From IMG/VR virus record IMGVR_UViG_3300044701_003160, positions 62,001-126,000 of that record: DNA of 64,000 nucleotides, one strand, 5' to 3'. The notes beneath the pieces are model-generated. The model was not told where the DNA came from. It saw nothing but the letters and a program-made list of their open reading frames with translations, and ran no database searches. Both the position numbers and the translations under genes were made by a program. Below, piece by piece: positions 1 to 64,000 of this stretch (the stretch's first letter is position 1; each line of letters begins with the position of its first letter).

Positions 1-817
1 CTGCTCCACGATCAGGTGTTACTATTATTTGATCACCTGGTTGATATCCAAATCCAGGATTATCAATATCTATATCTTCTATCTCAAGAATTACTGGATA
101 TATTGATGGTTGTATGGGTGGGATACTTGGTGGAATAAGTATGTCTTCTGGTTCTAATTCTGGAGTTACATTTGGTGGTACAACAACATAAGTTCCATCA
201 GGTTTTTGAATTAGACCCTGCTCTGGTCTTTTAATTACCCTACCACCACCACTATAACTGCCATCTGGAGCAGCAAGATATCCATCACCAGGTGCTTTAA
301 TTTTTATTCGAGTAACACTTCCATTACTTATTTCTGTTTGCAATTTACTTCCAGATCCCTTTCCAGACTGATCAACAAGTTGTGCGAAGGGTGGTGAGGT
401 ATAATTTTTTCCACCATTAACAATATCAAATCCAATAACTCCAGAAGAAACTGGACTTATAATTGTATTTGCCTGTACACCTAAACCTTCCCCACCAAAA
501 ATATTTAAAATTGGAGGTCCAGAGGGTTTTGCTCCTGTATCGCAAGGAGATGATGTTGCCAAATCGTTAGATGGAACTAAAGCATTAACTTGACTTATTG
601 TTAATTCTTGTTGAATCCTATTCTTATCTTGAAAATAAAAAAGTTGTGATGGATTTGCGGCCGCGATTTTATTTGCTTCACTTCTTGTCACATCATTTAC
701 TCTCATTTCATCAATATCATAAAAAGAAACTCTTATAGGATCATTTTTAAATCCATTAAATTCTTTTCTTTTTTTATCTTGACGATCTACAAATTCCTCT
801 CTAAGTAATTCTGTCAT
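1..817 (-). CDS. Partial baseplate hub-associated protein (likely C-terminal part of cyanophage gp5), runs off window edge
   Basis: Not in ORF track; manual translation from ATG at 817 (MTELLREEFVDRQ...) is open to base 1 and has Gly-rich motifs (DIVNGGKNYTSPP, IKAPGDGY, DIDNPGFGYQPGD); start overlaps upstream stop (ATGA). Confidence 0.6.
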   Translation of the reverse strand, partial: MTELLREEFVDRQDKKRKEFNGFKNDPIRVSFYDIDEMRVNDVTRSEANKIAAANPSQLFYFQDKNRIQQELTISQVNALVPSNDLATSSPCDTGAKPSGPPILNIFGGEGLGVQANTIISPVSSGVIGFDIVNGGKNYTSPPFAQLVDQSGKGSGSKLQTEISNGSVTRIKIKAPGDGYLAAPDGSYSGGGRVIKRPEQGLIQKPDGTYVVVPPNVTPELEPEDILIPPSIPPIQPSIYPVILEIEDIDIDNPGFGYQPGDQIIVTPDRGA

Positions 818-2187
818 TTGAAAGCAGTACTATAGTCTGGTTGATTTGAAGAACTTCCATTTCCAGATCCATAAGAGAATACTGGATTTGGTCCAATTAA
901 CTTATCAAAAGAAACCTGAGGATCTCCACCCTGAGAGAATGCTCCCGCCAAATTAATTTCTTGTTGTTGAGGACATGCTGCATCATCATCACATTTGAAA
1001 AAGTTAAGAATACCATTTGCAAAATCTAATGCATTAAATATAGAATCTATGGCACCAGTTACAAGACCAACACCCTGAGAAAATAATGCAATTGCAGTTT
1101 GTACTGCATTTGTAATTTGATCTAAAATACCAAAGTTATTTAATAAGTCAGATACAAAACTTTCAACAAAACAAAATGCAGTATCAATAAGTTTATCAAG
1201 TAAACCTGATAATATATTTCCAATTAAACCTGGAAGTTGTCTTACTAATTTATTAAACAAACAAGAAAGAAGATTGGTTCCTTCATTTATTTTCTTCATA
1301 AATTTTGGCATCTCACTTGGAAATAGAAAAGGCAATACCTTTTTTGCAGAATCGGAAACTACATTATAAGCATAACCACGAATACTATCAAATAAACTTT
1401 TTACATATCCTGTAATATCGCCAGTTGCAATATCTAAAACTTTCTGAATAAATTTTTCTCTATCAGGATCTCCACCACCAAAAAGTTCTGCAATCGTATC
1501 ATAATCTTTAATATCATTCAGTAGATTTTGAATTGTTGTTTGAATTCCCTTGAAAGGACTATTATCAGTTTTACAGGGACTTGCGAGTGGTGTTGGTTTT
1601 TTCCTATCAAGATCTTGTTCTGTCCAAGCTTGAACTGCACTGTCACTTAAATGAATTTTATCACCAATTGATTGAATTACTTTCCAATATTCTTGAGTTC
1701 CTATTAAATTGGTTGGGACAAATGCACCTCTTTCTGGTGTTCCTTCTTTATAAGTTTGATTAAAGAGTTGACCACCACCTATTTCACCTTTTGGTTGTTC
1801 TTTTGGAACATCATTATTGGAGTTAATTAATACTCCATCAATATAAGGCTCTTGTCCTGCCATTCCATCTAAGAACCATCCAGTTACAATCGTACCAGAA
1901 GAAAGTGCAGGAGTGTCATGAAATCCACCAAGACCAGAACCTGCAGTAACTGGCATAACCACATTTGCCATAGGCAACTGTTCGTCAGGAAGATCCTGAG
2001 TATTTGCAGAATGCAATCCAAAATATCTTATGCGATATCGATATCCCCATCCTTTTTGTTGTTCTGCTTCACTAAAAAGTTCGTCCTCAATATTTTCCTG
2101 CCAAGATACATCAGAAACTACTCTACCAAACCATCTTGGTACAGAAGAAACTGTATTTAAATCAAAATTTCCAGAATATTCACTCAT
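814..2187 (-). CDS. Baseplate hub gp5 N-terminal (OB-fold) portion
   Basis: WFGRVV...RYRIRYFGLH...LPDEQLPMANVVMPVT...G.IVTGWFLDG...PYIDG matches the T4 gp5 N-terminal pattern; baseplate context. Confidence 0.75.
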   Translation of the reverse strand: MSEYSGNFDLNTVSSVPRWFGRVVSDVSWQENIEDELFSEAEQQKGWGYRYRIRYFGLHSANTQDLPDEQLPMANVVMPVTAGSGLGGFHDTPALSSGTIVTGWFLDGMAGQEPYIDGVLINSNNDVPKEQPKGEIGGGQLFNQTYKEGTPERGAFVPTNLIGTQEYWKVIQSIGDKIHLSDSAVQAWTEQDLDRKKPTPLASPCKTDNSPFKGIQTTIQNLLNDIKDYDTIAELFGGGDPDREKFIQKVLDIATGDITGYVKSLFDSIRGYAYNVVSDSAKKVLPFLFPSEMPKFMKKINEGTNLLSCLFNKLVRQLPGLIGNILSGLLDKLIDTAFCFVESFVSDLLNNFGILDQITNAVQTAIALFSQGVGLVTGAIDSIFNALDFANGILNFFKCDDDAACPQQQEINLAGAFSQGGDPQVSFDKLIGPNPVFSYGSGNGSSSNQPDYSTAFK

Positions 2188-2402
2188 CAGTCATCATACA
2201 TACGGCATTCGAGAGCATCTGGATTTGAATCACAGTAGAGTTCCAAGGGAGTTGGATCGTGTTCATCATCAGGATGTCTTTCTTGATACTTTTTAAGAGC
2301 ATCGAGTTCATCTTCCAAATGACGCCGACGTTGGCTGTTTGTATTGGGACTATCTAATTCGTCCTTATCATTATTAATGTGCTGCTGAAGTGTCCTATCC
2401 AT
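2187..2402 (-). CDS. cp12: CP12 Calvin-cycle inhibitor
   Basis: C-terminal DPTPLELYCDSNPDALECRMYDD CP12 signature; ATG at 2402 preferred to GTG at 2411. Confidence 0.9.
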   Translation of the reverse strand: MDRTLQQHINNDKDELDSPNTNSQRRRHLEDELDALKKYQERHPDDEHDPTPLELYCDSNPDALECRMYDD

Positions 2403-2445
2403 TTGGAACACGATGTTAATTGTTATTATTTATTATCATTTATAC

Positions 2446-3759
2446 TTATTTTCTCCCAATTGATTCTCTTACAAGATTGAGTCTTGTATAACATCCATTT
2501 TTTGTTATATGATTACACAAATCTGCAATCATATAAACTCCACTTACTTTTTGACTTACAAGTTTTGTGGGATTACTAGAAATCTCTGGGAAATCACAGT
2601 AAACTAAATCTCCAGCACGAAGATCGAAGTCTCCTGGAATTGCGATTGAAAGTTTAGTAGAGAAAAGATTATTATATCTCATATAAGATTGTCTTAAAAT
2701 CTCATCATTATTATAGTTTATCTCTTTTGATTTTGGAAGTTGAGACTTTAAATCTTTTCCTTCAACCAAAGCACCTTGGTCATCAAATTTAAAAGATCTT
2801 CTTGATGTTTTATTTTGGATATCTAAGTCTTTTGCAATTACAGGTTGTTCTTTTCCACCAATATTATTTTCTTTAAATTGTTCTTTAGAATCAAAATCAT
2901 TCTTACGATATTTACTTTGATAAGTGTTTACTGCATTAAGTTCTGATTTTAATTGAGATCCTGTAGTTAATATATTTTTAAGATCCAAAGAACTCTCAAA
3001 GGAATATTGTAAAATTTTTGCATCATAAGTTGGTGGAATTTCTCCGATTATATTATTAAATATCAATCTCCTTTTTGGTTTTTGCTCAAACAGTTTATCA
3101 ATTGACTTGAATTTATATCCCTCATAAGTTTCATAAAAGAAAAATCCTGCAAGTTTTCCTTTTGAGTCTGCAACATCAGGTACAGATCTTGGTGCTAACC
3201 ATGCAGATTTATAAAAAGGTTTTTCAACATTCCCAATAAAACTTAGATTGTTTAGTGTAGTATCAATATCAATTTCTTTTTGTGTCTTTAAAACCTCTGT
3301 TAAAATTTTATTTACTGAATCGGATATTTTTCCATCATATCTTTTTTTAACCCGATATTCCACTAACTCATTATCAATTGCTTCCTTAGTGAAAAGATCG
3401 ACTGTAAATGTGACTTTGTTTGTTGTACTTACGGTTTGTCTTGGTTCTTTAATTCGCAAGTGCTTAGAACCAAGAAGTGAGAGTGTTTTATCATATCCAT
3501 CAGTCATCTTAAGTTCAACTTTTTCACCTACAGTAAGTTTAAGACCTTCCTCTTCAGTAACTGCAGAACCTTCTTCTTTTCGATATCCAGTATCTGCAAA
3601 TGTTGCATTAACTCTAATAGTAGGATCTAAAATACTCTCATAATAATTAAGTTCAACAATACCCCCCGACATATCAACTTTAGGTCTACCATAATTTGAA
3701 TAAAATTCAAATAAATCAATTTGGGCTTGGCCGCCTTGTGCTGCAATATTTGCTGGCAT
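2446..3759 (-). CDS. Putative baseplate hub protein (gp27-like)
   Basis: 437 aa, next to gp5; ELNYYESILDP..., FFFYETYEGYKFKS, IAIPGDFDLRAGD, SGVYMIADLCNHI resemble contractile-tail hub proteins. Confidence 0.5.
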   Translation of the reverse strand: MPANIAAQGGQAQIDLFEFYSNYGRPKVDMSGGIVELNYYESILDPTIRVNATFADTGYRKEEGSAVTEEEGLKLTVGEKVELKMTDGYDKTLSLLGSKHLRIKEPRQTVSTTNKVTFTVDLFTKEAIDNELVEYRVKKRYDGKISDSVNKILTEVLKTQKEIDIDTTLNNLSFIGNVEKPFYKSAWLAPRSVPDVADSKGKLAGFFFYETYEGYKFKSIDKLFEQKPKRRLIFNNIIGEIPPTYDAKILQYSFESSLDLKNILTTGSQLKSELNAVNTYQSKYRKNDFDSKEQFKENNIGGKEQPVIAKDLDIQNKTSRRSFKFDDQGALVEGKDLKSQLPKSKEINYNNDEILRQSYMRYNNLFSTKLSIAIPGDFDLRAGDLVYCDFPEISSNPTKLVSQKVSGVYMIADLCNHITKNGCYTRLNLVRESIGRK

Positions 3760-3760
3760 T

Positions 3761-6700
3761 TTATCCTCTACTTAAACTTAAATCAGGCATACTACTATTT
3801 ACTGGAATTGGAACTATCATCGGAAAGTCAATTGATTTTGAAGATGATGGTTTCTCAATATATTGAATCATTGGTTGAATTGCAATCATCATTCCAGATC
3901 CTGGAGTCTCATAAGAAGCAAATGAGTTTGGTATTGTGCGATTTGGTTTTGATGGTGCTATGAGACCACCATCTTGTAATTTTCCTTGTACTTGTATTCC
4001 ACTTTGTCTTAATTGTTCTGCTGTGGAAGGTCTACCCCCAATTTGTGTTGGTTTTTGTGGAGAATTTGATGCCTGACTTTGGGCACTATTATATCTTTGC
4101 TTTTCTTCTGGAGTCCACTTTTTAGCTTTCCATATTCCCTTTTCTATAATACCTTCTTTTCCTCCTTTCATAGCTAATTTATATGTTATCGATGGTTTAA
4201 CATTATCACCAAACAAGAAAGTTTTATCCGCTTTTGAATTTAAAGTTTGCCAATTGGATACCGTATTTCCATTAGGATCATCATATTCAAAGTGTAAATG
4301 TGAACCAGTTGACCCCCCTGTACTACCAACAGTTCCAATCACACTTCCTGCTTTTACTTTACTCCCAACACCAACTTTTCTATCAGATAAATGCGCGTAT
4401 ATTGATTTTGATCTATCAGAATGTTGAATCTCGATCAAGTTTCCATATCCACTAGTCATCGAACCATTAACCTCAGATCTAGTAACCACCCCATCTCTAG
4501 TAATAGTAATAGGAGTTCCATCCGGCATAGGATAATCATTTCCAGAATGCATTTTCCATTCACCAGTTATTGGATGTTTTCTATCACCCGCTTTAGAACC
4601 AAGTTTTGTACTTGGTAGTACTCCACCAGTAAAAGAAGAAGAACTTTCACCTTCTCTAAATTTTGCAGTTCCGTCAGGTGCTTTTGGAACCTTTGATAGA
4701 TATTCTCTATGCTTTTTGGGACCAGTACTACTTTGAATATATTCTGCAGGTCTTTCCCACTTTCTCATCCACCAGTCGGCAGCTTCTTCCGATGAAGAAA
4801 ACTTTTTAGAAAGATATTCTTGTCCAGGTTCTCCGGGTTCTTTTAAAGCATAATCTACTTGTGCCTTCCAATTTTTTTCCCAATCCGGAACTGCTCTCAA
4901 AAATGCTTCTTTTCTTCCCGCAGAAGAATATTGAAATAAACCAATTCCAGGTCCATCAGGTTGTTTTGCATCTACTCTGAATCCACTTTCTCTAAAAATA
5001 TTAGCCATAATTCCAAGTGCCTGAGCGTCACTCATTTTTTTCTCATTAATTAAATACTCATAAATTTCTTTCTGTATTCCTGATGGTGCATATCCACCAT
5101 ATTCTCCACCAGAAGTTCCAGTAAAACCATTACCAGGGCCCTGCATATCATCCTTAGTAGTGTCTTTCTTCAACATCAATTCTTTTTCAATACTCTGAAT
5201 TGCCTCATTAACTCTTTGATCAATTGTAGGACCAATAAGTTTTGCAAGTAAATCACCGGTACTCATATCTCCATAAGATCCTCTCAATTCTCTTGAAGGA
5301 ACTGTACCTCCTTCAGCAAATCCTCTGATTTGAGACATCAAGGAACTCATACTCTTATTTGTTCTTTGATTTGCAAGAGTATCTGCAACATAACCAATAC
5401 TATCAAAGAATGCCTTAAAAACTTTTTTATCTGGTTTTTGTCCTAACGCCATATCAATACCAGAACTCATCACACCAAGAATTCCTTTTGCAAGAGTTTC
5501 GTCAGACTTTAATGTACCCGACATTTTCTTGAGAGTATCAAAGGCAGTTAGATCCTTTTTTTCTCCATCAAATAAAGTTGATAACCAACCTCCAGAAGGT
5601 CTTGTATATTTCTTACTTTCATCTTGCGGTTTTGCATAAAATTCTTTTATTTTCTTTTCTCCACCAACATCTTTACCTGGTTGAGTTTTAGGTAGAGAAA
5701 CTCTTGGTGGTTTTTTTCTTGTTGGAGTAATTGATCTTCTTGATGGACCACCAACTGGTCTTCCACCTCTTGTAGTTCCACCACCTTGATATCTACGAAC
5801 AACTCTTCCTCCACCAGAAAACATCGGAAGCCAAGGAGCATAAGTTTCTTTTATTACCTTTCCAATATCACGAATCAAAAGTAAAATATCAATACCAATA
5901 CTGACTCCACCAAAAATAGCAGCAGCAGGAACACCAACTCCAGTTAATGCAAGAATCGCAGTAATCGTATCAAGGCCTGCAGATACTGATGCTAATGCTC
6001 CACCAATATTATCTCCCGATTTAAACCTTGCTGCTGCGTCAGCTGCTCCAACTGCTGCACCAAGACCAGGAACTGCCGCGCCAGCAAACTTACTTAAAGG
6101 ACCTTTAAGTTTTGCAAATGGTCCTTTGAATAAATTATTCCACCATCCAGGAACTTTACCACCTTTTCCAGTTGTTACTTTCGGTTTTCCTGTTGGTTTC
6201 TTTCCACCTCTACCTTCAGTTACTTTTGGTTTTCCTCCTTTTTTACCTTTCTGTGGTTCAGGTGCGCTTTTCTTTCTCCACTTATTATACTCGTCAACCG
6301 CAGCACCACCAATATCAGCAGCAAGAACACCTACAATAATCGAAGCATTTACAAAAGTATTAAATTGTTTTTCTAACTTATCAAATTCAGTTTGATAATT
6401 ACCACCTACTCCTGCCTTTGCGCTTGCGATGAATCCTAATGTTTTTTCTTTTAAGTCTCCACCAAACTTCACGAGACTCATAAACCCATCAAAGAGTTTA
6501 CCAAACAATCCTTCACCAAACTTATAAATTCCACCTACGATTTTTGCAAACCCTTCAAGTTTTGGTAGAAACTCAAGTATCTTTGGAAGCAACCATCCAA
6601 GAGCAGTAAAGAATAAAAATCTCTTTACACGATCAAGAAATCCTAAAGAAGGTGCAGATATTCCGGGAAGTCTTAATCCTTTTGATTGTGGTGTTTCTAG

Positions 6701-6958
6701 TTTCTTTTCTGCAGCATCAAAATCTTGTTTTTCTTTTTCTTTTCTTTTAACCTCTGCTTTCTTTTGAGATACAATTAAATCTGACTTTAAGAACTTTTCA
6801 ATATTAACTAACTTACCACCAACATCATTACTCTTAACTATTGCTACACTCTTTTTATTAATATTAATTGGAGAAATTAGTCCAGACTTTCCAACTTTTG
6901 TAATTGCCGTAGACTTTGCTGATGGAAGTAGTTTAGAAGGATTTGTAATTTTTGCCAT
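3761..6958 (-). CDS. Tape-measure-like virion protein with phage-tail-lysozyme and M23 peptidase domains
   Basis: AQALGIMANIFRESGF...GIGLFQYS (tail lysozyme); HSGNDY...GYGNLIEIQH...YAHLS...STGSHLHFE (M23); Ala/Gly-rich hydrophobic middle region. Confidence 0.7.
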   Translation of the reverse strand: MAKITNPSKLLPSAKSTAITKVGKSGLISPININKKSVAIVKSNDVGGKLVNIEKFLKSDLIVSQKKAEVKRKEKEKQDFDAAEKKLETPQSKGLRLPGISAPSLGFLDRVKRFLFFTALGWLLPKILEFLPKLEGFAKIVGGIYKFGEGLFGKLFDGFMSLVKFGGDLKEKTLGFIASAKAGVGGNYQTEFDKLEKQFNTFVNASIIVGVLAADIGGAAVDEYNKWRKKSAPEPQKGKKGGKPKVTEGRGGKKPTGKPKVTTGKGGKVPGWWNNLFKGPFAKLKGPLSKFAGAAVPGLGAAVGAADAAARFKSGDNIGGALASVSAGLDTITAILALTGVGVPAAAIFGGVSIGIDILLLIRDIGKVIKETYAPWLPMFSGGGRVVRRYQGGGTTRGGRPVGGPSRRSITPTRKKPPRVSLPKTQPGKDVGGEKKIKEFYAKPQDESKKYTRPSGGWLSTLFDGEKKDLTAFDTLKKMSGTLKSDETLAKGILGVMSSGIDMALGQKPDKKVFKAFFDSIGYVADTLANQRTNKSMSSLMSQIRGFAEGGTVPSRELRGSYGDMSTGDLLAKLIGPTIDQRVNEAIQSIEKELMLKKDTTKDDMQGPGNGFTGTSGGEYGGYAPSGIQKEIYEYLINEKKMSDAQALGIMANIFRESGFRVDAKQPDGPGIGLFQYSSAGRKEAFLRAVPDWEKNWKAQVDYALKEPGEPGQEYLSKKFSSSEEAADWWMRKWERPAEYIQSSTGPKKHREYLSKVPKAPDGTAKFREGESSSSFTGGVLPSTKLGSKAGDRKHPITGEWKMHSGNDYPMPDGTPITITRDGVVTRSEVNGSMTSGYGNLIEIQHSDRSKSIYAHLSDRKVGVGSKVKAGSVIGTVGSTGGSTGSHLHFEYDDPNGNTVSNWQTLNSKADKTFLFGDNVKPSITYKLAMKGGKEGIIEKGIWKAKKWTPEEKQRYNSAQSQASNSPQKPTQIGGRPSTAEQLRQSGIQVQGKLQDGGLIAPSKPNRTIPNSFASYETPGSGMMIAIQPMIQYIEKPSSSKSIDFPMIVPIPVNSSMPDLSLSRG

Positions 6959-6962
6959 CTAC

Positions 6963-9341
6963 TTATCCTCTCAGACCGTAGATTGATGCATACTCTGCTC
7001 TATTATTACTTGGAGCAACTGCAGAAAAATTAGGAACTTCAGATGCACCAGCAAGTCCTGCTGCTCTTGGTCTTGATGATCCACCTCCAGATGCAACCAT
7101 AGGTGGTAGAGTCATCATACCGTTCATTCCCGATCCACCAAAAGTTTTGTATGGAGTAATTGATCTATATCCTCTTCTTGCTGCTTCTGAATTTGGATCC
7201 AGTTTAGCCTGAATTAAATTTGCAATCTCAGATGCTCCTCTTTCAGTTGCTTGTTTAGTAAAAATATATTTGGATTCACCTGGTTGAACTGCAACATTAA
7301 TTAATTGTCTATCGGCTGTCGCTCCAGGAATATTCATTCCAGTATTTTCCTTAATTTCTCCACCTCGCATAAATGGAAGCATAGATGGCATAAAGTTAAG
7401 AGCAGTACCTAGTGTTTTCATTATGCCTAAAGATTTTTTCTTTGCTTTTGGTTTTGCAGGTGCTTCTAGGTTTAACGCGCCGGAGTTGAGTTTCTCTCTA
7501 TATTGATTGAACCTAGAAACTCTATCTTCATATCCATTAATTCCTTTTGGACTGGAAGCAGATGGATTGTTTATTGCTCTAGATGCAGAAAAAACATCAT
7601 TCCAATTATTACCAACTGCAGGTCTTACATTTTCTTTCCAATACATCACAGCAATTTTTGCAGCAATATCACTATTTGTTGCAAGATCTGGATTATTTAC
7701 CAAATCAATTCCCAATTTATCTCCATACTTTTTATAATTATAATCGTGAGTTAATTGGATATATCCTCTACCTTTGTATTTTTTTCCACCACTATAACTG
7801 CTACTTCCACCACCAAGTTCAGTACTCCACTTATATCCTCCAGTTTCGTGAGACATTTGAGATAAGAAAGATGCTAATTCTAATCCCTTTATTCCAGCAG
7901 AGTTGGCGGCTTTTATTAAAGGAAGATCTCCAAACTTGGAAGTTCCAGATAATGGTGATTTTGGTTTTCCTACCATTCCTCCAATATTAAATCTTGGTAT
8001 CATTCCGCCAAGATTAAATCCCCCACCAAATCCAGGAAATCTAAGATTACTCATATTCACGGATCCTGGTTTTCTTCCCGCAAGATATTGTGGTATGTTT
8101 AATGGTTGCCCAGTACGTCTATCAACATATCTTTGTCCAATATCTTGTTGATCTTTTTCTGTGAGAATTGCTTCTCCAGTTTTTGCAGCAATCAGAGTAT
8201 CGTCAGATCCAGCACCAGCAATTGGAACTCCTTGTGAGAAATCCATTCCACCATATGGATTAAATCCTCCCATTTTAAAACTAGGAATCATTCCCCCAAA
8301 ATTAAATTTTGGAACCCGAGTATCTTGTGCTTTATCTACAGATTTTTGTGCTTCATTAAGTTCTGGATTTGTTTTTGGAATTAATCCTGACTCTGGTGTT
8401 TCTTTATCTGTAAATAAATTTCCAATCTCTCTACTTACTAAAGGTGCTGCAGCAAGTGCTAAGAACGCAAGTTTTTTATTTTTTCTTATGAACCCAAATA
8501 TTTTTGGAATATTCATTCCAATCGCAATAATCATTCGGGTAACGCCTTTCAGCAGTCCACGAACTAATTTTCCAAAACCAGTTCCAAATAAAATATAAAG
8601 TCCAGCAAGTGCAGGCCAGTGATCCGATAAGAATTCTATAAAAGAATTAAACTTATTTTGATTTCCTTTATTACTCATCCACTCCATAAAGGAAGTAAAT
8701 CCTCTTCCTAGTAAAGTGAAAAATATGAATTTAAAAATACGATCAATAATTGCCTGAAAAGGTGAAAGTAATTTTTTAGTGGTGGATACTATTGTACCTA
8801 TTCCTTTTTTAAATCCTTCTAATGCAGATTCTTTTTTTCCTCTTCCTTCTGTTTCTTTATCTCTTCTTTCCTTATCAGATTGTTTCTGATCAAATTTAAA
8901 TTTAGAACTTAAAATAGTTAAAATTGAATCTAAAGTATTTTTAATACCATCAGTTTCAAAATTAGAAGATACTGATATTGCATTTGTGGTTGATGCAAGT
9001 TTTCCTTTCTGCGCTTTTATAATTGCTGCAGAAGATGGAAGTTTTTTTTGTCCGGGAATACTAGAAGTCTTAGTAAAACTAACTTTTGTTTTTGCTTTTT
9101 TAACCTTGAATCTAAGACCTTTATCTTTTAAGGTACGAACTCTTTTAAATTCATTTCTTAAAAGTTCATCTTCTTCTCTTGGAAGTTCCTTTCCCGCAAG
9201 TCTTGCTATCGCTAACTTCTTTTTAATAATATCGTGATATGTTTGATAATCTAATTCGACGCCAACATTTAATCCAAGTAACCTGAGAATTACTTCATCA
9301 ATTGATTCAGATTTTACTTTGTTACTTGGATTACTAACCAT
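6963..9341 (-). CDS. Tape-measure-like virion protein with GH19 (chitinase/lysozyme-like) domain
   Basis: FLSQMSHETGG...YKGRGYIQLTHDYNY...AVMYWK...NGYEDRVSRF is GH19; repeated FNxGG motifs. Confidence 0.7.
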   Translation of the reverse strand: MVSNPSNKVKSESIDEVILRLLGLNVGVELDYQTYHDIIKKKLAIARLAGKELPREEDELLRNEFKRVRTLKDKGLRFKVKKAKTKVSFTKTSSIPGQKKLPSSAAIIKAQKGKLASTTNAISVSSNFETDGIKNTLDSILTILSSKFKFDQKQSDKERRDKETEGRGKKESALEGFKKGIGTIVSTTKKLLSPFQAIIDRIFKFIFFTLLGRGFTSFMEWMSNKGNQNKFNSFIEFLSDHWPALAGLYILFGTGFGKLVRGLLKGVTRMIIAIGMNIPKIFGFIRKNKKLAFLALAAAPLVSREIGNLFTDKETPESGLIPKTNPELNEAQKSVDKAQDTRVPKFNFGGMIPSFKMGGFNPYGGMDFSQGVPIAGAGSDDTLIAAKTGEAILTEKDQQDIGQRYVDRRTGQPLNIPQYLAGRKPGSVNMSNLRFPGFGGGFNLGGMIPRFNIGGMVGKPKSPLSGTSKFGDLPLIKAANSAGIKGLELASFLSQMSHETGGYKWSTELGGGSSSYSGGKKYKGRGYIQLTHDYNYKKYGDKLGIDLVNNPDLATNSDIAAKIAVMYWKENVRPAVGNNWNDVFSASRAINNPSASSPKGINGYEDRVSRFNQYREKLNSGALNLEAPAKPKAKKKSLGIMKTLGTALNFMPSMLPFMRGGEIKENTGMNIPGATADRQLINVAVQPGESKYIFTKQATERGASEIANLIQAKLDPNSEAARRGYRSITPYKTFGGSGMNGMMTLPPMVASGGGSSRPRAAGLAGASEVPNFSAVAPSNNRAEYASIYGLRG

Positions 9342-9513
9342 TGGCTCTTTGCTGTGCCCGTTGTTCTTCTTCTTCCAGATGCTGTTTTAGTAAAATCACA
9401 TAAATGTCCCTTTCCCAAGGTATCATATTTTCAATCTCTGTTAATGAATATTTATGATACTGCATTAAGGAAAAATTTAACTTGAAGTAACTCTCCAAGT
9501 CCATATGACTCAT
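9334..9513 (-). CDS. Baseplate hub assembly catalyst gp51
   Basis: 59 aa, below track cutoff: MSHMDLESYFKLNFSLMQYHKYSLTEIENMIPWERDIYVILLKQHLEEE...; LMQYHKYSLTEIENMIPWER motif; follows gp26. Confidence 0.85.
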   Translation of the reverse strand: MSHMDLESYFKLNFSLMQYHKYSLTEIENMIPWERDIYVILLKQHLEEEEQRAQQRANG

Positions 9514-9515
9514 TC

Positions 9516-10235
9516 CTATGCGAAAAAACTTGATAACCCTTCTAGAACAACTTCACTTTCAACTTCTGTCTTTGGATTTTTAACTTTAATTGTATGAGAA
9601 AGTTTAGGCATCGTTTCAAAGAACTTTTCAATTTCTTTGAATTGTGATGAGTTCATTTGATCTAAAAACTCCATTAATTCTTTCTTAGTTACATCTGCTG
9701 CAACCCAGACTTCATCCTCAGTATAAATTTTATCTACACAAGAACCAATCAATTCAAATGATTGATCCATCGTACCATCAGCAGAAAGATCAAAGTTACT
9801 CTTAATAAACTGTTCTAATGATGGATACTTCATCTCCATCACGATTGAATCATCAAGTTTAATTCTATTATTATGTTCTGAATTTTTTTGAACTTGAATA
9901 TCATCTACAAGAATCTTAACAGGAACAGTAGTCTCTCCATCATCCGGACAGATGATATTCACTTCAATCTCTTCTCCAACTGACTTACCGCGAATGTTGA
10001 GAAAGAGATATTCAATATCAAAAGTAGGAAGAGACTCTACTTTAATTCCTTTAGTCTCAATACAATTTTTAATGACTGTTTTGATCGCGGTAGTAATCTG
10101 TTTGGTATCTTCAGATTCTAATGCAATCACTAATAGTTTTTCTTCTTTTACTAGAAAGGGTCTGTATTTGATTGTTTGTCCAGTTGAAGGCAACTCAAGT
10201 TCATAAGTTGGTGTAGAAATCTTAGGTAAAGGCAT
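9516..10235 (-). CDS. Baseplate hub subunit gp26
   Basis: MPLPKISTPTYELELPSTG..IKYRPFLVKEEK...FDIEYLFLNIRGKSVGE. Confidence 0.9.
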   Translation of the reverse strand: MPLPKISTPTYELELPSTGQTIKYRPFLVKEEKLLVIALESEDTKQITTAIKTVIKNCIETKGIKVESLPTFDIEYLFLNIRGKSVGEEIEVNIICPDDGETTVPVKILVDDIQVQKNSEHNNRIKLDDSIVMEMKYPSLEQFIKSNFDLSADGTMDQSFELIGSCVDKIYTEDEVWVAADVTKKELMEFLDQMNSSQFKEIEKFFETMPKLSHTIKVKNPKTEVESEVVLEGLSSFFA

Positions 10236-10268
10236 AATGTCCTATAGAAACTTCAGTATGTTTATTTA

Positions 10269-11078
10269 TCAGTCTATTTCAACGAATCCATCAGACCCAA
10301 CTGGAAGGCCAGAACCTCCCTCCGGTACATTAAAAAATCCATCAGATCCAACTGAAAGTCCACCCCCTCCGCCGGGAATATTAACGAATCCATCAGCGCC
10401 AATAGGAGGAATACCAGTTGCTGTTGTTTGTCCTGGTTGCATAGGTTTTTCAACTGCAACGGAGTTTCTTACATAACGAATAAAGGAAAATGAAACAGTG
10501 CATTTTAATAATTGAGAGGACTCATAAGAAACTGGTATTGAATTGATACTTAAAGGATACGCACGAATGAATTTATATTCTAATGCTGAACCAACATAAT
10601 CTCTCTCAAACTTTGTTATGTATAATGCATCAGTCTGATAATCATCTGGAAAATTTACACGATAAAAATAGTTTCTATTTTCCAAATCCTCTGCATTATT
10701 TTCACCGACACAATAAGAAATCCACCTTTCAAAAAAGTTTATAATTCCATAGTTTTTATCTACATAAAAAGTAAAATCAATGCGGTCGTCATACTGCCTT
10801 CTATATGCGGGTCTTTCCGTGACTCCAGTGTGATCATCAGTAATCTCATTTGTCATCAAAGAAGCACCAGGAAGTGATGCTTCAGAACAAGACAATTCAA
10901 TTAGTTCTTGATTTTTTCTTGCATTATAATCAGATCCAGGAAATCTTCCTTCACCCTGCTTAAGAAATGCTGCAGTGGCCGCTGGGGGTTGAAATCTACA
11001 AACATAATGAGAAGTTAATGCCGGTCTTAATAACTTCTGTTTTATCTCAAAGTTTTTAACTACAGTTGGTCCTGCCAT
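10269..11078 (-). CDS. Tail tube initiator / tube-like protein (gp54-like)
   Basis: LSCSEASLPG...YRRQYDDRIDFTFYVD...AYPLSINSIPVSY...CTVSFSF tube-fold motifs; Gly-rich repeated C-tail. Confidence 0.7.
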   Translation of the reverse strand: MAGPTVVKNFEIKQKLLRPALTSHYVCRFQPPAATAAFLKQGEGRFPGSDYNARKNQELIELSCSEASLPGASLMTNEITDDHTGVTERPAYRRQYDDRIDFTFYVDKNYGIINFFERWISYCVGENNAEDLENRNYFYRVNFPDDYQTDALYITKFERDYVGSALEYKFIRAYPLSINSIPVSYESSQLLKCTVSFSFIRYVRNSVAVEKPMQPGQTTATGIPPIGADGFVNIPGGGGGLSVGSDGFFNVPEGGSGLPVGSDGFVEID

Positions 11079-11117
11079 CTATAAATACTTTTACTGATAT
11101 ATTATGTATGCTGGAAA

Positions 11118-11561
11118 ATGGCAGAAAGTATTAAGAGTATATACAAACCATCTCATCCAGAAAAATATCAAGGTGATGCATCAAACATCATTTGCAGAAG
11201 TAGTTGGGAGAGACGCTTTTGTTATTATTGTGACCATAATCCAAGCATAGTATCTTGGGCATCGGAAGAATTTTGCATCTCTTACGTGTCTCCAGTTGAT
11301 AACCGAGTTCATAGATACTTTCCAGATTATCTTATTAAAGTAAAAGAGGAATCTGGAAGAATTAAGACTTATGTAATTGAAGTCAAACCTAAGAAACAAA
11401 CAGTTCCACCAAAGCAAAGATCAAGAGTGACGAAATCATACTTGCACGAATGTAAAACTTATGCAGTCAATCAAGCAAAGTGGAAAGCAGCACAAGAATG
11501 GTGTGCCGATAGAATGTTAGAGTTCAAAGTCATTACAGAAGATGAATTAGGTATCAAATAA
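11118..11561 (+). CDS. Head completion protein gp4 (nuclease-like)
   Basis: YKPSHPEKY.GD..NII.RSSWE...WASEE...YVSPVDNRVHRYFPD...IEVKP. Confidence 0.9.
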   Translation: MAESIKSIYKPSHPEKYQGDASNIICRSSWERRFCYYCDHNPSIVSWASEEFCISYVSPVDNRVHRYFPDYLIKVKEESGRIKTYVIEVKPKKQTVPPKQRSRVTKSYLHECKTYAVNQAKWKAAQEWCADRMLEFKVITEDELGIK

Positions 11562-11956
11562 TGGCAGAGGGTTTTGGGCAATACGCAGAAAAAGCATCAA
11601 CAACTATAAGAGTCAGAGAACTCAAAAGAAAAATTGCTCAAAGTGGAACCAGCGACCCAGAAGATTTAATGTTAATGATAATGGATGCATTAAAAGAAGA
11701 AGTATTATATCCAGAACCAGGAAAGTTTTATACATTCATTTATAACCCAAAGACACCAGAAATTGAATACGACCAACATCCTTTGATTGCTTGTACTGAA
11801 CTCCAGAAGTGGGGATTCAAAGCAATCAATTTTCATTGGAGAGAATCAAGGCAATATACCTGGGAAGAAGTTGCAGGAAAACTTCACGTCGTTAAGTATA
11901 ATGAGTTGGATGAGTTACTCTCTATACCTTATGCAAAATTCCGTCTAAATAAATAA
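11561..11956 (+). CDS. gp2-like DNA end protector
   Basis: PGKFYTFIYNPKTP...YDQHPLI...GFKAINFHW resembles gp2 core; follows gp4. Confidence 0.55.
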   Translation: MAEGFGQYAEKASTTIRVRELKRKIAQSGTSDPEDLMLMIMDALKEEVLYPEPGKFYTFIYNPKTPEIEYDQHPLIACTELQKWGFKAINFHWRESRQYTWEEVAGKLHVVKYNELDELLSIPYAKFRLNK

Positions 11957-12032
11957 AAACTCTCTCATAAATGTCTCATACTCTACAAACAATTGAGATG
12001 ATTATTCCTTCAGTAAATGGAGGAGAGTTCTG

Positions 12033-13448
12033 ATGTCTCAAAAAACAATAGAGAGTAATCAATCCGGTCCAAAATTACCAGGAGCAACAACTCCACTTTT
12101 TATAAAAACAAAGACTACATTTATTCCAGATGTAAATGGAAATCCAATCGCAAACACAACAAAAACAGAACTATTATATACTCCTAACGGAAGTCAATTT
12201 TTTGTAGCTGCAACTTCAACAAAAGGAGGAGCTGCAGGATCTTGGGAATTGAAAAAATATACACCTGCCGAAATATTTGAAACTGGTATCTCACAGTATG
12301 CACAACCTGATGGAACAATTCTAGGACCTACAGCAGCTATATCATTAAACACTTCTGGTGGAATAATGTATCAAGCTGCTCAAAATTCAATAAAGCAAGC
12401 GGCGACTTCCAATGGAATTGTCGGTGGATATCAAAAACCACTAGCAAGTAGTTTACAAAATACCGCCATTCCAGGTTCAAATCCTCAACCACAAGCACCT
12501 CAACAAGGTGGAGCAAATGGACCAGCACCAGCACAACCAGTATTACCGACACCAGGAGAAAGTGTAGGTGATTTAAAGACTATAGATGTTCCATTAGAAG
12601 CAGCACAATTATCCATAGCACCTACTTCAGGATTAAGATATCCGAAGGAAATGAAAACTGAGCAAGATAAAATTAAATTTCAAGCTGTTAAAATAAAACC
12701 AAGAGCAGCATCAGGTACGGGATCACAATTTTCATTTGGATCTCCTGAATATGATATTGTTGATGGACCAGTTTGCTTATCAATTCAATCTCCAATTAAT
12801 GATCAAAATTCTGTTGATTGGGGTCCAGACAGTGTAAGTGCAATTGATGCTGCAATATTTAATTTATCATATACTGCTATGGGTCCAGATGGAACACCTG
12901 GAGCAGATGTAGAAAGTCAAATTAAAAACGCATATAAAGAATTTATAACTCAAAGTGATAGAGTTAAAAGATATCTTGCAGGGCAAGCAGCAAGTCTTAA
13001 CAATGTTTTGGCGAGAACTGATAACGTTATTCTCAATCCAAACCTTGAACTTCTTTTCCAAGCACCTCAATTAAGACCTTTTACCTTTACTTTTAAAATG
13101 TCTGCGAGAAATCAACCAGAAGCAAATGATATCAAAAAAATTATCAAATACTTTAAATATCATATGGCGGTTAGAAAAGAGAAAGGAATTTTTCTAAGAG
13201 CTCCTCACGTTTTTACGATAAGATATTTGAAAGGTGAAACAGAAAATCATCCAGGAATTAATTTAATTAGTCCAAATCCTACAACAAAAGCTTGTGCTCT
13301 TACAAACTGTTCTGTTGATTACACTCCACTTGGATCTTATATGACTTATAATGATGGAACCATGGTTTCTTATACTTTAAATTTACAGTTTCAAGAAATC
13401 ACTCCAGTTTATGATACTGATTACGATGGTCATCCAATAGGTTACTAA
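12033..13448 (+). CDS. Baseplate tail-tube cap gp48
   Basis: LRYP..., NPNLELLFQAPQLRPFTFTFKM, CALTNCSVDYTP, LQFQEITP. Confidence 0.85.
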   Translation: MSQKTIESNQSGPKLPGATTPLFIKTKTTFIPDVNGNPIANTTKTELLYTPNGSQFFVAATSTKGGAAGSWELKKYTPAEIFETGISQYAQPDGTILGPTAAISLNTSGGIMYQAAQNSIKQAATSNGIVGGYQKPLASSLQNTAIPGSNPQPQAPQQGGANGPAPAQPVLPTPGESVGDLKTIDVPLEAAQLSIAPTSGLRYPKEMKTEQDKIKFQAVKIKPRAASGTGSQFSFGSPEYDIVDGPVCLSIQSPINDQNSVDWGPDSVSAIDAAIFNLSYTAMGPDGTPGADVESQIKNAYKEFITQSDRVKRYLAGQAASLNNVLARTDNVILNPNLELLFQAPQLRPFTFTFKMSARNQPEANDIKKIIKYFKYHMAVRKEKGIFLRAPHVFTIRYLKGETENHPGINLISPNPTTKACALTNCSVDYTPLGSYMTYNDGTMVSYTLNLQFQEITPVYDTDYDGHPIGY

Positions 13449-13449
13449 A

Positions 13450-14463
13450 ATGACTAAACCATACTTCAGACAAGTACCAAACTTTGATTATGTCTCCAGA
13501 AATCCAGGAGACAAATATATCTCTGAGTATATTCCAGTTAAAAATCTTTTTAAGCGTGGAAAGTTAAGAGAAGATATTTTTGGCGACTTAGCATTTTTTG
13601 AGAAGTATTCAATTATTGGTGACGAGAGACCTGATAATGTTGCTAATAAGTTTTATGAAGACTCCACATTAGATTGGGTAGTTCTTCTTTCTAACAACAT
13701 TTTGAATATTCAATCAGAGTGGCCTATGACTCAAGATACCTTTGATAAGGTGATGCTAGAAAAGTATGGTTCTTATGAAAACTTATATTCTGGGGTTCAT
13801 CATTATGAAACAGAAGAAATTAGGAATTCGTTGGGCATTACAGTTCTTAAAAATGGTTTGAGAATATCTCAAAATTGGAAGACTAATGGAAACTTTATAG
13901 AGACTATTAATTCAATTATTAACTCAATAGCAGCAACTCAAGATGGCGGAGTTACTCCGAGCAAAACTGTAAGTGTTTTTATGAGAGATAATATTCCAGC
14001 ATCTGTGGGAGATCAGATTACAATTGATGGAGTTTCTGAAAGAGAATATAACGGAAAACATATTATTACTGAAATATCTGGAAGTTATTTTACTTATGAA
14101 CTTCCAGATATTCCAAATATTCTTATTCCGGCAATTTCTACTTCTGGAAAAGAACAAGTTAATTATACATTATTGGAAAATTCTTTAATTAGCAGTCTCA
14201 CCAATCCACGATATTATGAATTCTGGGATGATGGTCTCGGATATTCTGTTCAGATTCCTTCAACTTCTTTTGTGAAACCAATAACAAATTATGAATATGA
14301 AAAGCAAATAGAAGAGGATAAGAGAAATATTTTTGTGCTCAAACCAAGATACTTAAATGTAGTGTTTAATGATATGGACGATATTATGCCATATAAAAAA
14401 GGGTCTCAACAATATGTGTCTGAGACCCTTAAGAGAGGAGATAATATTAGACTTTATACTTGA
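13450..14463 (+). CDS. Baseplate wedge gp53
   Basis: YFRQVPNF...KNLFKR...ERPDNVA.KFY.DS.LDWVVLLSNNI...EWP (LysM-like gp53 pattern). Confidence 0.85.
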   Translation: MTKPYFRQVPNFDYVSRNPGDKYISEYIPVKNLFKRGKLREDIFGDLAFFEKYSIIGDERPDNVANKFYEDSTLDWVVLLSNNILNIQSEWPMTQDTFDKVMLEKYGSYENLYSGVHHYETEEIRNSLGITVLKNGLRISQNWKTNGNFIETINSIINSIAATQDGGVTPSKTVSVFMRDNIPASVGDQITIDGVSEREYNGKHIITEISGSYFTYELPDIPNILIPAISTSGKEQVNYTLLENSLISSLTNPRYYEFWDDGLGYSVQIPSTSFVKPITNYEYEKQIEEDKRNIFVLKPRYLNVVFNDMDDIMPYKKGSQQYVSETLKRGDNIRLYT

Positions 14464-15417
14464 TCACTCTTCAGCCAATTTTTGGAAATATGAGAGTGCA
14501 TCATCTTCATCTTCATCATCCGAAGTGATCTTGGGAAGTGAAGGAGACTTGGAGCGATTGTAAGAATCCTCAAGTTCTTCCATTACTTTATCTTCACGAC
14601 TTACAGGTTTGCTGTAAGATTCATATTCATCTTCCTGCTCTACCACAGCACGAGACTGTGTGGGAGTTGTAGTACCACCCAGACCAAGAACCATATTCAT
14701 ACGACGCTCAAGATCTTCATAAGACTTGAATTGGTCAGGTGCAGTAATTGCAGATAGAGAATACTCTTTCTTCCACAGTGCTTCCAGAGCATCATCATCG
14801 TCCAGTAGAGGACCTACGCGATCAAATTCAGACTTATCATAATTCCAATAACCATCTTTCTTTACGATTTTGATTTTGAAATTAGCACCTTGCCAGAAGT
14901 CAAAAGGATTGATAGGATCTTCATCATCAAACTCTGGTTGCATAGCATTCAGAATCTTATCAAAGATTTTCTTACCATACTTAAAGAGAAATACTTTACC
15001 TTCGTTTGCAGGATTCGCAGGATCCTTTACGACGTAGATATTAGAATAGTAAGAAAGCTTACGCTTTTGCTTACGAACAGTTTCTTTATCTTTTTCGTTA
15101 CCACTATTCCAGAGACCACGATTGTACTCTGAAACAGGATCTTTCTGACCAATAGTAGTCAGAGAATTTTCAATAAACCACCCACCAGGACCTTGGAAAG
15201 CGTGAGAATACATCTTTACCCAAGGAAGTTCTTCACCATCAGGAGCGGGAAGAAAGCGAATAGTTGCAGAACCAACACCAGTTTTATCCATCTCTGGTTT
15301 CCAGAGACGATCATCAGCACCACTATTGGTGGTATTATTCATCTTCTCAACCTGTTTCACCAGTTTTTCAGTCAGTGAACCAAGAGAAGATTGTTTTTTA
15401 AGATTTTGAAAACTCAT
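14464..15417 (-). CDS. Single-stranded DNA-binding protein gp32
   Basis: DDRLWKPE.DK.G.GSATIRFLP...HAFQGPGGWFIENSLTT...NPFDFWQGANFKIKI; acidic tail. Confidence 0.95.
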   Translation of the reverse strand: MSFQNLKKQSSLGSLTEKLVKQVEKMNNTTNSGADDRLWKPEMDKTGVGSATIRFLPAPDGEELPWVKMYSHAFQGPGGWFIENSLTTIGQKDPVSEYNRGLWNSGNEKDKETVRKQKRKLSYYSNIYVVKDPANPANEGKVFLFKYGKKIFDKILNAMQPEFDDEDPINPFDFWQGANFKIKIVKKDGYWNYDKSEFDRVGPLLDDDDALEALWKKEYSLSAITAPDQFKSYEDLERRMNMVLGLGGTTTPTQSRAVVEQEDEYESYSKPVSREDKVMEELEDSYNRSKSPSLPKITSDDEDEDDALSYFQKLAEE

Positions 15418-15488
15418 TTAAATTACCTTTGATTAATTGGATTTGGCATTTGTGACTTTGCTTAATGGATCGTCCAGCCAAACTTATT

Positions 15489-15833
15489 CTACAGGTCGGA
15501 ACCAGTTTTGTCAATCTGTTCTTTCATCACTTCAAGCATCTTAGACATATTGTTAAGAATGATATTCATATCAGTTCCAGGAGGCATACCCATCATAATT
15601 GCAGAATGCATAATACGTTCCTTCATTTCAATTGCTTCAGGATCATCAGATAAACTCATTCTTGTATAAAGAACTTTTTGTTTATCTAAAAGACGCTCCA
15701 TTAATTCAACGTGTCTTATTCTTTCCTCTTTTTTCATAGAAGGAAACTTAAAGACACTCCCATAAACTTCTTCTTGAAGTTCAGAAATCTCAGCCATTTC
15801 TGCACGAACCATTTCAGAATCAAAGAAACTCAT
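15489..15833 (-). CDS. Conserved cyanobacterial/cyanophage protein (DUF1825-like)
   Basis: MSFFDSEMVRAEM...QKVLYTRMSLSDDPEA. Confidence 0.65.
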   Translation of the reverse strand: MSFFDSEMVRAEMAEISELQEEVYGSVFKFPSMKKEERIRHVELMERLLDKQKVLYTRMSLSDDPEAIEMKERIMHSAIMMGMPPGTDMNIILNNMSKMLEVMKEQIDKTGSDL

Positions 15834-16426
15834 TTCTCTCCCAGAATTACTTCTTTTAATATTTTTTTAAATTTAAATACGTCAATATTTAGAAAGGAAT
15901 TATACTTTCTTATTCTACGACTGACGGTTTCCCACACTGGATCTTGTAGTTTCTTATCAAAGTCTTTACTGAACATAAAGATTTTATCATAGATTACCAG
16001 AGTCTCTAAACTTACTTTACCAGTTAGAAACTTTTTAAGTAGTGGTGGGTGACCTTTAGAGCATTTAAAAACTTCATCAAACTTATTTTCTTCAAAGAGA
16101 GATTGTGATTCTTCCTTAAAAAGATAAGATAGTGATTGAATTTTTTTCTGCCAGTTCTGATATCTTTCTTCTCCATCCTTCATCACCTCACCAATCCAGA
16201 GTGTTTCTGGGTCTTGACAAGAAACAAAGTTTGCAACAAAGAAGTCTTCTACTTCTTTTTCATCTCTTTGTCTTGACATCTTCTCAAAGAAAAATCTATC
16301 CTTCCGTTTATAAAAAGATTGAAGACTCGCTCTGGTTTTTTTATTGTACTTATGATAGTCGTAAGAGTCTTTTGTAAAATGATTTTTTAATGCAAGATAA
16401 GTTTTATAGCAGTCAAATGGCATCAT
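15830..16426 (-). CDS. Helicase loader gp59
   Basis: FDCYKTYLALKNHFT..SYDYHKY...RKDRFFFEK...SLETLVI. Confidence 0.9.
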   Translation of the reverse strand: MMPFDCYKTYLALKNHFTKDSYDYHKYNKKTRASLQSFYKRKDRFFFEKMSRQRDEKEVEDFFVANFVSCQDPETLWIGEVMKDGEERYQNWQKKIQSLSYLFKEESQSLFEENKFDEVFKCSKGHPPLLKKFLTGKVSLETLVIYDKIFMFSKDFDKKLQDPVWETVSRRIRKYNSFLNIDVFKFKKILKEVILGEK

Positions 16427-16684
16427 TCAAAAAATTAATTTAGCACGGGAAGTTTTCTTAAGAAAATTGAGTTCCATCGCCTCATACTTAATTTTTTCTT
16501 TTAGTGGTTTTGAAATGAGTTTTGGAACTGATTCCAAATCAATATTGTTTTGCTCGCAGAAATAAATGATCGCATCAATATAATTCATTTCAATATTAAT
16601 TTGCACAAGATTTTCAATTTCTTGTGCAAATTTAGATGGACAGAAAAACTTATTTTCTAGTGCTTTCTCTAATTCATTCTCCAT
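16427..16684 (-). CDS. Late transcription co-activator gp33
   Basis: KFAQEIE.LV...NYIDAII.FCEQNNIDLESV.KLISKPLKEKIKYEA.ELNFL. Confidence 0.85.
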   Translation of the reverse strand: MENELEKALENKFFCPSKFAQEIENLVQINIEMNYIDAIIYFCEQNNIDLESVPKLISKPLKEKIKYEAMELNFLKKTSRAKLIF

Positions 16685-17354
16685 CTGGCCTAATATTGTG
16701 ATGTACAAATTCTTTAATGTAACGAACTAATAACTTAATATAATCCCCTTTGTTTCTTTTGTCAAATACTTTGACTTCTCCTCCAGGCGTTACCATAATT
16801 GTAATAAGTTTGACTGAAGGAATTTTTGTCAGTTCATAGTAAGCAGTAGCATAAAACATTTCCTGAACAAAGTAATTTTCAAGCCATTCTTCTGGTTTAA
16901 TTTTTTCAGAAGTTTTAAAGTCTATGACTGCAAGTTCTCCCTCGTATTCTCCAATACAATCAACTCTTCCAGCAAGTCCAAGATATTCAGAATAAAGAGT
17001 TCTTTCAATTGCGTGAATATTATTTATCTTATCAAGATAAGGTTTAGCGTGATGAAACATAATCTTTGTAATTGGTTGGTAGTTATTCCAATCCAATTCT
17101 TTGTTTTCCAAATAATCCTGACAGGCTTGGTGGAAATCAGTTCCTCTTGCAGTTGCTCTTTTAGTGATCCGATTTGCCTCTTCAAGACCTACTCTTTTTC
17201 TCCACTTAATAAAAATCTCACGATTATAAAACGAAGTCACAGAAGTAATTGAAGGCACCCACTGACCATTTGGAAGATTGTACAGTCGGATGCCGTTGGT
17301 TTCTTTCTTTTCTAATTCAAGATCACCCAAATAATTATGATGAATAAATGTCAT
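16674..17354 (-). CDS. PD-(D/E)XK exonuclease
   Basis: PSITSV...RGT.FH...IERTLYS...AGRVDCI...IDFKTS...Q..FYA.AY. Confidence 0.85.
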   Translation of the reverse strand: MTFIHHNYLGDLELEKKETNGIRLYNLPNGQWVPSITSVTSFYNREIFIKWRKRVGLEEANRITKRATARGTDFHQACQDYLENKELDWNNYQPITKIMFHHAKPYLDKINNIHAIERTLYSEYLGLAGRVDCIGEYEGELAVIDFKTSEKIKPEEWLENYFVQEMFYATAYYELTKIPSVKLITIMVTPGGEVKVFDKRNKGDYIKLLVRYIKEFVHHNIRPDGE

Positions 17355-18109
17355 AAACCACTTTCTATTTTTGCGAGAATATATTCTTTCACGAATCCAG
17401 AGCGAACAATATCTTCAACACCAAATTCAATAATATCAATTGAAGGCATATTACGAAGAATTTTCATAAAATCAACGATACCATTTTTTTCATTTGACTT
17501 AATCAAATCAGATTGAGTTGCGTCGCCACAGAACATAATTTTTGAGTTTTCACCTACACGAGTGATGATGGAATCTAACTCGTGGAAGTTAAGATTCTGA
17601 AATTCATCTACAATGACAATTGCATTATCCAGGGTAGTTCCACGAATAAAAGAAGTACTCCAAAAACTAATCGTTCCTTGAGTTTTCAGATTTCCATAGA
17701 GCATCTCAAAGTCAGCATCTGAAGGAAGTTGGAACATAAACTTTACCATATTCTTATAAGGAATTTGATAAAGACTTGATTTATCTTCGTGATCTCCTGG
17801 AAGAAATCCAATCTCACGAGTAGCAACAAGAGACCTTACAATATAAATTTTTTCATATGGCGACCTTTCATCGAGAACATCTTGAAGTGCATTATAGAGT
17901 GTGATAAAAGTTTTACCAGTACCTGCACATCCATAAGCAACGATGTTTTGATTTGACTCGTATGCTTTATAAAGTAATTCTTGATTGTCAGTAAGAGGTT
18001 CAATCTCTCTCATTAATTCGGAGTTAATTGGTTTCTTACGTTTTGCTTGTTTTGCGGTAAGACCAACTCCGATTGGTTGTTCATTCGTCGTTCTTTTTCT
18101 TCTTGCCAT
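17351..18109 (-). CDS. phoH: PhoH-family ATPase
   Basis: GCAGTGKT Walker A; IGFLPGD..DK; STSFIRGTT; VDEFQN; FCGDATQSDL. Confidence 0.95.
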   Translation of the reverse strand: MARRKRTTNEQPIGVGLTAKQAKRKKPINSELMREIEPLTDNQELLYKAYESNQNIVAYGCAGTGKTFITLYNALQDVLDERSPYEKIYIVRSLVATREIGFLPGDHEDKSSLYQIPYKNMVKFMFQLPSDADFEMLYGNLKTQGTISFWSTSFIRGTTLDNAIVIVDEFQNLNFHELDSIITRVGENSKIMFCGDATQSDLIKSNEKNGIVDFMKILRNMPSIDIIEFGVEDIVRSGFVKEYILAKIESGL

Positions 18110-18120
18110 ATAAAATTAAA

Positions 18121-18363
18121 TTAGATTTTTTTAACTTTTGAGCCAGGCATTTTTCCGGCACGATCTAGTACATCATTCCATCCTGGATGTTTGTTGGCAA
18201 GTTTATTTTGCCACTCTCCGAGTTCTCCTGGAGTTGCACATCCTTCACTCCAATCGCGTTTCCAATCCGGATTCTCAACATACCACTGAGTGATATCGTG
18301 AACACTCATTTCAACGACTTTCTTCTCGCCAGTTTCTTTATGAATAATTGGATAGATTGCCAA
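18121..18363 (-). CDS. Hypothetical protein
   Basis: 80-aa ORF preceded by late-promoter-like ATAAATA; co-directional. Confidence 0.7.
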   Translation of the reverse strand: MAIYPIIHKETGEKKVVEMSVHDITQWYVENPDWKRDWSEGCATPGELGEWQNKLANKHPGWNDVLDRAGKMPGSKVKKI

Positions 18364-18556
18364 AGTTATTTCTCCATAGTGTGTAAGGATATTTATTCGA
18401 GCGTGATAGACGGTGCATCATCACATTCAACACAGTCAATACATTCATCCATATCAGGATTACTCTTAAGAAATTCTTGAAACTTCTCTTCAGTTACAAA
18501 AACCTTAAAAATGTGACCAGTAAGATGGTCTTTAATGCAATAACTTTTCATAAAAC

Positions 18557-19312
18557 TCAGGGGCTAAGTCTTGCCTTATGTAGACGCTTCTCTTCATAAT
18601 AACTAAAGATCTCAGGAACCCACGCTTTCATTACAGGAACCATTCCTTCACAAAGTGCTTGAATCTCTACTTGAGCATCTAGTTTTGCTCTTAGGTCTAG
18701 GAAGTGTAGTGCAGCACGAAGAGAGAATGAGACTACAAAGTTCTGACGAATATTCTGGGGAAGATAATCACGAAGATGTTCTTCCGCCATACCACGCTTC
18801 TCATAGCCCTCTGCATACCTCTCAGATGCCGATAGACAGAACTTTAACTGCCTTTCGTAATCTTCCCTCGTCCATTCATACTTGTGCCCTTTACGGTCCA
18901 GGTAGAGACCTTCTGGACGCACATAATAAACCTCTTCTGGTTTCAGTTCACCCTTGGCAACCTTCAGTACACGACGACCGGTATAACGCTGAGATTGAAC
19001 ATCAAAACTTACACCAACACGATGAGTTCTTGCCTGAACAATTACGTTGTGAACAAATCCAACACAATCTAAAGTAATTGCAGGATGTTCTAGTGGACCC
19101 CAATGACCTCTCTCATTTGCAAGCAGTTGTTCAATGACCCATTTACCACAATCCTTTTCTCCAGGAGTCATTTTGGTATGAATGGGATCTTCCGAATAGT
19201 CATTCTTACCTGCTTGATAAACAAGAGTTTGGGGAAGTTGCGTCTGACGAATCATCACAACTTTCATATGTTGGTCTAATTCAAGAAGGTCTTTTGCTTT
19301 AATTGGTTTCAT
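18557..19312 (-). CDS. thyX: Flavin-dependent thymidylate synthase
   Basis: GHWGPLEH; QARTHRVGVSFDVQSQRY ThyX motif; LDLRAKLDAQ.EI. Confidence 0.95.
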   Translation of the reverse strand: MKPIKAKDLLELDQHMKVVMIRQTQLPQTLVYQAGKNDYSEDPIHTKMTPGEKDCGKWVIEQLLANERGHWGPLEHPAITLDCVGFVHNVIVQARTHRVGVSFDVQSQRYTGRRVLKVAKGELKPEEVYYVRPEGLYLDRKGHKYEWTREDYERQLKFCLSASERYAEGYEKRGMAEEHLRDYLPQNIRQNFVVSFSLRAALHFLDLRAKLDAQVEIQALCEGMVPVMKAWVPEIFSYYEEKRLHKARLSP

Positions 19313-19467
19313 CAATCCTCTTCCTCGTAAAATTCAATATCATCATCAACCAAATATGGAGCAACCTCCTCATAATTCAGAGACGGAGGTTCTTTTAGTT
19401 CTTCCTTTAAGGAACGAACAAGTAATTCCATATTATGAATAATCAGTTTTACTTTTTCTCGGTTCAT
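19312..19467 (-). CDS. Small acidic hypothetical protein (51 aa)
   Basis: MNREKVKLIIHNMELLVRSLKEEL...EEED; stop overlaps thyX start; promoter directly upstream. Confidence 0.65.
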   Translation of the reverse strand: MNREKVKLIIHNMELLVRSLKEELKEPPSLNYEEVAPYLVDDDIEFYEEED

Positions 19468-19488
19468 ATTATTATAATACTTATTAAT

Positions 19489-19527
19489 ATTTTACACAAA
19501 AAAAGGAAGGTTGTCAATCCTTCCTTT
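19489..19527 (-). terminator. Intrinsic terminator overlapping a sigma70 promoter
   Basis: GGAAGG-attgacaa-CCTTCC-T7; TTGACA(19512-19517)-N17-TAAAAT(19489-19494). Confidence 0.8.
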
Positions 19528-19532
19528 TGATT

Positions 19533-19634
19533 TTAGGCAACTTGGGGTTGCTTTGCCATATTCAATTGTGCGATATGAAGTAGTTTTTCTTTCTTATCTT
19601 TTTTCTTTAGATAACGAACAAAATAAGTATTCAT
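19533..19634 (-). CDS. Small basic peptide (33 aa)
   Basis: MNTYFVRYLKKKDKKEKLLHIAQLNMAKQPQVA; ATGA-coupled to upstream ORF. Confidence 0.55.
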   Translation of the reverse strand: MNTYFVRYLKKKDKKEKLLHIAQLNMAKQPQVA

Positions 19635-19765
19635 TTTTCTACCTCCTTCACAAACTTAACACCACGATAGGTTTCATTATATTGTTGAGGTTGTTGCTGG
19701 GCCTGCTGCTGCTGGCGGCGAATTTCGGTGTCATATTCAACACCACGATAAACGACTTTAGACAT
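19631..19765 (-). CDS. DUF4278-like small protein (44 aa)
   Basis: MSKVVYRGVEYD...QQQQAQQQPQQ...TYRGVKF: two YRGV motifs; AAGGAG RBS. Confidence 0.8.
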   Translation of the reverse strand: MSKVVYRGVEYDTEIRRQQQQAQQQPQQYNETYRGVKFVKEVEK

Positions 19766-19794
19766 TAGGGTTCTCCTTAGTTTTGAGTTAAAGA

Positions 19795-19893
19795 GCGTTC
19801 CTTCAGTCGGCGTTTGCGTTCGCTATTTGCGAATAGCGAATGAACGATCCGTTCCGCGTCGGCTTACTTCCGTCACATAATGTGATGAACGAT
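19795..19893 (-). ncRNA. Tandem glutamine riboswitch (glnA-type) candidate
   Basis: Two units each opening ATCGTTCA and closing GGAACG; first has GACGGAAGTA, second CCGACTGAAGGAACGC; hairpins TCACAT/ATGTGA and TTCGCTATT/AATAGCGAA; upstream of DUF4278. Confidence 0.75.
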
Positions 19894-19926
19894 ATTATTA
19901 TTTACCGGAAACTTTTGTATCTTTTG

Positions 19927-20253
19927 TTACCGTTCGATATAACTTAATGTATGATTGGTTGCAGATAACTGCTGAATGATTATATCACATCCAATCTTCG
20001 GTTGGCAATCGCCACAAGTATAAACATCTACCGCTGCTTTGCCCTCTTCAGGCCACGTATGAATGCTAATATGACTCTCTGAAAGTAAACATAAAACAGT
20101 AACTCCCTGAGGATCAAACTTTTTTGATATTGTTTGAACCACAGTAGCACCGCTTGCTGCTGCTGCGTTTTCTAATAAGTCTATAAGACAACGCTCGTCG
20201 TCCAAAAGGACAAACGAGCAACCGTACAGGTTTAAAAGATAATGCTTACCCAT
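19927..20253 (-). CDS. speD: S-adenosylmethionine decarboxylase proenzyme (pyruvoyl type)
   Basis: GKHYLLNLYGC; LSESHISIHTWPE.G.AAVDVYTCG. Confidence 0.9.
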   Translation of the reverse strand: MGKHYLLNLYGCSFVLLDDERCLIDLLENAAAASGATVVQTISKKFDPQGVTVLCLLSESHISIHTWPEEGKAAVDVYTCGDCQPKIGCDIIIQQLSATNHTLSYIER

Positions 20254-20459
20254 TAGTCTACAGAGTTTTCCTCTGCTTCTTTAATCAATTGACTGACATA
20301 ATTTTCAGTACCATCCATTGTCTTAACTGTAAACAAAGGAGACTTCATATACTTTTTAATTTTTTTATACTTCTTTAAAAGTTTATCAACTTCATTATCG
20401 TCAATTACAACTACTGCCTTACCATCTTTAAGTTTTTCGCCACCAAATCCTGCACTCAT
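20253..20459 (-). CDS. Hypothetical protein
   Basis: 68-aa ORF tightly packed in a co-directional run. Confidence 0.6.
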   Translation of the reverse strand: MSAGFGGEKLKDGKAVVVIDDNEVDKLLKKYKKIKKYMKSPLFTVKTMDGTENYVSQLIKEAEENSVD

Positions 20460-20761
20460 TTTCTTTTCTTTTTCTCTGGTTGTTTATATCCCCAAACTCT
20501 TGGGTTCGCTCTACCATATCCAAAATCAATTTTTTGAATTGCATCAGATCCGTATTGGTCGTAATACATATCAAAAATACGAACTCTTGATCCTCTTACA
20601 AGATCTATATGACTTTCCCCACATACAGTATACCAAATCAAATAGGCATCATTTGGGAATGAAGTATCCTTTGCCTTTTCAAGAGTAGTTTTTTCTAAGA
20701 GAACTTCACATCCATACTCGTGGGGCAGAACTTGTTTTTCTCTTTTTGAAGATTCTGCCAT
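20456..20761 (-). CDS. Hypothetical protein
   Basis: Likely ATG start MAESSKRE; overlapping stop/start with neighbours. Confidence 0.65.
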   Translation of the reverse strand: MAESSKREKQVLPHEYGCEVLLEKTTLEKAKDTSFPNDAYLIWYTVCGESHIDLVRGSRVRIFDMYYDQYGSDAIQKIDFGYGRANPRVWGYKQPEKKKRK

Positions 20762-20790
20762 TTTTTCTTTTTCTCCAACAACTACTGCCA

Positions 20791-21372
20791 TCAACGGTTA
20801 CCCCACTGAATATCAGAATATGCTTCCTTTACATTATCAAAAGATATCTTATATTTATCGGTTAGTTTCTTGTCTTTTGTAAGAATTAATACCTCTGCTT
20901 CTTTTGGATGAAGTCCTCTCAGAAGATTAATAAACATCATCTCTCTACGAATCGTTGTAAGACTATCGTTTCCACCTCTTACATAATGATAAAGATTTTG
21001 ATATTCTCTACGAAGTGATGTTTTACCTCTACCATCAAGATCTTGTCCTGTAGCTAATTCACCACCCTCTGCTTCCTTTCTCAGATTTTCAGAAAGAGTT
21101 CCAGAATAAACAGACTGTTCATCTGCATTTCCATAAGGAACATCTCCTTCAGGAAGAAGAGAGGATACTGATTCATCAAAGTTCCAAATAAAAATAGACT
21201 TCAGAGAATCGTGTTCATACGTTTTAAGGACTTCAATTTTTTTAGCATTACTTCTTTGTTTTGAAGCAAGCTCTAAGACCTCAAAAACAAATGGATTTGT
21301 TGGAAGAGTTTCAATCGGTTTTTCAATTGTTGTCTTTTTTGTCTTCGTCGTAGTCATAAATTTCAATTGCAA
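20791..21372 (-). CDS. Hypothetical T4-like protein
   Basis: 193-aa ORF (NPFVFEVLE...RREMMFINLLRGLHPKEAEVL) after CTAAATA late-type motif. Confidence 0.7.
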   Translation of the reverse strand: MQLKFMTTTKTKKTTIEKPIETLPTNPFVFEVLELASKQRSNAKKIEVLKTYEHDSLKSIFIWNFDESVSSLLPEGDVPYGNADEQSVYSGTLSENLRKEAEGGELATGQDLDGRGKTSLRREYQNLYHYVRGGNDSLTTIRREMMFINLLRGLHPKEAEVLILTKDKKLTDKYKISFDNVKEAYSDIQWGNR

Positions 21373-21402
21373 TATTATAGTTTAAGATATTTAGTGGTAT
21401 TT

Positions 21403-21627
21403 TTAATCCTCTTCTTCGTCTTCATCATCAAAGTATCCTTCCTCAAATCTAACAGAGACAACCTCATCAGGTATAATCTGTCCGTTCTCATCAAAGAATT
21501 CTGGATGTAAGTAAGGAGGTCTTGTTTCTAGCAAATGCCTATAAGTTAACCAACCAATTATACTTCCTACCATAAAAAAAAGCAACGTGAACATTACTGT
21601 GAATGCTATTACATATGCTGGTTCCAT
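21403..21627 (-). CDS. Small membrane protein
   Basis: N-terminal hydrophobic helix then HPEFFDENG and acidic tail. Confidence 0.7.
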   Translation of the reverse strand: MEPAYVIAFTVMFTLLFFMVGSIIGWLTYRHLLETRPPYLHPEFFDENGQIIPDEVVSVRFEEGYFDDEDEEED

Positions 21628-21645
21628 TTGTTTTCTCCAGAGAGT

Positions 21646-21870
21646 TTATTTTTTCTTAACGTCAAAGTGAAATTCAATAAAGAAATGAAACTCCCTTTGA
21701 AAGAGAGAAACCATTTTACCAAACTTCACTTGGAAAGTCTTTGGATTTAATGCTCTCTTCCTCCTATTGCGTAATAATAACTCAATTCCCCGATTAATTT
21801 CGGGTCCTGAGTTATTTAGTTTTCTTTTTTCGTCGTCCCCTTCTCTTATCATAGTTATACTTCCAGGCAT
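21646..21870 (-). CDS. Hypothetical protein (start uncertain)
   Basis: ORF track; fills gap between neighbours. Confidence 0.5.
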   Translation of the reverse strand: MPGSITMIREGDDEKRKLNNSGPEINRGIELLLRNRRKRALNPKTFQVKFGKMVSLFQREFHFFIEFHFDVKKK

Positions 21871-22171
21871 CTTCTAGGATGCAGTGCAAATAGTTTCGTA
21901 TTTTTCTTGCCTGAGGTTTTGGAATATGCCCATAGCCCTCACGAAGTTGTTTATGAATTTCGTCAGAACCACCTTCTAGATAATCATCAAGGTCCATTAT
22001 AAGACTACTGATTTCATTTGCAGTCTTACTTTCAATGAACTCCTCTACTTCAAATTTTCGTACACTCTTAATTTTCAGGTAATCGTAAAATTTTAACACA
22101 AACTGTCCATTAAAAGCAAGATCAATTGCTTTCTCTACATCAAAATAAACTTCGTGAAATGTACTTTCCAT
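21812..22171 (-). CDS. Hypothetical protein
   Basis: ATG at 22171 overlaps glutaredoxin stop (MESTFHEVYFDVEKAID...). Confidence 0.65.
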   Translation of the reverse strand: MESTFHEVYFDVEKAIDLAFNGQFVLKFYDYLKIKSVRKFEVEEFIESKTANEISSLIMDLDDYLEGGSDEIHKQLREGYGHIPKPQARKIRNYLHCILEDAWKYNYDKRRGRRKKKTK

Positions 22172-22410
22172 TAAACCAAATTTTGCTCCTTTAGATATTG
22201 AACCGTATCCATACAACCACCAAGATGTTCTTGATCATTTAAAATTACCTGAGGAAAGGTAGACCCTTCTCCAAACTCTGCATAGAATCCATCACGATCA
22301 AAGTTTTCCCCAAGAGTATAAACTACGTGTTCAAGATTTGCCAACTCTAACACTTGTTTGATTTTAGTGCAATAAGGGCAACCGTGTTTTGAATAAACTG
22401 TAAATTTCAT
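22171..22410 (-). CDS. Glutaredoxin (NrdC-like)
   Basis: CPYC active site; TFPQV; LGGC.D. Confidence 0.92.
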   Translation of the reverse strand: MKFTVYSKHGCPYCTKIKQVLELANLEHVVYTLGENFDRDGFYAEFGEGSTFPQVILNDQEHLGGCMDTVQYLKEQNLV

Positions 22411-22502
22411 AGTAGTATGAGTATTGGAATTAAAATTATGAGTATTGAAATTAGAAATCCCCCAGCCGTTTCTAGCAGGGGGCGAATACTGTAAGAGTCC
22501 AT
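22407..22502 (-). CDS. Small hydrophobic peptide (31 aa)
   Basis: MDSYSIRPLLETAGGFLISILIILIPILILL; stop overlaps glutaredoxin ATG (ATGA). Confidence 0.5.
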   Translation of the reverse strand: MDSYSIRPLLETAGGFLISILIILIPILILL

Positions 22503-22512
22503 CAATTAAATT

Positions 22513-22875
22513 TTATTGATATTTAGGGCGGTAGACGCTGTACTCAATATTATTAATCTGTTTTTGCCACTCAATAATATCAGACAATCTTTCTGTTGTA
22601 AAGAATGGTTGTTGTAAGTACCAATCATACCATTTTTGATGTCCCTTTGAGTGATTGCATTTTTTGCAAGCACATAAGACATTTGTAACCCTATCACTTC
22701 CACCTTTAGATCTTGGAACTATATGATCTAATGTAAGAACTTCATCACTCCCACAATATGCACATTCATAATTCCATCTTTCTTTAATTGATTGTCTCCA
22801 TTTTCGTCTTGCTTCTGAACTTGAGATCGCTTCAAGATTAAATAAAAGTTCTTCTGAAGTGGAGTAAAGTGGCAT
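22513..22875 (-). CDS. HNH endonuclease
   Basis: CAYCG...TLDHIVPRSKGGSD..TNVLCACKKCNHSKG. Confidence 0.9.
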   Translation of the reverse strand: MPLYSTSEELLFNLEAISSSEARRKWRQSIKERWNYECAYCGSDEVLTLDHIVPRSKGGSDRVTNVLCACKKCNHSKGHQKWYDWYLQQPFFTTERLSDIIEWQKQINNIEYSVYRPKYQ

Positions 22876-22919
22876 TCGTAAGATGCGTACCGCAAATATT
22901 TAGAGTTCCTTATGACTCA

Positions 22920-23192
22920 TCATACTTTAACAGGTTCTTGTTGTCCTTCTGGAAGTTTGATCTTATGGGGTTCCAATTGATTTACCTGACCAGCAGGCAA
23001 TCCAAGTTGTCCAGGGAGTTGCTTATCTGTTGTTGAGGTTACATTAATCACCTGATCCATTATAAAACGATGACGACTGTAAGAGCGATAATGAGGATCA
23101 AATCCAACCATCATTATCGCATCATTAATATCCGCACAATGGCAGATAACTTTTCCTGTTCGATTGTCTGTTACAACCCAATATTCATTCAT
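22920..23192 (-). CDS. Hypothetical protein
   Basis: 90-aa co-directional ORF. Confidence 0.65.
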   Translation of the reverse strand: MNEYWVVTDNRTGKVICHCADINDAIMMVGFDPHYRSYSRHRFIMDQVINVTSTTDKQLPGQLGLPAGQVNQLEPHKIKLPEGQQEPVKV

Positions 23193-23424
23193 TCTCAGGT
23201 GCCTTTGATGAAACTACAGGATTACGACTACGATTTTTGATAACAACAAATGCATCATTTTGATAAGTTACAGATCCAAAAGGTTTTGCCCACTTTGGAT
23301 TTGCATCGGGATGAGTTGCAGTTCCTGTAGCTGCAACTCCGCCAACTTCTACACGAATATCATCATCAATATTCCATCCCAAAGTTTCAATTGTAGTTGT
23401 GATTTGATTTAGTATATCGTCCAT
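23185..23424 (-). CDS. Hypothetical protein
   Basis: 79-aa ORF preceded by ATAAATA-like motif. Confidence 0.65.
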   Translation of the reverse strand: MDDILNQITTTIETLGWNIDDDIRVEVGGVAATGTATHPDANPKWAKPFGSVTYQNDAFVVIKNRSRNPVVSSKAPENE

Positions 23425-23460
23425 TATTTGTAGAAGTATTTCTATCAGTATAGAATACTT

Positions 23461-24822
23461 TTACTGACCTGTAAAGTCAAACCCACCAAGATCATCTGGA
23501 TAATCAGGAACTTGAAAATCAATCAGAGGTTCTGGAACATCTGGAATATTTACATCGTCAGTATTCTGTGGTTCATACTCAAACTCTGGTCTTCCTCCAC
23601 GATTATCATATTCATCGTTGAAAGAATGATCCTTCAAGAATTTATCTACAAGATCTCCAGTATTTGAACCTGGAGTTTGATCATTTTCAGCGTCATTATT
23701 AGGTCCTGAATTACCTGGAGCATCATCATCTCCGTTACCCCATCCATTATTTTGCCCTCTTTCAGGAACATCTCCTCCACCTCCTCCATTATCATTACCA
23801 TTTCCAGGAGTATTATTTTGTCCTGATCCATCGTTCTTTGAGTCGCCTGGTGGTTGATTAGTTTCTGGGTCTTGCCCATCTTGATGATTTCCTTTTCCTG
23901 GATTATCAGATGCTCCTGTTTCTCCATCCCAAGGCGAATTACCAACTTCCTTATCATTACCAGGATTTCCTTTACCAGGACCTTCAGGATCCTCTGGATC
24001 CTCTGGATCCTCTGGATCTTCAGGATCTTCGGGATCCTCAGGGTCTTCGGGATCCTCAGGGTCTTCAGGATCTTCGGGATCCTCAGGGTCTTCAGGGTCT
24101 TCGGGATCCTCAGGGTCTTCAGGGTCTTCAGGGTCTTCGGGATCCTCTGGATCTTCAGGATCCTCAGGGTCTTCGGGATCAACAGGAGGATCAACAGGAG
24201 GATCAACAGGTGGGTCTACTGGAGGATCAACAGGAGGATCAACAGGAGGATCAACAGGTGGGTCTACTGGAGGATCAACAGGAGGATCAACAGGTGGGTC
24301 TACTGGAGGATCAACAGGTGGGTCTACTGGAGGATCAACAGGAGGATCAACAGGTGGGTCTACTGGAGGATCAACAGGAGGATCTACAGGAGGATCTACA
24401 GGAGGATCAACAGGAGGATCTACAATTTCTTCTTCATCAACAGGATTATCAGTACTGTTGAAACTGTTGTTAGTAATATTGTTAGTGTTAGGTAAAGAAT
24501 CCAGAGAAGCATTATTGATTGCTGATAATGGAATTGAATTTGATACTCTAGTTCTAGCAGTATCATTATCACCAAGAACAGGAACATCACCCGAACCACC
24601 AAAGACCTCATTAAAATTTGCATCTTCTAATTGAGGATTTGTGACCTGAACCTGGCCAACATTAATTGGTTCAACTTCTTCTATCGGAGTTTCAGCAAGA
24701 ACATCAGGAACTTGCGTATATCCTTCTGGATTTCTGAGTGCTGCACTAGGATCGTGTGGAGTTGAATCCTGTGACTGTTGATTTGTTCGTTGAGTTTCCT
24801 CAAGTTGCAGTTGTTCTTCCAT
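23461..24822 (-). CDS. Acidic low-complexity repeat protein
   Basis: 453 aa with 20x DPPV then 22x DPE followed by a Gly/Asn/Asp-rich domain. Confidence 0.75.
   Translation of the reverse strand: MEEQLQLEETQRTNQQSQDSTPHDPSAALRNPEGYTQVPDVLAETPIEEVEPINVGQVQVTNPQLEDANFNEVFGGSGDVPVLGDNDTARTRVSNSIPLSAINNASLDSLPNTNNITNNSFNSTDNPVDEEEIVDPPVDPPVDPPVDPPVDPPVDPPVDPPVDPPVDPPVDPPVDPPVDPPVDPPVDPPVDPPVDPPVDPPVDPPVDPPVDPPVDPEDPEDPEDPEDPEDPEDPEDPEDPEDPEDPEDPEDPEDPEDPEDPEDPEDPEDPEDPEDPEDPEGPGKGNPGNDKEVGNSPWDGETGASDNPGKGNHQDGQDPETNQPPGDSKNDGSGQNNTPGNGNDNGGGGGDVPERGQNNGWGNGDDDAPGNSGPNNDAENDQTPGSNTGDLVDKFLKDHSFNDEYDNRGGRPEFEYEPQNTDDVNIPDVPEPLIDFQVPDYPDDLGGFDFTGQ
23983..24420 (-). repeat. Coding tandem repeats: 20x12 bp (DPPV) then 22x9 bp (DPE)
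   Basis: 24181-24420 and 23983-24180; synonymous variants among units. Confidence 0.95.
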
Positions 24823-24852
24823 AATAATTTGACTCTGATATGATAAAGATAT

Positions 24853-24975
24853 TTAGTTATTATATGACTTTTTAGACTGTGATGGTGGTTTGTAATTCTT
24901 TGCAGGTCTATAGAGATTAGGCCAGGTATCTCTGAGGATCTCTGCGATTTTATGAGGCGTTGTGGAGGATATCAT
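24853..24975 (-). CDS. Small hypothetical protein (40 aa)
   Basis: MISSTTPHKIAEILRDTWPNLYRP...; ATGA-coupled. Confidence 0.55.
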   Translation of the reverse strand: MISSTTPHKIAEILRDTWPNLYRPAKNYKPPSQSKKSYNN

Positions 24976-25046
24976 AGGTCTTGTGATATAGAAATAATAA
25001 ACATAAAAATACCGAATGCTATGAATGCTGCGAGTAATGTGAGCAT
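24972..25046 (-). CDS. Small hydrophobic peptide (24 aa)
   Basis: MLTLLAAFIAFGIFMFIISISQDL. Confidence 0.45.
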   Translation of the reverse strand: MLTLLAAFIAFGIFMFIISISQDL

Positions 25047-25594
25047 TTGAGATTTTCTACGAGTGTTTGGAGTTCTTGTAGGGAAGCGTCGTTTTTGAGT
25101 GTGTTGGCTCTATTGCTTATGACCCACACATTACCTTTTATGTATCCTTTTTCTGGAATGATTTTATCTAATGAAGGACTATTTGGATGATAACCTTTTT
25201 TAGGTTGTATCTCAATAGGAATACCAAGTAAAGGGCAAGTTTCGGGAATGACTATATCAATAAGTTCCAGATTGAATGGAATATTATTTTGCTTTGCTCT
25301 ACTTTTTGCTCTGGTCAAAATTCTATATTCAACTGATTTTGATACTGCGTTGGGGTCAAATCTTTCACGATTTTTGGCGTTTACTATTTCTTTACGAATA
25401 CATCCACAAGATTGAGTTCTACCATTTAACAATCCCTCTCTTCTTGTTGAAGTTGTATTTCCACCGCAAGAACAAGAGCACTCGCATAGAATATATTTTT
25501 TATTACTATATTCTCTTAAAACAGTCAGTCTCCCAAAAGTTTTTCCAACTAATCCTCCGCAAGGAATTGATTTTTTATTTAATCCCATATTCAT
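25019..25594 (-). CDS. Free-standing HNH-type homing endonuclease
   Basis: GKTFGRLTVL...CECSCG...SCGC N-domain; PSLDKIIPEKGYIKGNVWVISNRAN.LK nuclease motif; just downstream of psbD. Confidence 0.75.
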   Translation of the reverse strand: MNMGLNKKSIPCGGLVGKTFGRLTVLREYSNKKYILCECSCSCGGNTTSTRREGLLNGRTQSCGCIRKEIVNAKNRERFDPNAVSKSVEYRILTRAKSRAKQNNIPFNLELIDIVIPETCPLLGIPIEIQPKKGYHPNSPSLDKIIPEKGYIKGNVWVISNRANTLKNDASLQELQTLVENLKCSHYSQHS

Positions 25595-25649
25595 TTAACA
25601 CTCTATTATTATTTATATAATATCATAGTTGGGGTCATAAGTCAATAAA

Positions 25650-25677
25650 AAGACCCCGAAGGGTCTTTGCGTTTCCG
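25650..25677 (-). terminator. psbD terminator, followed by TTGACT-N17-TATTAT promoter and TATAAATA
   Basis: AAGACCC-TTCG-GGGTCTT-TTT on the minus strand. Confidence 0.8.
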
Positions 25678-25695
25678 CAGGGTATTATATTTTTA

Positions 25696-26757
25696 TCACA
25701 AGGCGTTCCCACGAGGGAGAACTTCATCTGGAAAGACAAATCGTTCCCCAGGTTGATCAACTGGAGCCATCCATGCCCTTAATCCCTCATTAAGAAGTAT
25801 ATTTTTTGTGTAAAATGTCTCAAATTCTGGATCTTCTGCTGCTCTAATTTCCTGAGATACAAAGTCGTAAGCACGGAGGTTAAGAGCAAGACCGATGATG
25901 CCGATAGAAGAAGTCCAGAGACCCATAACTGGAACGAAAAGCATAAAAAAGTGCAACCAACGCTTGTTACTAAAGGCAATACCGAAAATCTGAGACCAGA
26001 ATCTGTTAGCAGTAACCATTGAATAGGTCTCTTCCTCTTGTGTTGGTTCAAATGCCTTGAATGTGTTTGCTTGTTCACTGTCTTCAAATAGAGTGTTTTC
26101 TACAGTTGCTCCGTGAATGGCACAGAGCAGTGCTCCACCCAGTATACCAGCAACTCCCATCATATGGAAGGGGTTGAGGGTCCAGTTGTGGAAACCCTGA
26201 AGGAACAGAAGGAACCTGAAGATTGCTGCCACTCCAAAAGAGGGAGCAAAGAACCAACTGGATTGACCCAGTGGATACATCAGGAATACAGAAACGAATA
26301 CTGCAATAGGACCAGAGAATGCGATTGCGTTGTAGGGTCTAATCCCTACTAAACGAGCAATCTCAAACTGACGAAGCATAAAACCGATTAGAGCGAAAGC
26401 CCCGTGGAGCGCCACAAAAGGCCAGAGTCCCCCAAGTTGGCACCACCTGACGAAATCCCCTTGAGCCTCAGGACCCCAGAGAAGCATAAGAGAATGACCC
26501 ATAGAATCTGCTGGAGTAGAAACTGCCACAGTAAGAAAGTTTGCACCCTCCAGATAGGAACTTGCCAACCCGTGAGTGTACCAACTCGTAACGAAAGTTG
26601 TCCCAGTAAGCCAACCACCAAGAGCAAGATAAGCAGTGGGAAAAAGAAGAAGTCCAGACCAGCCAACAAAAACGAAACGATCTCTCTTAAGCCAGTCGTC
26701 CAAGACATCAAACCACCCCCTTTGTTGAATAGGTTTTGAAAGTGTAGATGAAACCAT
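25696..26757 (-). CDS. psbD: Photosystem II D2 protein
   Basis: Full length 353 aa: [13 protein letters not shown]...[14 protein letters not shown]...EVLPRGNAL. Confidence 0.99.
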
Positions 26758-26783
26758 AGCCTCCTCATTGATTTATCATATTT

Positions 26784-26812
26784 ATGTTAACAGTTCTTAA
26801 CAAAGAAGTCAA
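26784..26812 (-). promoter_or_regulatory. psbD sigma70-type promoter
   Basis: TTGACT(26807-26812)-N17-TAACAT(26784-26789); GAGGAGG RBS downstream. Confidence 0.7.
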
Positions 26813-26818
26813 TGAGTA

Positions 26819-27343
26819 TTAGTGCTTATGCTTTTGTAGGTATCTAACTGCGTTGCTTAATGTATCTAAGTTGTCTCCAACCAATCCTAGCATTCTGTTG
26901 CAGTTGCTACAAAGCAATCCACGAACCTTTCCTGTCTTATGGTCGTGGTCCACATAAAGGTTATTACTATCCTTTCTACCATTTGTATTTGGATTAAAAC
27001 AAATAACACAAACTTCATTTTGTTCTTGTAGAAGGTTTTTATATTGCTCTAATCCAAAATCTTCACCATAAGTATATTTCAACATATAGTCTTTCTTATC
27101 GTCATAAGAAGGTCTCTTATCTTTATAGTCTTTACTATAACACTCTTTACACCTCTTATGACCTTTATAATATTCTGAAATAAGTTTTTCTACACCACAC
27201 TTGTTGCAGACGATATGAGTTTTACTCGCCCAGTTTTCTGCATAAGTTTTTTCTTCACATCTTATACACCTTCTACGACCTTCTCTAAAATCAGAGACAG
27301 AAAGTTCTTTGTTGCAACTTCTACAAATCTTCGTGGTTCTCAT
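26819..27343 (-). CDS. Endonuclease VII-like free-standing homing endonuclease (F-CphI-like)
   Basis: CVIC...LYVDHDHKTGKVRGLLCSNCNRMLG; two N-terminal CxxC repeats; between psbA and psbD. Confidence 0.85.
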   Translation of the reverse strand: MRTTKICRSCNKELSVSDFREGRRRCIRCEEKTYAENWASKTHIVCNKCGVEKLISEYYKGHKRCKECYSKDYKDKRPSYDDKKDYMLKYTYGEDFGLEQYKNLLQEQNEVCVICFNPNTNGRKDSNNLYVDHDHKTGKVRGLLCSNCNRMLGLVGDNLDTLSNAVRYLQKHKH

Positions 27344-27386
27344 TATGGTATTTAAACTTTTAACTATTTATAAAATATTAAACTCC

Positions 27387-27424
27387 ATTATAACACAAAA
27401 AAAGAGACCCGTAAAGGGTCTCTA
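27387..27424 (-). terminator. psbA terminator overlapping a promoter
   Basis: GAGACCC-tttac-GGGTCTC-T7; TTTACG-N17-TATAAT. Confidence 0.75.
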
Positions 27425-27430
27425 ATTTTA

Positions 27431-28947
27431 TCAACCGATTGAAGGAGCAGTGAGAGCAACTGGTGTTGCTTCTGCTGCTGCAAGGTCAAGTGGGAAGTTG
27501 TGCTTACAGTTTGGACTATATCTTCACCATACTCTTTATGAGGTTAGGTGTCGGACGCTATTGGTGTATTACATCTCACGCTTGAGAAACCACCTAGTCT
27601 CTGAACCTTCCAATCAAGTTCGTGATTGGCTTGGCTGCTGATTGCCCGTTAGGGTTTCCAGCAATTCATCCGAAGTTTATCTTACCTTTTCAGATAAGAG
27701 CGCCCACAAATCGAGCGTTGCGTTCATGCATGACTTCCATTCCAAGTCCTGCACGATTTAGGACATCTGCCCAAGTGTTAATAACTTTACCTTGACTATC
27801 AACGATAGACTGGTTGAAGTTGAAACCGTTGCACTGAACCCATAAGTTTACCATTCTTATGGAGTGGACTATATCTTCATCCATTTAGGATGTTGGGCGC
27901 TATTGGTGTATTACATCTCACGCTTGAGAAACCACCTAGTCTCTGAACCTTTCCAAGAAGCGTCTTGGACTTGGCTGCTGATTACCCAATATGGAGGGCT
28001 TCCAGCAATTCACCCAATGTTTACCGTCAAATTGCTAGGACGGGACCCCGACGATTGAGGTTAAATGCCATCGTAGAAACACCAAGAGCAGTGAACCAGA
28101 TGCCTACAACAGGCCAGGCAGCCAGGAAGAAGTGCAGTGAACGGGAGTTATTAAAGGAAGCATATTGAAAAATAAGGCGTCCAAAATACCCGTGAGCAGC
28201 AACGATGTTGTAGGTCTCTTCTTCTTGACCGAACTTATATCCGTAGTTCTGTGACTCATTCTCAGTAGTTTCACGAACCAGTGAAGAAGTCACCAGTGAA
28301 CCGTGCATAGCACTGAAGAGTGAACCACCGAACACACCAGCAACTCCAAGCATGTGGAAGGGGTGCATCAGGATATTGTGTTCTGCTTGGAAGACAAGCA
28401 TATAGTTAAACGTACCAGAGATACCAAGAGGCATCGCATCAGAGAAAGAACCTTGACCGAAAGGATAAACCAGGAATACGGCAGAAGCAGCAGCAACAGG
28501 TGCGCTGTAAGCAACACAGATCCAAGGACGCATACCTAGACGGTAAGAGAGTTCCCATTCACGTCCCATATAAGCATAGATGCCGATGAGGAAGTGAAAT
28601 ACAACGAGTTGGAAAGGTCCACCGTTATAAAGCCATTCATCAAGAGAAGCAGCTTCCCAGATAGGATAGAAGTGAAGTCCGATAGCATTAGAAGAAGGAA
28701 CAACGGCACCAGAGATGATGTTGTTTCCGTACATTAGAGAACCAGCAACTGGTTCACGAATGCCGTCGATGTCCACTGGGGGAGCACCAACGAAAGCGAT
28801 AATGAAGCAAGTCGTAGCAGCAAGCAGGCAAGGAATCATCAGGACTCCGAACCAACCAACATACAGACGATTGTTAGTGGAAGTAACCCACTCACAGAAT
28901 TGGTTCCAGGTATTTGTGGAACGTTGTTGAGCAATTGTAGCAGTCAT
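27431..28947 (-). CDS. psbA: Photosystem II D1 protein, three exons (28058-28947, 27714-27831, 27431-27502)
   Basis: Joined exons give 1080 nt = 359 aa + stop, restoring ...[12 protein letters not shown]...[14 protein letters not shown]... Confidence 0.97.
27503..27713 (-). mobile_element. Group I intron 2 of psbA (211 nt, no ORF), after codon A336
   Basis: 5' exon ends in U, intron ends in G; core elements TCAGAGACTA and AAGATATAGTCC; guide UUUGUGGGCG pairs exon 2 end and exon 3 start (CACAA). Confidence 0.93.
27832..28057 (-). mobile_element. Group I intron 1 of psbA (226 nt, no ORF), within codon L297
   Basis: Exon ...AACCU / intron ...CAGUG / exon CAACGG restores frame; core AGAGACTA and AAGATATAGTCC; guide GGGGU pairs ACCU. 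Confidence 0.9.
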
Positions 28948-28949
28948 TT

Positions 28950-29070
28950 GTTTTAAAAGGGTAAGTATGATTCAGGGGGACTGAATGGTTACAAGTATTC
29001 CCACGACACCCTCCATCGTGGGTATGAGGGATGCTTTACTTCTCGTGATCCCGGTTGGAGAAGATTCCGT
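28950..29070 (-). ncRNA. Structured psbA 5' leader (PhotoRC-II-like RNA motif)
   Basis: Hairpins CTTCTC/GAGAAG, CCCACGA/TCGTGGG and ATTCAG/CTGAAT between promoter and psbA ATG; family name from recall. Confidence 0.6.
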
Positions 29071-29112
29071 AGGTAAGAAATTGTTACATTCCTTAACCCC
29101 GTGTATGTATAT

Positions 29113-29141
29113 ATAATAGCACTGTCAGGAAATGCTGTCAA
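29113..29141 (-). promoter_or_regulatory. psbA sigma70-type promoter
   Basis: TTGACA(29136-29141)-N17-TATTAT(29113-29118). Confidence 0.8.
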
Positions 29142-29183
29142 TAGGTCCAATTACCTAGGTGGCACAAGATAAATAAGAACCTT

Positions 29184-30434
29184 TTAGTAAATCTCTCTCC
29201 ATCTCATAGATACTCCAACATTACTAGGATCTGTTCCAATATTACTTACACGAACTGAAAAGATTTCTGAGTCTGTCGAATCAAAATTTTGTGTTAGATA
29301 ATTCTTTTTAGATGTTGGGCCTGATTGGGCAACAGTAGTTGTTGCTGATGGTTTTGTTACATTTTGACTGTCTCCTGCAGCATAACCACCCATAAAATCT
29401 TCAAAATATGTGGTGCTAATTCCAGTAGCACTTTCATTAAATTCAACAACAGATTCTGTATTTTCAGAAACCCAAGTTCCTGTCGTATTAATTCCAGTTG
29501 AACTTCGTAATTTTACAACTTCATATTTTACATTTGCCCCACTACTAAACACAGAGACATCTTCAAGTTTTACTGTTGCTCTATTTGGATATCCCTTAAA
29601 TGAATTCTTAAGTCTAATTGCAATAATTGGAACTGTAGTGCCTACACCAACAGTTCTAAGATTTGTTGTATGTGAAAATTCTCTTCCTGCCTCTGTATAT
29701 CCACCTTCACTCATTACACTAGAACAAATTTGAATAAAAGAACCTCCAGCACCTACTTGTGTTCCTACATTTCTAACCTCACATCTTACTGGAAGATTTG
29801 GATTAGACATATAAACTGTTGGGATATGATTTGAATTATAAAATTCGTGACAAACAACATTCTTACCATCGATTGAAAATCCGCAACGAACTCTACCAAC
29901 ACCTAACCATTCAAAGTCAGTAAAGAACAATTGAGTTTTGGTAATATCTAATGTAAATCCAGAAGGGTCTTGTCCTGTTAATCTATCTTTGTTCCATTGA
30001 GACTGAGTAACTCTTCTATCTGAAGCAATTCCAGTTACATAAGACCTAATTACGAAACTTAAAGTTCCATCTGGTGCTTGCTCAAAGAAAATTCCATCCC
30101 TATCATCAAAGTATCCAGTTCTCTTATAGACATTTTGCTGTGCCGTACCAAAATTAAATGTTGAGAAAATCAATTGAGATTTACCAGGCATATAATGATG
30201 ATATCTCTTTGTCTGGTGAATAGTATATCCATCAGTACTGATACCAGAACTTAAAATTGCTGCAGCTTGATTTACATCAAAAGTTACAGTTGCGCCAGTA
30301 CCTACCTTTACATCTATAAAGTCTGGGTCAATAGAATAAAGGTGCTTATAATCTCCAAGAGTAAATGGTTCTGATACCCTTAATCTTCCAAAAGCGTCAT
30401 CTCCGGGTTTCCACGGATCATATAAGTGTGACAT
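29184..30434 (-). CDS. Putative virion structural protein (beta-rich)
   Basis: DAFGRLRVSEP..., YHHYMPGKSQ, WLGVGRVRCGF; Thr/Ser/Gly-rich. Confidence 0.55.
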   Translation of the reverse strand: MSHLYDPWKPGDDAFGRLRVSEPFTLGDYKHLYSIDPDFIDVKVGTGATVTFDVNQAAAILSSGISTDGYTIHQTKRYHHYMPGKSQLIFSTFNFGTAQQNVYKRTGYFDDRDGIFFEQAPDGTLSFVIRSYVTGIASDRRVTQSQWNKDRLTGQDPSGFTLDITKTQLFFTDFEWLGVGRVRCGFSIDGKNVVCHEFYNSNHIPTVYMSNPNLPVRCEVRNVGTQVGAGGSFIQICSSVMSEGGYTEAGREFSHTTNLRTVGVGTTVPIIAIRLKNSFKGYPNRATVKLEDVSVFSSGANVKYEVVKLRSSTGINTTGTWVSENTESVVEFNESATGISTTYFEDFMGGYAAGDSQNVTKPSATTTVAQSGPTSKKNYLTQNFDSTDSEIFSVRVSNIGTDPSNVGVSMRWREIY

Positions 30435-31267
30435 TAGACTACCCTCCAACCATTTCTATAAACAAAAGTAAGTGACCCATAATCATAAGCAATAATTGCT
30501 CTGTCTCTACCATCAATAGTATCAGAACCAGATGGGAGAATTGTGATATATCTATTAACTCCTCTGGATGCTTCTCCAAGTTCATCTTTTACTATGTAGG
30601 TCTTTCCATCCTTCCTTGGTGTTGGAAGAGTGATTGTAACTGCTCCTGCATAATTAACACCAATATAATAATCTTGTGGAGTTATTGTATACGATGAAGT
30701 GGTGATATATGTAAGAGGCATATCCATATATGCCAGATTTGTCTCACCACCTCCACCTAATGTGGAAAGTTGTTGCTGTATTCTATTGAGAAACAGATTG
30801 TAATGTTTCTGTAAATCTTCAATTGTTGCAAACTTCTGATCTAAAGGAGCTAATGGATCTTGTTGAACTTTAGCATCCGATGGTTCTGCAAGAAGACCTA
30901 AAGATTTTTCTATAAGTGTAAGTTCTTTAGGTTTTTCTGAAGATTCTTCTACTATATTATCTACAATTTCCTGAACTTCTTCAATAACTTCTTCTACAAT
31001 TTCTTGTACTTCTTCTATTGGTTTTTCTTTTACTTTATCAGAATACAACCAATTCTCAAATGATTCTAAAGTTTTTTGCTCTTTCTTTTTTTGAATCTTA
31101 TTTTTTTTCTTTAGTGTCGTTACTTCTTCAAATACATTACTTAAATTCAAATCTCCAACAATAGAAGTAAATTCATCCTTCTGTCTTTTTTTCTCAGAAT
31201 TAACCAAAGAAAAAAAATCAGAAAGATTTAAACTATCTTCTATGTCTATAGGTTTCTTAAATTCCAC
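30434..31267 (-). CDS. Putative tail-fibre-associated protein
   Basis: Acidic coiled-coil N-half; C-terminal YYIGVNYAGAVTITLP...TYIVKDE.G...ITI..SGSDTIDG fibre-type module. Confidence 0.55.
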   Translation of the reverse strand: MEFKKPIDIEDSLNLSDFFSLVNSEKKRQKDEFTSIVGDLNLSNVFEEVTTLKKKNKIQKKKEQKTLESFENWLYSDKVKEKPIEEVQEIVEEVIEEVQEIVDNIVEESSEKPKELTLIEKSLGLLAEPSDAKVQQDPLAPLDQKFATIEDLQKHYNLFLNRIQQQLSTLGGGGETNLAYMDMPLTYITTSSYTITPQDYYIGVNYAGAVTITLPTPRKDGKTYIVKDELGEASRGVNRYITILPSGSDTIDGRDRAIIAYDYGSLTFVYRNGWRVV

Positions 31268-31339
31268 TTATAAACTATTAGCATTTCCTATGATAATATT
31301 TATTATATCATAAATATTTCGGTATCACAAAAACCTCAG

Positions 31340-31453
31340 ATGTCTAAGTCAGCAAACAAGGGTAAGAAGGGATCTGCTGGCGGGAAGCAGTCGAAACAAA
31401 ATTCTGGTAATGCGACTGCAAAGAAAGCCAAAAATGGTGGTAAGAAAAAGTGA
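31340..31453 (+). CDS. Small Lys/Gly-rich basic protein (37 aa)
   Basis: MSKSANKGKKGSAGGKQSKQNSGNATAKKAKNGGKKK; ATAAATA upstream. Confidence 0.6.
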   Translation: MSKSANKGKKGSAGGKQSKQNSGNATAKKAKNGGKKK

Positions 31454-31459
31454 GGATGT

Positions 31460-31651
31460 ATGCCACGAGAATGGAATACTCCAAATCGTGAGCCTTGGAA
31501 CGCACCGATACATAATATCCTAAAAGCAATAGACAATCACACTCACGAGTATTTTAAGAGTGGTGATATTTGGCATCTTGAAAAAGCAGATATGTTAAGA
31601 CAATACTTGCACGAATTAAAAACTTGGATTCATAAGACTGAAGGAAGATGA
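31460..31651 (+). CDS. Hypothetical protein
   Basis: 63-aa ORF with GAGG RBS. Confidence 0.65.
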   Translation: MPREWNTPNREPWNAPIHNILKAIDNHTHEYFKSGDIWHLEKADMLRQYLHELKTWIHKTEGR

Positions 31652-32064
31652 TTGAGATCTTGGAAGGCATTAGTATTTTAATTTCTATTGGAAACTCTCT
31701 GAAAGATCTTAAAGATAAATTCTTTAACTCAGAGAGAAGAAAAGAAATATCAGAATGGTTATATGAAATTGGAAGCGTTGTTGAAGACATAGCAATCTCT
31801 TTAGATAAGGGAGAATATCCTCATCAAACTTGTGCGAGAATGGGATATATTGCAGAAACTTTTTCTGATGTTGTTGGAGATGCAATCACCTCAAAGGAAG
31901 AAGAAAAACTAAAATACCTATTATATTCCTCAGTAAATATTGAAAAAACATTTGGAGAATATATGTCTCTTGAAGGATTTGATAAGACTACATATATTCA
32001 AGAACTCTATTCAATATCAGGTTCAATTTTGGGTATTGCAGACACATTAAAATATAAAAAATGA
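31648..32064 (+). CDS. Hypothetical protein
   Basis: 138 aa, ATGA-coupled. Confidence 0.65.
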   Translation: MIEILEGISILISIGNSLKDLKDKFFNSERRKEISEWLYEIGSVVEDIAISLDKGEYPHQTCARMGYIAETFSDVVGDAITSKEEEKLKYLLYSSVNIEKTFGEYMSLEGFDKTTYIQELYSISGSILGIADTLKYKK

Positions 32065-32210
32065 TTCACGATTTTCCTTGGGGAGTAGTAATTATACTTG
32101 GTAGTGGATTGATATTTACTGCTTGGATAATTTACTACATATTAAGAGTAGCATATCTGGAGATGAAAGATGTATCAGTACAAAATCAAGAAGATCAACA
32201 GAGTCATTGA
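32061..32210 (+). CDS. Small membrane protein (49 aa)
   Basis: MIHDFPWGVVIILGSGLIFTAWIIYYILRVAYLE...; ATGA-coupled. Confidence 0.55.
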   Translation: MIHDFPWGVVIILGSGLIFTAWIIYYILRVAYLEMKDVSVQNQEDQQSH

Positions 32211-32508
32211 TGGCGACACAGTTGATCTTGATATTGATTTAGGATTTTGGATTACTGTATCATATAAAGTCAGATTAAAGGATATTGATGCTGCTGAAAC
32301 TAGAACAAAAGATCTAGCAGAAAAAGCAGAAGGTCTAGCAGCAAAAGCATGGCTAGAAAAAGAACTCTCCCGTGAGGGAGAGTGGATTATTGAAACGACA
32401 AAAGAGGACAAGTATGGAAGAATACTTGGAACTCTTTATCTTGTTGGCGATCCTGTCACAGTTAATGAAAGAATGTTGAATGAAGGAATCGCAAAACCTT
32501 ATGTGTAA
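32170..32508 (+). CDS. Thermonuclease (SNase-like) protein
   Basis: RVIDGDTVDLDIDLGF...VRL..IDAAE.R...DKYGRILG...LNEG.A. Confidence 0.85.
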   Translation: MYQYKIKKINRVIDGDTVDLDIDLGFWITVSYKVRLKDIDAAETRTKDLAEKAEGLAAKAWLEKELSREGEWIIETTKEDKYGRILGTLYLVGDPVTVNERMLNEGIAKPYV

Positions 32509-32672
32509 TGAGAAAGAAACTTCTTCCCATTCTCATTCTTCTGAGACTTCTAATAAATGATGGTCTCTTTATGGAAAACCGAAGGACTCAACCTAAACCT
32601 CAACCACCAGAAGTTCGTGCTGCTATTCGTAGAACTTGGAAAAGAGGTAGGAAGTTATTTACGACTCCATAA
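32508..32672 (+). CDS. Small hypothetical protein (54 aa)
   Basis: MRKKLLPILILLRLLINDG...; start overlaps upstream stop. Confidence 0.45.
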   Translation: MRKKLLPILILLRLLINDGLFMENRRTQPKPQPPEVRAAIRRTWKRGRKLFTTP

Positions 32673-33128
32673 AGTACCTTCAGCAACTCTTCTTCTCAAT
32701 AACCCTTTTTCTACTTTAGTTCCAGGATTACGATAAAGTTCTAATGCCCCCGGAACTTTAGACCATTCTTTATTTCTAAGGACTTTTGTTATGGTATTAA
32801 AATTGGGATTCCCATAAAAATCAGCCCCAAGATTATAAGCAAAAGAAAGAAGTGCTCCTTGTTGATTCTCATTCATTTCGTTCCAATAAGGGATTTTTCG
32901 AAGTGAAGGAAGAAACCGATTTTCAAGATCAAATAGCAATAACCTATTTGCATATTCTTGAGTGATTATTTTTCCCATCTTAAAAGCAGATCCATCAAAA
33001 TCCTTCGTACTTCCCCATCCTACTGTGATTGGAAGTTTTCCAGTTAGTGGATCTGGATATGAGTGTAAATGACATCCTTCAAATTCTTTAATTAGAAAGA
33101 CACCACTTTGAGGAATTTGTGATGTCAT
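32655..33128 (-). CDS. GH24 lysozyme (endolysin)
   Basis: IKEFEGC.L.SYPDP..G..PITVGWGST...ALLSFAYNLG...GLLRRR.AE. Confidence 0.9.
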   Translation of the reverse strand: MTSQIPQSGVFLIKEFEGCHLHSYPDPLTGKLPITVGWGSTKDFDGSAFKMGKIITQEYANRLLLFDLENRFLPSLRKIPYWNEMNENQQGALLSFAYNLGADFYGNPNFNTITKVLRNKEWSKVPGALELYRNPGTKVEKGLLRRRVAEGTLWSRK

Positions 33129-33130
33129 TT

Positions 33131-33835
33131 CTACTTTTTTGCGTAAAAAATTCTACCCCAACCAGTCTTATCCTTATTATTTTCTAACCAACGATACTGA
33201 AGATCGGAACGCTTATAAACCGCACCTTTACCGTTAGTTACTGCACCTGTATATCCATCGTTCAAAGATCCATAGGGGTCATTAATAATATAATCTGTTC
33301 CTTTTTTACCAATTACTACACACATGTGACCGCCAGTAGGAGCAGATAAAGTACCGCGATGAAGAATCCCGATAACAACGGGTCTCCCAGCGGCAAGCTC
33401 ACGATCAAGATCAGCGAAACCAAGATTATACTTAAACTCAGACTTAATTCCATAATCAACAAGAACTTTTGTCTGAACTGAGTGATCAGTCGTATCTCCT
33501 GTTGCGAGAACTTTCTTAAGATAGGCATCGTCGCCCTTTGCTCCTGGAAGTGTTCCTGGTTTGAAGTACTCAAGACACATTGCACAAGAAGAAGAATTGC
33601 AAGTTCTATCTGGTTGAGTATAGTTATCTACCTGAGGAAAATAAGGAACGTTCAGAATTCCTGGTTGGGCTGGGGGTTCTTGTTTGGTTCTGTAGATACT
33701 AACCCAAGTACTGGAGTCATCCATTAACTCGGGTACTTTTGCAAGTAAATCTTTTTCAAGTTGCTCTACTGATGCAACGTGATTTGGATTCTTAGGATCG
33801 TAATGTAAAAAGAAATTGTGAAGATCAATTTGCAT
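33131..33835 (-). CDS. Peptidase C39-like protein
   Basis: LNVPYFPQ.DN...RTCNSSSCAM...GGHM.VVIG...IINDPYG. Confidence 0.8.
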   Translation of the reverse strand: MQIDLHNFFLHYDPKNPNHVASVEQLEKDLLAKVPELMDDSSTWVSIYRTKQEPPAQPGILNVPYFPQVDNYTQPDRTCNSSSCAMCLEYFKPGTLPGAKGDDAYLKKVLATGDTTDHSVQTKVLVDYGIKSEFKYNLGFADLDRELAAGRPVVIGILHRGTLSAPTGGHMCVVIGKKGTDYIINDPYGSLNDGYTGAVTNGKGAVYKRSDLQYRWLENNKDKTGWGRIFYAKK

Positions 33836-33865
33836 ACTTATACTCCTCCAAGATTATCTTATTTA

Positions 33866-34027
33866 TTAACGAGCATACTCATTAATCTTATCGAGTACCA
33901 TATTCAGGTACTGATCTGCAAGCGATTTGGGATCTGAGGTATAACCAATATGTTCGTTTTGTAGTTTCTGCTTTAACTTTAAGACTTGACATTTCATCTC
34001 ATCTTTTGTTAATTGTCCCCTTGGCAT
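33866..34027 (-). CDS. Small hypothetical protein (53 aa)
   Basis: MPRGQLTKDEMKCQVLKLKQKL...; CTAAATA upstream. Confidence 0.55.
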   Translation of the reverse strand: MPRGQLTKDEMKCQVLKLKQKLQNEHIGYTSDPKSLADQYLNMVLDKINEYAR

Positions 34028-34088
34028 TATACTAAAAAACTCTGATTCTTTATTTAGAAACAGAGTTTAAGTATTATTGCTTATTATA

Positions 34089-34616
34089 TCAAACTGGTGT
34101 GGTTTCCCTCACAGTTGATTTTACATATTCTAGAACTGCTTCTGGTGTTGATTCCTCATAAGGATCAGTCGGAGCATTATCTTGCCTTCCTGTTTCCTCA
34201 AAGAGTTTCTCAATAATCCCATTATCTACCACAGCAGCATATCTCCAAGAACGCTCACCAAAACCAAGATTGGTCTTGGCAACGAGTTGACCCATAGAAC
34301 GAGTGAAGTAAGCGTTGCCATCAGGAATTAGTTGTACGTTTTGAATGTTTTGATCTTGTGCCCAAGCATTCATCGTAAAAGCGTCATTAACAGAAATGCA
34401 GTAAATAGCATCGATGCCAAGGTCCCTGAATGTTCCATAGTTCTCCTCAAATCCTGGAAGTTGATATGCACTACAAGTGGGAGTAAACGCACCGGGAAGT
34501 GAGAAAATTACTACACGCTTGTTGTTAAAGAGTTCGGCAGAAGTACGAGTTACGAATTCACCTGCCTCACGGAAAATAAATTCTACTTGAGGAATTTGAT
34601 AACCTTCTCTACGCAT
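34089..34616 (-). CDS. Type II peroxiredoxin
   Basis: VVIFSLPGAFTPTCS...CISVNDAF.M.AW...PDGN..FT...RSWRYA. Confidence 0.92.
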   Translation of the reverse strand: MRREGYQIPQVEFIFREAGEFVTRTSAELFNNKRVVIFSLPGAFTPTCSAYQLPGFEENYGTFRDLGIDAIYCISVNDAFTMNAWAQDQNIQNVQLIPDGNAYFTRSMGQLVAKTNLGFGERSWRYAAVVDNGIIEKLFEETGRQDNAPTDPYEESTPEAVLEYVKSTVRETTPV

Positions 34617-34627
34617 AATACCCTCCA

Positions 34628-34738
34628 TCAGAATACGCCAGGAATAATTTGTCCAGTCAGTGCATAAGCACCCATAGCAGCGACGACACCAATCATCGCA
34701 AACCAACCATTAATACGCTCAGCCTTTTCGTTAAACAT
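34628..34738 (-). CDS. hli: High-light-inducible protein (36 aa)
   Basis: MFNEKAERINGWFAMIGVVAAMGAYALTGQIIPGVF: AExxNGxxAMIG motif; missed by ORF track. Confidence 0.9.
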   Translation of the reverse strand: MFNEKAERINGWFAMIGVVAAMGAYALTGQIIPGVF

Positions 34739-34749
34739 TGTTTTTTTCC

Positions 34750-34836
34750 TCAATAAGTTTCAGAAAGTTGATTGACAGAATGTGCAAGAAGCACGAAAAA
34801 AGAAATACTAGTTACAGTAAAAATGAGTTCGCTCAT
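34750..34836 (-). CDS. Small hydrophobic peptide (28 aa) between hli genes
   Basis: MSELIFTVTSISFFVLLAHSVNQLSETY; start overlaps upstream stop. Confidence 0.5.
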   Translation of the reverse strand: MSELIFTVTSISFFVLLAHSVNQLSETY

Positions 34837-35045
34837 TAGATCACACCAAAGAAGAGGTGGCCTGTGAGTGCATAAGAAATAATTGCTGCAACGAATCCCA
34901 GCATCGCAGTACGGCCATTCAGTCGCTCTGCTCTTTCAGCATAAGTCTCAAGTGCATAACGCTCAGCATCAGTCTGAGAGATATACATCTGAGGTTCTTT
35001 GGCAAACATATTCTGCTGCCCACGCTCATTTGTTGTAACGGTCAT
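34836..35045 (-). CDS. hli: High-light-inducible protein
   Basis: AERLNGRTAMLGF; TTNERGQQNMFAKEP N-terminus. Confidence 0.93.
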   Translation of the reverse strand: MTVTTNERGQQNMFAKEPQMYISQTDAERYALETYAERAERLNGRTAMLGFVAAIISYALTGHLFFGVI

Positions 35046-35072
35046 TTTAGTTTTATTAAGAACTGTAACAAT

Positions 35073-35110
35073 ATTATATAGGAAAAATAAAGGGGCGTCA
35101 AGCCCCTTAT
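35073..35110 (-). terminator. pstS terminator overlapping hli promoter
   Basis: AAGGGGC-ttgac-GCCCCTT-T-rich; TTGACG-N17-TATAAT. Confidence 0.8.
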
Positions 35111-35118
35111 GTAAGAAT

Positions 35119-36084
35119 TTACTGACCGATACGCTTCACGGCAAGTCGTGATTTATTAAGAATGCTACCTGCAAGAGGAACATAACCCAAATCATCAGCA
35201 ATCATTTGTGCCTTTGCACTCAGAGCATAGTTGAGTGCCTGTTGAATATCACCTGCTTTCCTAGCACTATTACCAGTCTTATAGGCAAGAACCCAAGTCA
35301 GAGTGGAGATAGGATATGCACCAGAGGCAGAAGGATTGGGATTTTCACCAGCAAGATTTGCATCCAGTTTAATGGAGTTAAGAGCAATAGCACCAGACTT
35401 AGCAGTAGGAAGAACAAACTGCCCTGCCTTATTTTGAAGAGCAGCAACTTGCAGTTTGTTCGACTTCACAAATCCAGTATTTACATAACCAATTGAACCA
35501 GCAGTTTGGCGAATTGTTCCAGAGACACCTTCGTTTCCTTTACCACCAAGACCAACGGGCCAATTGACGGACTTACCTACACCAGGTTTCCAACCACCAA
35601 AAGCATCCAGAGAGTTAGTGAATGCAAAAGTAGTTCCAGAACCATCAGAACGATGAACAACAGTCATAGGACCTGCAGCACATCCAACTTGCTTCCAATC
35701 ACGGATACGACCTGAGAAAATATCCACAGTTTGCTTCTGAGTGAGTTTCAGAGAGCATCCTGCTTTGTTATAGGCAATCGCAATCGTTCCACCCACCATA
35801 GGGATTTGAACGACACCACGCTTCACTTTAGATGCCTCTTTTGACGAGATAGGTTCGTCAGTTGCTCCGAAGTCAACTGTACCCGCAACGAATTGACGGA
35901 CACCAGCACCAGAACCAACCGACTGGTAGTTTACACGATTTCCAGATGATTGTGCATAATCTTGGAACCAACGCTGATAGAGAGGTGCAGGAAAGGTTGC
36001 ACCAGCACCATTAATAGGGGGTCCGGCAATTGCCGCAACAGGAGCAGCAACTAGACCAGCAGCAATAAGGTTTTTAAGTTTCAT
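35119..36084 (-). CDS. pstS: Phosphate-binding protein
   Basis: GAGATFPAPLY..W; YQSVGSGAG..QF; HRSDGSGTT; GKGNEGV; YPISTLTW. Confidence 0.95.
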   Translation of the reverse strand: MKLKNLIAAGLVAAPVAAIAGPPINGAGATFPAPLYQRWFQDYAQSSGNRVNYQSVGSGAGVRQFVAGTVDFGATDEPISSKEASKVKRGVVQIPMVGGTIAIAYNKAGCSLKLTQKQTVDIFSGRIRDWKQVGCAAGPMTVVHRSDGSGTTFAFTNSLDAFGGWKPGVGKSVNWPVGLGGKGNEGVSGTIRQTAGSIGYVNTGFVKSNKLQVAALQNKAGQFVLPTAKSGAIALNSIKLDANLAGENPNPSASGAYPISTLTWVLAYKTGNSARKAGDIQQALNYALSAKAQMIADDLGYVPLAGSILNKSRLAVKRIGQ

Positions 36085-36143
36085 AAAAATTTGTTTAGAA
36101 GTGAAATAGACTTCTTAGAAATCATAAGAGAAGATGAAAAATA

Positions 36144-36176
36144 AGTCCACTAAGATTTGGTTAAGAAGTTCATAAC
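36144..36176 (-). promoter_or_regulatory. Pho-box-like direct repeats upstream of pstS
   Basis: GTTATGA / CTTAACC / CTTAGTG at an 11-bp period. Confidence 0.55.
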
Positions 36177-36179
36177 ATA

Positions 36180-36208
36180 AAAAAGCACCCAAAGAATGGG
36201 TGCTTTCA
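36180..36208 (-). terminator. Porin terminator
   Basis: AAAGCACCCA-ttctt-TGGGTGCTTT-TTT. Confidence 0.8.
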
Positions 36209-36228
36209 CTCAGATTATGAGTAATTTA

Positions 36229-37710
36229 TCAGAAGGTGAACTTGGTCTGAACCACTCCACCCCAGGAAGATTCACCTCGGAACCTTTGGTCGTTGCTCAC
36301 ATAGAAGAGAGCAGGAGTGATGCTGATGTTATCAGATACACGATACTTATAGAAGATTTCAAGCATCGTGGCATCATCACCAATGAATTCAGAATTACCA
36401 GGTTGACCAACGGCAACACCAGCGGTATTACCTTGAGCAAATACATCAGACCACTGAAGTCCAACGAACCAAGAATCAGAATCGGTAGCACCAGTCTTAG
36501 AACCGTCACCACTTACACCATTGTAACCATAACCAGCTGAGATAGAAGGAACAAACCCACTCTCAGAAGGTTGCCAGTAAGCATTCAGAGCAACGCTATT
36601 GCTTTCCTGACCAGCAGCAAGGGCACCAGAACCGCCTCCAAGGGCATTAAAGGTACGAACACGACTGCCTTCAGTACCATAACGGTAAGCAACAGCAGCA
36701 CCCCACTGAGGAGCACGATAGCCAACCTGAGCAAGGAGGTTGATTCCAGAATCAGAGTTGAATGCACCTGTCTGAGAACTGTCACCATCTTGGGAAACAT
36801 AATTCAGACCAGCAACAAATCCACCTTGACCTTTCTTGGTGGGTTGCTTCCACTGAGCACCAACACCAGCACCAGTTGCCTTGTTATAAACACCAGAGGC
36901 ACCGCCAAGTTGGAAGAAGTCCAGGATTTCCGACTTATAAGCAGAAGGAACCCAAGCCATTTCCGTGTTACGAACCAGAGGACCAGCAGTCAGAGTTACA
37001 CTCTTACTAACTGGGAACTGATAGTAAAGACGGTCAATTGTAACCTGATCAGCAAGGGATTCTGCCTTATCAAGTTTGAACAGAGAAGAACTGGAACCAA
37101 AAGGATCGCTACTGAAGTTACCGGAACGCAGACGAGTGCGGAGCAGGTCCTTACCAGTGAACGAGGTATCAAAGTTCAGACGAACATCATAATTAAATGC
37201 AGTATTACCCACATCGACACCTTTGTTAGTTTCAAGACCAGGAACTCCACCAAGAACAAAGTTTACCTCACCCTTGAGTTTAGTTGTGGTGGAGAATTGT
37301 GTTGCTTCCAAGTTTCCAACACGATTTTCCAGACCATCAACACGACCCTTGAGTACGGCAAGTTCACTCTTGAATTCGTCCAGCAGTTTCCGAAGTTCAT
37401 CTGTAGTTTCAGTTACACGATCCAAGCAAGCATTCAGAAGAGCAGCTGCTTCATAACGGGTCATTGCCTGGCCACCAACAAAAGTGCCATTAGGATAACC
37501 AGCAACGCAACCATAACGCTCTACAAGATTGCTGAGTGCCTGATATGCCCAATCAGAAGGTTGAACATCAGTAAATTGTGTAATGCTAGTAACCTGGGCA
37601 GCAGAGGCATACTTGTTGACATCCTCAATATTGAGTTCTGCAGCATTCACCGCAGGAGCAACAAGACCCAGTGCAACAGGCACGAGCATCAGTTGTTTGA
37701 GAAAATTCAT
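36229..37710 (-). CDS. Cyanobacterial Som-type outer-membrane porin (SLH + carbohydrate-selective porin barrel)
   Basis: Signal peptide; SLH motif FTDVQPSDWAYQAL..LVERYGCVAGYPNGTF...TRYEAAA; coiled coil; FSTTTKL.GE; terminal ...TKFTF. Confidence 0.93.
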   Translation of the reverse strand: MNFLKQLMLVPVALGLVAPAVNAAELNIEDVNKYASAAQVTSITQFTDVQPSDWAYQALSNLVERYGCVAGYPNGTFVGGQAMTRYEAAALLNACLDRVTETTDELRKLLDEFKSELAVLKGRVDGLENRVGNLEATQFSTTTKLKGEVNFVLGGVPGLETNKGVDVGNTAFNYDVRLNFDTSFTGKDLLRTRLRSGNFSSDPFGSSSSLFKLDKAESLADQVTIDRLYYQFPVSKSVTLTAGPLVRNTEMAWVPSAYKSEILDFFQLGGASGVYNKATGAGVGAQWKQPTKKGQGGFVAGLNYVSQDGDSSQTGAFNSDSGINLLAQVGYRAPQWGAAVAYRYGTEGSRVRTFNALGGGSGALAAGQESNSVALNAYWQPSESGFVPSISAGYGYNGVSGDGSKTGATDSDSWFVGLQWSDVFAQGNTAGVAVGQPGNSEFIGDDATMLEIFYKYRVSDNISITPALFYVSNDQRFRGESSWGGVVQTKFTF

Positions 37711-37773
37711 AAATGTGTTTTTTTGTTAAACGACAAGTGTTAAGAATTATAACTAATTCTCAACAACGTATTT

Positions 37774-37802
37774 AGTATAGTCGGTAACTTCAGTCTTGTC
37801 AA
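37774..37802 (-). promoter_or_regulatory. Porin sigma70-type promoter
   Basis: TTGACA-N17-TATACT. Confidence 0.75.
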
Positions 37803-38593
37803 GTGCTTTGTTGAGAAGATGATTCCGATACTCTACCAAGGTATGGATTATACTCTGTAATTTGATCTATTGTCAATTCAGAACCTTTTTGAGACCAGAA
37901 CCCAAGTATTGCATCGTGACTATTTTTATGAAAAACATCTATATGTTCAGGATGAATTGAAGAACCAAGTTCAATCTTATAAAGGAATAACGGAGTTGCA
38001 TAAGTTACTCCTGAATTGTAAATCAAATCATCAGCAACTGGTCTTGGTTTAACTCCATTATCCAGTTTATACTTATCTCCACGAATATGATTCCTAATAA
38101 GTTTTTCTGCATGATGCCTAGTAATTACATAACAAGCAGTTGAAAAATCATTTACAAATCTTGTATGAACTGGAACATGAATATCTCCAGTACAAATGAT
38201 TGCAAGTTGAATTACATCCCAAGCATAAGGAGCTCTTGCAATAAAATCCTGCCAAGCAAAATTCCAATATCTTGCAATATCAATATTGCAATCATCTTCC
38301 ATAATAATTGCATAAGGACTATCAGAAGTCTCATACCAGTATTTGATTGCCTTAAGATGAGATGTTACACAACCAATTTCACCAGAGCTCATCATATCAG
38401 GATACTTACCTTTGATAATACCACTTAGATCATCTTCACGACCATCATATGCAGAGATACGTGTATAATTTTCAAGTTCCCAATACTTAAATTGATCCTC
38501 CATATATTGTTTTCTTTCTGGTTGTCCGTCCAGATTGAGATAATATATTGGACCAAAGTTTTTAAGTTTATATACTGATTTATTTTTATCCAT
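37799..38593 (-). CDS. Glycosyltransferase family 25-like
   Basis: YYLNLD...ER...RISAYDG...GEIGC..SHL.A...IMEDD. Confidence 0.85.
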   Translation of the reverse strand: MDKNKSVYKLKNFGPIYYLNLDGQPERKQYMEDQFKYWELENYTRISAYDGREDDLSGIIKGKYPDMMSSGEIGCVTSHLKAIKYWYETSDSPYAIIMEDDCNIDIARYWNFAWQDFIARAPYAWDVIQLAIICTGDIHVPVHTRFVNDFSTACYVITRHHAEKLIRNHIRGDKYKLDNGVKPRPVADDLIYNSGVTYATPLFLYKIELGSSIHPEHIDVFHKNSHDAILGFWSQKGSELTIDQITEYNPYLGRVSESSSQQST

Positions 38594-39530
38594 CGATAAC
38601 TTGCTGAATATTTGGCAGATAGTAATTTTCTAACATTCTACACCATTCAAACTCTTTTGCATAGTTAATAATTTCTTGACGATTGTTTATGGAATATTTT
38701 CTATTTTCAGATATAACATTTTCTACAAATTTTATATCATTAATTTTTTCTTCAGGTATAACACTAATAAATTTATTATTTAAATCCAAATTAGCAGTTG
38801 CCCATTCACTTACAACAACACCAAGGCCCGCAGAAAATGCTTCAAGACAAACTAATGGATGTGCCTCACCATCAGAAAGTAAGATAAGATTTGCATATTG
38901 AGTTAATTTTTTATGAACATCATCTTTAGACCATTCGCCAAGATAATTTTTTTTAACATCAAATCTAGCGTCAGCAATATTTCCAGCATACCAAACAGAT
39001 TCAATATCCTGAAAAAGAAATTGACGTTTTCTATAATCTATTTTTGCAAGATAGATTGATCTATCAGGATAAGTTGGTTTATCGGTTATTTCAAATAATT
39101 TACAGTTAACTCCATTTGGATTTAAATAGAGTCTTTCATCTGGAATATCAGCAAGGTCTTTATAAATTTTATTAATTCCTACAGACAACCCAAAGACATT
39201 TGGTTTAATTCTAGAGAAATGATCAAATACTCTTTCCTTATAACCACCCATTAATTCGGGTCGTTCAATATAAGCAAAGTGCGTAGTGACTGCACAAGGA
39301 TACTGAATAAATTCATAGATTGGAACCCAATCATCATAATTAATATGAACAAAATCAGGACGAAATTGGTTAATCATATTGATAATTTGATAGGGATCAC
39401 CAATATTAATAATTTGAACTTCATGACCCATTTCTTCTAAGGTCATTTTCATATCCCAAATTAAACTTTCAACAGCACCCCACCCAATTGGAGGAATAGG
39501 AAGTGCTGGTCCAATAATACTAATTCGCAT
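38586..39530 (-). CDS. GT-B (GT4-like) glycosyltransferase
   Basis: PIPPIGWGAVES; PNGV; SDGEAHPLVCLEAFSAGLGVV. Confidence 0.8.
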   Translation of the reverse strand: MRISIIGPALPIPPIGWGAVESLIWDMKMTLEEMGHEVQIINIGDPYQIINMINQFRPDFVHINYDDWVPIYEFIQYPCAVTTHFAYIERPELMGGYKERVFDHFSRIKPNVFGLSVGINKIYKDLADIPDERLYLNPNGVNCKLFEITDKPTYPDRSIYLAKIDYRKRQFLFQDIESVWYAGNIADARFDVKKNYLGEWSKDDVHKKLTQYANLILLSDGEAHPLVCLEAFSAGLGVVVSEWATANLDLNNKFISVIPEEKINDIKFVENVISENRKYSINNRQEIINYAKEFEWCRMLENYYLPNIQQVIDG

Positions 39531-40497
39531 TTGCTTCTAATTTTTCAATATTTTCAGCATATAATTTTACAAGACTTTCCCAAGAAAAATTATCAATTGC
39601 AAATTCACGAATTTCATCTCTCATACTCACAGATATCTCACGATTTTCTTTAATCTTTTCCTCAACATAAGAAATATCTTCAAGTTTATCATCAGGAATT
39701 ACTGTTACAAATGGTAACCCTTCTGGGAGATCATGTGCAGCATATTTTGAAATTACCACACCTAGTCCATTTACCATTGCTTCTTTCACAACCAAAGGCG
39801 TTCCATTTTCTCCATCAGAAAGAAGAACGAGATTACCATAATCAGTAAAATGTTCTCTCTTATATTCGTCACTCCATTCTCCAAGATAATTAATACTTGG
39901 GTCAAATGCGGTGGCACCAGTATTTTGCCCGACATAATCAATCGAATCAATTGATTGATACAACCATTGTTTTTTTCTATGATAAATTTGACCCAAATAC
40001 AGAGAACGATCTGGTTTTACTGCATCGGTTCGATAAGTAAATCTCTTATGATTTGCACCATTTTCAGAAAGAAGTAATCTACTTTCATCAGCACCTGCGT
40101 TTTTAAATGTATTAAAATCTTTTTTGGAGATGCAGAAGATATAATATTTTTTATTATTAATAATCCAATCAAAAGTGCGATCATAACCATCGCGGCGGTG
40201 CATATGTGGTTGATCAATATATGGATAATGACTACTAATAGCTAATTTTGAAATATTAGTTTCTTCGGATATCATATCCATAATTGGATGGAATACATCA
40301 TAATGAAGATGAGCGAATTCATAATTATCTTCATTCAAATATTTAATAATTTCATCCCAATTAGGAGTATTAATAATAGTACCTTCATGACCCAACTCAT
40401 CAAGTTCTAGTGCATAGTCCCAAATTAAACTTTCGACAGCACCCCAACCATCAGGAGGAATAGGCATAATCCCAGGGCCAATCAACGCTAATTTCAT
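39520..40497 (-). CDS. GT-B (GT4-like) glycosyltransferase, paralog of neighbour
   Basis: PIPPDGWGAVES; ENGTPLVVKEAMVNGLGVV; FSWE. Confidence 0.8.
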   Translation of the reverse strand: MKLALIGPGIMPIPPDGWGAVESLIWDYALELDELGHEGTIINTPNWDEIIKYLNEDNYEFAHLHYDVFHPIMDMISEETNISKLAISSHYPYIDQPHMHRRDGYDRTFDWIINNKKYYIFCISKKDFNTFKNAGADESRLLLSENGANHKRFTYRTDAVKPDRSLYLGQIYHRKKQWLYQSIDSIDYVGQNTGATAFDPSINYLGEWSDEYKREHFTDYGNLVLLSDGENGTPLVVKEAMVNGLGVVISKYAAHDLPEGLPFVTVIPDDKLEDISYVEEKIKENREISVSMRDEIREFAIDNFSWESLVKLYAENIEKLEANAN

Positions 40498-41270
40498 CAG
40501 TAAAGCTCCTTATACGCATGAACAAGTGCAAAGTCAGTATTACGAAAATTTGGAGTTTTCCAAACTTCTGTTAAATTGGTATTAATTGAATATTCTTTAC
40601 CCAAAATAAAATATACAATTTGCATATACAAGTCTAACCAACCAAATCTATAATCAAGAAATTTTAAAATATAATCAAAATCATAATCAATAAAATCATA
40701 AATTGTATGATAATTATCAAGAAATGTATTGATATTGTATATACTACCACCACCAGCACCATACCAGTCCACGTTAGGATTGGCATTGTATTTTGCTTTA
40801 ATATACTGAAGTAGACTTGGTTCTATTTTATTTCCTGGAACATCAAATCCTGCACATTCCCAAGTAGGATCAATCTTAACCTCTTTTTGAGTTAAAACAT
40901 CATCTTCCATCATAATCATATGACTTCCTCCCTGAGATTTCACATATCTTGCTGCTTCTCTAAACATATGAATCCAATGAAGACTCTCATCTTTAGTAAA
41001 TCCATAAACTCCTGATGGGTGTCCAGAATTTCTACGTCCAATTCTCATATAAGAATGAACGTAATTACAATTATATTTTTCAGCAAGATCAGAATAATCT
41101 ACTCCACCATCACAACAAATAGTATATGGTTCATTCGGATGAAATTTTCTAAATTCTTGAAGAATAAATTCTGTAGCTCTCTTATTTTCATAGACGGTAT
41201 GAAAACAACCAAATTTTGTACTCATGAATCTTTCAAATAATGTGGATGAATGTCGTCGCGATATAACCAA
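40497..41270 (-). CDS. Putative GT-A glycosyltransferase
   Basis: ICCDGG...MMEDDV; in glycan cluster. Confidence 0.55.
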   Translation of the reverse strand: MVISRRHSSTLFERFMSTKFGCFHTVYENKRATEFILQEFRKFHPNEPYTICCDGGVDYSDLAEKYNCNYVHSYMRIGRRNSGHPSGVYGFTKDESLHWIHMFREAARYVKSQGGSHMIMMEDDVLTQKEVKIDPTWECAGFDVPGNKIEPSLLQYIKAKYNANPNVDWYGAGGGSIYNINTFLDNYHTIYDFIDYDFDYILKFLDYRFGWLDLYMQIVYFILGKEYSINTNLTEVWKTPNFRNTDFALVHAYKELY

Positions 41271-41986
41271 AACCAGTGAGGTTCTCCTGGTGGAGTAGGT
41301 TGTACATCAGGTATCATATCTTTGAAGTCGTAACTAAAAGGTGGATTATAAAAACTAAAAACAGATGGGTCTTTCATACCTATCCATTTTTCAAAATTCA
41401 TTCTTTCAATAGGCCCAAAGTCTTGCGATTCTCTTTGAAATGCCTGTTTAGTTGGATGTTGAAGGGTTGAAATATAATCTGCTCTTGCCCACCAAAAATT
41501 GCCACTCATATGTGGCCATGGATCTAGGCAATAATTAACTCCAGATACTTGATAGTGATCTAGTTTATCTAGATTTTCTTTCCATTTGTCAATACAACCC
41601 CACTCCATGAGGTGTCTCCAACTATTTATTGCCCTCACTTTACGATCAGAGTAATGATCTCGCACACCACACATATGACTAATACCTTTAGTGTGAAAGT
41701 ACATTACCTTATGGGCCCGATCATTTACACAATCTTCATAAAGATGCTTAAGTGTAAATCCTTCATACTCATCATCATTGTCCCTACAATCAATGATATC
41801 AATCCAGTCATACAAAGAAACAAATTGTTTAATCCTAGAAGCTTGTGGTCCATTGATAGCACATTTTATGGTTGCAATATCAGTTAACCCACTTCTATAA
41901 AGTCTTTTTATTTGCTCATCAATTAAAATTTTCCACAAGTCAGTATCCGCAGGAGACCAAATGTGATAATAAATATTAACTCTCAT
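41222..41986 (-). CDS. Putative glycan-modifying protein
   Basis: YEGFTL...MYFHTKG...HMSGNFWWARADYI...EKWIG; in glycan cluster. Confidence 0.5.
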   Translation of the reverse strand: MRVNIYYHIWSPADTDLWKILIDEQIKRLYRSGLTDIATIKCAINGPQASRIKQFVSLYDWIDIIDCRDNDDEYEGFTLKHLYEDCVNDRAHKVMYFHTKGISHMCGVRDHYSDRKVRAINSWRHLMEWGCIDKWKENLDKLDHYQVSGVNYCLDPWPHMSGNFWWARADYISTLQHPTKQAFQRESQDFGPIERMNFEKWIGMKDPSVFSFYNPPFSYDFKDMIPDVQPTPPGEPHWFWLYRDDIHPHYLKDS

Positions 41987-41987
41987 A

Positions 41988-42719
41988 TTACCATTGATTA
42001 TTGTCTAGTGATTTATTGTCCTTAGCAAGATGAACCATTTTTTTCTCAAAATTACAATACTGCTCAAATAACTGAGGATATGCAAAAGAAGGGGACAAAG
42101 TATGTACTTCATCTTTATGAGATAAAAACCAACGATTCATATAACTCTCTTCATAATATCTCGCTTGAATACTTTTGTCAAGATCATCCTTAGTCCATTT
42201 ATCTATTTGCTCCATCATATCAAATATTGCAGGAACTTTTCCTCCCCACAAACATCCTTGATAGTACACAGACATATTCATAATATCTTCATCAATACAA
42301 GAGTTGGACAGTGGATTTACGTCGAAAGATCCTGGATATTGATTGTGGGGAGGGAATTCAAGAAAGTGACAAGGATGATGAACTCCAAAATATTTTTTTG
42401 TATCATCAAAAAATTCAGAGTAATTTATATCACACCAAGCATAAAGATCTGCATCAACAGAAATTAACCAGTCATAACCAACTACTTTATTCTTTAACTT
42501 TAACATTTCTTCAAAAGTTTTATGATAGGTAGTCGGAAATCCATAATGAGGTATTTCTATTTTGACTATATTGTCAGGTGATCCTTCCAAATCACCATCA
42601 GTAAAAACAAAATAAGTTTTCTCAATATCAGGTACAAAATAAGTTTCAAGTCTTTCATACCATTTAGGAAGAAACTCAATATATTTTTGTGTGCCCCAAA
42701 AAGTTACTGCAATTTTCAT
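41988..42719 (-). CDS. Glycosyltransferase family 6
   Basis: KIAV...KY..F...YFVFTD...VDAD...VHHP...YYQG.LWGG...EESYMN. Confidence 0.85.
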   Translation of the reverse strand: MKIAVTFWGTQKYIEFLPKWYERLETYFVPDIEKTYFVFTDGDLEGSPDNIVKIEIPHYGFPTTYHKTFEEMLKLKNKVVGYDWLISVDADLYAWCDINYSEFFDDTKKYFGVHHPCHFLEFPPHNQYPGSFDVNPLSNSCIDEDIMNMSVYYQGCLWGGKVPAIFDMMEQIDKWTKDDLDKSIQARYYEESYMNRWFLSHKDEVHTLSPSFAYPQLFEQYCNFEKKMVHLAKDNKSLDNNQW

Positions 42720-43501
42720 TTTAAAATATGCTGTGGTTGCCAATCAAAATACTTTCTAACTTTAGAATTTTCAATATGCAAATATGTTTTTTCTGCCTTT
42801 TGATTCAGTTTAAGGTTTAATGTGCCACGTTTTGACACAATATCTATTATATCAAGAATAGTTATACTTTGCCTTCCAACCAAAAATAATTCATGTTGCT
42901 TATTTAAATCAGTAGATACTACCTTGAATAAAAGATTAACAAAATCATCAATATGAACTAGATCTATTCTTGTTTTGAGATTTGCAAAAATTTCCACAAT
43001 TTGATTGGTATTCACAGAGTTTAAAAGTTTATCAACTAATCCATTAACTCTATCTTTTTTTACCTTTGCTCCCCAAATATTCGATGTCCTAAGAACAACT
43101 GTATTGCAACTAAGTTCTTTTAACATATTTTCAACATGCAACTTACATTCACCATATAAAGAATGTGGAGAGGGCTCAAATTCTTCAAATACTGTTCTTT
43201 CCTTCCCAAGATGCAAATCTCCAGCAGATGAAACAAAAATTATTTTTCCATTTGGATTTTTATTTACGTAGTAATCAAATAGAGTTTTACTATTTGACAC
43301 ATCATTTTTTATAACTTTTTGAAATTCATCATAATTATTTCTAGTAGTAGAAGACCAGGCAAGATGAATTAAACAAGATTCTTCATGACAATCAAAAATA
43401 TCAGAAACTTCATCTCGATAAGAAATTGTCGTAACTTTTTTATCACAAAGTTCCAAAAATCTACTACCAATTAATCCACTAGAGCCACTAAGATATATCA
43501 T
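42716..43501 (-). CDS. NAD-dependent epimerase/dehydratase
   Basis: GSSGLIG; IHLAW; FVSSAG; YGECK. Confidence 0.85.
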   Translation of the reverse strand: MIYLSGSSGLIGSRFLELCDKKVTTISYRDEVSDIFDCHEESCLIHLAWSSTTRNNYDEFQKVIKNDVSNSKTLFDYYVNKNPNGKIIFVSSAGDLHLGKERTVFEEFEPSPHSLYGECKLHVENMLKELSCNTVVLRTSNIWGAKVKKDRVNGLVDKLLNSVNTNQIVEIFANLKTRIDLVHIDDFVNLLFKVVSTDLNKQHELFLVGRQSITILDIIDIVSKRGTLNLKLNQKAEKTYLHIENSKVRKYFDWQPQHILK

Positions 43502-44319
43502 TTAATTATTATCCATTCTTTTGGAATTAAATCAGACGTATCTAAATGTGCATTATTTTTCCCAAACCATTTTTGGGGGTCAGGAGCACAAACCGTTTTA
43601 TTAATACTTTTAGATAACCAAGCACCCCACCAAGAAAAAGTGGAGTTTGCAATAATAAAGTCAGTACACAAATTCATTAAACAAAGATCAGTATAACTAT
43701 CGTTTCCTTCCGATACAAGAAACCTGTCAGATTCAAATAAAGATTGTTCTTTACACCATTCAGGATCATCCGAAAAGATAATCACAATTCTATCATTATC
43801 AAACTTTTGTAGAGCGGCATCATAATAATCAAGACCAAGATTTGTGTGATTTGCAGAATTAATTAAAAAATCTCCACGACGAACGTGAAGTGCAATTGGT
43901 CTATCAACTTCACTCATTTTATGTTTACAAAGAAATGAGATTTCGTTTTTGAATGTAAAATCTTGGCGGATTTCATCTTCAATATGCTTGAAGTATTTTT
44001 CTGTTTGAAAATATCCTTGAAGATTAACCCAATCTGGACAATCATCAAAAAGTTTTTTGTCAAAATTAAAATTATCTTCAACAATAGTTGGTCTATCTTG
44101 GTCTATTACTTGAATGTTTAATTGAGTAACATTTGACATTAAAAATGTATCAAAAAGTTCAATTCTAAGTTTATTCTCAAAACTATCAATAACAACTTCA
44201 TTATGATAAGGAATACAAAAATTATATCCTCTATTTTTAGCAATTCCGCGAAGAGAGGCATATTGGAACATTTGATTTCCAAGTTGACCCATTTTTCCCA
44301 AATAATTAAATCCTATCAT
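43498..44319 (-). CDS. Alpha-1,2-fucosyltransferase (GT11)
   Basis: GQLGNQMFQYA; GYFQTEKYF; HVRRGD; IFSDDP; IANSTFSWWGAWL. Confidence 0.92.
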   Translation of the reverse strand: MIGFNYLGKMGQLGNQMFQYASLRGIAKNRGYNFCIPYHNEVVIDSFENKLRIELFDTFLMSNVTQLNIQVIDQDRPTIVEDNFNFDKKLFDDCPDWVNLQGYFQTEKYFKHIEDEIRQDFTFKNEISFLCKHKMSEVDRPIALHVRRGDFLINSANHTNLGLDYYDAALQKFDNDRIVIIFSDDPEWCKEQSLFESDRFLVSEGNDSYTDLCLMNLCTDFIIANSTFSWWGAWLSKSINKTVCAPDPQKWFGKNNAHLDTSDLIPKEWIIIK

Positions 44320-44331
44320 TTTAAATAATAA

Positions 44332-45099
44332 TTATAAATTTCTAACATACTCTCGTATTGGACTATTGTAATTATACTCCACTCGGTGAATTATGTAAAT
44401 CTCTTCCTTAGATTGATTGCCAAAATATAAATGGCATAGAGAACTAATATTCCCGTCTAAAAATTTTTTAATTTCATCAAAATTTTGATAGTTATTGCAA
44501 GAAGAGTTTGTTGGATAATTTTTTATTTTTTTTGCAAATTTTAAAATACAAGAAGGTATTACAACTTCTTCAGGAACCCAACCAGTATTATTATATAAAT
44601 TATTATCATTTTGGATGAAATCAAACATTTTCATAGAAACATTTTTACTACAAGTTAGACCTTCAACTAAATTTTTAACAACGCCTTTAGGAAATTTGGA
44701 TGTAGAATTTTCTATGATTGGAGTAGATTCCCAATGAAATTCGTGCAAACTAATAAATCCATCAGCATCTTTTAAATATTCTTCAATGCCACGTTTAATA
44801 AAAAGCATTTGTGAATAAAAAATCATATGATAGTCAAATTTAATTTTTAGATCATTAACAACATAATTAAAGTTTGAGCAAAGAGGGTGGATAAAACTAC
44901 CACCCTTATATGTAAAAAATCTTTCTGGATTTATATAAACATTTTCTATATTTGAAAATCTGTCTTGATCAAAATCTTCAAATACTTTACTCACATGTAA
45001 GCAAATTACAGGATTTTTAACAAATTTTTTGATGTTAAAAATCATATCCTCCACTATATTATTATCAGTATGAACTAAACAATTAAAAAATATTTTCAT
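44332..45099 (-). CDS. Hypothetical glycan-cluster protein
   Basis: 255-aa AT-rich co-directional ORF. Confidence 0.55.
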   Translation of the reverse strand: MKIFFNCLVHTDNNIVEDMIFNIKKFVKNPVICLHVSKVFEDFDQDRFSNIENVYINPERFFTYKGGSFIHPLCSNFNYVVNDLKIKFDYHMIFYSQMLFIKRGIEEYLKDADGFISLHEFHWESTPIIENSTSKFPKGVVKNLVEGLTCSKNVSMKMFDFIQNDNNLYNNTGWVPEEVVIPSCILKFAKKIKNYPTNSSCNNYQNFDEIKKFLDGNISSLCHLYFGNQSKEEIYIIHRVEYNYNSPIREYVRNL

Positions 45100-45115
45100 A
45101 CAAAATTGTCAGATA

Positions 45116-45769
45116 TCAAATATTAAATTTTTCCTTAATTTCTTCTATAAGATCAGAATTATTTGATGCAACACCAAGCCCAGCAGAATTTGTAAAATTG
45201 ACTTTAGGAACTTCTAATTGAGAAAAGAAAACTCCAACACCATCAGGATTTGAAATAGTATCGTGAAAAATAATTACACCATTTTCTTTCAGGAATGGTG
45301 ACCAAGTATCACAATCATTTTTACAATTTTCATAATCATGAAGTCCATCAATATGTAAAAGATCTATTTCTTTATCCCACTCTTTTGCAACATCATCAAA
45401 ATAACCTTTAATAATTTCAAGATTATCTAACTTTAATTTATTCTTAACATCCAACACAAATTGATAGTCTTCATCTATCCTAATACCATGCTTTGTATTA
45501 TCAAAACAATCAATACCATAAACTTTCCCTTTATTGTTTAGAGACATTAAGAATGAAGAATATCCATAATCAACTCCAAGTTCAACCGTAACTTGAGGAT
45601 CAATTTTTTCAATCAACCAAGATACAAATTCGTTGTGACTCTTTGGAGGAACATTCCATGCGGATGGAATTGCACCCAAAATTTCACTCACATTATCATC
45701 ATCAAGGGAAAGAACATATTCTCTCCAATTATCTCTTTTATTTTCACACCAAGAAAAATTTTCAATCAT
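45116..45769 (-). CDS. Class I SAM-dependent methyltransferase
   Basis: VELGVDYGYS; GIDCF; IDLLHIDGLHDYE...D...W; IFHD. Confidence 0.88.
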   Translation of the reverse strand: MIENFSWCENKRDNWREYVLSLDDDNVSEILGAIPSAWNVPPKSHNEFVSWLIEKIDPQVTVELGVDYGYSSFLMSLNNKGKVYGIDCFDNTKHGIRIDEDYQFVLDVKNKLKLDNLEIIKGYFDDVAKEWDKEIDLLHIDGLHDYENCKNDCDTWSPFLKENGVIIFHDTISNPDGVGVFFSQLEVPKVNFTNSAGLGVASNNSDLIEEIKEKFNI

Positions 45770-46805
45770 TTATTTGCTCCTTAATCCAATTGTAAGTTTT
45801 TTTAATACCTTCTTCAAGACTCTGAGAATAATCCCAACCAAGTTCTTTGCGAATCAAATCATTATTAGAATTACGCCCACGAACACCGAGAGGTCCCTCA
45901 ATATGATTCTTTTCTACTTGTTTGTTAGCAACTTTAGCAGTAGTATCTACAAGTTGATTGATAGTGACCATTTCTTCTGACCCAATATTTATTGGTCCAA
46001 TAAAATCTGAATCCATCATTCTACGGGTTGCTTCGATACATTCGTCAATATACAAGAAGGAACGAGTTTGTAAACCATCTCCCCACACATCGATGGTTCC
46101 ACCTTCCTCTGGAAGATATGCGACTTTACGGCAGATTGCAGCTGGAGATTTTTCTCTTCCACCTTCCCAGGTTCCTTCGGGTCCAAAGATATTATGATAC
46201 CTAACAACCCGAACAGGGATCCCGTAATTACGATGATAAGCGAAAAACAATCGTTCTGAAAAGAGTTTCTCCCATCCATATTCACTATCGGGTGCTGCGG
46301 GATATGCGGATTCTTCACGACAATCAGGATTATCAGGATCTAATTGATTGTGTTCTGGATACATACAAGCAGAACTGGAGTAAAAGATTTTGGTCTTGTT
46401 GACTTCTTTAAAGTCATTCAGTTGTCGCTGTGCCTCAAGAACATTCAGATTAATGGTTGCAGAGTTGTGCATGATGTCTGCATCATTCACACCAGTAAAA
46501 ACGAATCCTGCACCACCCATATCAGCAGCAAACTGATAGATCTCATCAAAAGTATCAATATATCTGGATGGAACAAAATTATAGAAGTTTTGATAAGGAC
46601 CTTTATATTGAAGAACTCTTTCTACAAAGTTAGCATCACGAAGATCTCCAAGAACAAATTCATGTGCTTGGCTCATAGAAAATTCAGGATACTTAAGATC
46701 AACACCACGAACCCAGTATCCTTCGGATCGCAGTCGTTTTACCATATGACTACCAATAAATCCACCAGCACCAAGAACAAGTGCTGTTTTTTTATACTCA
46801 CTCAT
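45762..46805 (-). CDS. NAD-dependent epimerase, GDP-mannose 3,5-epimerase-like
   Basis: GAGGFIG; FAADMGGAGF; YSSSACMYP; YGWEK; KSPAAICRK; WGDG.QTRSF. Confidence 0.88.
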   Translation of the reverse strand: MSEYKKTALVLGAGGFIGSHMVKRLRSEGYWVRGVDLKYPEFSMSQAHEFVLGDLRDANFVERVLQYKGPYQNFYNFVPSRYIDTFDEIYQFAADMGGAGFVFTGVNDADIMHNSATINLNVLEAQRQLNDFKEVNKTKIFYSSSACMYPEHNQLDPDNPDCREESAYPAAPDSEYGWEKLFSERLFFAYHRNYGIPVRVVRYHNIFGPEGTWEGGREKSPAAICRKVAYLPEEGGTIDVWGDGLQTRSFLYIDECIEATRRMMDSDFIGPINIGSEEMVTINQLVDTTAKVANKQVEKNHIEGPLGVRGRNSNNDLIRKELGWDYSQSLEEGIKKTYNWIKEQIND

Positions 46806-46839
46806 AGTTTATTTTCTAAGTTCATTTATATAGTATAGA

Positions 46840-47658
46840 TCAAGTAGATAATATTTGCAATCCCTTTTCGATAGTCATCTCATATGAAAAATTAAAATCT
46901 TTTAATTTTTTATTATTCAAAGTCATGTTTTTAACTTGAATGAATTTTTGATTGTCTGGGAATGCAACATCAATTATTTTACTTTGACTTCCAGTTAATT
47001 CTTTTGCAGTTTCAATAAGTTCACGAAAAGTGAAAGAAGTGCCAGAGGCAATGTTGTAAATCTCATTTACATTACCTTTATCCAAAACTACCTTAATTGC
47101 TCTACAAATATCCTCAACATACATATAATCTTTTAAAAAATTACCACCATCATAAAGTTGAATATCTTTATTTTGTTTGAGAAGATTAATCATGTATCCA
47201 AGAACATTCTTACCTAAAGAAACTGTTTTATCTAATCCATAAACATTCCCAATCCTTAGAATCCTATACTTAACTCCAAAAGTTTCACAAAAAGATATTA
47301 ACAGTTGTTCAGCACATCGTTTGGTGATGGAATAAAACCCAGTAGGATTGCAACAGTCCGTTTCTTTGGCATCTATGACATCATTACCATAAACAAATCC
47401 AGAACTGATAAAATTAAAGACAATATCTTTACTCTTACAATTTTTAAGGACATCAACAAACAAACTCAAGTTAGTATCAATATCAATATGTAAGTCTTTA
47501 AAAACACTTTGATTTGTTGTTGTGCTAATGAAATAAAGAACTTGTTGAGTTTCAAAGTTTCTACTTTCCTTTGGAACTAACACCACATCTTTTGGATAAA
47601 GATTACAGAAAGTCCCACCAATAAATCCTGTTCCACCAAAGACTGATATCTTATTCAT
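46840..47658 (-). CDS. NAD-dependent epimerase/dehydratase
   Basis: GGTGFIG; FISSGFVYG; YSITK; RIGNVYG. Confidence 0.88.
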   Translation of the reverse strand: MNKISVFGGTGFIGGTFCNLYPKDVVLVPKESRNFETQQVLYFISTTTNQSVFKDLHIDIDTNLSLFVDVLKNCKSKDIVFNFISSGFVYGNDVIDAKETDCCNPTGFYSITKRCAEQLLISFCETFGVKYRILRIGNVYGLDKTVSLGKNVLGYMINLLKQNKDIQLYDGGNFLKDYMYVEDICRAIKVVLDKGNVNEIYNIASGTSFTFRELIETAKELTGSQSKIIDVAFPDNQKFIQVKNMTLNNKKLKDFNFSYEMTIEKGLQILST

Positions 47659-48190
47659 ACTTCTCACATTCTTCAAATGAAAGACCTTTCATATCTTTCT
47701 CAGACATAATAGGGTCAAAATAATTTCCCCAGTTGATATTCAAGTCTGGGTCATTCCACATTAAAGTTCTTTCGTGTTCTTTGTATTGATAATCAGTAAC
47801 CTTATAAAGAACCTCTACTCTTTCGGTCAGAGCTTTAAATCCGTGAGCGAATCCTGGGGGAACCCACAATTCAAGTTCTCCTGGGGAAAGTTTGTAAGCA
47901 GTCCATTGTCCGAATGTAGGAGAACTTTTGCGAAGATCAACAATCACATCATAAATTTCTCCAACCAAACAACGGACAATTTTACCCTGAGGATGTTGAA
48001 TCTGATAATGAAGACCTCTTACAACATTCTTTACAGATACTGAATGACAATCCTGAACGAACTTATATGGTCCGATGATTTTTTCAATCTCACGAAGATT
48101 GAAAGACTCTGTAAAAGAACCTCTGTTGTCACAAAAAATATTTGTAGTAATTAAATATGCGTCTTTTAGTTTAGTTCCAATTGCGTTCAT
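47651..48190 (-). CDS. rfbC: dTDP-4-dehydrorhamnose 3,5-epimerase
   Basis: DNRGSFTE; FVQD.HS.S...VRGLHYQ; VDLRK.SPTFGQW; PPGFAHGF. Confidence 0.93.
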   Translation of the reverse strand: MNAIGTKLKDAYLITTNIFCDNRGSFTESFNLREIEKIIGPYKFVQDCHSVSVKNVVRGLHYQIQHPQGKIVRCLVGEIYDVIVDLRKSSPTFGQWTAYKLSPGELELWVPPGFAHGFKALTERVEVLYKVTDYQYKEHERTLMWNDPDLNINWGNYFDPIMSEKDMKGLSFEECEKYE

Positions 48191-49097
48191 ACCAGTTAAT
48201 CGTGTGTTCTAATCCTTGTTCTATAGTAAATCGTGGAGACCATCCTAATTCTTGGCGAATCTTAGTAATATCTGTAGAGTATCTACGGTCGTGCCCTGGC
48301 CTATCATTTACATATTTTATCATACTTTCATCCATATTCATATGACCTAAAATCATATGGACTAGGTTAATATTCTCAATTTCACACTCTCCACCAATAT
48401 TATACTTCTCCCCCACTCTACCGTTCATCCAGACCTGACACAATGCCTCACAGTGGTCTTGAACGTATAGCCAATCACGAACTTGTTTTCCATCGCCATA
48501 AACAGGAACTTTCTTACCTTGCTTGAGATTTGTGATTGCTTTAGGAATCATCTTCTCCACGAACTGCCTAGGTCCGTAGTTGTTAGAGCAGTTTGTAATT
48601 ATTGCTGGAAATCCATACGTGTTGTGATATGCCATTACAAAGTGGTCTGATGCTGCCTTAGAAGCAGAGTATGGGTTGCGTGGAGCATAGTTAGAGTTCT
48701 CTGTAAATTTTCCCTCTTCTATAGACCCATAGATTTCATCAGTAGAGATATGAATAAACTTTTCTACTGCATACTTCAAAGATAGATTTAATAGATTAAC
48801 AGTTCCCGAAATGTTTGTATGAATAAAAGGTGAACAATCTTCTATTGAATTATCCACATGACTTTCTGCAGCCAAGTGAAAAACTACATTTGGTCTATGT
48901 TTTTTAAATATAAAATCACAATTATATTGATCTACAATATCAGTTGTATAAAACTTTACTTGATCGGGAATATTGTTCCAATCAGCAGCATAAGTCAATT
49001 TGTCGATACAAATTACTTCTTCATCAAATGTTTTTACTAAATGATGAAGTAAATTACTACCAATAAATCCTGCACCACCTGTTACTAGAATAGTCAT
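48171..49097 (-). CDS. rfbB: dTDP-glucose 4,6-dehydratase
   Basis: TGGAGFIGS; HLAAESHVD; HISTDE.YG; PYSASKA; NCSNNYGP; DRPGHDRRY. Confidence 0.93.
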   Translation of the reverse strand: MTILVTGGAGFIGSNLLHHLVKTFDEEVICIDKLTYAADWNNIPDQVKFYTTDIVDQYNCDFIFKKHRPNVVFHLAAESHVDNSIEDCSPFIHTNISGTVNLLNLSLKYAVEKFIHISTDEIYGSIEEGKFTENSNYAPRNPYSASKAASDHFVMAYHNTYGFPAIITNCSNNYGPRQFVEKMIPKAITNLKQGKKVPVYGDGKQVRDWLYVQDHCEALCQVWMNGRVGEKYNIGGECEIENINLVHMILGHMNMDESMIKYVNDRPGHDRRYSTDITKIRQELGWSPRFTIEQGLEHTINWYERNWN

Positions 49098-49109
49098 ATT
49101 ATTTTAACT

Positions 49110-49958
49110 TCACATCATATTTTTTAATTGAGAGAATACTTTAGATATTCCCTCTTGTATATTAGTTTTGGGTTGCCACCATTTAATTATAAATGTATCT
49201 GGTCGATTTCTTTTGTCTAACTGAACAGTATCCTTTTCTTCTGATGGAACTACTTTTACACCATGTTTGCCGATTAAATTAAATTGACCCACAATAATTG
49301 AAGCAACATCAATAATCTTAGTTGAATTAAAACTTGTAATGTGAAGTTTATCTTCTGGACGAAACTCATTATAGTTTAACATAATTGTTTCTAATGCCTC
49401 GCAACAATCTTCAGCATATAAAAACTCTCTTTCTTCTTGACCATCAGTAAGCATATCAATTACGCCAGTCTCAAAACCTTTTTTAATAAAATCACTAATT
49501 ACGTGAGACTTTTCTAGATCACTCTCAATTCCATAAACATTCCAGAAATGAACAGTAAGACCTTGAAGGGTTTGGGTATAAAGTTCTCCTACTCGTTTCA
49601 TTACACCATAAGGAGAATAACTCATATTACTCATTTGAGATGAAGCAAACACGAATTTCTTTTTATACTTCTCAAGTAGTTCAAAAACATTCACCATCAA
49701 TCTTGCATTATTATTAATAAAGTCAAATGTGTGTTGATATTTTTTAAGGTAGCGAGATCCACCAACATCAAATGCAAGGAAGAATACAAAATCTGCATCC
49801 TCAATTACTTTATTAAGCTCCAGATTAGGAATAATTCTCATATCCTGATGTTCACCGTTTAAAATATCAAACTCATGAACTTGATGATTTTTATTGCGAA
49901 AATATTCAGTTAGATATTTTCCTATTTGTCCCGATGACCCTAAAATAGTAATCTTCAT
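49110..49958 (-). CDS. NAD-dependent epimerase/dehydratase
   Basis: GSSGQIG; FASSQMS; YGVMK; GQEEREFLYAED. Confidence 0.85.
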   Translation of the reverse strand: MKITILGSSGQIGKYLTEYFRNKNHQVHEFDILNGEHQDMRIIPNLELNKVIEDADFVFFLAFDVGGSRYLKKYQHTFDFINNNARLMVNVFELLEKYKKKFVFASSQMSNMSYSPYGVMKRVGELYTQTLQGLTVHFWNVYGIESDLEKSHVISDFIKKGFETGVIDMLTDGQEEREFLYAEDCCEALETIMLNYNEFRPEDKLHITSFNSTKIIDVASIIVGQFNLIGKHGVKVVPSEEKDTVQLDKRNRPDTFIIKWWQPKTNIQEGISKVFSQLKNMM

Positions 49959-49981
49959 TTATTGAAAGTATTCTCAATATT

Positions 49982-50020
49982 ATTATACAAAAAAAGTAGA
50001 GTTTAGTCAACTCTACTTTT
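49982..50020 (-). terminator. Terminator/promoter cassette heading the glycan operon
   Basis: GTAGAG-ttgactaaa-CTCTAC-T7; TTGACT-N17-TATAAT. Confidence 0.85.
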
Positions 50021-50077
50021 AGATTACACTAATTTTCTAAAAACTACGCGGTAGTAAGTGCCAAGTAACTAGTATAG

Positions 50078-50590
50078 TCACAATTGATCATTTTTAAGTA
50101 AATATTTTTCCAATAATTCTGGAGAATATTGTTGAGGAGTTTCGATAATTTGTTTTTGTTCTCTTTTTTCTTTTTCTAAAAGATAAACACGATTTCGAAT
50201 TTCTGTTGAAGAATATTGGTGCCTTCGCAAATGATAATAAATTTGAATTCCATTATCAATACAATACTGTTTTCCAGTTACTTCGATATGGCGATATTCT
50301 TCACTTAAGAAACGAATGTGAAATGTTTGTGTCTGAATTAAATTTAACAAATCTGCTTCAGTTTCATACACTAAAATTTCATCAACATATTTACATCCTT
50401 GCAGTTGTACATAGCGTTCATAAGCAGACTGCACTGGTTTATTTTTAATTCCGGGTCGGTCTATCGTAGGATCTATTTGAAGTGCGACTTTCAGATAATC
50501 ACATAGTTCCCTTTCCATTCTAAGCATAGTTACATGCCCAGCATGAAATAAATCAAATGAGCTACAATTAAATCCTATTTTCATATACAA
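50078..50590 (-). CDS. Cytidylyltransferase (TagD / glycerol-3-phosphate CT-like)
   Basis: SSFDLFHAGH (HxGH); ER...L..CKYVDE; YSSTEIR. Confidence 0.88.
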   Translation of the reverse strand: MYMKIGFNCSSFDLFHAGHVTMLRMERELCDYLKVALQIDPTIDRPGIKNKPVQSAYERYVQLQGCKYVDEILVYETEADLLNLIQTQTFHIRFLSEEYRHIEVTGKQYCIDNGIQIYYHLRRHQYSSTEIRNRVYLLEKEKREQKQIIETPQQYSPELLEKYLLKNDQL

Positions 50591-50604
50591 GATGTTTTCA
50601 TACT

Positions 50605-50643
50605 ATTATACAAAAAAAGGAGAGTTTAGTCAACTCTCCTTTA
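50605..50643 (-). terminator. Second near-identical terminator/promoter cassette
   Basis: GGAGAG-ttgactaaa-CTCTCC-T7; TTGACT-N17-TATAAT. Confidence 0.85.
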
Positions 50644-50649
50644 GGGTCT

Positions 50650-50842
50650 TTTAGGCTCGCCACCAATTCTTTGACTGGAAATTGGAAACCAGGCGGGAGT
50701 AAGATCCCATCCGCACCACCAATCCTTGAGAGAGATTGGAAACTCATAATAGGGTCATATTGACTCCACCAGTACTTTTAGAGTCTCTCCGTGACTAAAG
50801 GGGTTCATCACCGACCAGGGCTAGTTTTAAGTCATACCGGGA
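50650..50842 (-). ncRNA. Structured ~190-nt RNA (manA/wcaG-type cyanophage motif candidate)
   Basis: No ORF; hairpins CCAATC/GATTGG, GCGG/CCGC, CCAATT/AATTGG; UGGUG and UGGCG motifs; lies between tRNA region and glycan genes. Confidence 0.6.
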
Positions 50843-51103
50843 CTATTCTTCATCTTCCTCACCATCATCTTTAATGTAACAAGGAACTGTATCTGGATCC
50901 AACCAACGGGCATATTGATGGTCCTCCATAGCAGTCAGACACTGCATTTGATTATCAAAGAGATAGATGTCATTCCATCTTTTTGTATATTCATTTTTCT
51001 TTTGAAGACGGTAATCAGGTTTACCGTTAAGTTCAATAATACCAACCTCAACAAATCGGTATTCTTCACGCTCCAAAAGAACTTTGGGAAGTTGAGTATT
51101 CAT
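50843..51103 (-). CDS. Hypothetical protein
   Basis: 86-aa ORF. Confidence 0.65.
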   Translation of the reverse strand: MNTQLPKVLLEREEYRFVEVGIIELNGKPDYRLQKKNEYTKRWNDIYLFDNQMQCLTAMEDHQYARWLDPDTVPCYIKDDGEEDEE

Positions 51104-51318
51104 TATGCAACTTCTACAGTTTCCAAATCAGCAGAGACATATTCCATAAGAATCTCATAGTCATCAAGAGGATCACCAGAGAATACTACACCTTCGTTCT
51201 CATAATAGCGGCGGACTTTTTTGTAAAGTTTCGGATTCTTTACATCAAGATAGAAATCACCATTCGCAGCAGAACGAAGAGTTTGAACGTCTTTCTTAAA
51301 TTTAGTAGTCAGAGTCAT
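51103..51318 (-). CDS. Hypothetical protein
   Basis: Likely start MTLTTKFKKD; stop overlaps next start. Confidence 0.65.
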   Translation of the reverse strand: MTLTTKFKKDVQTLRSAANGDFYLDVKNPKLYKKVRRYYENEGVVFSGDPLDDYEILMEYVSADLETVEVA

Positions 51319-51394
51319 TTTTTTGTTTGTTGACCTTGTAATTATAAAGGGTTGAAGTTTGAAAGTCAAGAGAGACACTTTGAGAAGTGTCTGA

Positions 51395-51467
51395 TGCTCC
51401 TTGCGTGGATCGAACACGCCTCAGGCGAATTATGAGTTCGCTGCATTCACCAGATTGCTAAAGGAGC
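51395..51467 (-). tRNA. tRNA with CAT anticodon (Ile2 or Met)
   Basis: GCTCCTT/AAGGAGC acceptor; GCGAA-CTCATAA-TTCGC; GTTCGAT T-loop; no encoded CCA. Confidence 0.88.
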
Positions 51468-51468
51468 G

Positions 51469-51882
51469 TTATTCATTTAATTGTCGTCTTTGTTTATGAT
51501 ACCCAACTTTTTTATTTAAAGTTTTATAAGTATCTGTTAAAGTATGACAATTAGGACACAAAACTCTTAAATTTTCTTTGTATCCATTTTCTCTTGATCC
51601 ATCTATGTGATCTATTTCAAGATAGATAATACCGTTTGTTGGATTTGGTTTTCCCCATCCACATTCGGAACACTTATATCCTGCCTCTTCAAGCATAAAT
51701 CTTCTAACAAAATCACTTGGTCTTCCATCTCTAACTTTGCCAGTTATTTTTTTAGATAACCAATCAGATATATTTTGTTTATAATAATCTTCTTGTTGGC
51801 ATTTATTAGAGCAGTAAATACCTTTTCCTTGTGAAGGAGAATACTTAAAGTTTTTTTTGCAGTTTTTACAAGTTCCTATCAT
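51469..51882 (-). CDS. HNH endonuclease
   Basis: CxxC...YCSNKC; CSECG...EIDHIDG...N.KENLRVLCPNCH. Confidence 0.9.
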   Translation of the reverse strand: MIGTCKNCKKNFKYSPSQGKGIYCSNKCQQEDYYKQNISDWLSKKITGKVRDGRPSDFVRRFMLEEAGYKCSECGWGKPNPTNGIIYLEIDHIDGSRENGYKENLRVLCPNCHTLTDTYKTLNKKVGYHKQRRQLNE

Positions 51883-51936
51883 CGATGTTAGACCACTCTA
51901 CACTTTTATTTATACTCTAAGTGTAGTTTAGAGTAA

Positions 51937-52024
51937 TACGAGTGCCTGGATTCGAACCAGGTCAAAGCCGCTAATCTGGCGGAAAGAGTTTATAAGACTC
52001 CTCTGACTACCAAGTCTCACTCGC
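51937..52024 (-). tRNA. tRNA-Ile(TAT) with long variable arm
   Basis: GCGAGTG/CACTCGT; GGAGT-CTTATAA-ACTCT; variable hairpin CCGC/GCGG; 88 nt. Confidence 0.8.
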
Positions 52025-52063
52025 ATAAAACCAAATCTATAATAGCGGATCTGGAACGCTTCG

Positions 52064-52291
52064 TCAAGACCCTTCTTCGTGATCGGTATGAATTTTGACT
52101 ATCTCCTCAAAATCCACATTTGACTCTTCACATATACTAACCACATCTTTATAAGGAACCATTACAGCATTTCCGTGTTTGCTAGTAATAAGAAATGATT
52201 CACCATTCTCAACTCTATTCATTAGAGCATCAAAGTCTGATTGAAATTCTTCGATTGTAAATGATTGAAGTTGGTTTAGTTCTTGATTCAT
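52064..52291 (-). CDS. Phd/YefM antitoxin-like protein
   Basis: FTIEEFQSDFDALMNRVENGESFLIT.KHGNAVMVPY fits the Phd N-terminal pattern. Confidence 0.55.
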   Translation of the reverse strand: MNQELNQLQSFTIEEFQSDFDALMNRVENGESFLITSKHGNAVMVPYKDVVSICEESNVDFEEIVKIHTDHEEGS

Positions 52292-52314
52292 TTTTATAAT
52301 ATAAAGATTATAAG

Positions 52315-52388
52315 TCGGGACGATAGGATTTGAACCTACGGCCTGACGCTCCCAAAGCGCCTGCTCTACCAAACTGAGCTACGTCCCG
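52315..52388 (-). tRNA. tRNA-Pro(TGG)
   Basis: CGGGACG/CGTCCCG; anticodon loop TTTGGGA. Confidence 0.95.
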
Positions 52389-52412
52389 ATTTCTTTGTGT
52401 ATCCTATCAGGT

Positions 52413-52571
52413 TTATCGAACCCTGTCAACCACCTGAAGAACACCGTGAGCATAAAAGAAAAGGAGTACTGAACCGATTGTTGCTGATATTATTGTAGCA
52501 GTTTTATTGTGCCTGTCAATGGCTTTTGCAACTGACTGGTCGATCATTTCTTGAACTTCTTCAGGTGTCAT
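52413..52571 (-). CDS. Small membrane protein (52 aa)
   Basis: MTPEEVQEMIDQSVAKAIDRHNK...IGSVLLFFYAHGVL. Confidence 0.55.
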   Translation of the reverse strand: MTPEEVQEMIDQSVAKAIDRHNKTATIISATIGSVLLFFYAHGVLQVVDRVR

Positions 52572-52716
52572 TTTTATTACCAAGAAATTTTGCCAGAGGA
52601 TCTCTTTTTGTTCTAATTATTTCACACGCTCTTTTATAAAACATATTATCAGTATTACCTGATGATTCAAACGTTTCCTTTATTTTAACCCAATTTTGGT
52701 ATGTGTGATCATCCAT
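52561..52716 (-). CDS. Small hypothetical protein (51 aa)
   Basis: MDDHTYQNWVKIKETFESSGNTDNMFYKRACEI... Confidence 0.6.
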   Translation of the reverse strand: MDDHTYQNWVKIKETFESSGNTDNMFYKRACEIIRTKRDPLAKFLGNKNDT

Positions 52717-52803
52717 TTGGGATCTATACGTTATTATTACTAATTTAGTTTAATTAACAATCTTATTTTGTCAAGTATGTGTGGATATCATCATAATTTT
52801 AAA

Positions 52804-52888
52804 CGGTGAGGAAAGGATTCGAACCTTCGGATGCTTTCACATCGACTGTTTTCAAGACAGTTGCCTTAAACCACTCGGCCACCTCACC
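52804..52888 (-). tRNA. tRNA-Ser(TGA)
   Basis: GGTGAGG/CCTCACC; ACTGT-CTTGAAA-ACAGT; long variable arm. Confidence 0.95.
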
Positions 52889-53243
52889 ATATTATTTCCA
52901 ATAAACCAGCGTGTATTTTACGATGACACGGAGAACAGAGCATATAACATTTATCTATTTCTGTTTGGATTGTCTCCCATTTGTATCCTTTTCCCGCTAA
53001 GTAAGAAACTTCCTTTTTCTTATTTTCTGCCTCAATATGATGAAAATCAAAACAACAGGGAGGATGGTAATCTCCACAAGCATCACAACAACCTTTTTCA
53101 AGTTTTAATTGATTTAGTTTTTCAACCATCAACTTTTTATTATTATATTCTCTTTGGTATTTAATTTTTTTAAATTCTCCAGATTGTTTTTGAGCCCAAA
53201 GACGTTGTGCTTCTTTTTGCTTTTCTTTATCTTTATAAGGCAT
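52884..53243 (-). CDS. HNH endonuclease
   Basis: CDACG..HPPCCFDFHH...EIDKCYMLCSPCHRKIH; stop overlaps tRNA-Ser 5' end. Confidence 0.85.
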   Translation of the reverse strand: MPYKDKEKQKEAQRLWAQKQSGEFKKIKYQREYNNKKLMVEKLNQLKLEKGCCDACGDYHPPCCFDFHHIEAENKKKEVSYLAGKGYKWETIQTEIDKCYMLCSPCHRKIHAGLLEIIW

Positions 53244-53284
53244 ATCATTTAAAAGGTTCTAATTTATTTATAAAAAATTAGAAC

Positions 53285-53536
53285 TTAACGGACTTCGAAA
53301 TCAAGACGCCTCACTTTTCTTTGGCGTCTTTGTTCTTGCCAGGCAATATCCTGGGAGGTTAACACGTTTGTTTTTGGTGTTTCCTTTAATGAGTTTAGCA
53401 TTACAATACGGGATAAGTCAACTGCCGAAATCTTATCTCCTCTAATTGTTGCCATATTGGGACATCCACAACTAATAGTTTTTGAAGAGTGCCCCACTAA
53501 TTCTTTACTGCAATCTTTGCATCTTATTGATATCAT
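53285..53536 (-). CDS. Hypothetical Zn-ribbon protein
   Basis: CKDC...CGCPN. Confidence 0.65.
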   Translation of the reverse strand: MISIRCKDCSKELVGHSSKTISCGCPNMATIRGDKISAVDLSRIVMLNSLKETPKTNVLTSQDIAWQEQRRQRKVRRLDFEVR

Positions 53537-53551
53537 TTTTTGTTACCGTAA

Positions 53552-53986
53552 TCACTGTAAATGTGCTCTTAATTGCCAAACAAATTTTCCGTGAGATTCC
53601 ATCAAATCTTGAACTAGATTGGCAGTTGCATAAGATTTTTGAGTTTCAGACTCTTCCGAAATTTCACCCATTAACTCACAAAATTTAGTATTGTTATCCA
53701 AAAGTTCTTGAAGCATCTCTTTTGCTCCCGTAGAACTTGTTGCTTCTTTGATTTGAGTTACTTCAAGCATTCTTGAAAGAGAACTTAAAGGTTTTACATT
53801 TAAGTATCTCATATGTTCGGAGAGCCTGTCAATCTCTTCAAACATCGTTTCATATTGTCCACCAAACAGTTGATGAAGTTGAGTAAAGTCTTCACCTACA
53901 ACATTCCAGTGAAATGCCCAGGTTTTATGGAACAAAACAAAAAGTGATGACTGAGCATCACTGAGTAATTTATAAAGTTTTTCCAT
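53552..53986 (-). CDS. dps: Dps/ferritin-like DNA-protection protein
   Basis: KTWAFHWNVVG.DF.QLH.LF..QY...EIDRLSEH ferroxidase pattern. Confidence 0.9.
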   Translation of the reverse strand: MEKLYKLLSDAQSSLFVLFHKTWAFHWNVVGEDFTQLHQLFGGQYETMFEEIDRLSEHMRYLNVKPLSSLSRMLEVTQIKEATSSTGAKEMLQELLDNNTKFCELMGEISEESETQKSYATANLVQDLMESHGKFVWQLRAHLQ

Positions 53987-54014
53987 TATACTTTTTTTCA
54001 AGTATTTATGCAAA

Positions 54015-54087
54015 TGGGAGCAGAGGGATTCGAACCCCCGACATTCTGCGTGTAAAGCAGACGCTGCTACCGCTGAGCTATGCTCCC
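54015..54087 (-). tRNA. tRNA-Val(TAC)
   Basis: GGGAGCA/TGCTCCC; TCTGC-TTTACAC-GCAGA. Confidence 0.95.
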
Positions 54088-54090
54088 TTG

Positions 54091-54162
54091 TCCTCTGTCT
54101 GGGAATCGAACCCAGTATCCGTGTGTGTTGTCCACCCGTCCTTACCAATAGACTACCAGAGG
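54091..54162 (-). ncRNA. tRNA-like element with non-canonical anticodon arm
   Basis: CCTCTG/CAGAGG acceptor, GTCT..TGGTAA..GGAC D-arm, CTGGG-TTCGATT-CCCAG T-arm; anticodon arm GGTGG-ACAACAC-ACACG lacks U33 and pairs poorly. Confidence 0.7.
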
Positions 54163-54164
54163 TA

Positions 54165-54236
54165 CTCCACAACCTGGATTCGAACCAGGGACCAATCGAT
54201 TAACAGTCGATGGCTCTACCGCTGAGCTATTGTGGA
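54165..54236 (-). tRNA. tRNA-Asn(GTT)
   Basis: TCCACAA/TTGTGGA; ATCGA-CTGTTAA-TCGAT. Confidence 0.95.
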
Positions 54237-54244
54237 ATGTTCTA

Positions 54245-54448
54245 CTACTTAGAACTTACAAAATCATTAATCGTTTCTGCTTGCTTAAGAACATCCTGTA
54301 GAGTTGGAAACTCTGGATAATCCATCTTCACAGTATTTGAAGAATTTAGATTCCAATAACGAGCAGTATCCATTTCAGTACTGAACTGATCATTTAGCAT
54401 ATTATATGCTTGCTTGAAGATTTCAAAACGAAGTTCGTAAGGTGTCAT
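54245..54448 (-). CDS. Hypothetical protein
   Basis: MTPYELRFEIFKQA...AETINDFVS; GGAG RBS. Confidence 0.7.
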   Translation of the reverse strand: MTPYELRFEIFKQAYNMLNDQFSTEMDTARYWNLNSSNTVKMDYPEFPTLQDVLKQAETINDFVSSK

Positions 54449-54495
54449 TTATTTACTCCCGTGTGTTTGTGTGTTTAAAGAACCTGAAGGTTCAG

Positions 54496-54566
54496 AGCGA
54501 GTGACGGGGATCGAACCCGTGACAAGAGCTTGGAAGGCTCGCATGTTACCGCTACACCACACTCGC
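54496..54566 (-). tRNA. tRNA-Gly(TCC)
   Basis: GCGAGTG/CACTCGC; anticodon loop CTTCCAA; own promoter TTGACA-N17-TATGAT (54576-54604). Confidence 0.95.
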
Positions 54567-54605
54567 AATAAGACAATCATAAGGTATAAAACCCAGATTG
54601 TCAAG

Positions 54606-54687
54606 TGCCCAAAAGAGGACTTGAACCTCCACAGATAAATCTACAGGAACCTAAACCCTGCGCGTCTACCAATTCCGCCATTTGGGC
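54606..54687 (-). tRNA. tRNA-Leu(TAG)
   Basis: GCCCAAA/TTTGGGC; CAGGG-TTTAGGT-TCCTG; variable arm. Confidence 0.93.
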
Positions 54688-54690
54688 GGA

Positions 54691-54763
54691 TGGAGAATAG
54701 GAGACTCGAACTCCTGACACCCGCCTTGCAAAGGCCGCGCTCTACCAACTGAGCTAATTCCCC
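54691..54763 (-). tRNA. tRNA-Ala(TGC)
   Basis: GGGGAAT/ATTCTCC with G3:U70; loop TTTGCAA. Confidence 0.93.
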
Positions 54764-54840
54764 AAGATGGAGTAAGTGTGATATACCTCATAAGGATATA
54801 ACAGTGACTTACCCTCTATCACTTTTATATATTACACCAG

Positions 54841-55392
54841 TTATTCGATGGTGTCAAGTCTTAATTTAGAGTGTATCTCTCTGTGACAATTAGAACAAAC
54901 ACATATACATTTGTCAAGTTCCTTTTTTTGGTCTTCCCATTTTCGTATTTTAATGTTACCAAAGTTTTTATCTTTTTGTGATGGGTCTATATGATGAAAC
55001 TCTAAAGCATCGATACACTTATCATATCCGCACCTCTCACATTTTCCACCTTTATAATCAACTGCTCTTTTTTTATTATTTTGCCACCTTTCTACAGAAT
55101 ATTTGTTGTGGCATTTTTTACAATTTGCTTGCCATATTTTTTTACTTTCACGCCAATATCCAGTTTTTTCTGTCAAAAGAACTTTACATTTAGAGCAATT
55201 TTGAATTGGTTTACCATCTACTTTTAAAATTGGATTTAAAATATATCCATCTTTAAATGTTTTATGTTTTGTTTTTAATTGATATTTGTCTAACCAATAC
55301 CTAACAGTGGTTTTTCCTTTACTTTCAAGTTTAGATATTTGTGAGGTTGACATTCCATCTTCAATATATTCTATTAATTTTTGTTTATCCAT
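54841..55392 (-). CDS. HNH endonuclease with N-terminal HTH
   Basis: YKGGKCERCGY.KC..ALEFHH.DP...ELDKC..VCSNCHREIH; contains TTGACA-N17-TAATAT promoter (54829-54857) for downstream tRNAs. Confidence 0.9.
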   Translation of the reverse strand: MDKQKLIEYIEDGMSTSQISKLESKGKTTVRYWLDKYQLKTKHKTFKDGYILNPILKVDGKPIQNCSKCKVLLTEKTGYWRESKKIWQANCKKCHNKYSVERWQNNKKRAVDYKGGKCERCGYDKCIDALEFHHIDPSQKDKNFGNIKIRKWEDQKKELDKCICVCSNCHREIHSKLRLDTIE

Positions 55393-55438
55393 TAGTCCAA
55401 AGGAAATATATTATTATTTATACAATTGAACTATTTAA

Positions 55439-55511
55439 CAGGCGTACCTGGATTTGAACCAGGGATAAGGCTTTAGAAGAGCCGTGTGATAATCCACTTC
55501 ACCATACGCCC
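55439..55511 (-). tRNA. tRNA-Arg(TCT)
   Basis: GGGCGTA/TACGCCT; GGCT-CTTCTAA-AGCC. Confidence 0.92.
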
Positions 55512-55624
55512 ATAAGGAACCTCCCTGTTTGTGCATCGTTGAGAGGCATAGGAGGTGTGGGATTTATGAGAAGTTTGGACCTCCTCCACCCGTGAAACTA
55601 CTATAAGGCATCAGAGCACTAAAG

Positions 55625-55813
55625 TCAACCCTTTGCTTCCTTACGTGCTGCCTTTTCTTCGGTAATCTCGGTTCTACGTGCCTTGACTAGTTTGGCGACC
55701 TCTTGAAGTGCCTTACGGGCCCGAGTACCTGCAGCATTGTTACCAGCAATAAATTTTTCGTCTTCTACTTTCCACGCTTCAACAGCACTCAGTAGTTCTT
55801 GTGATACAGACAT
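55625..55813 (-). CDS. Hc1-family histone-like protein
   Basis: EKF..GN.AAGTRARKAL.E..KL.K..R resembles Hc1-like DNA-binding proteins. Confidence 0.7.
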   Translation of the reverse strand: MSVSQELLSAVEAWKVEDEKFIAGNNAAGTRARKALQEVAKLVKARRTEITEEKAARKEAKG

Positions 55814-55856
55814 AATAATCTCCAAAATAAAATAGGATATGTTTATATATGCAAAC

Positions 55857-56336
55857 TTACTCTAAGGGCGTTTCACGAGGGTCTGGAGCAACCCAAGCAC
55901 CACGAATACCCATAGTACCGTCAGGAAACTCATAATAAATTGCATTCTCTACAATCAACTTCTGGAGTTTATCATATTTGTCTTTATTGATTTCTTCTAG
56001 AATGTTCTTGTTTTTCATATTGATAACTCTGTTTTTTTCTTCTTGAAGTTCATAATTTCTTATTGCACTATCAACTTCTGTTTGTATCTTTTGTTTGAGT
56101 AGTTCTGAATCATTATTAATTTGTTCGTTTAATTCATTATCAATATCGTCAATGATACTATCGGGCAAATCCCATTTGATAAGTTTTCTCAACTCATTAT
56201 AATACTTTAAAACATCTTGTTTTGTTATTCCACACTTAGTAGTCAAAAACGCAAGTGAGGATGCTATCAAAATAGCAATCAAAGAACGCTTTGGAGTTAG
56301 TCTTACTTTAAATGAGAACTCAGGAATTCCTTTCAT
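55857..56336 (-). CDS. Hypothetical protein with N-terminal membrane anchor
   Basis: LIAILIASSLAFL then acidic coiled coil. Confidence 0.65.
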   Translation of the reverse strand: MKGIPEFSFKVRLTPKRSLIAILIASSLAFLTTKCGITKQDVLKYYNELRKLIKWDLPDSIIDDIDNELNEQINNDSELLKQKIQTEVDSAIRNYELQEEKNRVINMKNKNILEEINKDKYDKLQKLIVENAIYYEFPDGTMGIRGAWVAPDPRETPLE

Positions 56337-56613
56337 AATCCTTAATTGATTTGTCTAAAACTCTTTCTATTCGATATCTTATGAGTTCATCATCTTGAAT
56401 AATATAATCATTTAATACGTCTATTCCAAGTTTTAGTTGAATGATGTCTACTAAATTAAAAACTTGTTTCTTTTTAACTCCAGGAACCATAGAAATCAAA
56501 TCTATAGAACCTTTAAGTAAAAGGCCCAACTTTACATAGTGAAAAATATCATATCGTTTTCTTCCATATTGAAACTCATACTTGTCCTTCCCAGAAGTCA
56601 TCGATAGCATCAT
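56320..56613 (-). CDS. Hypothetical protein
   Basis: 97-aa ORF, overlapping neighbours. Confidence 0.55.
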   Translation of the reverse strand: MMLSMTSGKDKYEFQYGRKRYDIFHYVKLGLLLKGSIDLISMVPGVKKKQVFNLVDIIQLKLGIDVLNDYIIQDDELIRYRIERVLDKSIKDYERNS

Positions 56614-56896
56614 CCAACATCTTATTAGTATCTATATTCTTTTTCGGTTCTCGTAGTTTCTTTGTATCAAAAGTCAAAGTTGGAGTTACAGACCCATCAT
56701 TCTCTACTTTCACCTTTGCCCCAAATGGAGTTCCTTTTGGTTGTATCTCTACAGAATTATGAGAGTTTAATTTAATATCGCCAATATCAGTCTTTACTTT
56801 TAAATATCCTGCCTTTGCGGCAATATCAACAATATCTTCTGGTTCTTCTGGAAGATTATCTATGGACATAAAAAAGGGGAGTATAGAACTCCCCAA
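56576..56896 (-). CDS. Hypothetical protein (start uncertain)
   Basis: Likely start MSIDNLPEE just after a terminator hairpin. Confidence 0.55.
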   Translation of the reverse strand: MGSSILPFFMSIDNLPEEPEDIVDIAAKAGYLKVKTDIGDIKLNSHNSVEIQPKGTPFGAKVKVENDGSVTPTLTFDTKKLREPKKNIDTNKMLDDAIDDFWEGQV

Positions 56897-56919
56897 TATT
56901 TATTTAATTGTATGTATTC

Positions 56920-57561
56920 TCAAACTTCAGTAAGAACCATTTTATTTGCATAACCATAAGCAAAGTCAGTTCTTGCTCCGTGATGACCCCAACGAATCCA
57001 CTTTCTAGCAAGTCGCATATAATCAGTAATAGACTTACCAGGTGTTTTCATCTGGGTTTCAATCATCTTCCAATCACCTTCGTGCAGCATATAGTCAAGT
57101 TGTGCATCCAGTGAGGAAGGATTAGCACCAATACGAGCAGCATGTCTTCCTAGTCCATAAAAACGAGGAGCATTAGTCCATTGGATAAGACCATACCCCC
57201 CACCACAGTTAGGATAGGAAGTTCTAGCACCACCTTCACAGATATTGGGAGTGAAGGTAGATTCTTGTCGGATATTGCCCATAATGGTTGCTAGGGCGTT
57301 TTTGTCAGTGATTCCTCGTTTCTGTAAGAATTCCAGAGTACGGGACTCATTAGTATTACATCCTTTACAAACTAATCGTTTTACTTTAGGTTTCTCGGGA
57401 ACAACCTCTTTGGTCTCTGTCTCTTGAGTAGGACCTTCAGGAACAATTGCAAATGGTTGTTGTACTGAAGATGTTGCCATACTCGGTGTTGGCAGTGTTG
57501 CCGCTGATGTTGCAACCGCACCTAAAAGAGCTACGGTTACATTTGTTAGGTTTTTAAGCAT
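56920..57561 (-). CDS. Exported phage-tail-lysozyme-family cell-wall hydrolase
   Basis: Signal peptide, Pro/Thr linker, ALATIMGNIRQES...GYGLIQWT...LDAQLDY. Confidence 0.8.
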   Translation of the reverse strand: MLKNLTNVTVALLGAVATSAATLPTPSMATSSVQQPFAIVPEGPTQETETKEVVPEKPKVKRLVCKGCNTNESRTLEFLQKRGITDKNALATIMGNIRQESTFTPNICEGGARTSYPNCGGGYGLIQWTNAPRFYGLGRHAARIGANPSSLDAQLDYMLHEGDWKMIETQMKTPGKSITDYMRLARKWIRWGHHGARTDFAYGYANKMVLTEV

Positions 57562-57692
57562 TTAGTTAAATTGAATTCGGCATCCGTATAGAAAGGGGGT
57601 CCACCCTCTTCTCAAAGGGCACTTTCCACGGCTCTAGGTGTCACGATCAAAATCTCATAACAAAAAACCCTGCTCATAACAGGGATTTTTAC

Positions 57693-57721
57693 ATTATAAG
57701 TTATTATTTAGAATTTGTCAA
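57693..57721 (-). promoter_or_regulatory. Sigma70 promoter upstream of lysozyme leader
   Basis: TTGACA(57716-57721)-N17-TATAAT(57693-57698). Confidence 0.8.
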
Positions 57722-57730
57722 GGAATCGGG

Positions 57731-57949
57731 TTACCGAATATCCAGTTCTTCCTCATCAGTCCATCCTTGTTCTTCTAAACAAAGATAATCAAGTTCTTCG
57801 GTTCCATCAGGAATATTAATCCACTCATCAAACTCTGCAGCAAGGGCTTTGGCATTTTTGTGACGATCTGCATCGTGAAGTAATTGAATTTTTTCAATTG
57901 CCCAATCTCTAACTTGTGCTACGGGTTCACTTTCAATCTGAGTTTCCAT
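57731..57949 (-). CDS. Hypothetical acidic protein
   Basis: Likely start METQIESEP; overlaps upstream stop. Confidence 0.6.
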   Translation of the reverse strand: METQIESEPVAQVRDWAIEKIQLLHDADRHKNAKALAAEFDEWINIPDGTEELDYLCLEEQGWTDEEELDIR

Positions 57950-58370
57950 AGTAATCTTTTCTGAAGTATCTGGAGAGGACGTTTGAATTATAGAAGGCTG
58001 GGACTCCGTTGTCAAGAGATTCTGTGAGGACATTATTGAGGAAGAGTTGTCTTGTCTCCTCATAGTTTGTTTTGCCCTTTGTTTTATGTAATGATATGAT
58101 AGTTCGACTAAAATTTTCTCTGCCAATTTTGTCAATGTCTTCTTTAAGTTCCGGACAAGACCCATAATAGTTTTTCCAATCAGATTCAGATTTTACTTTT
58201 CTTTTTTTCCCTTTAGGAGTTCTAAACTGCCAAAAATACTTCCTACCAACATATCTCCTACCATTAAGATTATTCTTGATAAGATAAACAAAACCAAAAT
58301 AATCTTGAATATCACCAGACTCAAAAGGTTTATCATTATAATACCACGGATTAGTATAACTGCAACTCAT
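57933..58370 (-). CDS. GIY-YIG-like (Seg-type) protein
   Basis: FGFVYLIKN..NGRRYVGRK...ESDWKNYYGS...E. Confidence 0.7.
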   Translation of the reverse strand: MSCSYTNPWYYNDKPFESGDIQDYFGFVYLIKNNLNGRRYVGRKYFWQFRTPKGKKRKVKSESDWKNYYGSCPELKEDIDKIGRENFSRTIISLHKTKGKTNYEETRQLFLNNVLTESLDNGVPAFYNSNVLSRYFRKDYYGNSD

Positions 58371-58406
58371 TCATATAACCCATTACCCTTTGAGGGTATT
58401 TATAAG

Positions 58407-58556
58407 TTATTCTTTTGTTCCCAACCATTCCTTACAGTAGTCATAATCACCAAACATAAATTCATCACATTCTGCAGCATCTTTGTATGCATTTAGAATT
58501 GCTTGTTCGCACCATTCATCATAATTGGAATCCTGCGAAAGTATTTTTGGTAACAT
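58407..58556 (-). CDS. Small acidic protein (49 aa)
   Basis: MLPKILSQDSNYDEWCEQAILNAYK...; overlaps nrdB 3' end. Confidence 0.5.
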   Translation of the reverse strand: MLPKILSQDSNYDEWCEQAILNAYKDAAECDEFMFGDYDYCKEWLGTKE

Positions 58557-59697
58557 CTTGTTTAATGCCTCCAACTACATAACTCTCAACTTCCGTTTCT
58601 TGTGGGGCTACCTGAAGTCCTTTAGAAGAAATCCAGTGCTGAGTCCAGGGAAGTGGATTATTGTTTGCCGAAATATCATACTGAGGTTTAAGACCAATTG
58701 CTTTTAGTCTGCGATTTGCAATCCATTCAACATACTGCTGAAGAAGTTTATCATTAAGTCCAATCATACTACCATCTTTGAACAGGTAATCTGCCCAACG
58801 CTTTTCTTCATTTACAGCACGATCAAACATTTTATATGTCCACTCTTCTTCTTCCTTCATAATTTTTTGCATTTCAGGATCATCACCATCCCTCCACTTA
58901 TTCAGAATGTTCTGAGTAAGTGCTAAGTGTTGATTTTCGTCTCTTGCGATGAGACTAATGATTTTAGCTGATCCTTCCATAAGCTTAAGTTCACCAAAGG
59001 CGAAACTGCAAGCAAAACTAACGTAGAAGCGAATACCTTCAAGAATATTAACGTTTGCGATTGCTCTGTAGAGTTTTCGTTTGACATCGTTGAGATTTTC
59101 CTTTGCGTTTGTGACTCCTTCAAGTCTGTACATCCAATCATTAGAAGTACCATAATTTTGTGCTGAATTAATGAAGTCATCATAAGACTCTGTAACGCTC
59201 TTAGCACGTTCCAGAATACGCTCATCGTGAATGATAGTATCAAACACCTCAGAAGGATCTGAGTAAATGTTTTTAATGATATAGGTATAAGAACGGGAAT
59301 GAATCATCTCCATAAATCCCCATACTTCCATACACGCTTCCAGTTCTGGAAGAGAGCAATAAGGAATAAATGCCATTCCAGGGCCGCGACCCTGAATGGA
59401 ATCTAGCATAATTTGGTATTTTAAATTAGAAGTATAAATGTGCTTTTGTTCGGGACGAAGAGTTTGATAATCTCCACGATCTTTTTGAAGAGACACTTCT
59501 TCAGGTCTCCAAAAATAACCTAATTGTTGAGTTGTGAGTTTATCAAAAACTGGGTATTTGTACGAATCATATCTTTGAATTCCAAGAGGTTTTCCAAAAA
59601 ACATTGGTTGTTTTTTAGTATCAACTTTTTCTGTATTAAATACTGTCATTCCTTTGATTTGTGTTTGATCTTCGGTTGAAGAAACCTTAAACTGCAT
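58519..59697 (-). CDS. nrdB: Ribonucleotide reductase class Ia beta subunit
   Basis: FWRPEEV; EMIHSRSY; LEGIRFYVSF; IARDENQH; APQETE..SY. Confidence 0.97.
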   Translation of the reverse strand: MQFKVSSTEDQTQIKGMTVFNTEKVDTKKQPMFFGKPLGIQRYDSYKYPVFDKLTTQQLGYFWRPEEVSLQKDRGDYQTLRPEQKHIYTSNLKYQIMLDSIQGRGPGMAFIPYCSLPELEACMEVWGFMEMIHSRSYTYIIKNIYSDPSEVFDTIIHDERILERAKSVTESYDDFINSAQNYGTSNDWMYRLEGVTNAKENLNDVKRKLYRAIANVNILEGIRFYVSFACSFAFGELKLMEGSAKIISLIARDENQHLALTQNILNKWRDGDDPEMQKIMKEEEEWTYKMFDRAVNEEKRWADYLFKDGSMIGLNDKLLQQYVEWIANRRLKAIGLKPQYDISANNNPLPWTQHWISSKGLQVAPQETEVESYVVGGIKQDVTKNTFAGFQL

Positions 59698-59747
59698 ACT
59701 CGCCTCTCTTCACTAGATTATTTAACATTAAAATTATTTGGGATTTC

Positions 59748-62048
59748 TCAGATGGAACAACTGTCACAAGAACCTTCATCAGCACCAGAAAGTTCGCCAA
59801 GAAGCGATTGAAGATCTTGTTTTGGTTCTTCTACTACCTCATCAGTTTTAATATCATAAGTGTTTTGGTAGTAGGAAGTTTTCCAACCATACTTATATGT
59901 GGTAAGAAAATCTTGCGCCATTACGCTAACAGGAACTTCATTATCGGCATAATTCTCTGGGTTATACGACCAGTTTCCAGAAATCGCTTGATCGAAGAAT
60001 TTTTGCATAACAGCAACAATATTGATATAACCACGATTGCTAGGCATATCCCAAAGCAACGTATAGTTGTTCTTAAGAGTATGATACTGGGGTACAATTT
60101 GCTTAAGAGGACCTTTCTTCGACTTTTTAATGGACAAGTACCCACGAGGAGGTTCGATTCCATTGGTTGCATTTGACACAACGGAACTGCTCTCCGAAGG
60201 CATCTGTGCGGACAGTGTTGAGTGCCTGAGACCGTGAGCCAAGATGGATGTTCTAAGTGATTCCCAATCATGCTGTAATTGTACCGAAGAGATTTCGTCT
60301 ACGTCTTTTTTATATGTGTCAATAGGAAGAATGCCATCAGCATACTTGGTGCGACCAAAGTATTCACAATGTCCCTTTTCCTTTGCAAGTTGATTAGATG
60401 CTTTCAAAAGATAATACTGAAATGCTTCAGAAAGTCCATGAACTGCATCCCACGCATCTTGAGAATCATAATTGAATCCAAGTTTGGCAAGGTAATGAGC
60501 AAGACCAATAAATCCCACTCCAAGGGATCTACGTGCCTTTGTAGCGACCTCTGCTGCAAGCACAGGATACTTCTGATAGTCAATCAGTTCTTCAAGGCCA
60601 CGAACTGAAAGATCGCAAAGTTCTTCAAGTTCTTCATCAGATTTTACTTTACCAACATTAATTGCAGAGAGAATACACAGAGCAATCTCACCAGTCGTAT
60701 CATCAATATGTTGAAGTGGATAAGTTGGAAGAGTAATTTCTTGGCAAAGATTACTCATTTCAACCTTATCCTTAAACGAACTATGAGAATTGCAGTGGTC
60801 AATATTCATGATATAGATACGACCCGTTTCAGCACGTTCTTTGAGGAGATTAAGAATAAGTTCTTGCGCCTTGATAGTTTTCTTCGAAATGGACGAATTG
60901 TTCTCATATTCAACGTATAGATCGTCAAACTTGTCTGTTCCGAAAGAATCATAAAGTCCAGGTACATCGTGCGGAGAGAACAGAGTGATCTCGCCGTCCT
61001 GAATAAATCTTTCGTAGAAGAGTTTACTGATTTGAATGCTATAGTCAAGTTTTCTAACACGATTGTCTTCCGTTCCTTTATTATTTTTGAGTACAAGAAT
61101 GTCCTCTATTTCTTGGTGCCAGATAGGAAAGTGAACTGTAGCAGAACCACCTCTGATGCCGTTCTGAGTGCAGCATCGGACAGTTGCCTCAAACTTCTTA
61201 AGGAAGGGGACAACGCCTGTGTGTTGTACCTCTCCACCTCTGATTTTAGAGTTGATACCACGAATTCTGCCTGCATTGATGCCGATTCCAGCCCTCTGTG
61301 CAACATACCTGCCAATAGCCATATCACTGCTAAAGATACTATCGAGGGTGTCATCAACATCAACGAGAACACAAGATGCAAATTGACGAAGTGGGGTTCT
61401 AACACCTGCCATGATGGGTGTTGGAATGTTGATTTTGTGCTTGCTGATTGCGTCATAGTACCTCTTAACATATGACATACGGGTTTCCTTTGGATACTCT
61501 GCAAAGATAGTCAGAGCAATCATCATATACATGAACTGGGGAGTTTCATATACTCCACCACCACTCCTATCCTGAACCAGATATTTATCAACTACTTGAC
61601 GAAGACCTGCGTAAGTGAAGAGATAGTCACGATCATGATCTATAAAACTATTTGCTTTGTCAATTTCTTCCTTTGAATACTTATTGAAAATATCATTATC
61701 ATAAACTTCTTGATTTACACACACATAAATGTGTTGCTCAAGATGTGGAAGTTCCTTCATTTTTCCATAAAGTTGCTTACGAACTGCAAAAAGAAGCAGC
61801 CTGGCAGCAACAAATTGATAATTAGGGTGCTCCAAATCAATTAGGTCACTTGCACTACGGATTAGAATTTCTTGAATCTCTTGTGTAGAAATTCCATTAT
61901 AAAACTGAATACCAGAGGTCATCTCAACTTGACTTGCAGAGACGCCTGCAAGACCCCTACACGCCTCTTCAACCATTACGTGCATCTTATCAAGGTCAAG
62001 AGACTCAATTGATCCATTTCTCTTGACTACTTTGGTTCCGTTACTCAT
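59748..62048 (-). CDS. nrdA: Ribonucleotide reductase class Ia alpha subunit
   Basis: ATP cone; PTPIMAG; SCVL; SNLCQEI; QMPSESSS; C-terminal CDSC; no intein visible. Confidence 0.97.
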   Translation of the reverse strand: MSNGTKVVKRNGSIESLDLDKMHVMVEEACRGLAGVSASQVEMTSGIQFYNGISTQEIQEILIRSASDLIDLEHPNYQFVAARLLLFAVRKQLYGKMKELPHLEQHIYVCVNQEVYDNDIFNKYSKEEIDKANSFIDHDRDYLFTYAGLRQVVDKYLVQDRSGGGVYETPQFMYMMIALTIFAEYPKETRMSYVKRYYDAISKHKINIPTPIMAGVRTPLRQFASCVLVDVDDTLDSIFSSDMAIGRYVAQRAGIGINAGRIRGINSKIRGGEVQHTGVVPFLKKFEATVRCCTQNGIRGGSATVHFPIWHQEIEDILVLKNNKGTEDNRVRKLDYSIQISKLFYERFIQDGEITLFSPHDVPGLYDSFGTDKFDDLYVEYENNSSISKKTIKAQELILNLLKERAETGRIYIMNIDHCNSHSSFKDKVEMSNLCQEITLPTYPLQHIDDTTGEIALCILSAINVGKVKSDEELEELCDLSVRGLEELIDYQKYPVLAAEVATKARRSLGVGFIGLAHYLAKLGFNYDSQDAWDAVHGLSEAFQYYLLKASNQLAKEKGHCEYFGRTKYADGILPIDTYKKDVDEISSVQLQHDWESLRTSILAHGLRHSTLSAQMPSESSSVVSNATNGIEPPRGYLSIKKSKKGPLKQIVPQYHTLKNNYTLLWDMPSNRGYINIVAVMQKFFDQAISGNWSYNPENYADNEVPVSVMAQDFLTTYKYGWKTSYYQNTYDIKTDEVVEEPKQDLQSLLGELSGADEGSCDSCSI

Positions 62049-63019
62049 ATTTTTTTCCAGGTGGTAAATTTAAGTTTTGCTTCTAATCCAGAATAAGTAT
62101 TTAATTCTATCACAGACTGAACGTCTAGTCCAGATAATATCATCTCATTAATATCCTTTTCTTTTATTGCTGAAGGCCAGATAACGACCTTTTCTCCCCT
62201 ATCAATAACTCTGGAGATTCTTGAGTGGATTTCTGCATTACGTGGTTCGTTATCGTATATCCAAACAGGATCGCTAATGCCCCACTTAGCAACATCACCA
62301 TCTGCACCACATAAAGCAATTGAATTGGAGATAAATGTAGAGTCAAAGGGACCTTCTGTGATGTACACAGTTTGACCTTTTTTGACTTCATCAAGACCAT
62401 AGATTTTTGGGGCATCGTCATCAAGCATCACAGTAATATATTTAATCTTGTTTGGACCAAGTGCTCTTCCTTGAAATCCGACTAGAGTATTTTGATAGAA
62501 CAAAGGAATAATAATCCTTGGTTCATCTCTTTCCGTACTGTCGAATGTTTTTTTGAGAGAGTTGGTCCACTCCTTAAATTTATTGGCGTAATAGAATTTA
62601 TAAGGATTTAAATTTCTATTTTCCAAATATTCTTTTGCATCAAGATTTTCTGATGCTTTTGGTAAATTTAATTTTGGTTTAAATTTTGGAGATTCAAATT
62701 TAAATACTGGTTCCCCTACAGCAAAATTCCTTCCAGTATTTCCTTCTTTAAATTTCTCAAAAGTATATTGTTTATGAATCGTAGTATCTATTTGCTTGAG
62801 AAAATTATTGAAGGATATATTAATTCCACAATTATGGCACTTAAAATTTGTATTGTTTTTGACTTGATACAAATATCCCCTTGCCTTATTTTTATTACTT
62901 TGAGAGTCGCCACAAATTGGACAGCGAAAATTATAAAGATTATTCTTTACCTTCTTAAACTTCTTAAAGCGAGAAGATATCAAATTGATGTACTTTACAT
63001 CAACAAAGTCCATAAACAA
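62045..63019 (-). CDS. DNA primase gp61
   Basis: FRCPICGDS...CHNC Zn finger; GFQGRAL; YITEGPFD; DNEPRN.EI. Confidence 0.95.
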   Translation of the reverse strand: MFMDFVDVKYINLISSRFKKFKKVKNNLYNFRCPICGDSQSNKNKARGYLYQVKNNTNFKCHNCGINISFNNFLKQIDTTIHKQYTFEKFKEGNTGRNFAVGEPVFKFESPKFKPKLNLPKASENLDAKEYLENRNLNPYKFYYANKFKEWTNSLKKTFDSTERDEPRIIIPLFYQNTLVGFQGRALGPNKIKYITVMLDDDAPKIYGLDEVKKGQTVYITEGPFDSTFISNSIALCGADGDVAKWGISDPVWIYDNEPRNAEIHSRISRVIDRGEKVVIWPSAIKEKDINEMILSGLDVQSVIELNTYSGLEAKLKFTTWKKI

Positions 63020-63048
63020 ACATTAATCTGTTGATCTATTCTACCAGA

Positions 63049-63162
63049 CTACCGCGTTTTGTCAAGACAGAGGGACGTTATTATTCCAGTCCACTTGATG
63101 ACAGAATTTGTTGTTTTTTGTAGTGAGTAAAGCGTAATCTTTTTTTGAGTTTTCATTGGCAT
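63049..63162 (-). CDS. Small hypothetical peptide (37 aa) carrying the primase promoter
   Basis: MPMKTQKKITLYSLQKTTNSVIKWTG...; internal TTGACA-N16-TAGAAT. Confidence 0.4.
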   Translation of the reverse strand: MPMKTQKKITLYSLQKTTNSVIKWTGIITSLCLDKTR

Positions 63163-63178
63163 AAAAGCCAACACTCAA

Positions 63179-63592
63179 TTATTTAGTTTTTTCTACTTGT
63201 ACTTCTGATACGTCCGGAGTTAAGAAATCAACAACAATATGAGATTGTGAAAATGCAAAACTACATACTGCAAAAATACCAACTACAATCCAACGAAATT
63301 TAACAAATTCTTCTAATTTATTCTCTATTTTTTCTATTCTTTCTGATACTACTTCGTGCTGATCTTTATTCTCAAGTCTCAGTTCTTCAATTACCCTACT
63401 AATATAATCGTCAGATTTATGACACTGTTCAATTCTTTCTTCGTGAACTGCAAGCATTTTACTAATATTCTGATTTGTTTTCCCCATTAACTGTATTGCT
63501 TCGTCAATCTTCCTCATCATAATTTCATATGCAGAAAGTCTTTCTTCCAACACAGCAATTTTAGTATCTGCGGATGCATTTGGATTAAACAT
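63179..63592 (-). CDS. Coiled-coil protein with C-terminal membrane helix
   Basis: KIAVLEERL...LAVHEERI...FRWIVVGIFAVCSFA. Confidence 0.65.
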   Translation of the reverse strand: MFNPNASADTKIAVLEERLSAYEIMMRKIDEAIQLMGKTNQNISKMLAVHEERIEQCHKSDDYISRVIEELRLENKDQHEVVSERIEKIENKLEEFVKFRWIVVGIFAVCSFAFSQSHIVVDFLTPDVSEVQVEKTK

Positions 63593-63660
63593 TTTGGTTA
63601 TAGTTATTGATTTTTTACTACTATTAAACTAATCAATAACCCAAGTAGTATTGGAATTAT

Positions 63661-63888
63661 TTATTTATCTATTGATTTCACCCATTTCCTATAAGGGGGT
63701 GAAAGTCTTCTAAAATCTACCGTTCCATCCTTCTTCTTCTTTCCCAACAAAGGATCAAACCCTGCGGTAGGCCCTTTAGGGTCAGAGGCACCAGTAAATC
63801 CACCAGTACCTACAACCATTCCCTCTTCTTTCAGATTTCTATAATTACGAAATGCCTCAATAATTTTATCAATCTTCTTCTTTTCCAT
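63661..63888 (-). CDS. Hypothetical protein
   Basis: 75-aa ORF with EEGM..GTGGF...AGFDPLLG. Confidence 0.6.
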   Translation of the reverse strand: MEKKKIDKIIEAFRNYRNLKEEGMVVGTGGFTGASDPKGPTAGFDPLLGKKKKDGTVDFRRLSPPYRKWVKSIDK

Positions 63889-64000
63889 TGTAGATTTTGT
63901 ATAGTTCTTCTAGACAATAAAGATCAACTTGTATATTGTGAATACCAGATTTTGGATACTCAGGAAGTCTGTTGAGAAAAATAACAAAACTTTTCATAGA
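63869..64000 (-). CDS. Partial hypothetical protein at window edge
   Basis: Open frame ...KSFVIFLNRLPEYP...LYKIYNGKEED*. Confidence 0.5.
   Translation of the reverse strand, partial: SMKSFVIFLNRLPEYPKSGIHNIQVDLYCLEELYKIYNGKEED

What the first reader, a model, noticed from the sequence alone, without database searches (positions are those of the whole stretch)
54091..54162. tRNA-shaped RNA with intact D/T arms but a non-decoding anticodon arm
Seen: it lies 3 nt from tRNA-Val and 2 nt from tRNA-Asn; acceptor, D and T arms are good, but the anticodon arm is an AC-rich, poorly paired GGTGGACAACACACACG without U33. Inference: selective loss of only the decoding arm suggests a non-translational role, such as a decoy for host anticodon nucleases or uncharged-tRNA sensors, an aminoacyl donor, or a processing spacer.
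Basis: partly seen in the sequence, partly recalled or inferred. Interest (0 to 1): 0.6.

Follow-up and report, generated by a model that had tools for sequence, protein, structure and literature searches.

The report
Conserved non-decoding tRNA mimic of cyanophages
The 72-nt RNA between tRNA-Asn and tRNA-Val is not a decayed tRNA but a member of an undescribed, widely conserved cyanophage gene family that keeps a full tRNA body and puts a short stem with a fixed five-base GACAA loop where the anticodon loop should be, so it probably imitates a tRNA instead of decoding.

Summary
The element is real: window 54162->54091, minus strand, 72 nt. Its acceptor, D and T arms are intact and it has no U33. 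The description "poorly paired anticodon arm" holds only in the standard tRNA register.

Across 90 distinct homologues the arm forms pairs 27-40, 28-38, 29-37 and 30-36, with a bulged A39 and a pentaloop GA(C/U)AA. Those pairs are kept by compensatory changes (G-C, A-U, C-G). The standard register pairs in only 39.5% of cells.

I found the element in 180 loci:
- six Synechococcus myovirus isolates, where it is never annotated;
- IMG/VR contigs of T4-like cyanophages;
- an unrelated lineage of about 80-86 kb, where it stands alone, far from that genome's one or few ordinary tRNA genes.

A scan of 185,579 species genomes gave three hits, all on short or MAG contigs; I saw no chromosomal copy.

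The acceptor and T stems covary freely and the discriminator base is unconstrained. The D arm, the pentaloop and the core bases are nearly fixed.

So this is a selected, non-decoding tRNA mimic. I infer that tRNA enzymes mature it and that it binds a tRNA-shape-reading partner, most likely from the host. That partner and the biological role are not shown. Decay and a pure processing-spacer role are refuted, and an aminoacyl-donor role is disfavoured.

The parts
54091..54162 (-). The whole tRNA-like RNA gene, 72 nt. RNA position p equals window coordinate 54163 minus p.
   Evidence: ARAGORN; Rfam tRNA 32.6 bits; family model R1 97.8 bits, E 1e-27. Conservation stops at both ends.
54156..54162 (-). 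Acceptor stem 5' strand (RNA 1-7). Positions 1-6 pair with 71-66. G7 faces A65 as a conserved mismatch, which becomes U7-A65 in some lineages.
   Evidence: 99.3% of cells paired and 5 of 6 pairs changed on both sides across 90 sequences. At least eight different helices are all kept paired.
54138..54153 (-). D arm (RNA 10-25): stem GUCU/GGAC and loop AUUGGUAA carrying the G18/G19 equivalents.
   Evidence: The stem never shows a compensatory change; the only variants are U13/C13 and one A24/G24. This also holds in the scan that was not anchored on the D arm. The loop G that pairs with the T-loop C changes together with it (G-C to A-U) in S-SZBM1.
54121..54137 (-). Replacement for the anticodon arm (RNA 26-42): pairs 27-40, 28-38, 29-37, 30-36, bulged A39 (54124), and an outer contact 26-41 or 26-42.
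   Evidence: this register; standard register, 39.5% paired; ARAGORN register, 67.6%; RNAalifold.
54128..54132 (-). Pentaloop GACAA (RNA 31-35).
   Evidence: A34 and A35 are invariant and G31, A32, C33 are at least 90% conserved in 90 sequences. The main variant is C33 to U. The P22 boxB loop has the same five letters and folds like a GNRA tetraloop with the C flipped out (PMC12550061).
54116..54120 (-). Linker corresponding to the variable loop (RNA 43-47), with invariant G44 and A45.
   Evidence: The assignment to tRNA core triples is inference from tRNA structure knowledge.
54099..54115 (-). T arm (RNA 48-64) with loop UUCGAUU.
   Evidence: 99.8% of cells paired and 4 of 5 pairs changed on both sides.
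54091..54098 (-). A65, the acceptor 3' strand (RNA 66-71) and the unconstrained discriminator position 72. No CCA is encoded.
   Evidence: Position 72 is A 58, T 34, C 7, G 3 among 102 distinct contexts. The following bases are not CCA.
54164..54237 (-). tRNA-Asn(GUU), the upstream neighbour on the same strand.
54015..54087 (-). tRNA-Val(UAC), the downstream neighbour on the same strand, starting 3 nt after the element.
   Evidence: A downstream tRNA starts 3-4 nt after the element in 67 of 127 loci, but its identity varies.

Best explanation
The element is a gene for a stable, non-decoding tRNA mimic. It belongs to a conserved family carried by phages of picocyanobacteria.

Shown:
- The RNA-level fold is under selection. 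It is a cloverleaf with a normal acceptor stem, D arm, T arm and elbow contact.
- The anticodon arm is replaced by a 4-bp stem with a bulged A and a fixed GA(C/U)AA pentaloop.
- There is no conserved anticodon, no conserved discriminator and no encoded CCA.

Inferred:
- The element is transcribed with its neighbours or alone. RNase P and the 3'-end and CCA enzymes cut it out, because it keeps every feature they read.
- The pentaloop folds like a GNRA tetraloop with the third base flipped out, as the identical loop does in P22 boxB. It therefore cannot present a codon-reading triplet.
- The RNA then acts as a tRNA look-alike that occupies a partner which reads tRNA shape.
- Specificity comes from the nearly invariant D arm, core and pentaloop side, not from the freely covarying acceptor and T stems.
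- The partner is probably host-encoded. The gene moves as an RNA-only cassette and sits in two unrelated phage lineages.
- The most likely role is a decoy or competitive inhibitor of a host tRNA-directed enzyme in the phage-host conflict.
For: Structure and selection:
- 90 distinct sequences pair in 97.6% of cells, against 77.9% in shuffles.
- 14 of 21 pairs show changes on both sides.
- Sliding the 3' partners drops pairing to 30-47%.
- The pentaloop register beats the standard register (39.5%) and the ARAGORN register (67.6%). RNAalifold agrees independently.
- The elbow pair changes G-C to A-U in S-SZBM1.

Not decoding:
- The ARAGORN isotype label is unstable.
- Pair 30-36 is Watson-Crick in 87 of 90 sequences, so the loop is closed at five bases.

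Spread:
- 180 loci in all.
- Six isolate phages, none annotated.

Autonomy:
- In genomes of about 84-86 kb rated 100% complete (three checked), the only ordinary tRNA is far from the element, over 60 kb where both were placed.
- 33 of 123 copies are solitary.
- The nearest isolate to that lineage is S-EIV1, at 31% primase identity.

RNA-only cassette:
- One S-RIM8 isolate carries the element in a clean 325-bp insert with no ORF over 56 aa.
- Fifteen other listed records of the S-RIM8 group lack the insert, with 99.8-100% identical flanks.

Not cellular:
- Only 3 hits in 185,579 species genomes, all on tiny or MAG contigs.

Loop fold:
- The GACAA loop of P22 boxB is GNRA-like with the C looped out (PMC12550061).
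- The family's main loop variant is at that same third base.

Context:
- The same tRNA islands carry an orphan abiF RNA. That motif is the RNA antitoxin of AbiF (PMC12373285).
- No Abi_2 protein gene is present in this genome.
- The S-PM2d tRNA operon that holds the element is transcribed during infection (PMC10976474).
Against: - No direct RNA evidence for the element itself. No RNA-seq run holds the window, so processing, CCA addition and abundance are inferred.
- No partner is identified. No gene co-occurs with the element across both lineages.
- The decoy role rests on anatomy and neighbourhood only.
- Known anticodon nucleases mostly read the anticodon loop, which this RNA lacks (my knowledge), so that class of target is not an obvious fit.
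- The element is dispensable in culture, since most S-RIM8 isolates lack it. It is rare among sequenced isolates: 10 of 50,697 records.
- Two of my three collection scans were anchored on the D arm, so its apparent invariance is partly built in. Only the 23 distinct sequences from the third scan test it freely.
Confidence: 0.5

Rival explanations
1. It is a scaffold for a phage protein. The GA(C/U)AA hairpin is a boxB-like docking site for an arginine-rich phage peptide, and the tRNA body supplies processing and stability.
For: The loop has the same five letters as P22 boxB, which its N peptide reads specifically. The loop and the bulged A are conserved while the stem varies.
Against: No conserved protein gene accompanies the element in both lineages. 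The S-RIM8 cassette carries no ORF. T4-like phages are not known to use N-type antitermination (my knowledge). The loop-closing pair varies, unlike a fixed boxB.
Confidence: 0.13
2. It is a processing or punctuation element. The tRNA shape recruits RNase P and 3' nucleases to cut polycistronic transcripts, maturing neighbouring tRNAs, small RNAs or mRNA ends.
For: A downstream tRNA starts 3-4 nt after the element in 67 of 127 loci. In L069 the element lies at the end of a same-strand gene block. In three phages an abiF RNA sits a few nt (4-6) upstream of a tRNA, which suggests tRNA-directed release of small RNAs.
Against: Many copies are solitary. Any ordinary tRNA would do this job. It does not explain the fixed pentaloop, the bulged A or the invariant D-stem sequence.
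Confidence: 0.12
3. It is an aminoacyl carrier used outside the ribosome. A synthetase that ignores the anticodon charges it, and it donates the amino acid to some transferase.
For: The acceptor/T minihelix and elbow are intact. The D arm resembles those of phage tRNA-His, Glu and Gln (2-3 edits). The closest whole tRNA is tRNA-His at 51 of 72 identical bases.
Against: Synthetases that ignore the anticodon rely on the acceptor and discriminator (my knowledge). Here the acceptor helix is replaced wholesale between lineages and position 72 is free. There is no G-1 (position -1 is U or A in 92 of 102 contexts), no G3-U70 and no long extra arm. Host tRNA-Glu is not among the tRNAs the family model scores best.
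Confidence: 0.08
4. It mimics the tRNA-Glu core. The Glu-type D helix (U11-A24, U13-G22 plus an A in the linker) lets the uncharged RNA bind glutamyl-tRNA reductase or GluRS and modulate tetrapyrrole synthesis during infection.
For: The D stem GUCU/GGAC and A26 match phage tRNA-Glu. A tRNA-Glu is the only ordinary tRNA picked up by the family model in the group-2 loci, at 27 bits. Cyanophages are known to alter pigment metabolism (my knowledge).
Against: In a picocyanobacterial MAG the best-scoring real tRNAs are Lys, Val, Ile and Gln, not Glu. The tRNA-His D arm is at least as close. The linker is longer than in tRNA-Glu, not shorter. No biochemical data exist.
Confidence: 0.07
5. It is a decaying tRNA pseudogene, a DNA-level site such as a homing or recombination target, or an odd but real decoding tRNA.
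For: It sits in a tRNA island rich in HNH endonuclease genes. It gives a weak Rfam tRNA score.
Against: Compensatory changes keep four helices paired across 90 variants and two phage lineages, which requires selection on an RNA fold. No conserved triplet occupies any anticodon register. The loop is closed at five bases.
Confidence: 0.03

Closest known systems
Ordinary phage-encoded tRNAs (Rfam RF00005)
   Same: Same cloverleaf body, the same U8, A14, GG and T-loop landmarks, the same genomic islands and strand, and the same tight spacing to neighbours.
   Different: It has a 5-nt closed loop on a 4-bp bulged stem where a tRNA has a 7-nt loop with U33 on a 5-bp stem. It has no conserved anticodon or discriminator. 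It scores 32.6 bits against 52.5-69.3 for its neighbours.
Phage T4 RNAC and RNAD, small stable RNAs from the T4 tRNA region
   Same: They are non-tRNA small RNAs encoded within the tRNA cluster of a T4-type phage, with unknown roles (PMC3014915).
   Different: They are larger RNAs (from memory). The cyanophage element is a complete 72-nt cloverleaf and also occurs outside T4-like phages.
boxB hairpin of phage P22 (N-peptide site)
   Same: Identical pentaloop letters, GACAA. The family's variation falls at the base that is flipped out in the solved structure (PDB 1A4T as cited in PMC12550061).
   Different: boxB is a free hairpin in a nascent mRNA that works in antitermination. Here the loop caps one limb of a tRNA-shaped RNA, the closing pair varies, and no N-like protein is known.
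Cellular and viral tRNA mimics (bacterial YrlA Y-RNA module, tmRNA tRNA-like domain, mascRNA, plant-virus 3' tRNA-like structures)
   Same: They keep the acceptor/T/elbow features that tRNA enzymes read, while the anticodon limb is lost or altered. They work by being mistaken for tRNA.
   Different: There is no attached Ro-binding stem, mRNA-like domain or viral genome. This is a free-standing, tRNA-sized gene with a specific conserved replacement arm. (Comparison from my knowledge, not tested here.)
Phage-borne RNA antitoxin look-alikes (abiF motif RNA; pseudo-ToxI type decoys)
   Same: They are small structured RNAs in phage genomes that plausibly neutralise a host protein. An orphan abiF RNA lies in the same island.
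   Different: There is no sequence or structural relation, and the target of the tRNA mimic is unknown.

Membership tests
Canonical decoding tRNA | Acceptor, D and T stems, and the D-loop/T-loop elbow contact | tested here: met
   99.3%, 100% and 99.8% of cells paired; the elbow pair covaries once.
Canonical decoding tRNA | 5-bp anticodon stem with a 7-nt loop, U33 and a purine at 37 | tested here: not met
   The standard register pairs in 39.5% of cells, and pair 31-39 never forms. Position 33 is C. The supported loop has 5 nt.
Canonical decoding tRNA | An anticodon and isotype conserved among orthologues | tested here: not met
   ARAGORN labels across 127 loci: Leu-caa 61, His-atg 26, none 23, '???' 11, Val 3, Cys 2, Leu-taa 1.
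Canonical decoding tRNA | Score above the Rfam RF00005 gathering threshold | tested here: inconclusive
   32.6 bits against 29 with lax filters. Not reported at default filters for the window or for five homologous loci.
tRNA pseudogene | Unconstrained decay, with substitutions that break pairs in all arms | tested here: not met
   97.6% of cells paired in 90 distinct variants; 341 cells carry double changes against 89 in shuffles.
GNRA-like pentaloop of boxB type | Loop sequence G-A-N-A-A closed by a Watson-Crick pair | tested here: met
   G31, A32, A34 and A35 are invariant or nearly so. Position 33 is C or U. Pair 30-36 forms in 87 of 90 sequences.
GNRA-like pentaloop of boxB type | Sheared G-A fold with the third base extruded, bound by an arginine-rich peptide | not testable with these tools
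   Known for P22 boxB. Needs NMR, crystallography or chemical probing, and a partner search.
Aminoacylatable tRNA-like RNA | Conserved acceptor or discriminator identity set (G3-U70, G-1/C73, A73 and so on) | tested here: not met
   Position 72 is free. Position -1 is U or A. Pair 3-69 is U-A or G-C. The acceptor helix differs at 5 of 6 pairs between lineages.
T4 RNAC/RNAD-type stable RNAs | A non-tRNA small RNA encoded in the tRNA cluster of a T4-like phage | tested here: met
   The location is met. Homology was not tested because no T4 sequence was fetched.

The most novel reading that the evidence does not exclude
This is an undescribed class of phage counter-measure RNA: a free-standing tRNA mimic whose anticodon loop is replaced by an uncleavable, GNRA-like pentaloop. 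It spreads horizontally as an RNA-only cassette between unrelated cyanophage lineages. It titrates a host enzyme that reads tRNA shape, such as a defence tRNase or acceptor-end-modifying toxin, or a metabolic tRNA user such as glutamyl-tRNA reductase.
Probability: 0.3. Interest if true: 0.85.

Novelty: new variant of a known kind. Interest (0 to 1): 0.66.

Why it matters
Phage tRNA islands are usually read only as codon-usage aids. This element shows that they also carry at least one conserved RNA that cannot decode.

- It has been overlooked in every isolate genome that holds it. That includes S-PM2, a long-standing model phage, and S-CREM1, whose genome paper searched specifically for tRNAs and non-coding RNAs (PMC9964418).
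- It gives a tractable handle on an old puzzle, the unexplained small RNAs of T4-type tRNA clusters.
- Cultured systems and natural plus/minus variants exist (S-RIM8).
- If it proves to be a decoy for a host tRNA-directed enzyme, it would add an RNA-only mechanism to the phage anti-defence repertoire, and it would identify its host target.

Tried and rejected
- Folding the single sequence: the minimum-free-energy fold is not a cloverleaf (z -2.65), so it is uninformative alone. The alignment was needed.
- Standard and ARAGORN anticodon registers: rejected by pair counts.
- Recent descent from a known isotype: no close parent. The best is tRNA-His at 51/72, and the D arm is of His/Glu/Gln type.
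- Whole-molecule tRNA-Glu mimicry: not supported by family-model scores in a picocyanobacterial MAG.
- Host chromosomal counterpart: not found. The three hits in 185,579 species genomes are 413-nt, 515-nt and MAG contigs and look like phage carry-over.
- Conserved protein partner within 2.5 kb: the only clusters shared by both lineages were spurious ORFs that overlap RNA genes. The real neighbours are lineage-specific.
- Window neighbours are HNH endonucleases, a Dps/ferritin-like protein and an Hc1-like protein. None is tRNA-related.
- Expression: no RNA run holds the window.
- Literature: six searches found no description of this element. The supplements of the IMG/VR structured-RNA survey were not available, so I could not check whether one of its tRNA-overlapping candidates is this family.
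- The large protein searches, structure prediction and complex prediction were not used, because the feature is an RNA.

Full report
**What is there**

The window is part of a 219,018-bp virus record. Its psbA, wcaG and PhotoRC-II RNAs and its best DNA matches mark it as a T4-like cyanophage of Synechococcus-type hosts.

Between 51.4 and 55.5 kb, ARAGORN finds eleven tRNA-like genes, all on the minus strand. The flagged one runs 54162->54091 and is 72 nt. It lies 1-2 nt after tRNA-Asn and 3 nt before tRNA-Val.

The Rfam tRNA model scores it at 32.6 bits, just above the gathering score of 29, while the nine neighbours it matched score 52.5-69.3. With default filters it is not reported at all. 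Folded alone, it does not give a cloverleaf.

**Homologues show conservation, not decay**

A 72-nt blastn search of 50,697 phage records found 10 records from six Synechococcus myoviruses: S-PM2, S-RIM32, one S-RIM8 isolate, S-CREM1, S-SZBM1 and DSL-LC03. The element is unannotated in every one.

Three exact-pattern scans of IMG/VR, using three different anchors, added many contigs:
- the loop-to-T-arm anchor gave 33;
- the C13 variant of the D arm gave 37.

In all, 180 loci hold the element, with 90 distinct sequences aligned as A4.

Across these 90 sequences:
- The acceptor stem pairs in 99.3% of cells, and 5 of 6 pairs change on both sides. At least eight different helices occur.
- The T stem pairs in 99.8% of cells, and 4 of 5 pairs change on both sides.
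- The D-loop G that pairs with the T-loop C changes together with it (G-C to A-U) in S-SZBM1.
- Overall 97.6% of cells pair, against 77.9% in column shuffles and 30-47% when the 3' partners are slid.

**The arm that replaces the anticodon arm**

- In the standard tRNA register (27-31 with 39-43) only 39.5% of cells pair, and pair 31-39 never forms.
- ARAGORN's register reaches 67.6%.
- The register 27-40, 28-38, 29-37, 30-36 pairs in 89, 90, 90 and 87 of 90 sequences. All four pairs show G-C, C-G and A-U exchanges.
- Position 39 is a bulged A, conserved in at least 90% of sequences.
- Position 26 faces 41 (A-U in 52 sequences; the rest are mostly G opposite A). Alternatively it pairs with 42, which held in 58 of 61 sequences of the first alignment.
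- RNAalifold, run without my structure, predicts the same hairpin with a 5-nt loop.

The loop is GACAA. A34 and A35 are invariant, G31, A32 and C33 are at least 90% conserved, and the main variant is C33 to U. The boxB hairpin of phage P22 has the same five letters. There the loop adopts a GNRA-tetraloop-like fold with the C flipped out (PMC12550061, citing PDB 1A4T). The base that varies here is that flipped-out one.

I infer, but cannot show, that the limb ends in a compact GNRA-like cap that cannot offer an anticodon.

**It does not decode and probably is not charged**

- ARAGORN's isotype call across 127 loci is Leu-caa 61, His-atg 26, none 23, '???' 11, Val 3, Cys 2, Leu-taa 1. No register carries a conserved triplet.
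- The base after the acceptor stem is A 58, T 34, C 7, G 3 in 102 distinct contexts.
- The base before position 1 is U or A in 92 of 102 contexts.
- No CCA is encoded, and the flanks are not conserved.
- Synthetases that ignore the anticodon depend on the acceptor and discriminator (established knowledge). Here the acceptor helix is exchanged wholesale between lineages, so a shared identity set is unlikely.
- No tRNA isotype is a close parent. The best whole-molecule match among 661 phage tRNAs is tRNA-His at 51 of 72 identical bases. The D arm is 2-3 edits from phage tRNA-His, Glu and Gln.
- In a picocyanobacterial MAG, the family model ranks Lys, Val, Ile and Gln above Glu.

**Where it lives**

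In T4-like cyanophages the element sits in tRNA islands on the tRNA strand, but its neighbours change:
- upstream: Asn 49, Gly 30, Thr 19 and others;
- downstream: Val 48, Asn 24, Leu 18, Ala 13.

In S-RIM8, one isolate (KX349286) carries it inside a clean 325-bp insert between tRNA-Thr and tRNA-Ala. Fifteen other listed records of the S-RIM8 group have 99.8-100% identical flanks without the insert. The insert has no ORF over 56 aa. So the gene moves as an RNA-only cassette and is dispensable in culture.

A second set of carriers is a different kind of phage:
- Four of the five records checked are 79-86 kb and rated 100% complete.
- Three of them (84-86 kb) have only one ordinary tRNA, far from the element: about 63 kb in G004.
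- The primase's nearest isolate relative is S-EIV1, at 31% identity.
- The neighbouring genes include a thymidylate synthase carrying an HNH insertion and an endolysin.

Overall, 33 of 123 copies with at least 1 kb on both sides have no other tRNA within 1 kb, and two loci carry two diverged copies.

A scan of one genome from each of 185,579 prokaryote species gave three hits. Two lie on contigs of 413 and 515 nt and one on a MAG contig. I read these as phage carry-over, so the gene is viral.

**What is constrained**

The acceptor and T stems are constrained only to pair. By contrast:
- The D stem never shows a compensatory change. G10-C25 and C12-G23 are invariant, U11-A24 holds in 89 of 90 sequences, and position 13 is U or C opposite G22.
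- The D loop, G44, A45, the T loop, the pentaloop and mostly A39 are fixed.

One caveat applies. Two of my three scans were anchored on the D arm. The scan that was not anchored there (23 distinct family sequences) still shows only the U13/C13, A24/G24 and G7/U7 variants.

Sequence-level constraint therefore lies on the D-arm, core and lower-limb side. That is where I expect a specific partner to bind.

**How it most likely works**

Shown: a selected RNA fold with an intact tRNA body, a rebuilt non-decoding limb, autonomy from neighbouring tRNAs, and horizontal spread.

Inferred:
1. tRNA-processing enzymes mature the RNA. Indirect support: the S-PM2d tRNA operon that contains it is transcribed during infection (PMC10976474).
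2. It is not used on the ribosome.
3. It acts by occupying something that recognises tRNA shape.
4. That partner is probably host-encoded, because the cassette carries no protein gene and the two carrier lineages appear unrelated.

The same islands carry an orphan abiF RNA (window 55519-55555). That motif neutralises the AbiF toxin by direct binding (PMC12373285). No Abi_2 protein gene is present in this genome, and the abiF core motif lies on the same strand within about 4 kb in 34 of 127 loci. These islands therefore hold at least one other RNA that looks like a counter-defence decoy.

That is only association. I put about 0.5 on "processed non-decoding mimic acting on a partner", and about 0.3 on the narrower reading of a host-enzyme decoy.

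**Rivals**

- A boxB-like dock for a phage peptide.
- A processing or punctuation element. The solitary copies and the sequence-specific loop and D arm argue against it.
- An aminoacyl carrier. The free discriminator and the swapped acceptor helix argue against it.
- A tRNA-Glu-core mimic acting on glutamyl-tRNA reductase. The D helix fits, but model scores do not support it.
- A pseudogene, a DNA-level site or an odd decoding tRNA. Covariation rejects these.

**Comparison with what is known**

- It works like the known tRNA mimics, in that it keeps what tRNA enzymes read and has lost decoding.
- By position, it recalls the unexplained RNAC and RNAD of the T4 tRNA region (PMC3014915).
- It fails two defining tests of a decoding tRNA: the anticodon stem-loop geometry and a conserved anticodon. 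It also fails the test of a pseudogene.
- Rfam release 15 has no family for it beyond the weak tRNA hit.
- The S-CREM1 genome paper searched for tRNAs and Rfam RNAs and did not list it (PMC9964418).
- I found no description in six literature searches. I could not open the supplements of the IMG/VR structured-RNA survey, so prior listing as an anonymous candidate cannot be excluded.

**Limits and compliance**

No RNA run holds the window. No alternative genetic code was invoked. The costly protein searches were not used.

Noticed in passing
window 55519-55555 (-); also L126 2635-2671 and S-CREM1 record 10531-10567: An orphan abiF RNA motif (Rfam RF03085, 44.9 bits against a gathering score of 37) sits 6 nt upstream of tRNA-Arg. 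The 219-kb genome has no Abi_2/AbiF protein gene. The motif core recurs on the same strand within about 4 kb of the tRNA mimic in 34 of 127 loci. In three phages it lies 4-6 nt before a tRNA. It looks like a phage-borne RNA antitoxin decoy released by tRNA processing.
   Followed up: partly
window 51936-52025 (-): ARAGORN's tRNA-Ile(UAU) is 90 nt long, with a long extra arm and a very short D loop. The Rfam tRNA model gave no hit there at E up to 1. A class-II-shaped tRNA with an AUA-reading anticodon is unusual.
   Followed up: no
window 26819-29076 (-): psbA appears to be split by two group I introns (27840-28067 and 27491-27723). An HNH endonuclease ORF lies downstream (26819-27343) and a PhotoRC-II RNA upstream (28987-29076).
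   Followed up: partly
window 51469-51882, 52884-53243, 54841-55392 (all -): Three HNH homing-endonuclease genes are interleaved with the tRNA genes. This fits the shuffling of tRNA-sized modules seen between related phages.
   Followed up: partly
window 53552-53986 (-) and 55625-55825 (-): A Dps/ferritin-like gene (Pfam Ferritin, 76.9 bits) and a small histone-H1-like Hc1 gene (50.3 bits) lie inside the tRNA island.
   Followed up: no
window 50649-50747 (-): A wcaG RNA motif (98.1 bits) lies at the edge of the tRNA island, as in S-CREM1.
   Followed up: no
L125 2380-2707 against L131 681-683: S-RIM8 isolates are polymorphic for a 325-bp RNA-only cassette holding the mimic. In KX349286 the locus tags skip _027 at that place, as if a predicted feature had been dropped at submission.
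   Followed up: yes
L125 about 2655-2700; L002 about 1835-1880 (-); L126 about 2575-2600: A roughly 45-nt intergenic unit (a short GC hairpin followed by a GTTATATCC...TATATTACG stretch) recurs beside the mimic in three phages. It may be a terminator, promoter or processing signal of the tRNA islands.
   Followed up: no
L155 2167-2238 and 3718-3788 (-); L158 likewise: Two loci of the non-T4-like lineage carry two copies 1.5 kb apart. The second belongs to a 71-nt subfamily that lacks the bulged A and has a different linker (CAGACA). I saw that subfamily in about a dozen contigs.
   Followed up: partly

What the first reader, a model, noticed from the sequence alone, without database searches (positions are those of the whole stretch)
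57570..57690. Unassigned structured leader upstream of an exported cell-wall hydrolase
Seen (minus strand): promoter, then a terminator-like hairpin (AATCCCTG/CAGGGTT-T), then a GC-rich multistem: CCGT/ACGG, GAAAG/CTTTC, and GCCCTTT-GAGA-AGAGGGT with a GNRA loop, ending ~15 nt before the ATG. Known: cell-wall hydrolase genes are frequent riboswitch targets. I cannot assign this to a known family. Inference: candidate new cis-regulatory RNA.
Basis: inference. Interest (0 to 1): 0.6.

Follow-up and report, generated by a model that had tools for sequence, protein, structure and literature searches.

The report
Conserved cyanophage leader RNA before wall hydrolases
The stretch is a real, previously uncatalogued structured RNA in the 5' leader of an exported cell-wall-cutting enzyme gene of freshwater cyanophages; it is kept even when the enzyme gene behind it is swapped, so it probably controls how that enzyme is made.

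Summary
On the minus strand there is a perfect sigma-70 promoter, a stem-loop with a U run, then an 18-bp hairpin, and then the ATG of a 213-aa Phage_lysozyme2 protein.

The hairpin and its flanks recur upstream of homologous genes in well over 150 distinct IMG/VR cyanophage sequences and in two cultured phages, S-SRM01 and DSL-LC03. Covariation is strong: 92% of cells are paired against 77% in shuffles, and 17 of 18 pairs show compensatory changes.

The hairpin sequence is free to change. The flanks are almost invariant: 5' (U)AGAG, and 3' AUG-YNGAR-UUC followed by a fixed 11-nt spacer to the start codon.

There is one copy per phage genome. It always sits upstream of an exported peptidoglycan hydrolase, either Phage_lysozyme2 or an RlpA-like DPBB protein. 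A short form occurs in 190–280 kb phage contigs.

It has no Rfam 15 match, no hit in 151 sampled genomes of one host family, and no paper was found describing it.

The promoter plus stem-loop piece resembles the known PeSL elements and is dispensable.

My best reading is a new cis-acting translational control element, more likely an operator for a trans-acting factor than a metabolite riboswitch. The mechanism is inferred, not shown.

The parts
57693..57721 (-). Sigma-70-type promoter TTGACA-N17-TATAAT. Its spacer holds a late-promoter-like box, CTAAATA, at 57711..57705.
   Evidence: One search gives a 12/12 match. TAAATA lies inside the spacer in 126 of 143 unique leaders. Overlapping early and late promoters, and the late box NATAAATA, are described for cyanomyoviruses (PMC2984593).
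57662..57684 (-). Stem-loop 1, CCCUG-UUAUGAG-CAGGG, plus a U6 run. It looks like a terminator and sits at the predicted 5' end of the transcript. Together with the promoter it forms a PeSL-like composite. It is variable and dispensable.
   Evidence: The stem changes sequence between leaders while remaining a stem. A U run of 5 or more is present in 77 of 143 leaders. The stem-loop is missing in DSL-LC03 and L087.
57647..57658 (-). Conserved box UUAUGAG..UUGA, which reads as a 3-codon mini-ORF AUG AGA UUU UGA. Its role is unexplained.
   Evidence: Found in 148 of 160 unique leaders against 35 +/- 5.5 in shuffles. Some leaders have ATT in place of ATG.
57632..57636 (-). Invariant single-stranded 5' flank, UAGAG.
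   Evidence: AGAGC is invariant in 135 aligned leaders.
57584..57631 (-). Covarying hairpin. P1 is 57631-57628 with 57587-57584. P2 is 57627-57622 with 57595-57590. P3 is 57621-57614 with 57609-57602. The GAGA loop is 57613-57610, the 3' bulge GACCCC is 57601-57596, and the AU bulge is 57589-57588.
57573..57583 (-). Near-invariant 3' flank, AUG-CCGAA-UUC. The family consensus is AUG-YNGAR-UUC.
57562..57572 (-). AU-rich spacer. Its length is fixed at 11 nt while its sequence varies.
   Evidence: The spacer is 11 nt in 141 of 143 leaders. Some leaders carry GGAG here.
56920..57561 (-). Regulated gene: a 213-aa Phage_lysozyme2 (PF18013) protein with an N-terminal segment that looks like a signal peptide.
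   Evidence: E 1.4e-18; phrog_512. The signal peptide is judged by inspection only.
56876..56894 (-). Intrinsic-terminator-like hairpin plus a T run that closes the transcription unit.

Best explanation
This is a phage-specific cis-acting RNA element in the 5' untranslated leader of the mRNA for an exported peptidoglycan hydrolase.

A stable hairpin of freely varying sequence acts as a clamp. It holds two invariant single-stranded purine-rich strands side by side: UAGAG on the 5' side and AUG-YNGAR-UUC on the 3' side. This platform sits at a fixed 11 nt from the start codon, at the 5' edge of the ribosome-binding region.

I propose that the composite platform is bound by a trans-acting factor, most likely a phage or host RNA-binding protein or the 30S subunit itself. 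That binding would set the level or timing of translation initiation of the wall-cutting enzyme, which is transcribed from overlapping early-type and late-type promoters.

Shown here: the structure, its conservation, the fixed spacing, the gene association, one copy per genome, and the absence from Rfam.

Inferred: that control acts on translation, and that the effector is a macromolecule.
For: - Covariation. In 82 diverse leaders 92% of cells are paired against 77% in shuffles, 17 of 18 pairs show double changes, and the covariation score is 0.477 against 0.212 shuffled and at most 0.115 slid. A 101-sequence set gives the same picture.
- P1 is replaced by at least six other Watson-Crick combinations, and in L071 the whole hairpin is replaced, while the flanks stay the same.
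- The flanks AGAGC, GAUG, GA and UUC are invariant in 135 sequences.
- The spacer to the start codon is 11 nt in 141 of 143 leaders, although its sequence varies and in some leaders gains a GGAG.
- The element is always in sense orientation, directly upstream of an exported Phage_lysozyme2 or RlpA-like DPBB gene at a syntenic spot.
- There is one copy per genome in the six phage records of 120-234 kb that were searched whole.
- A shorter relative with the same flank, spacer and start layout stands upstream of RlpA-like genes in 190-280 kb phage contigs.
- A mutual-information scan found no further covarying helix or pseudoknot that could close a ligand pocket.
- The bulge comes in three unrelated sequence types and the loop varies.
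Against:
- No candidate trans-factor has been identified.
- Invariant flanks carry no covariation signal, so a tertiary fold or pseudoknot that involves them cannot be excluded.
- The start region is only moderately open in thermodynamic predictions (unpaired probability about 0.6), and the flanks are not clearly single-stranded there.
- A purely constitutive enhancer or stabiliser would fit the same data.
Confidence: 0.5

Rival explanations
1. It is a metabolite- or ion-sensing riboswitch. The flanks and hairpin base would form the aptamer, and ligand binding would alter access of the ribosome to the start region 11 nt downstream.
For: It is a conserved, covarying structure in a 5' UTR with a block of invariant nucleotides. 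The GNRA loop and a kinking bulge could allow a compact fold. Cell-wall hydrolase genes are known riboswitch targets, for example ydaO/c-di-AMP (established knowledge). Cyanophages carry other orphan cis-regulatory motifs, and the same window holds wcaG and PhotoRC-II.
Against: The invariant bases lie outside any closed junction. No closing helix or pseudoknot is supported. The loop and bulge, which are the only internal unpaired parts, are not conserved. In L071 the whole hairpin is replaced. No terminator or Shine-Dalgarno-sequestering expression platform is visible. The element is confined to phages, whereas most riboswitch classes also occur in cells.
Confidence: 0.15
2. It is an RNA processing or stability element. 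The roughly 18-bp irregular hairpin with an asymmetric bulge would be an RNase III-type site, or the AU-rich stretch after the hairpin an RNase E site. Cleavage would separate the gene from upstream transcripts and set mRNA half-life or translatability.
For: The shape resembles phage T7 RNase III processing signals: two stems of about 10 and 8 bp with an asymmetric internal loop (established knowledge). It lies in a densely transcribed region with read-through from upstream promoters. The 5'-terminal stem-loop also points to control of decay.
Against: It does not explain the invariant flank sequences or the fixed 11-nt distance to the start codon. Short-form hairpins have only about 10 bp, which is too short for RNase III.
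Confidence: 0.15
3. The conservation is at DNA level. The leader would be a PeSL-like linker kept uniform by recombination that shuffles gene cassettes, with no RNA function of its own.
For: The promoter plus stem-loop composite resembles PeSLs, which mediate modular shuffling in T4-like phages (PMC2839356, PMC4122927). The gene behind the leader has been exchanged between lysozyme-like and RlpA-like types.
Against: Compensatory changes that preserve pairing, with G-U pairs that work on one strand only, show selection on RNA structure. Only one of the 15 sigma-70-like promoters found in the window combines a late-promoter box with a strong stem-loop just downstream. The core persists where the promoter and stem-loop are absent.
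Confidence: 0.05
4. It is a tiny-uORF-coupled attenuator. Ribosomes on the 3-codon mini-ORF (AUG-AGN-NNN-UGA), and/or on the AUG-UAG at the hairpin base, would remodel the hairpin and so tune downstream initiation.
For: The mini-ORF is present in 148 of 160 leaders against 35 in shuffles. Its in-frame stop is kept in variants of different length: M*, MNE*, MNYK*. The AUG at the hairpin base is invariant among the 135 aligned long-form leaders.
Against: Several leaders have AUU in place of AUG. No Shine-Dalgarno sequence precedes either AUG. The reading frame after the second AUG is not conserved: it runs 1 codon, 5 codons, or stays open. The leader sequences are related, so the counts are not independent.
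Confidence: 0.07

Closest known systems
Orphan cyanophage cis-regulatory RNA motifs (wcaG RNA RF01761, PhotoRC-II RF01717; Weinberg et al. 2010, PMC2864571)
   Same: These are structured, covarying 5'-leader motifs largely confined to cyanophages and aquatic metagenomes, tied to particular gene classes, with unknown effectors. Both occur in this same window.
   Different: There is no sequence or structure relation: no covariance-model hit was found. The gene class differs, being exported peptidoglycan hydrolases. Here the conserved bases are in the flanks rather than in internal loops.
PeSL promoter-early stem-loop cassettes of T4-like phages (PMC2839356, PMC4122927)
   Same: The upstream part of the finding is a near-consensus sigma-70 promoter joined to a stem-loop that can terminate. 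It lies between small genes and is associated with replacement of the gene downstream.
   Different: PeSLs are repeated many times per genome and end at the Shine-Dalgarno sequence and ATG. Here only one such composite is seen in the window, and an extra conserved 71-nt RNA element lies between it and the ATG.
Phage translational operators (T4 gp43 and RegA sites, MS2 coat-protein hairpin) and the T4 gene e early/late hairpin control (reviewed in PMC3014915; named from established knowledge, that review was listed but not read)
   Same: A hairpin with adjacent single-stranded bases sits next to the start site of a phage gene whose timing matters. The T4 lysozyme gene is also controlled at the level of translation by leader structure.
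   Different: The start codon and ribosome-binding site are not inside the hairpin. No late promoter lies within the 5' arm. The binding factor is unknown, and there is no sequence similarity.
ydaO/c-di-AMP riboswitch (RF00379)
   Same: It controls cell-wall hydrolase genes, including RlpA-like and LysM-type ones (established knowledge).
   Different: No covariance-model match was found at E<=10. The element here is much smaller, has a single hairpin, and lacks the pseudo-two-fold architecture.
T7-type RNase III processing hairpins (for example R1.1)
   Same: An irregular hairpin of about 18 bp with an asymmetric internal loop, lying between phage genes.
   Different: The conserved flanks and the fixed distance to the start codon are not features of those sites. 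Cleavage has not been tested.

Membership tests
Any Rfam 15 family | A covariance-model match at or near the gathering score | tested here: not met
   Nothing was found on the element at gathering score. At E<=10 there were only sub-threshold hits driven by the upstream terminator-like stem-loop, such as rimP at 20.9 against a cutoff of 47 bits. Five divergent representatives, the short forms and host rlpA leaders gave nothing.
Riboswitch (generic) | A conserved structured aptamer with covariation | tested here: met
Riboswitch (generic) | Invariant nucleotides lining a closed junction, internal loop or pseudoknot pocket | tested here: inconclusive
   The invariant bases are in open flanks. A mutual-information scan found no closing helix. 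The bulge and loop are variable.
Riboswitch (generic) | Specific ligand binding and a ligand-dependent expression platform | not testable with these tools
   This needs in-line probing and reporter assays.
ydaO / c-di-AMP riboswitch | A match to RF00379 and its pseudo-symmetric multi-helix fold | tested here: not met
   One search gave no hit at E<=10. The element is a single hairpin.
PeSL (promoter-early stem-loop) | A near-consensus sigma-70 promoter adjacent to a stem-loop terminator in an intergenic spacer | tested here: met
   Of 143 leaders, 131 have the promoter and 77 have a U run.
PeSL (promoter-early stem-loop) | Many similar copies per genome flanking ORFans in hyperplastic regions | tested here: inconclusive
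   The window has 15 sigma-70-like promoters, but only this one has a strong stem-loop just downstream. The whole genome was not surveyed.
T4 gene e / soc / I-TevI type early-late translational control | The ribosome-binding site is sequestered in a hairpin whose 5' arm holds the late promoter | tested here: not met
   The start codon lies 22 nt past the hairpin. The TAAATA box lies 33-89 nt upstream of the element.
RNase III processing site | About two helical turns of irregular double-stranded RNA with an asymmetric internal loop | tested here: inconclusive
   Long forms have 18 bp plus a bulge. Short forms have about 10 bp. Cleavage cannot be tested here.

The most novel reading that the evidence does not exclude
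This would be the first dedicated RNA switch, operated by a protein or a ligand, that times or doses the exported cell-wall hydrolase of cyanophages, whose lysis and wall-remodelling control is essentially unknown. It would be a portable leader module under which different hydrolase genes (lysozyme-like or RlpA-like) are exchanged between phage lineages.
Probability: 0.3. Interest if true: 0.8.

Novelty: new member of a known kind. Interest (0 to 1): 0.62.

Why it matters
Cyanophages kill a large share of aquatic cyanobacteria. T4-like cyanophages lack the T4 r genes that act in lysis inhibition (PMC2984593), and how they control wall degradation is largely unknown.

A conserved leader that stays in place while two unrelated exported wall-cutting enzymes are swapped behind it marks those enzymes as tightly controlled. 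It also gives a concrete and small (about 70 nt) handle for experiments, which are possible in two cultured phages, S-SRM01 and DSL-LC03.

For RNA biology it adds an orphan motif with an unusual layout, a variable clamp hairpin with invariant flanks at a fixed distance from the start codon, that is absent from Rfam.

It also corrects annotation. Public gene calls extend the RlpA-like reading frame upstream beyond the start used here, which would carry it across the short leader.

Tried and rejected

- Rfam at gathering and at permissive thresholds, on the window, on divergent members, on short forms and on host leaders: no family.
- Literature searches found no description of the element.

**Ideas tested and dropped**

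- Mutual-information scan for a pseudoknot or a closing helix P0: only couplings between subtypes, no Watson-Crick partner.
- GARUUC-N11-start as a general translation signal of this phage: only this gene and two unconvincing others in 64 kb.
- Extra copies in the window or genome: none.
- Host origin. There is no model hit upstream of Cyanobium rlpA, nor in 151 sampled genomes of that family (only part of the candidates were scored per genome). The exact-pattern scan of 185,579 species' genomes gave only four phage-like contigs deposited in metagenome-assembled genomes (MAGs) and one chance match in a Gemmobacter coding region.
- The marine homolog in ACG-2014f lacks the leader.
- Pattern scans for more short forms gave few and nearly identical sequences, so covariation evidence for the short form is thin. 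The other pattern matches in that metagenome scan, including one on a contig labelled human-gut metagenome, lacked the short-form hairpin and RlpA-like gene and were not pursued.
- The weak model hit at L066:2153-2207 (GC 0.24) was treated as spurious.

**Resemblances considered from memory and dropped**

- CsrA site (ACGGAUGU resembles RUACARGGAUGU): dropped because the GGA is lost in several members.
- Lambda boxB: the loop and stem are not conserved in short forms and there is no boxA.
- Hammerhead core and k-turn: the sequence does not fit the standard definitions.

**Uninformative**

- Thermodynamic accessibility of the start region.

Full report
**Context**

The window comes from a complete 219-kb virus record. 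It carries wcaG RNA, PhotoRC-II RNA, two group I introns and a tRNA cluster. Its closest cultured relatives are freshwater Synechococcus myoviruses of the Kyanoviridae. It is therefore a T4-like freshwater cyanophage.

**Observation**

On the minus strand a 72-aa ORF ends at 57731. The following features come after it.

- A 12/12 sigma-70 promoter, TTGACA-N17-TATAAT, at 57721..57693. Its spacer holds CTAAATA.
- A stem-loop, CCCUG-UUAUGAG-CAGGG, plus U6 at 57684..57662.
- A conserved box, UUAUGAG..UUGA.
- The core element: UAGAG (57636-57632) and an 18-bp hairpin (57631-57584). The hairpin has P1 CCGU/ACGG, P2 GGAAAG/CUUUCU, P3 UGCCCUUU-GAGA-AGAGGGUG, a 3' bulge GACCCC and an AU bulge.
- The 3' flank AUGCCGAAUUC (57583-57573) and an 11-nt AU-rich spacer.
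- The ATG at 57561 of a 213-aa protein. It matches Phage_lysozyme2 (PF18013, E 1.4e-18) and has an N-terminal segment that looks like a Sec signal peptide (by inspection).
- A terminator-like hairpin at 56894..56876, which closes the unit.

**Is it real?**

I fetched 80 homologous loci through the protein, 120 through a DNA pattern, and more through RlpA-type proteins. The upstream regions align well.

I built a covariance model from 34 gapless sequences (R1) and used it to realign 101 and then 82 diverse matches.

| Measure | 82-sequence set | Shuffled control | Slid-partner controls |
|---|---|---|---|
| Cells that pair | 92.0% | 77.3% | 41-57% |
| Pairs with a change on both sides | 17 of 18 | 11.3 | 2-6 |
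| Covariation score | 0.477 | 0.212 (0 of 500 shuffles as high) | at most 0.115 |

The 101-sequence set agrees, with 93.0% against 81.5% paired and a score of 0.395 against 0.198.

P1 is CCGU/ACGG in most leaders. Elsewhere it is CCUA/UAGG, CCCA/UGGG, CCGG/CCGG, CCAG/CUGG or CUGGG/CCCAG. In L071 the whole hairpin has a different sequence. Frequent G-U pairs restrict the fold to the sense RNA.

**What is conserved**

- The flanks are the invariant part. AGAGC, GAUG, GA and UUC do not vary in 135 leaders.
- The 3' flank is AUG-UAGAG-UUC, AUG-CCGAA-UUC or AUG-UCGAA-UUC.
- The 3' bulge comes in three unrelated types: G/UACCCC, AACUUCUCC and AAGUGCGC.
- The loop is usually GAGA but can be GAAA, GGGA or AAAA.
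- The spacer to the start codon is 11 nt in 141 of 143 unique leaders. Its sequence varies and sometimes contains GGAG.
- The start codon is ATG or GTG.

A mutual-information scan found no additional covarying helix.

**Distribution and gene association**

- The model finds exactly one copy in the window's own genome and one in each of five other phage records of 120-234 kb.
- The gene behind the leader is either Phage_lysozyme2 (about 205-221 aa) or an RlpA-like DPBB_1 lytic transglycosylase (115-155 aa; PF03330, E about 1e-21). Both have signal-peptide-like N-termini.
- Both gene types sit at the same syntenic spot, followed by a phrog_3316 protein with a membrane anchor.
- Among 50,697 deposited phage genomes, only S-SRM01 and DSL-LC03 carry the element, and it is unannotated in both.
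- The marine homolog in ACG-2014f lacks it.
- A short form occurs in 190-280 kb phage contigs, one of which carries psbA; no Gp23 hit was seen, but that Pfam search rang nowhere, its control genomes included, so it says nothing about the lineage. Its layout is a promoter, a 5' stem-loop, then CUGAGC-CGUG-GUUGC-loop-GCAAC-RAA-CACG-GAUGUYGAAYUC-N10/11-AUG, followed by an RlpA-like gene. In L306 the closing pair changes from C:G to U:A.
- Host Cyanobium rlpA genes have no such leader.
- 151 sampled genomes of that host family gave no model hit.
- An exact-pattern scan of one genome per prokaryotic species returned only phage-like contigs deposited in MAGs and one chance match.

**The upstream piece**

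The promoter plus stem-loop resembles the composite promoter-terminator PeSL elements of T4-like phages, which also mediate gene-cassette shuffling (PMC2839356, PMC4122927). That fits the lysozyme/RlpA exchange seen here.

TAAATA lies inside the promoter spacer in 126 of 143 leaders. This matches the overlapping early and late promoters, and the NATAAATA late box, described for cyanomyoviruses (PMC2984593).

DSL-LC03 and L087 have only AATAAATA about 22 nt upstream of UAGAG, with no stem-loop. The terminator-like hairpin is therefore not part of the core. Only about half of the leaders have a U run.

**Mechanism**

The layout is a variable clamp hairpin with invariant open flanks, strictly spaced from the start codon. 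This is typical of a binding platform for a macromolecule at the edge of the ribosome-binding site. I therefore favour a translational operator or recruitment element (confidence about 0.5).

- A riboswitch remains possible (0.15), but it lacks a closed conserved pocket and a visible expression platform.
- An RNase III or RNase E processing or stability role (0.15) fits the shape but not the flanks and the spacing.
- DNA-level homogenisation alone (0.05) is contradicted by the covariation.
- A conserved 3-codon mini-ORF is present in 148 of 160 leaders, and the AUG at the hairpin base is invariant among the aligned long-form leaders. Together they raise a uORF-coupling idea (0.07). It is weakened by AUU variants and by the reading frames after the second AUG, which are not conserved.

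**Comparison and novelty**

No Rfam 15 family matches, and no paper describing the element was found. The closest in kind are the orphan cyanophage motifs wcaG and PhotoRC-II. The closest in working principle are phage translational operators. The promoter and stem-loop part is PeSL-like.

The element is a new member of a known kind, a cis-regulatory leader RNA. It is restricted to freshwater cyanophage lineages and tied to exported wall hydrolases.

Noticed in passing
window 57933-58370 (-) and 58015-57987 (-): A SegE-type GIY-YIG homing endonuclease gene (PF19835, E 3.6e-54) lies just upstream. A second perfect TTGACA-N17-TATAAT promoter sits inside its 3' end and would drive the 72-aa ORF at 57949..57731.
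   Followed up: partly
window 57647-57658 (-), and the loop of stem-loop 1 at 57673-57679: The heptamer UUAUGAG occurs twice, once in the loop of stem-loop 1 and once just downstream. The second copy starts a conserved mini-ORF, AUG-AGN-NNN-UGA, found in 148 of 160 leaders. It can also pair with the -10 region (CUUAUAA) in transcripts that begin further upstream. Its role is unexplained.
   Followed up: partly
window 27491-28067 (-), 28987-29076 (-), 50649-50747 (-): There are two group I introns in tandem, a PhotoRC-II RNA and a wcaG RNA (Rfam gathering-level hits). These are typical furniture of a photosynthetic cyanophage.
   Followed up: no
window 55519-55555 (-): A 37-nt abiF RNA hit above the gathering score (44.9 against 37 bits) lies directly next to a tRNA at 55439-55511, within the tRNA cluster at 52315-55511.
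   Followed up: no
L141:9525-13678: A related phage contig carries about 30 tRNA genes in one array, with a sub-threshold cyanobacterial tmRNA-like match at 10597-10810 (48 bits against a cutoff of 70).
   Followed up: no
window 55857-56336 (-), L141:8471-8875: The hydrolase gene is followed in both gene classes by a conserved phrog_3316 protein with a basic N-terminus and one hydrophobic segment (..LSQCSG..). It could be a membrane partner of the hydrolase, holin- or spanin-like. This is speculation.
   Followed up: partly
P0001-P0022 (public gene calls) against L230:344-697: Public gene callers give the short-form RlpA-like proteins 127-169 aa, against the 117 aa obtained from the ATG used here; such calls would run upstream across the structured leader. 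The extra N-terminus is probably an annotation artefact.
   Followed up: no
L376:1082-1500, L380:1054-1500: Host Cyanobium rlpA has a roughly 420-nt upstream intergenic region with blocks shared between two genomes, for example GGCCGTTAAGTTTTCGTCGTTGTTAAC. It gives no Rfam hit and is unrelated to the phage leader.
   Followed up: partly
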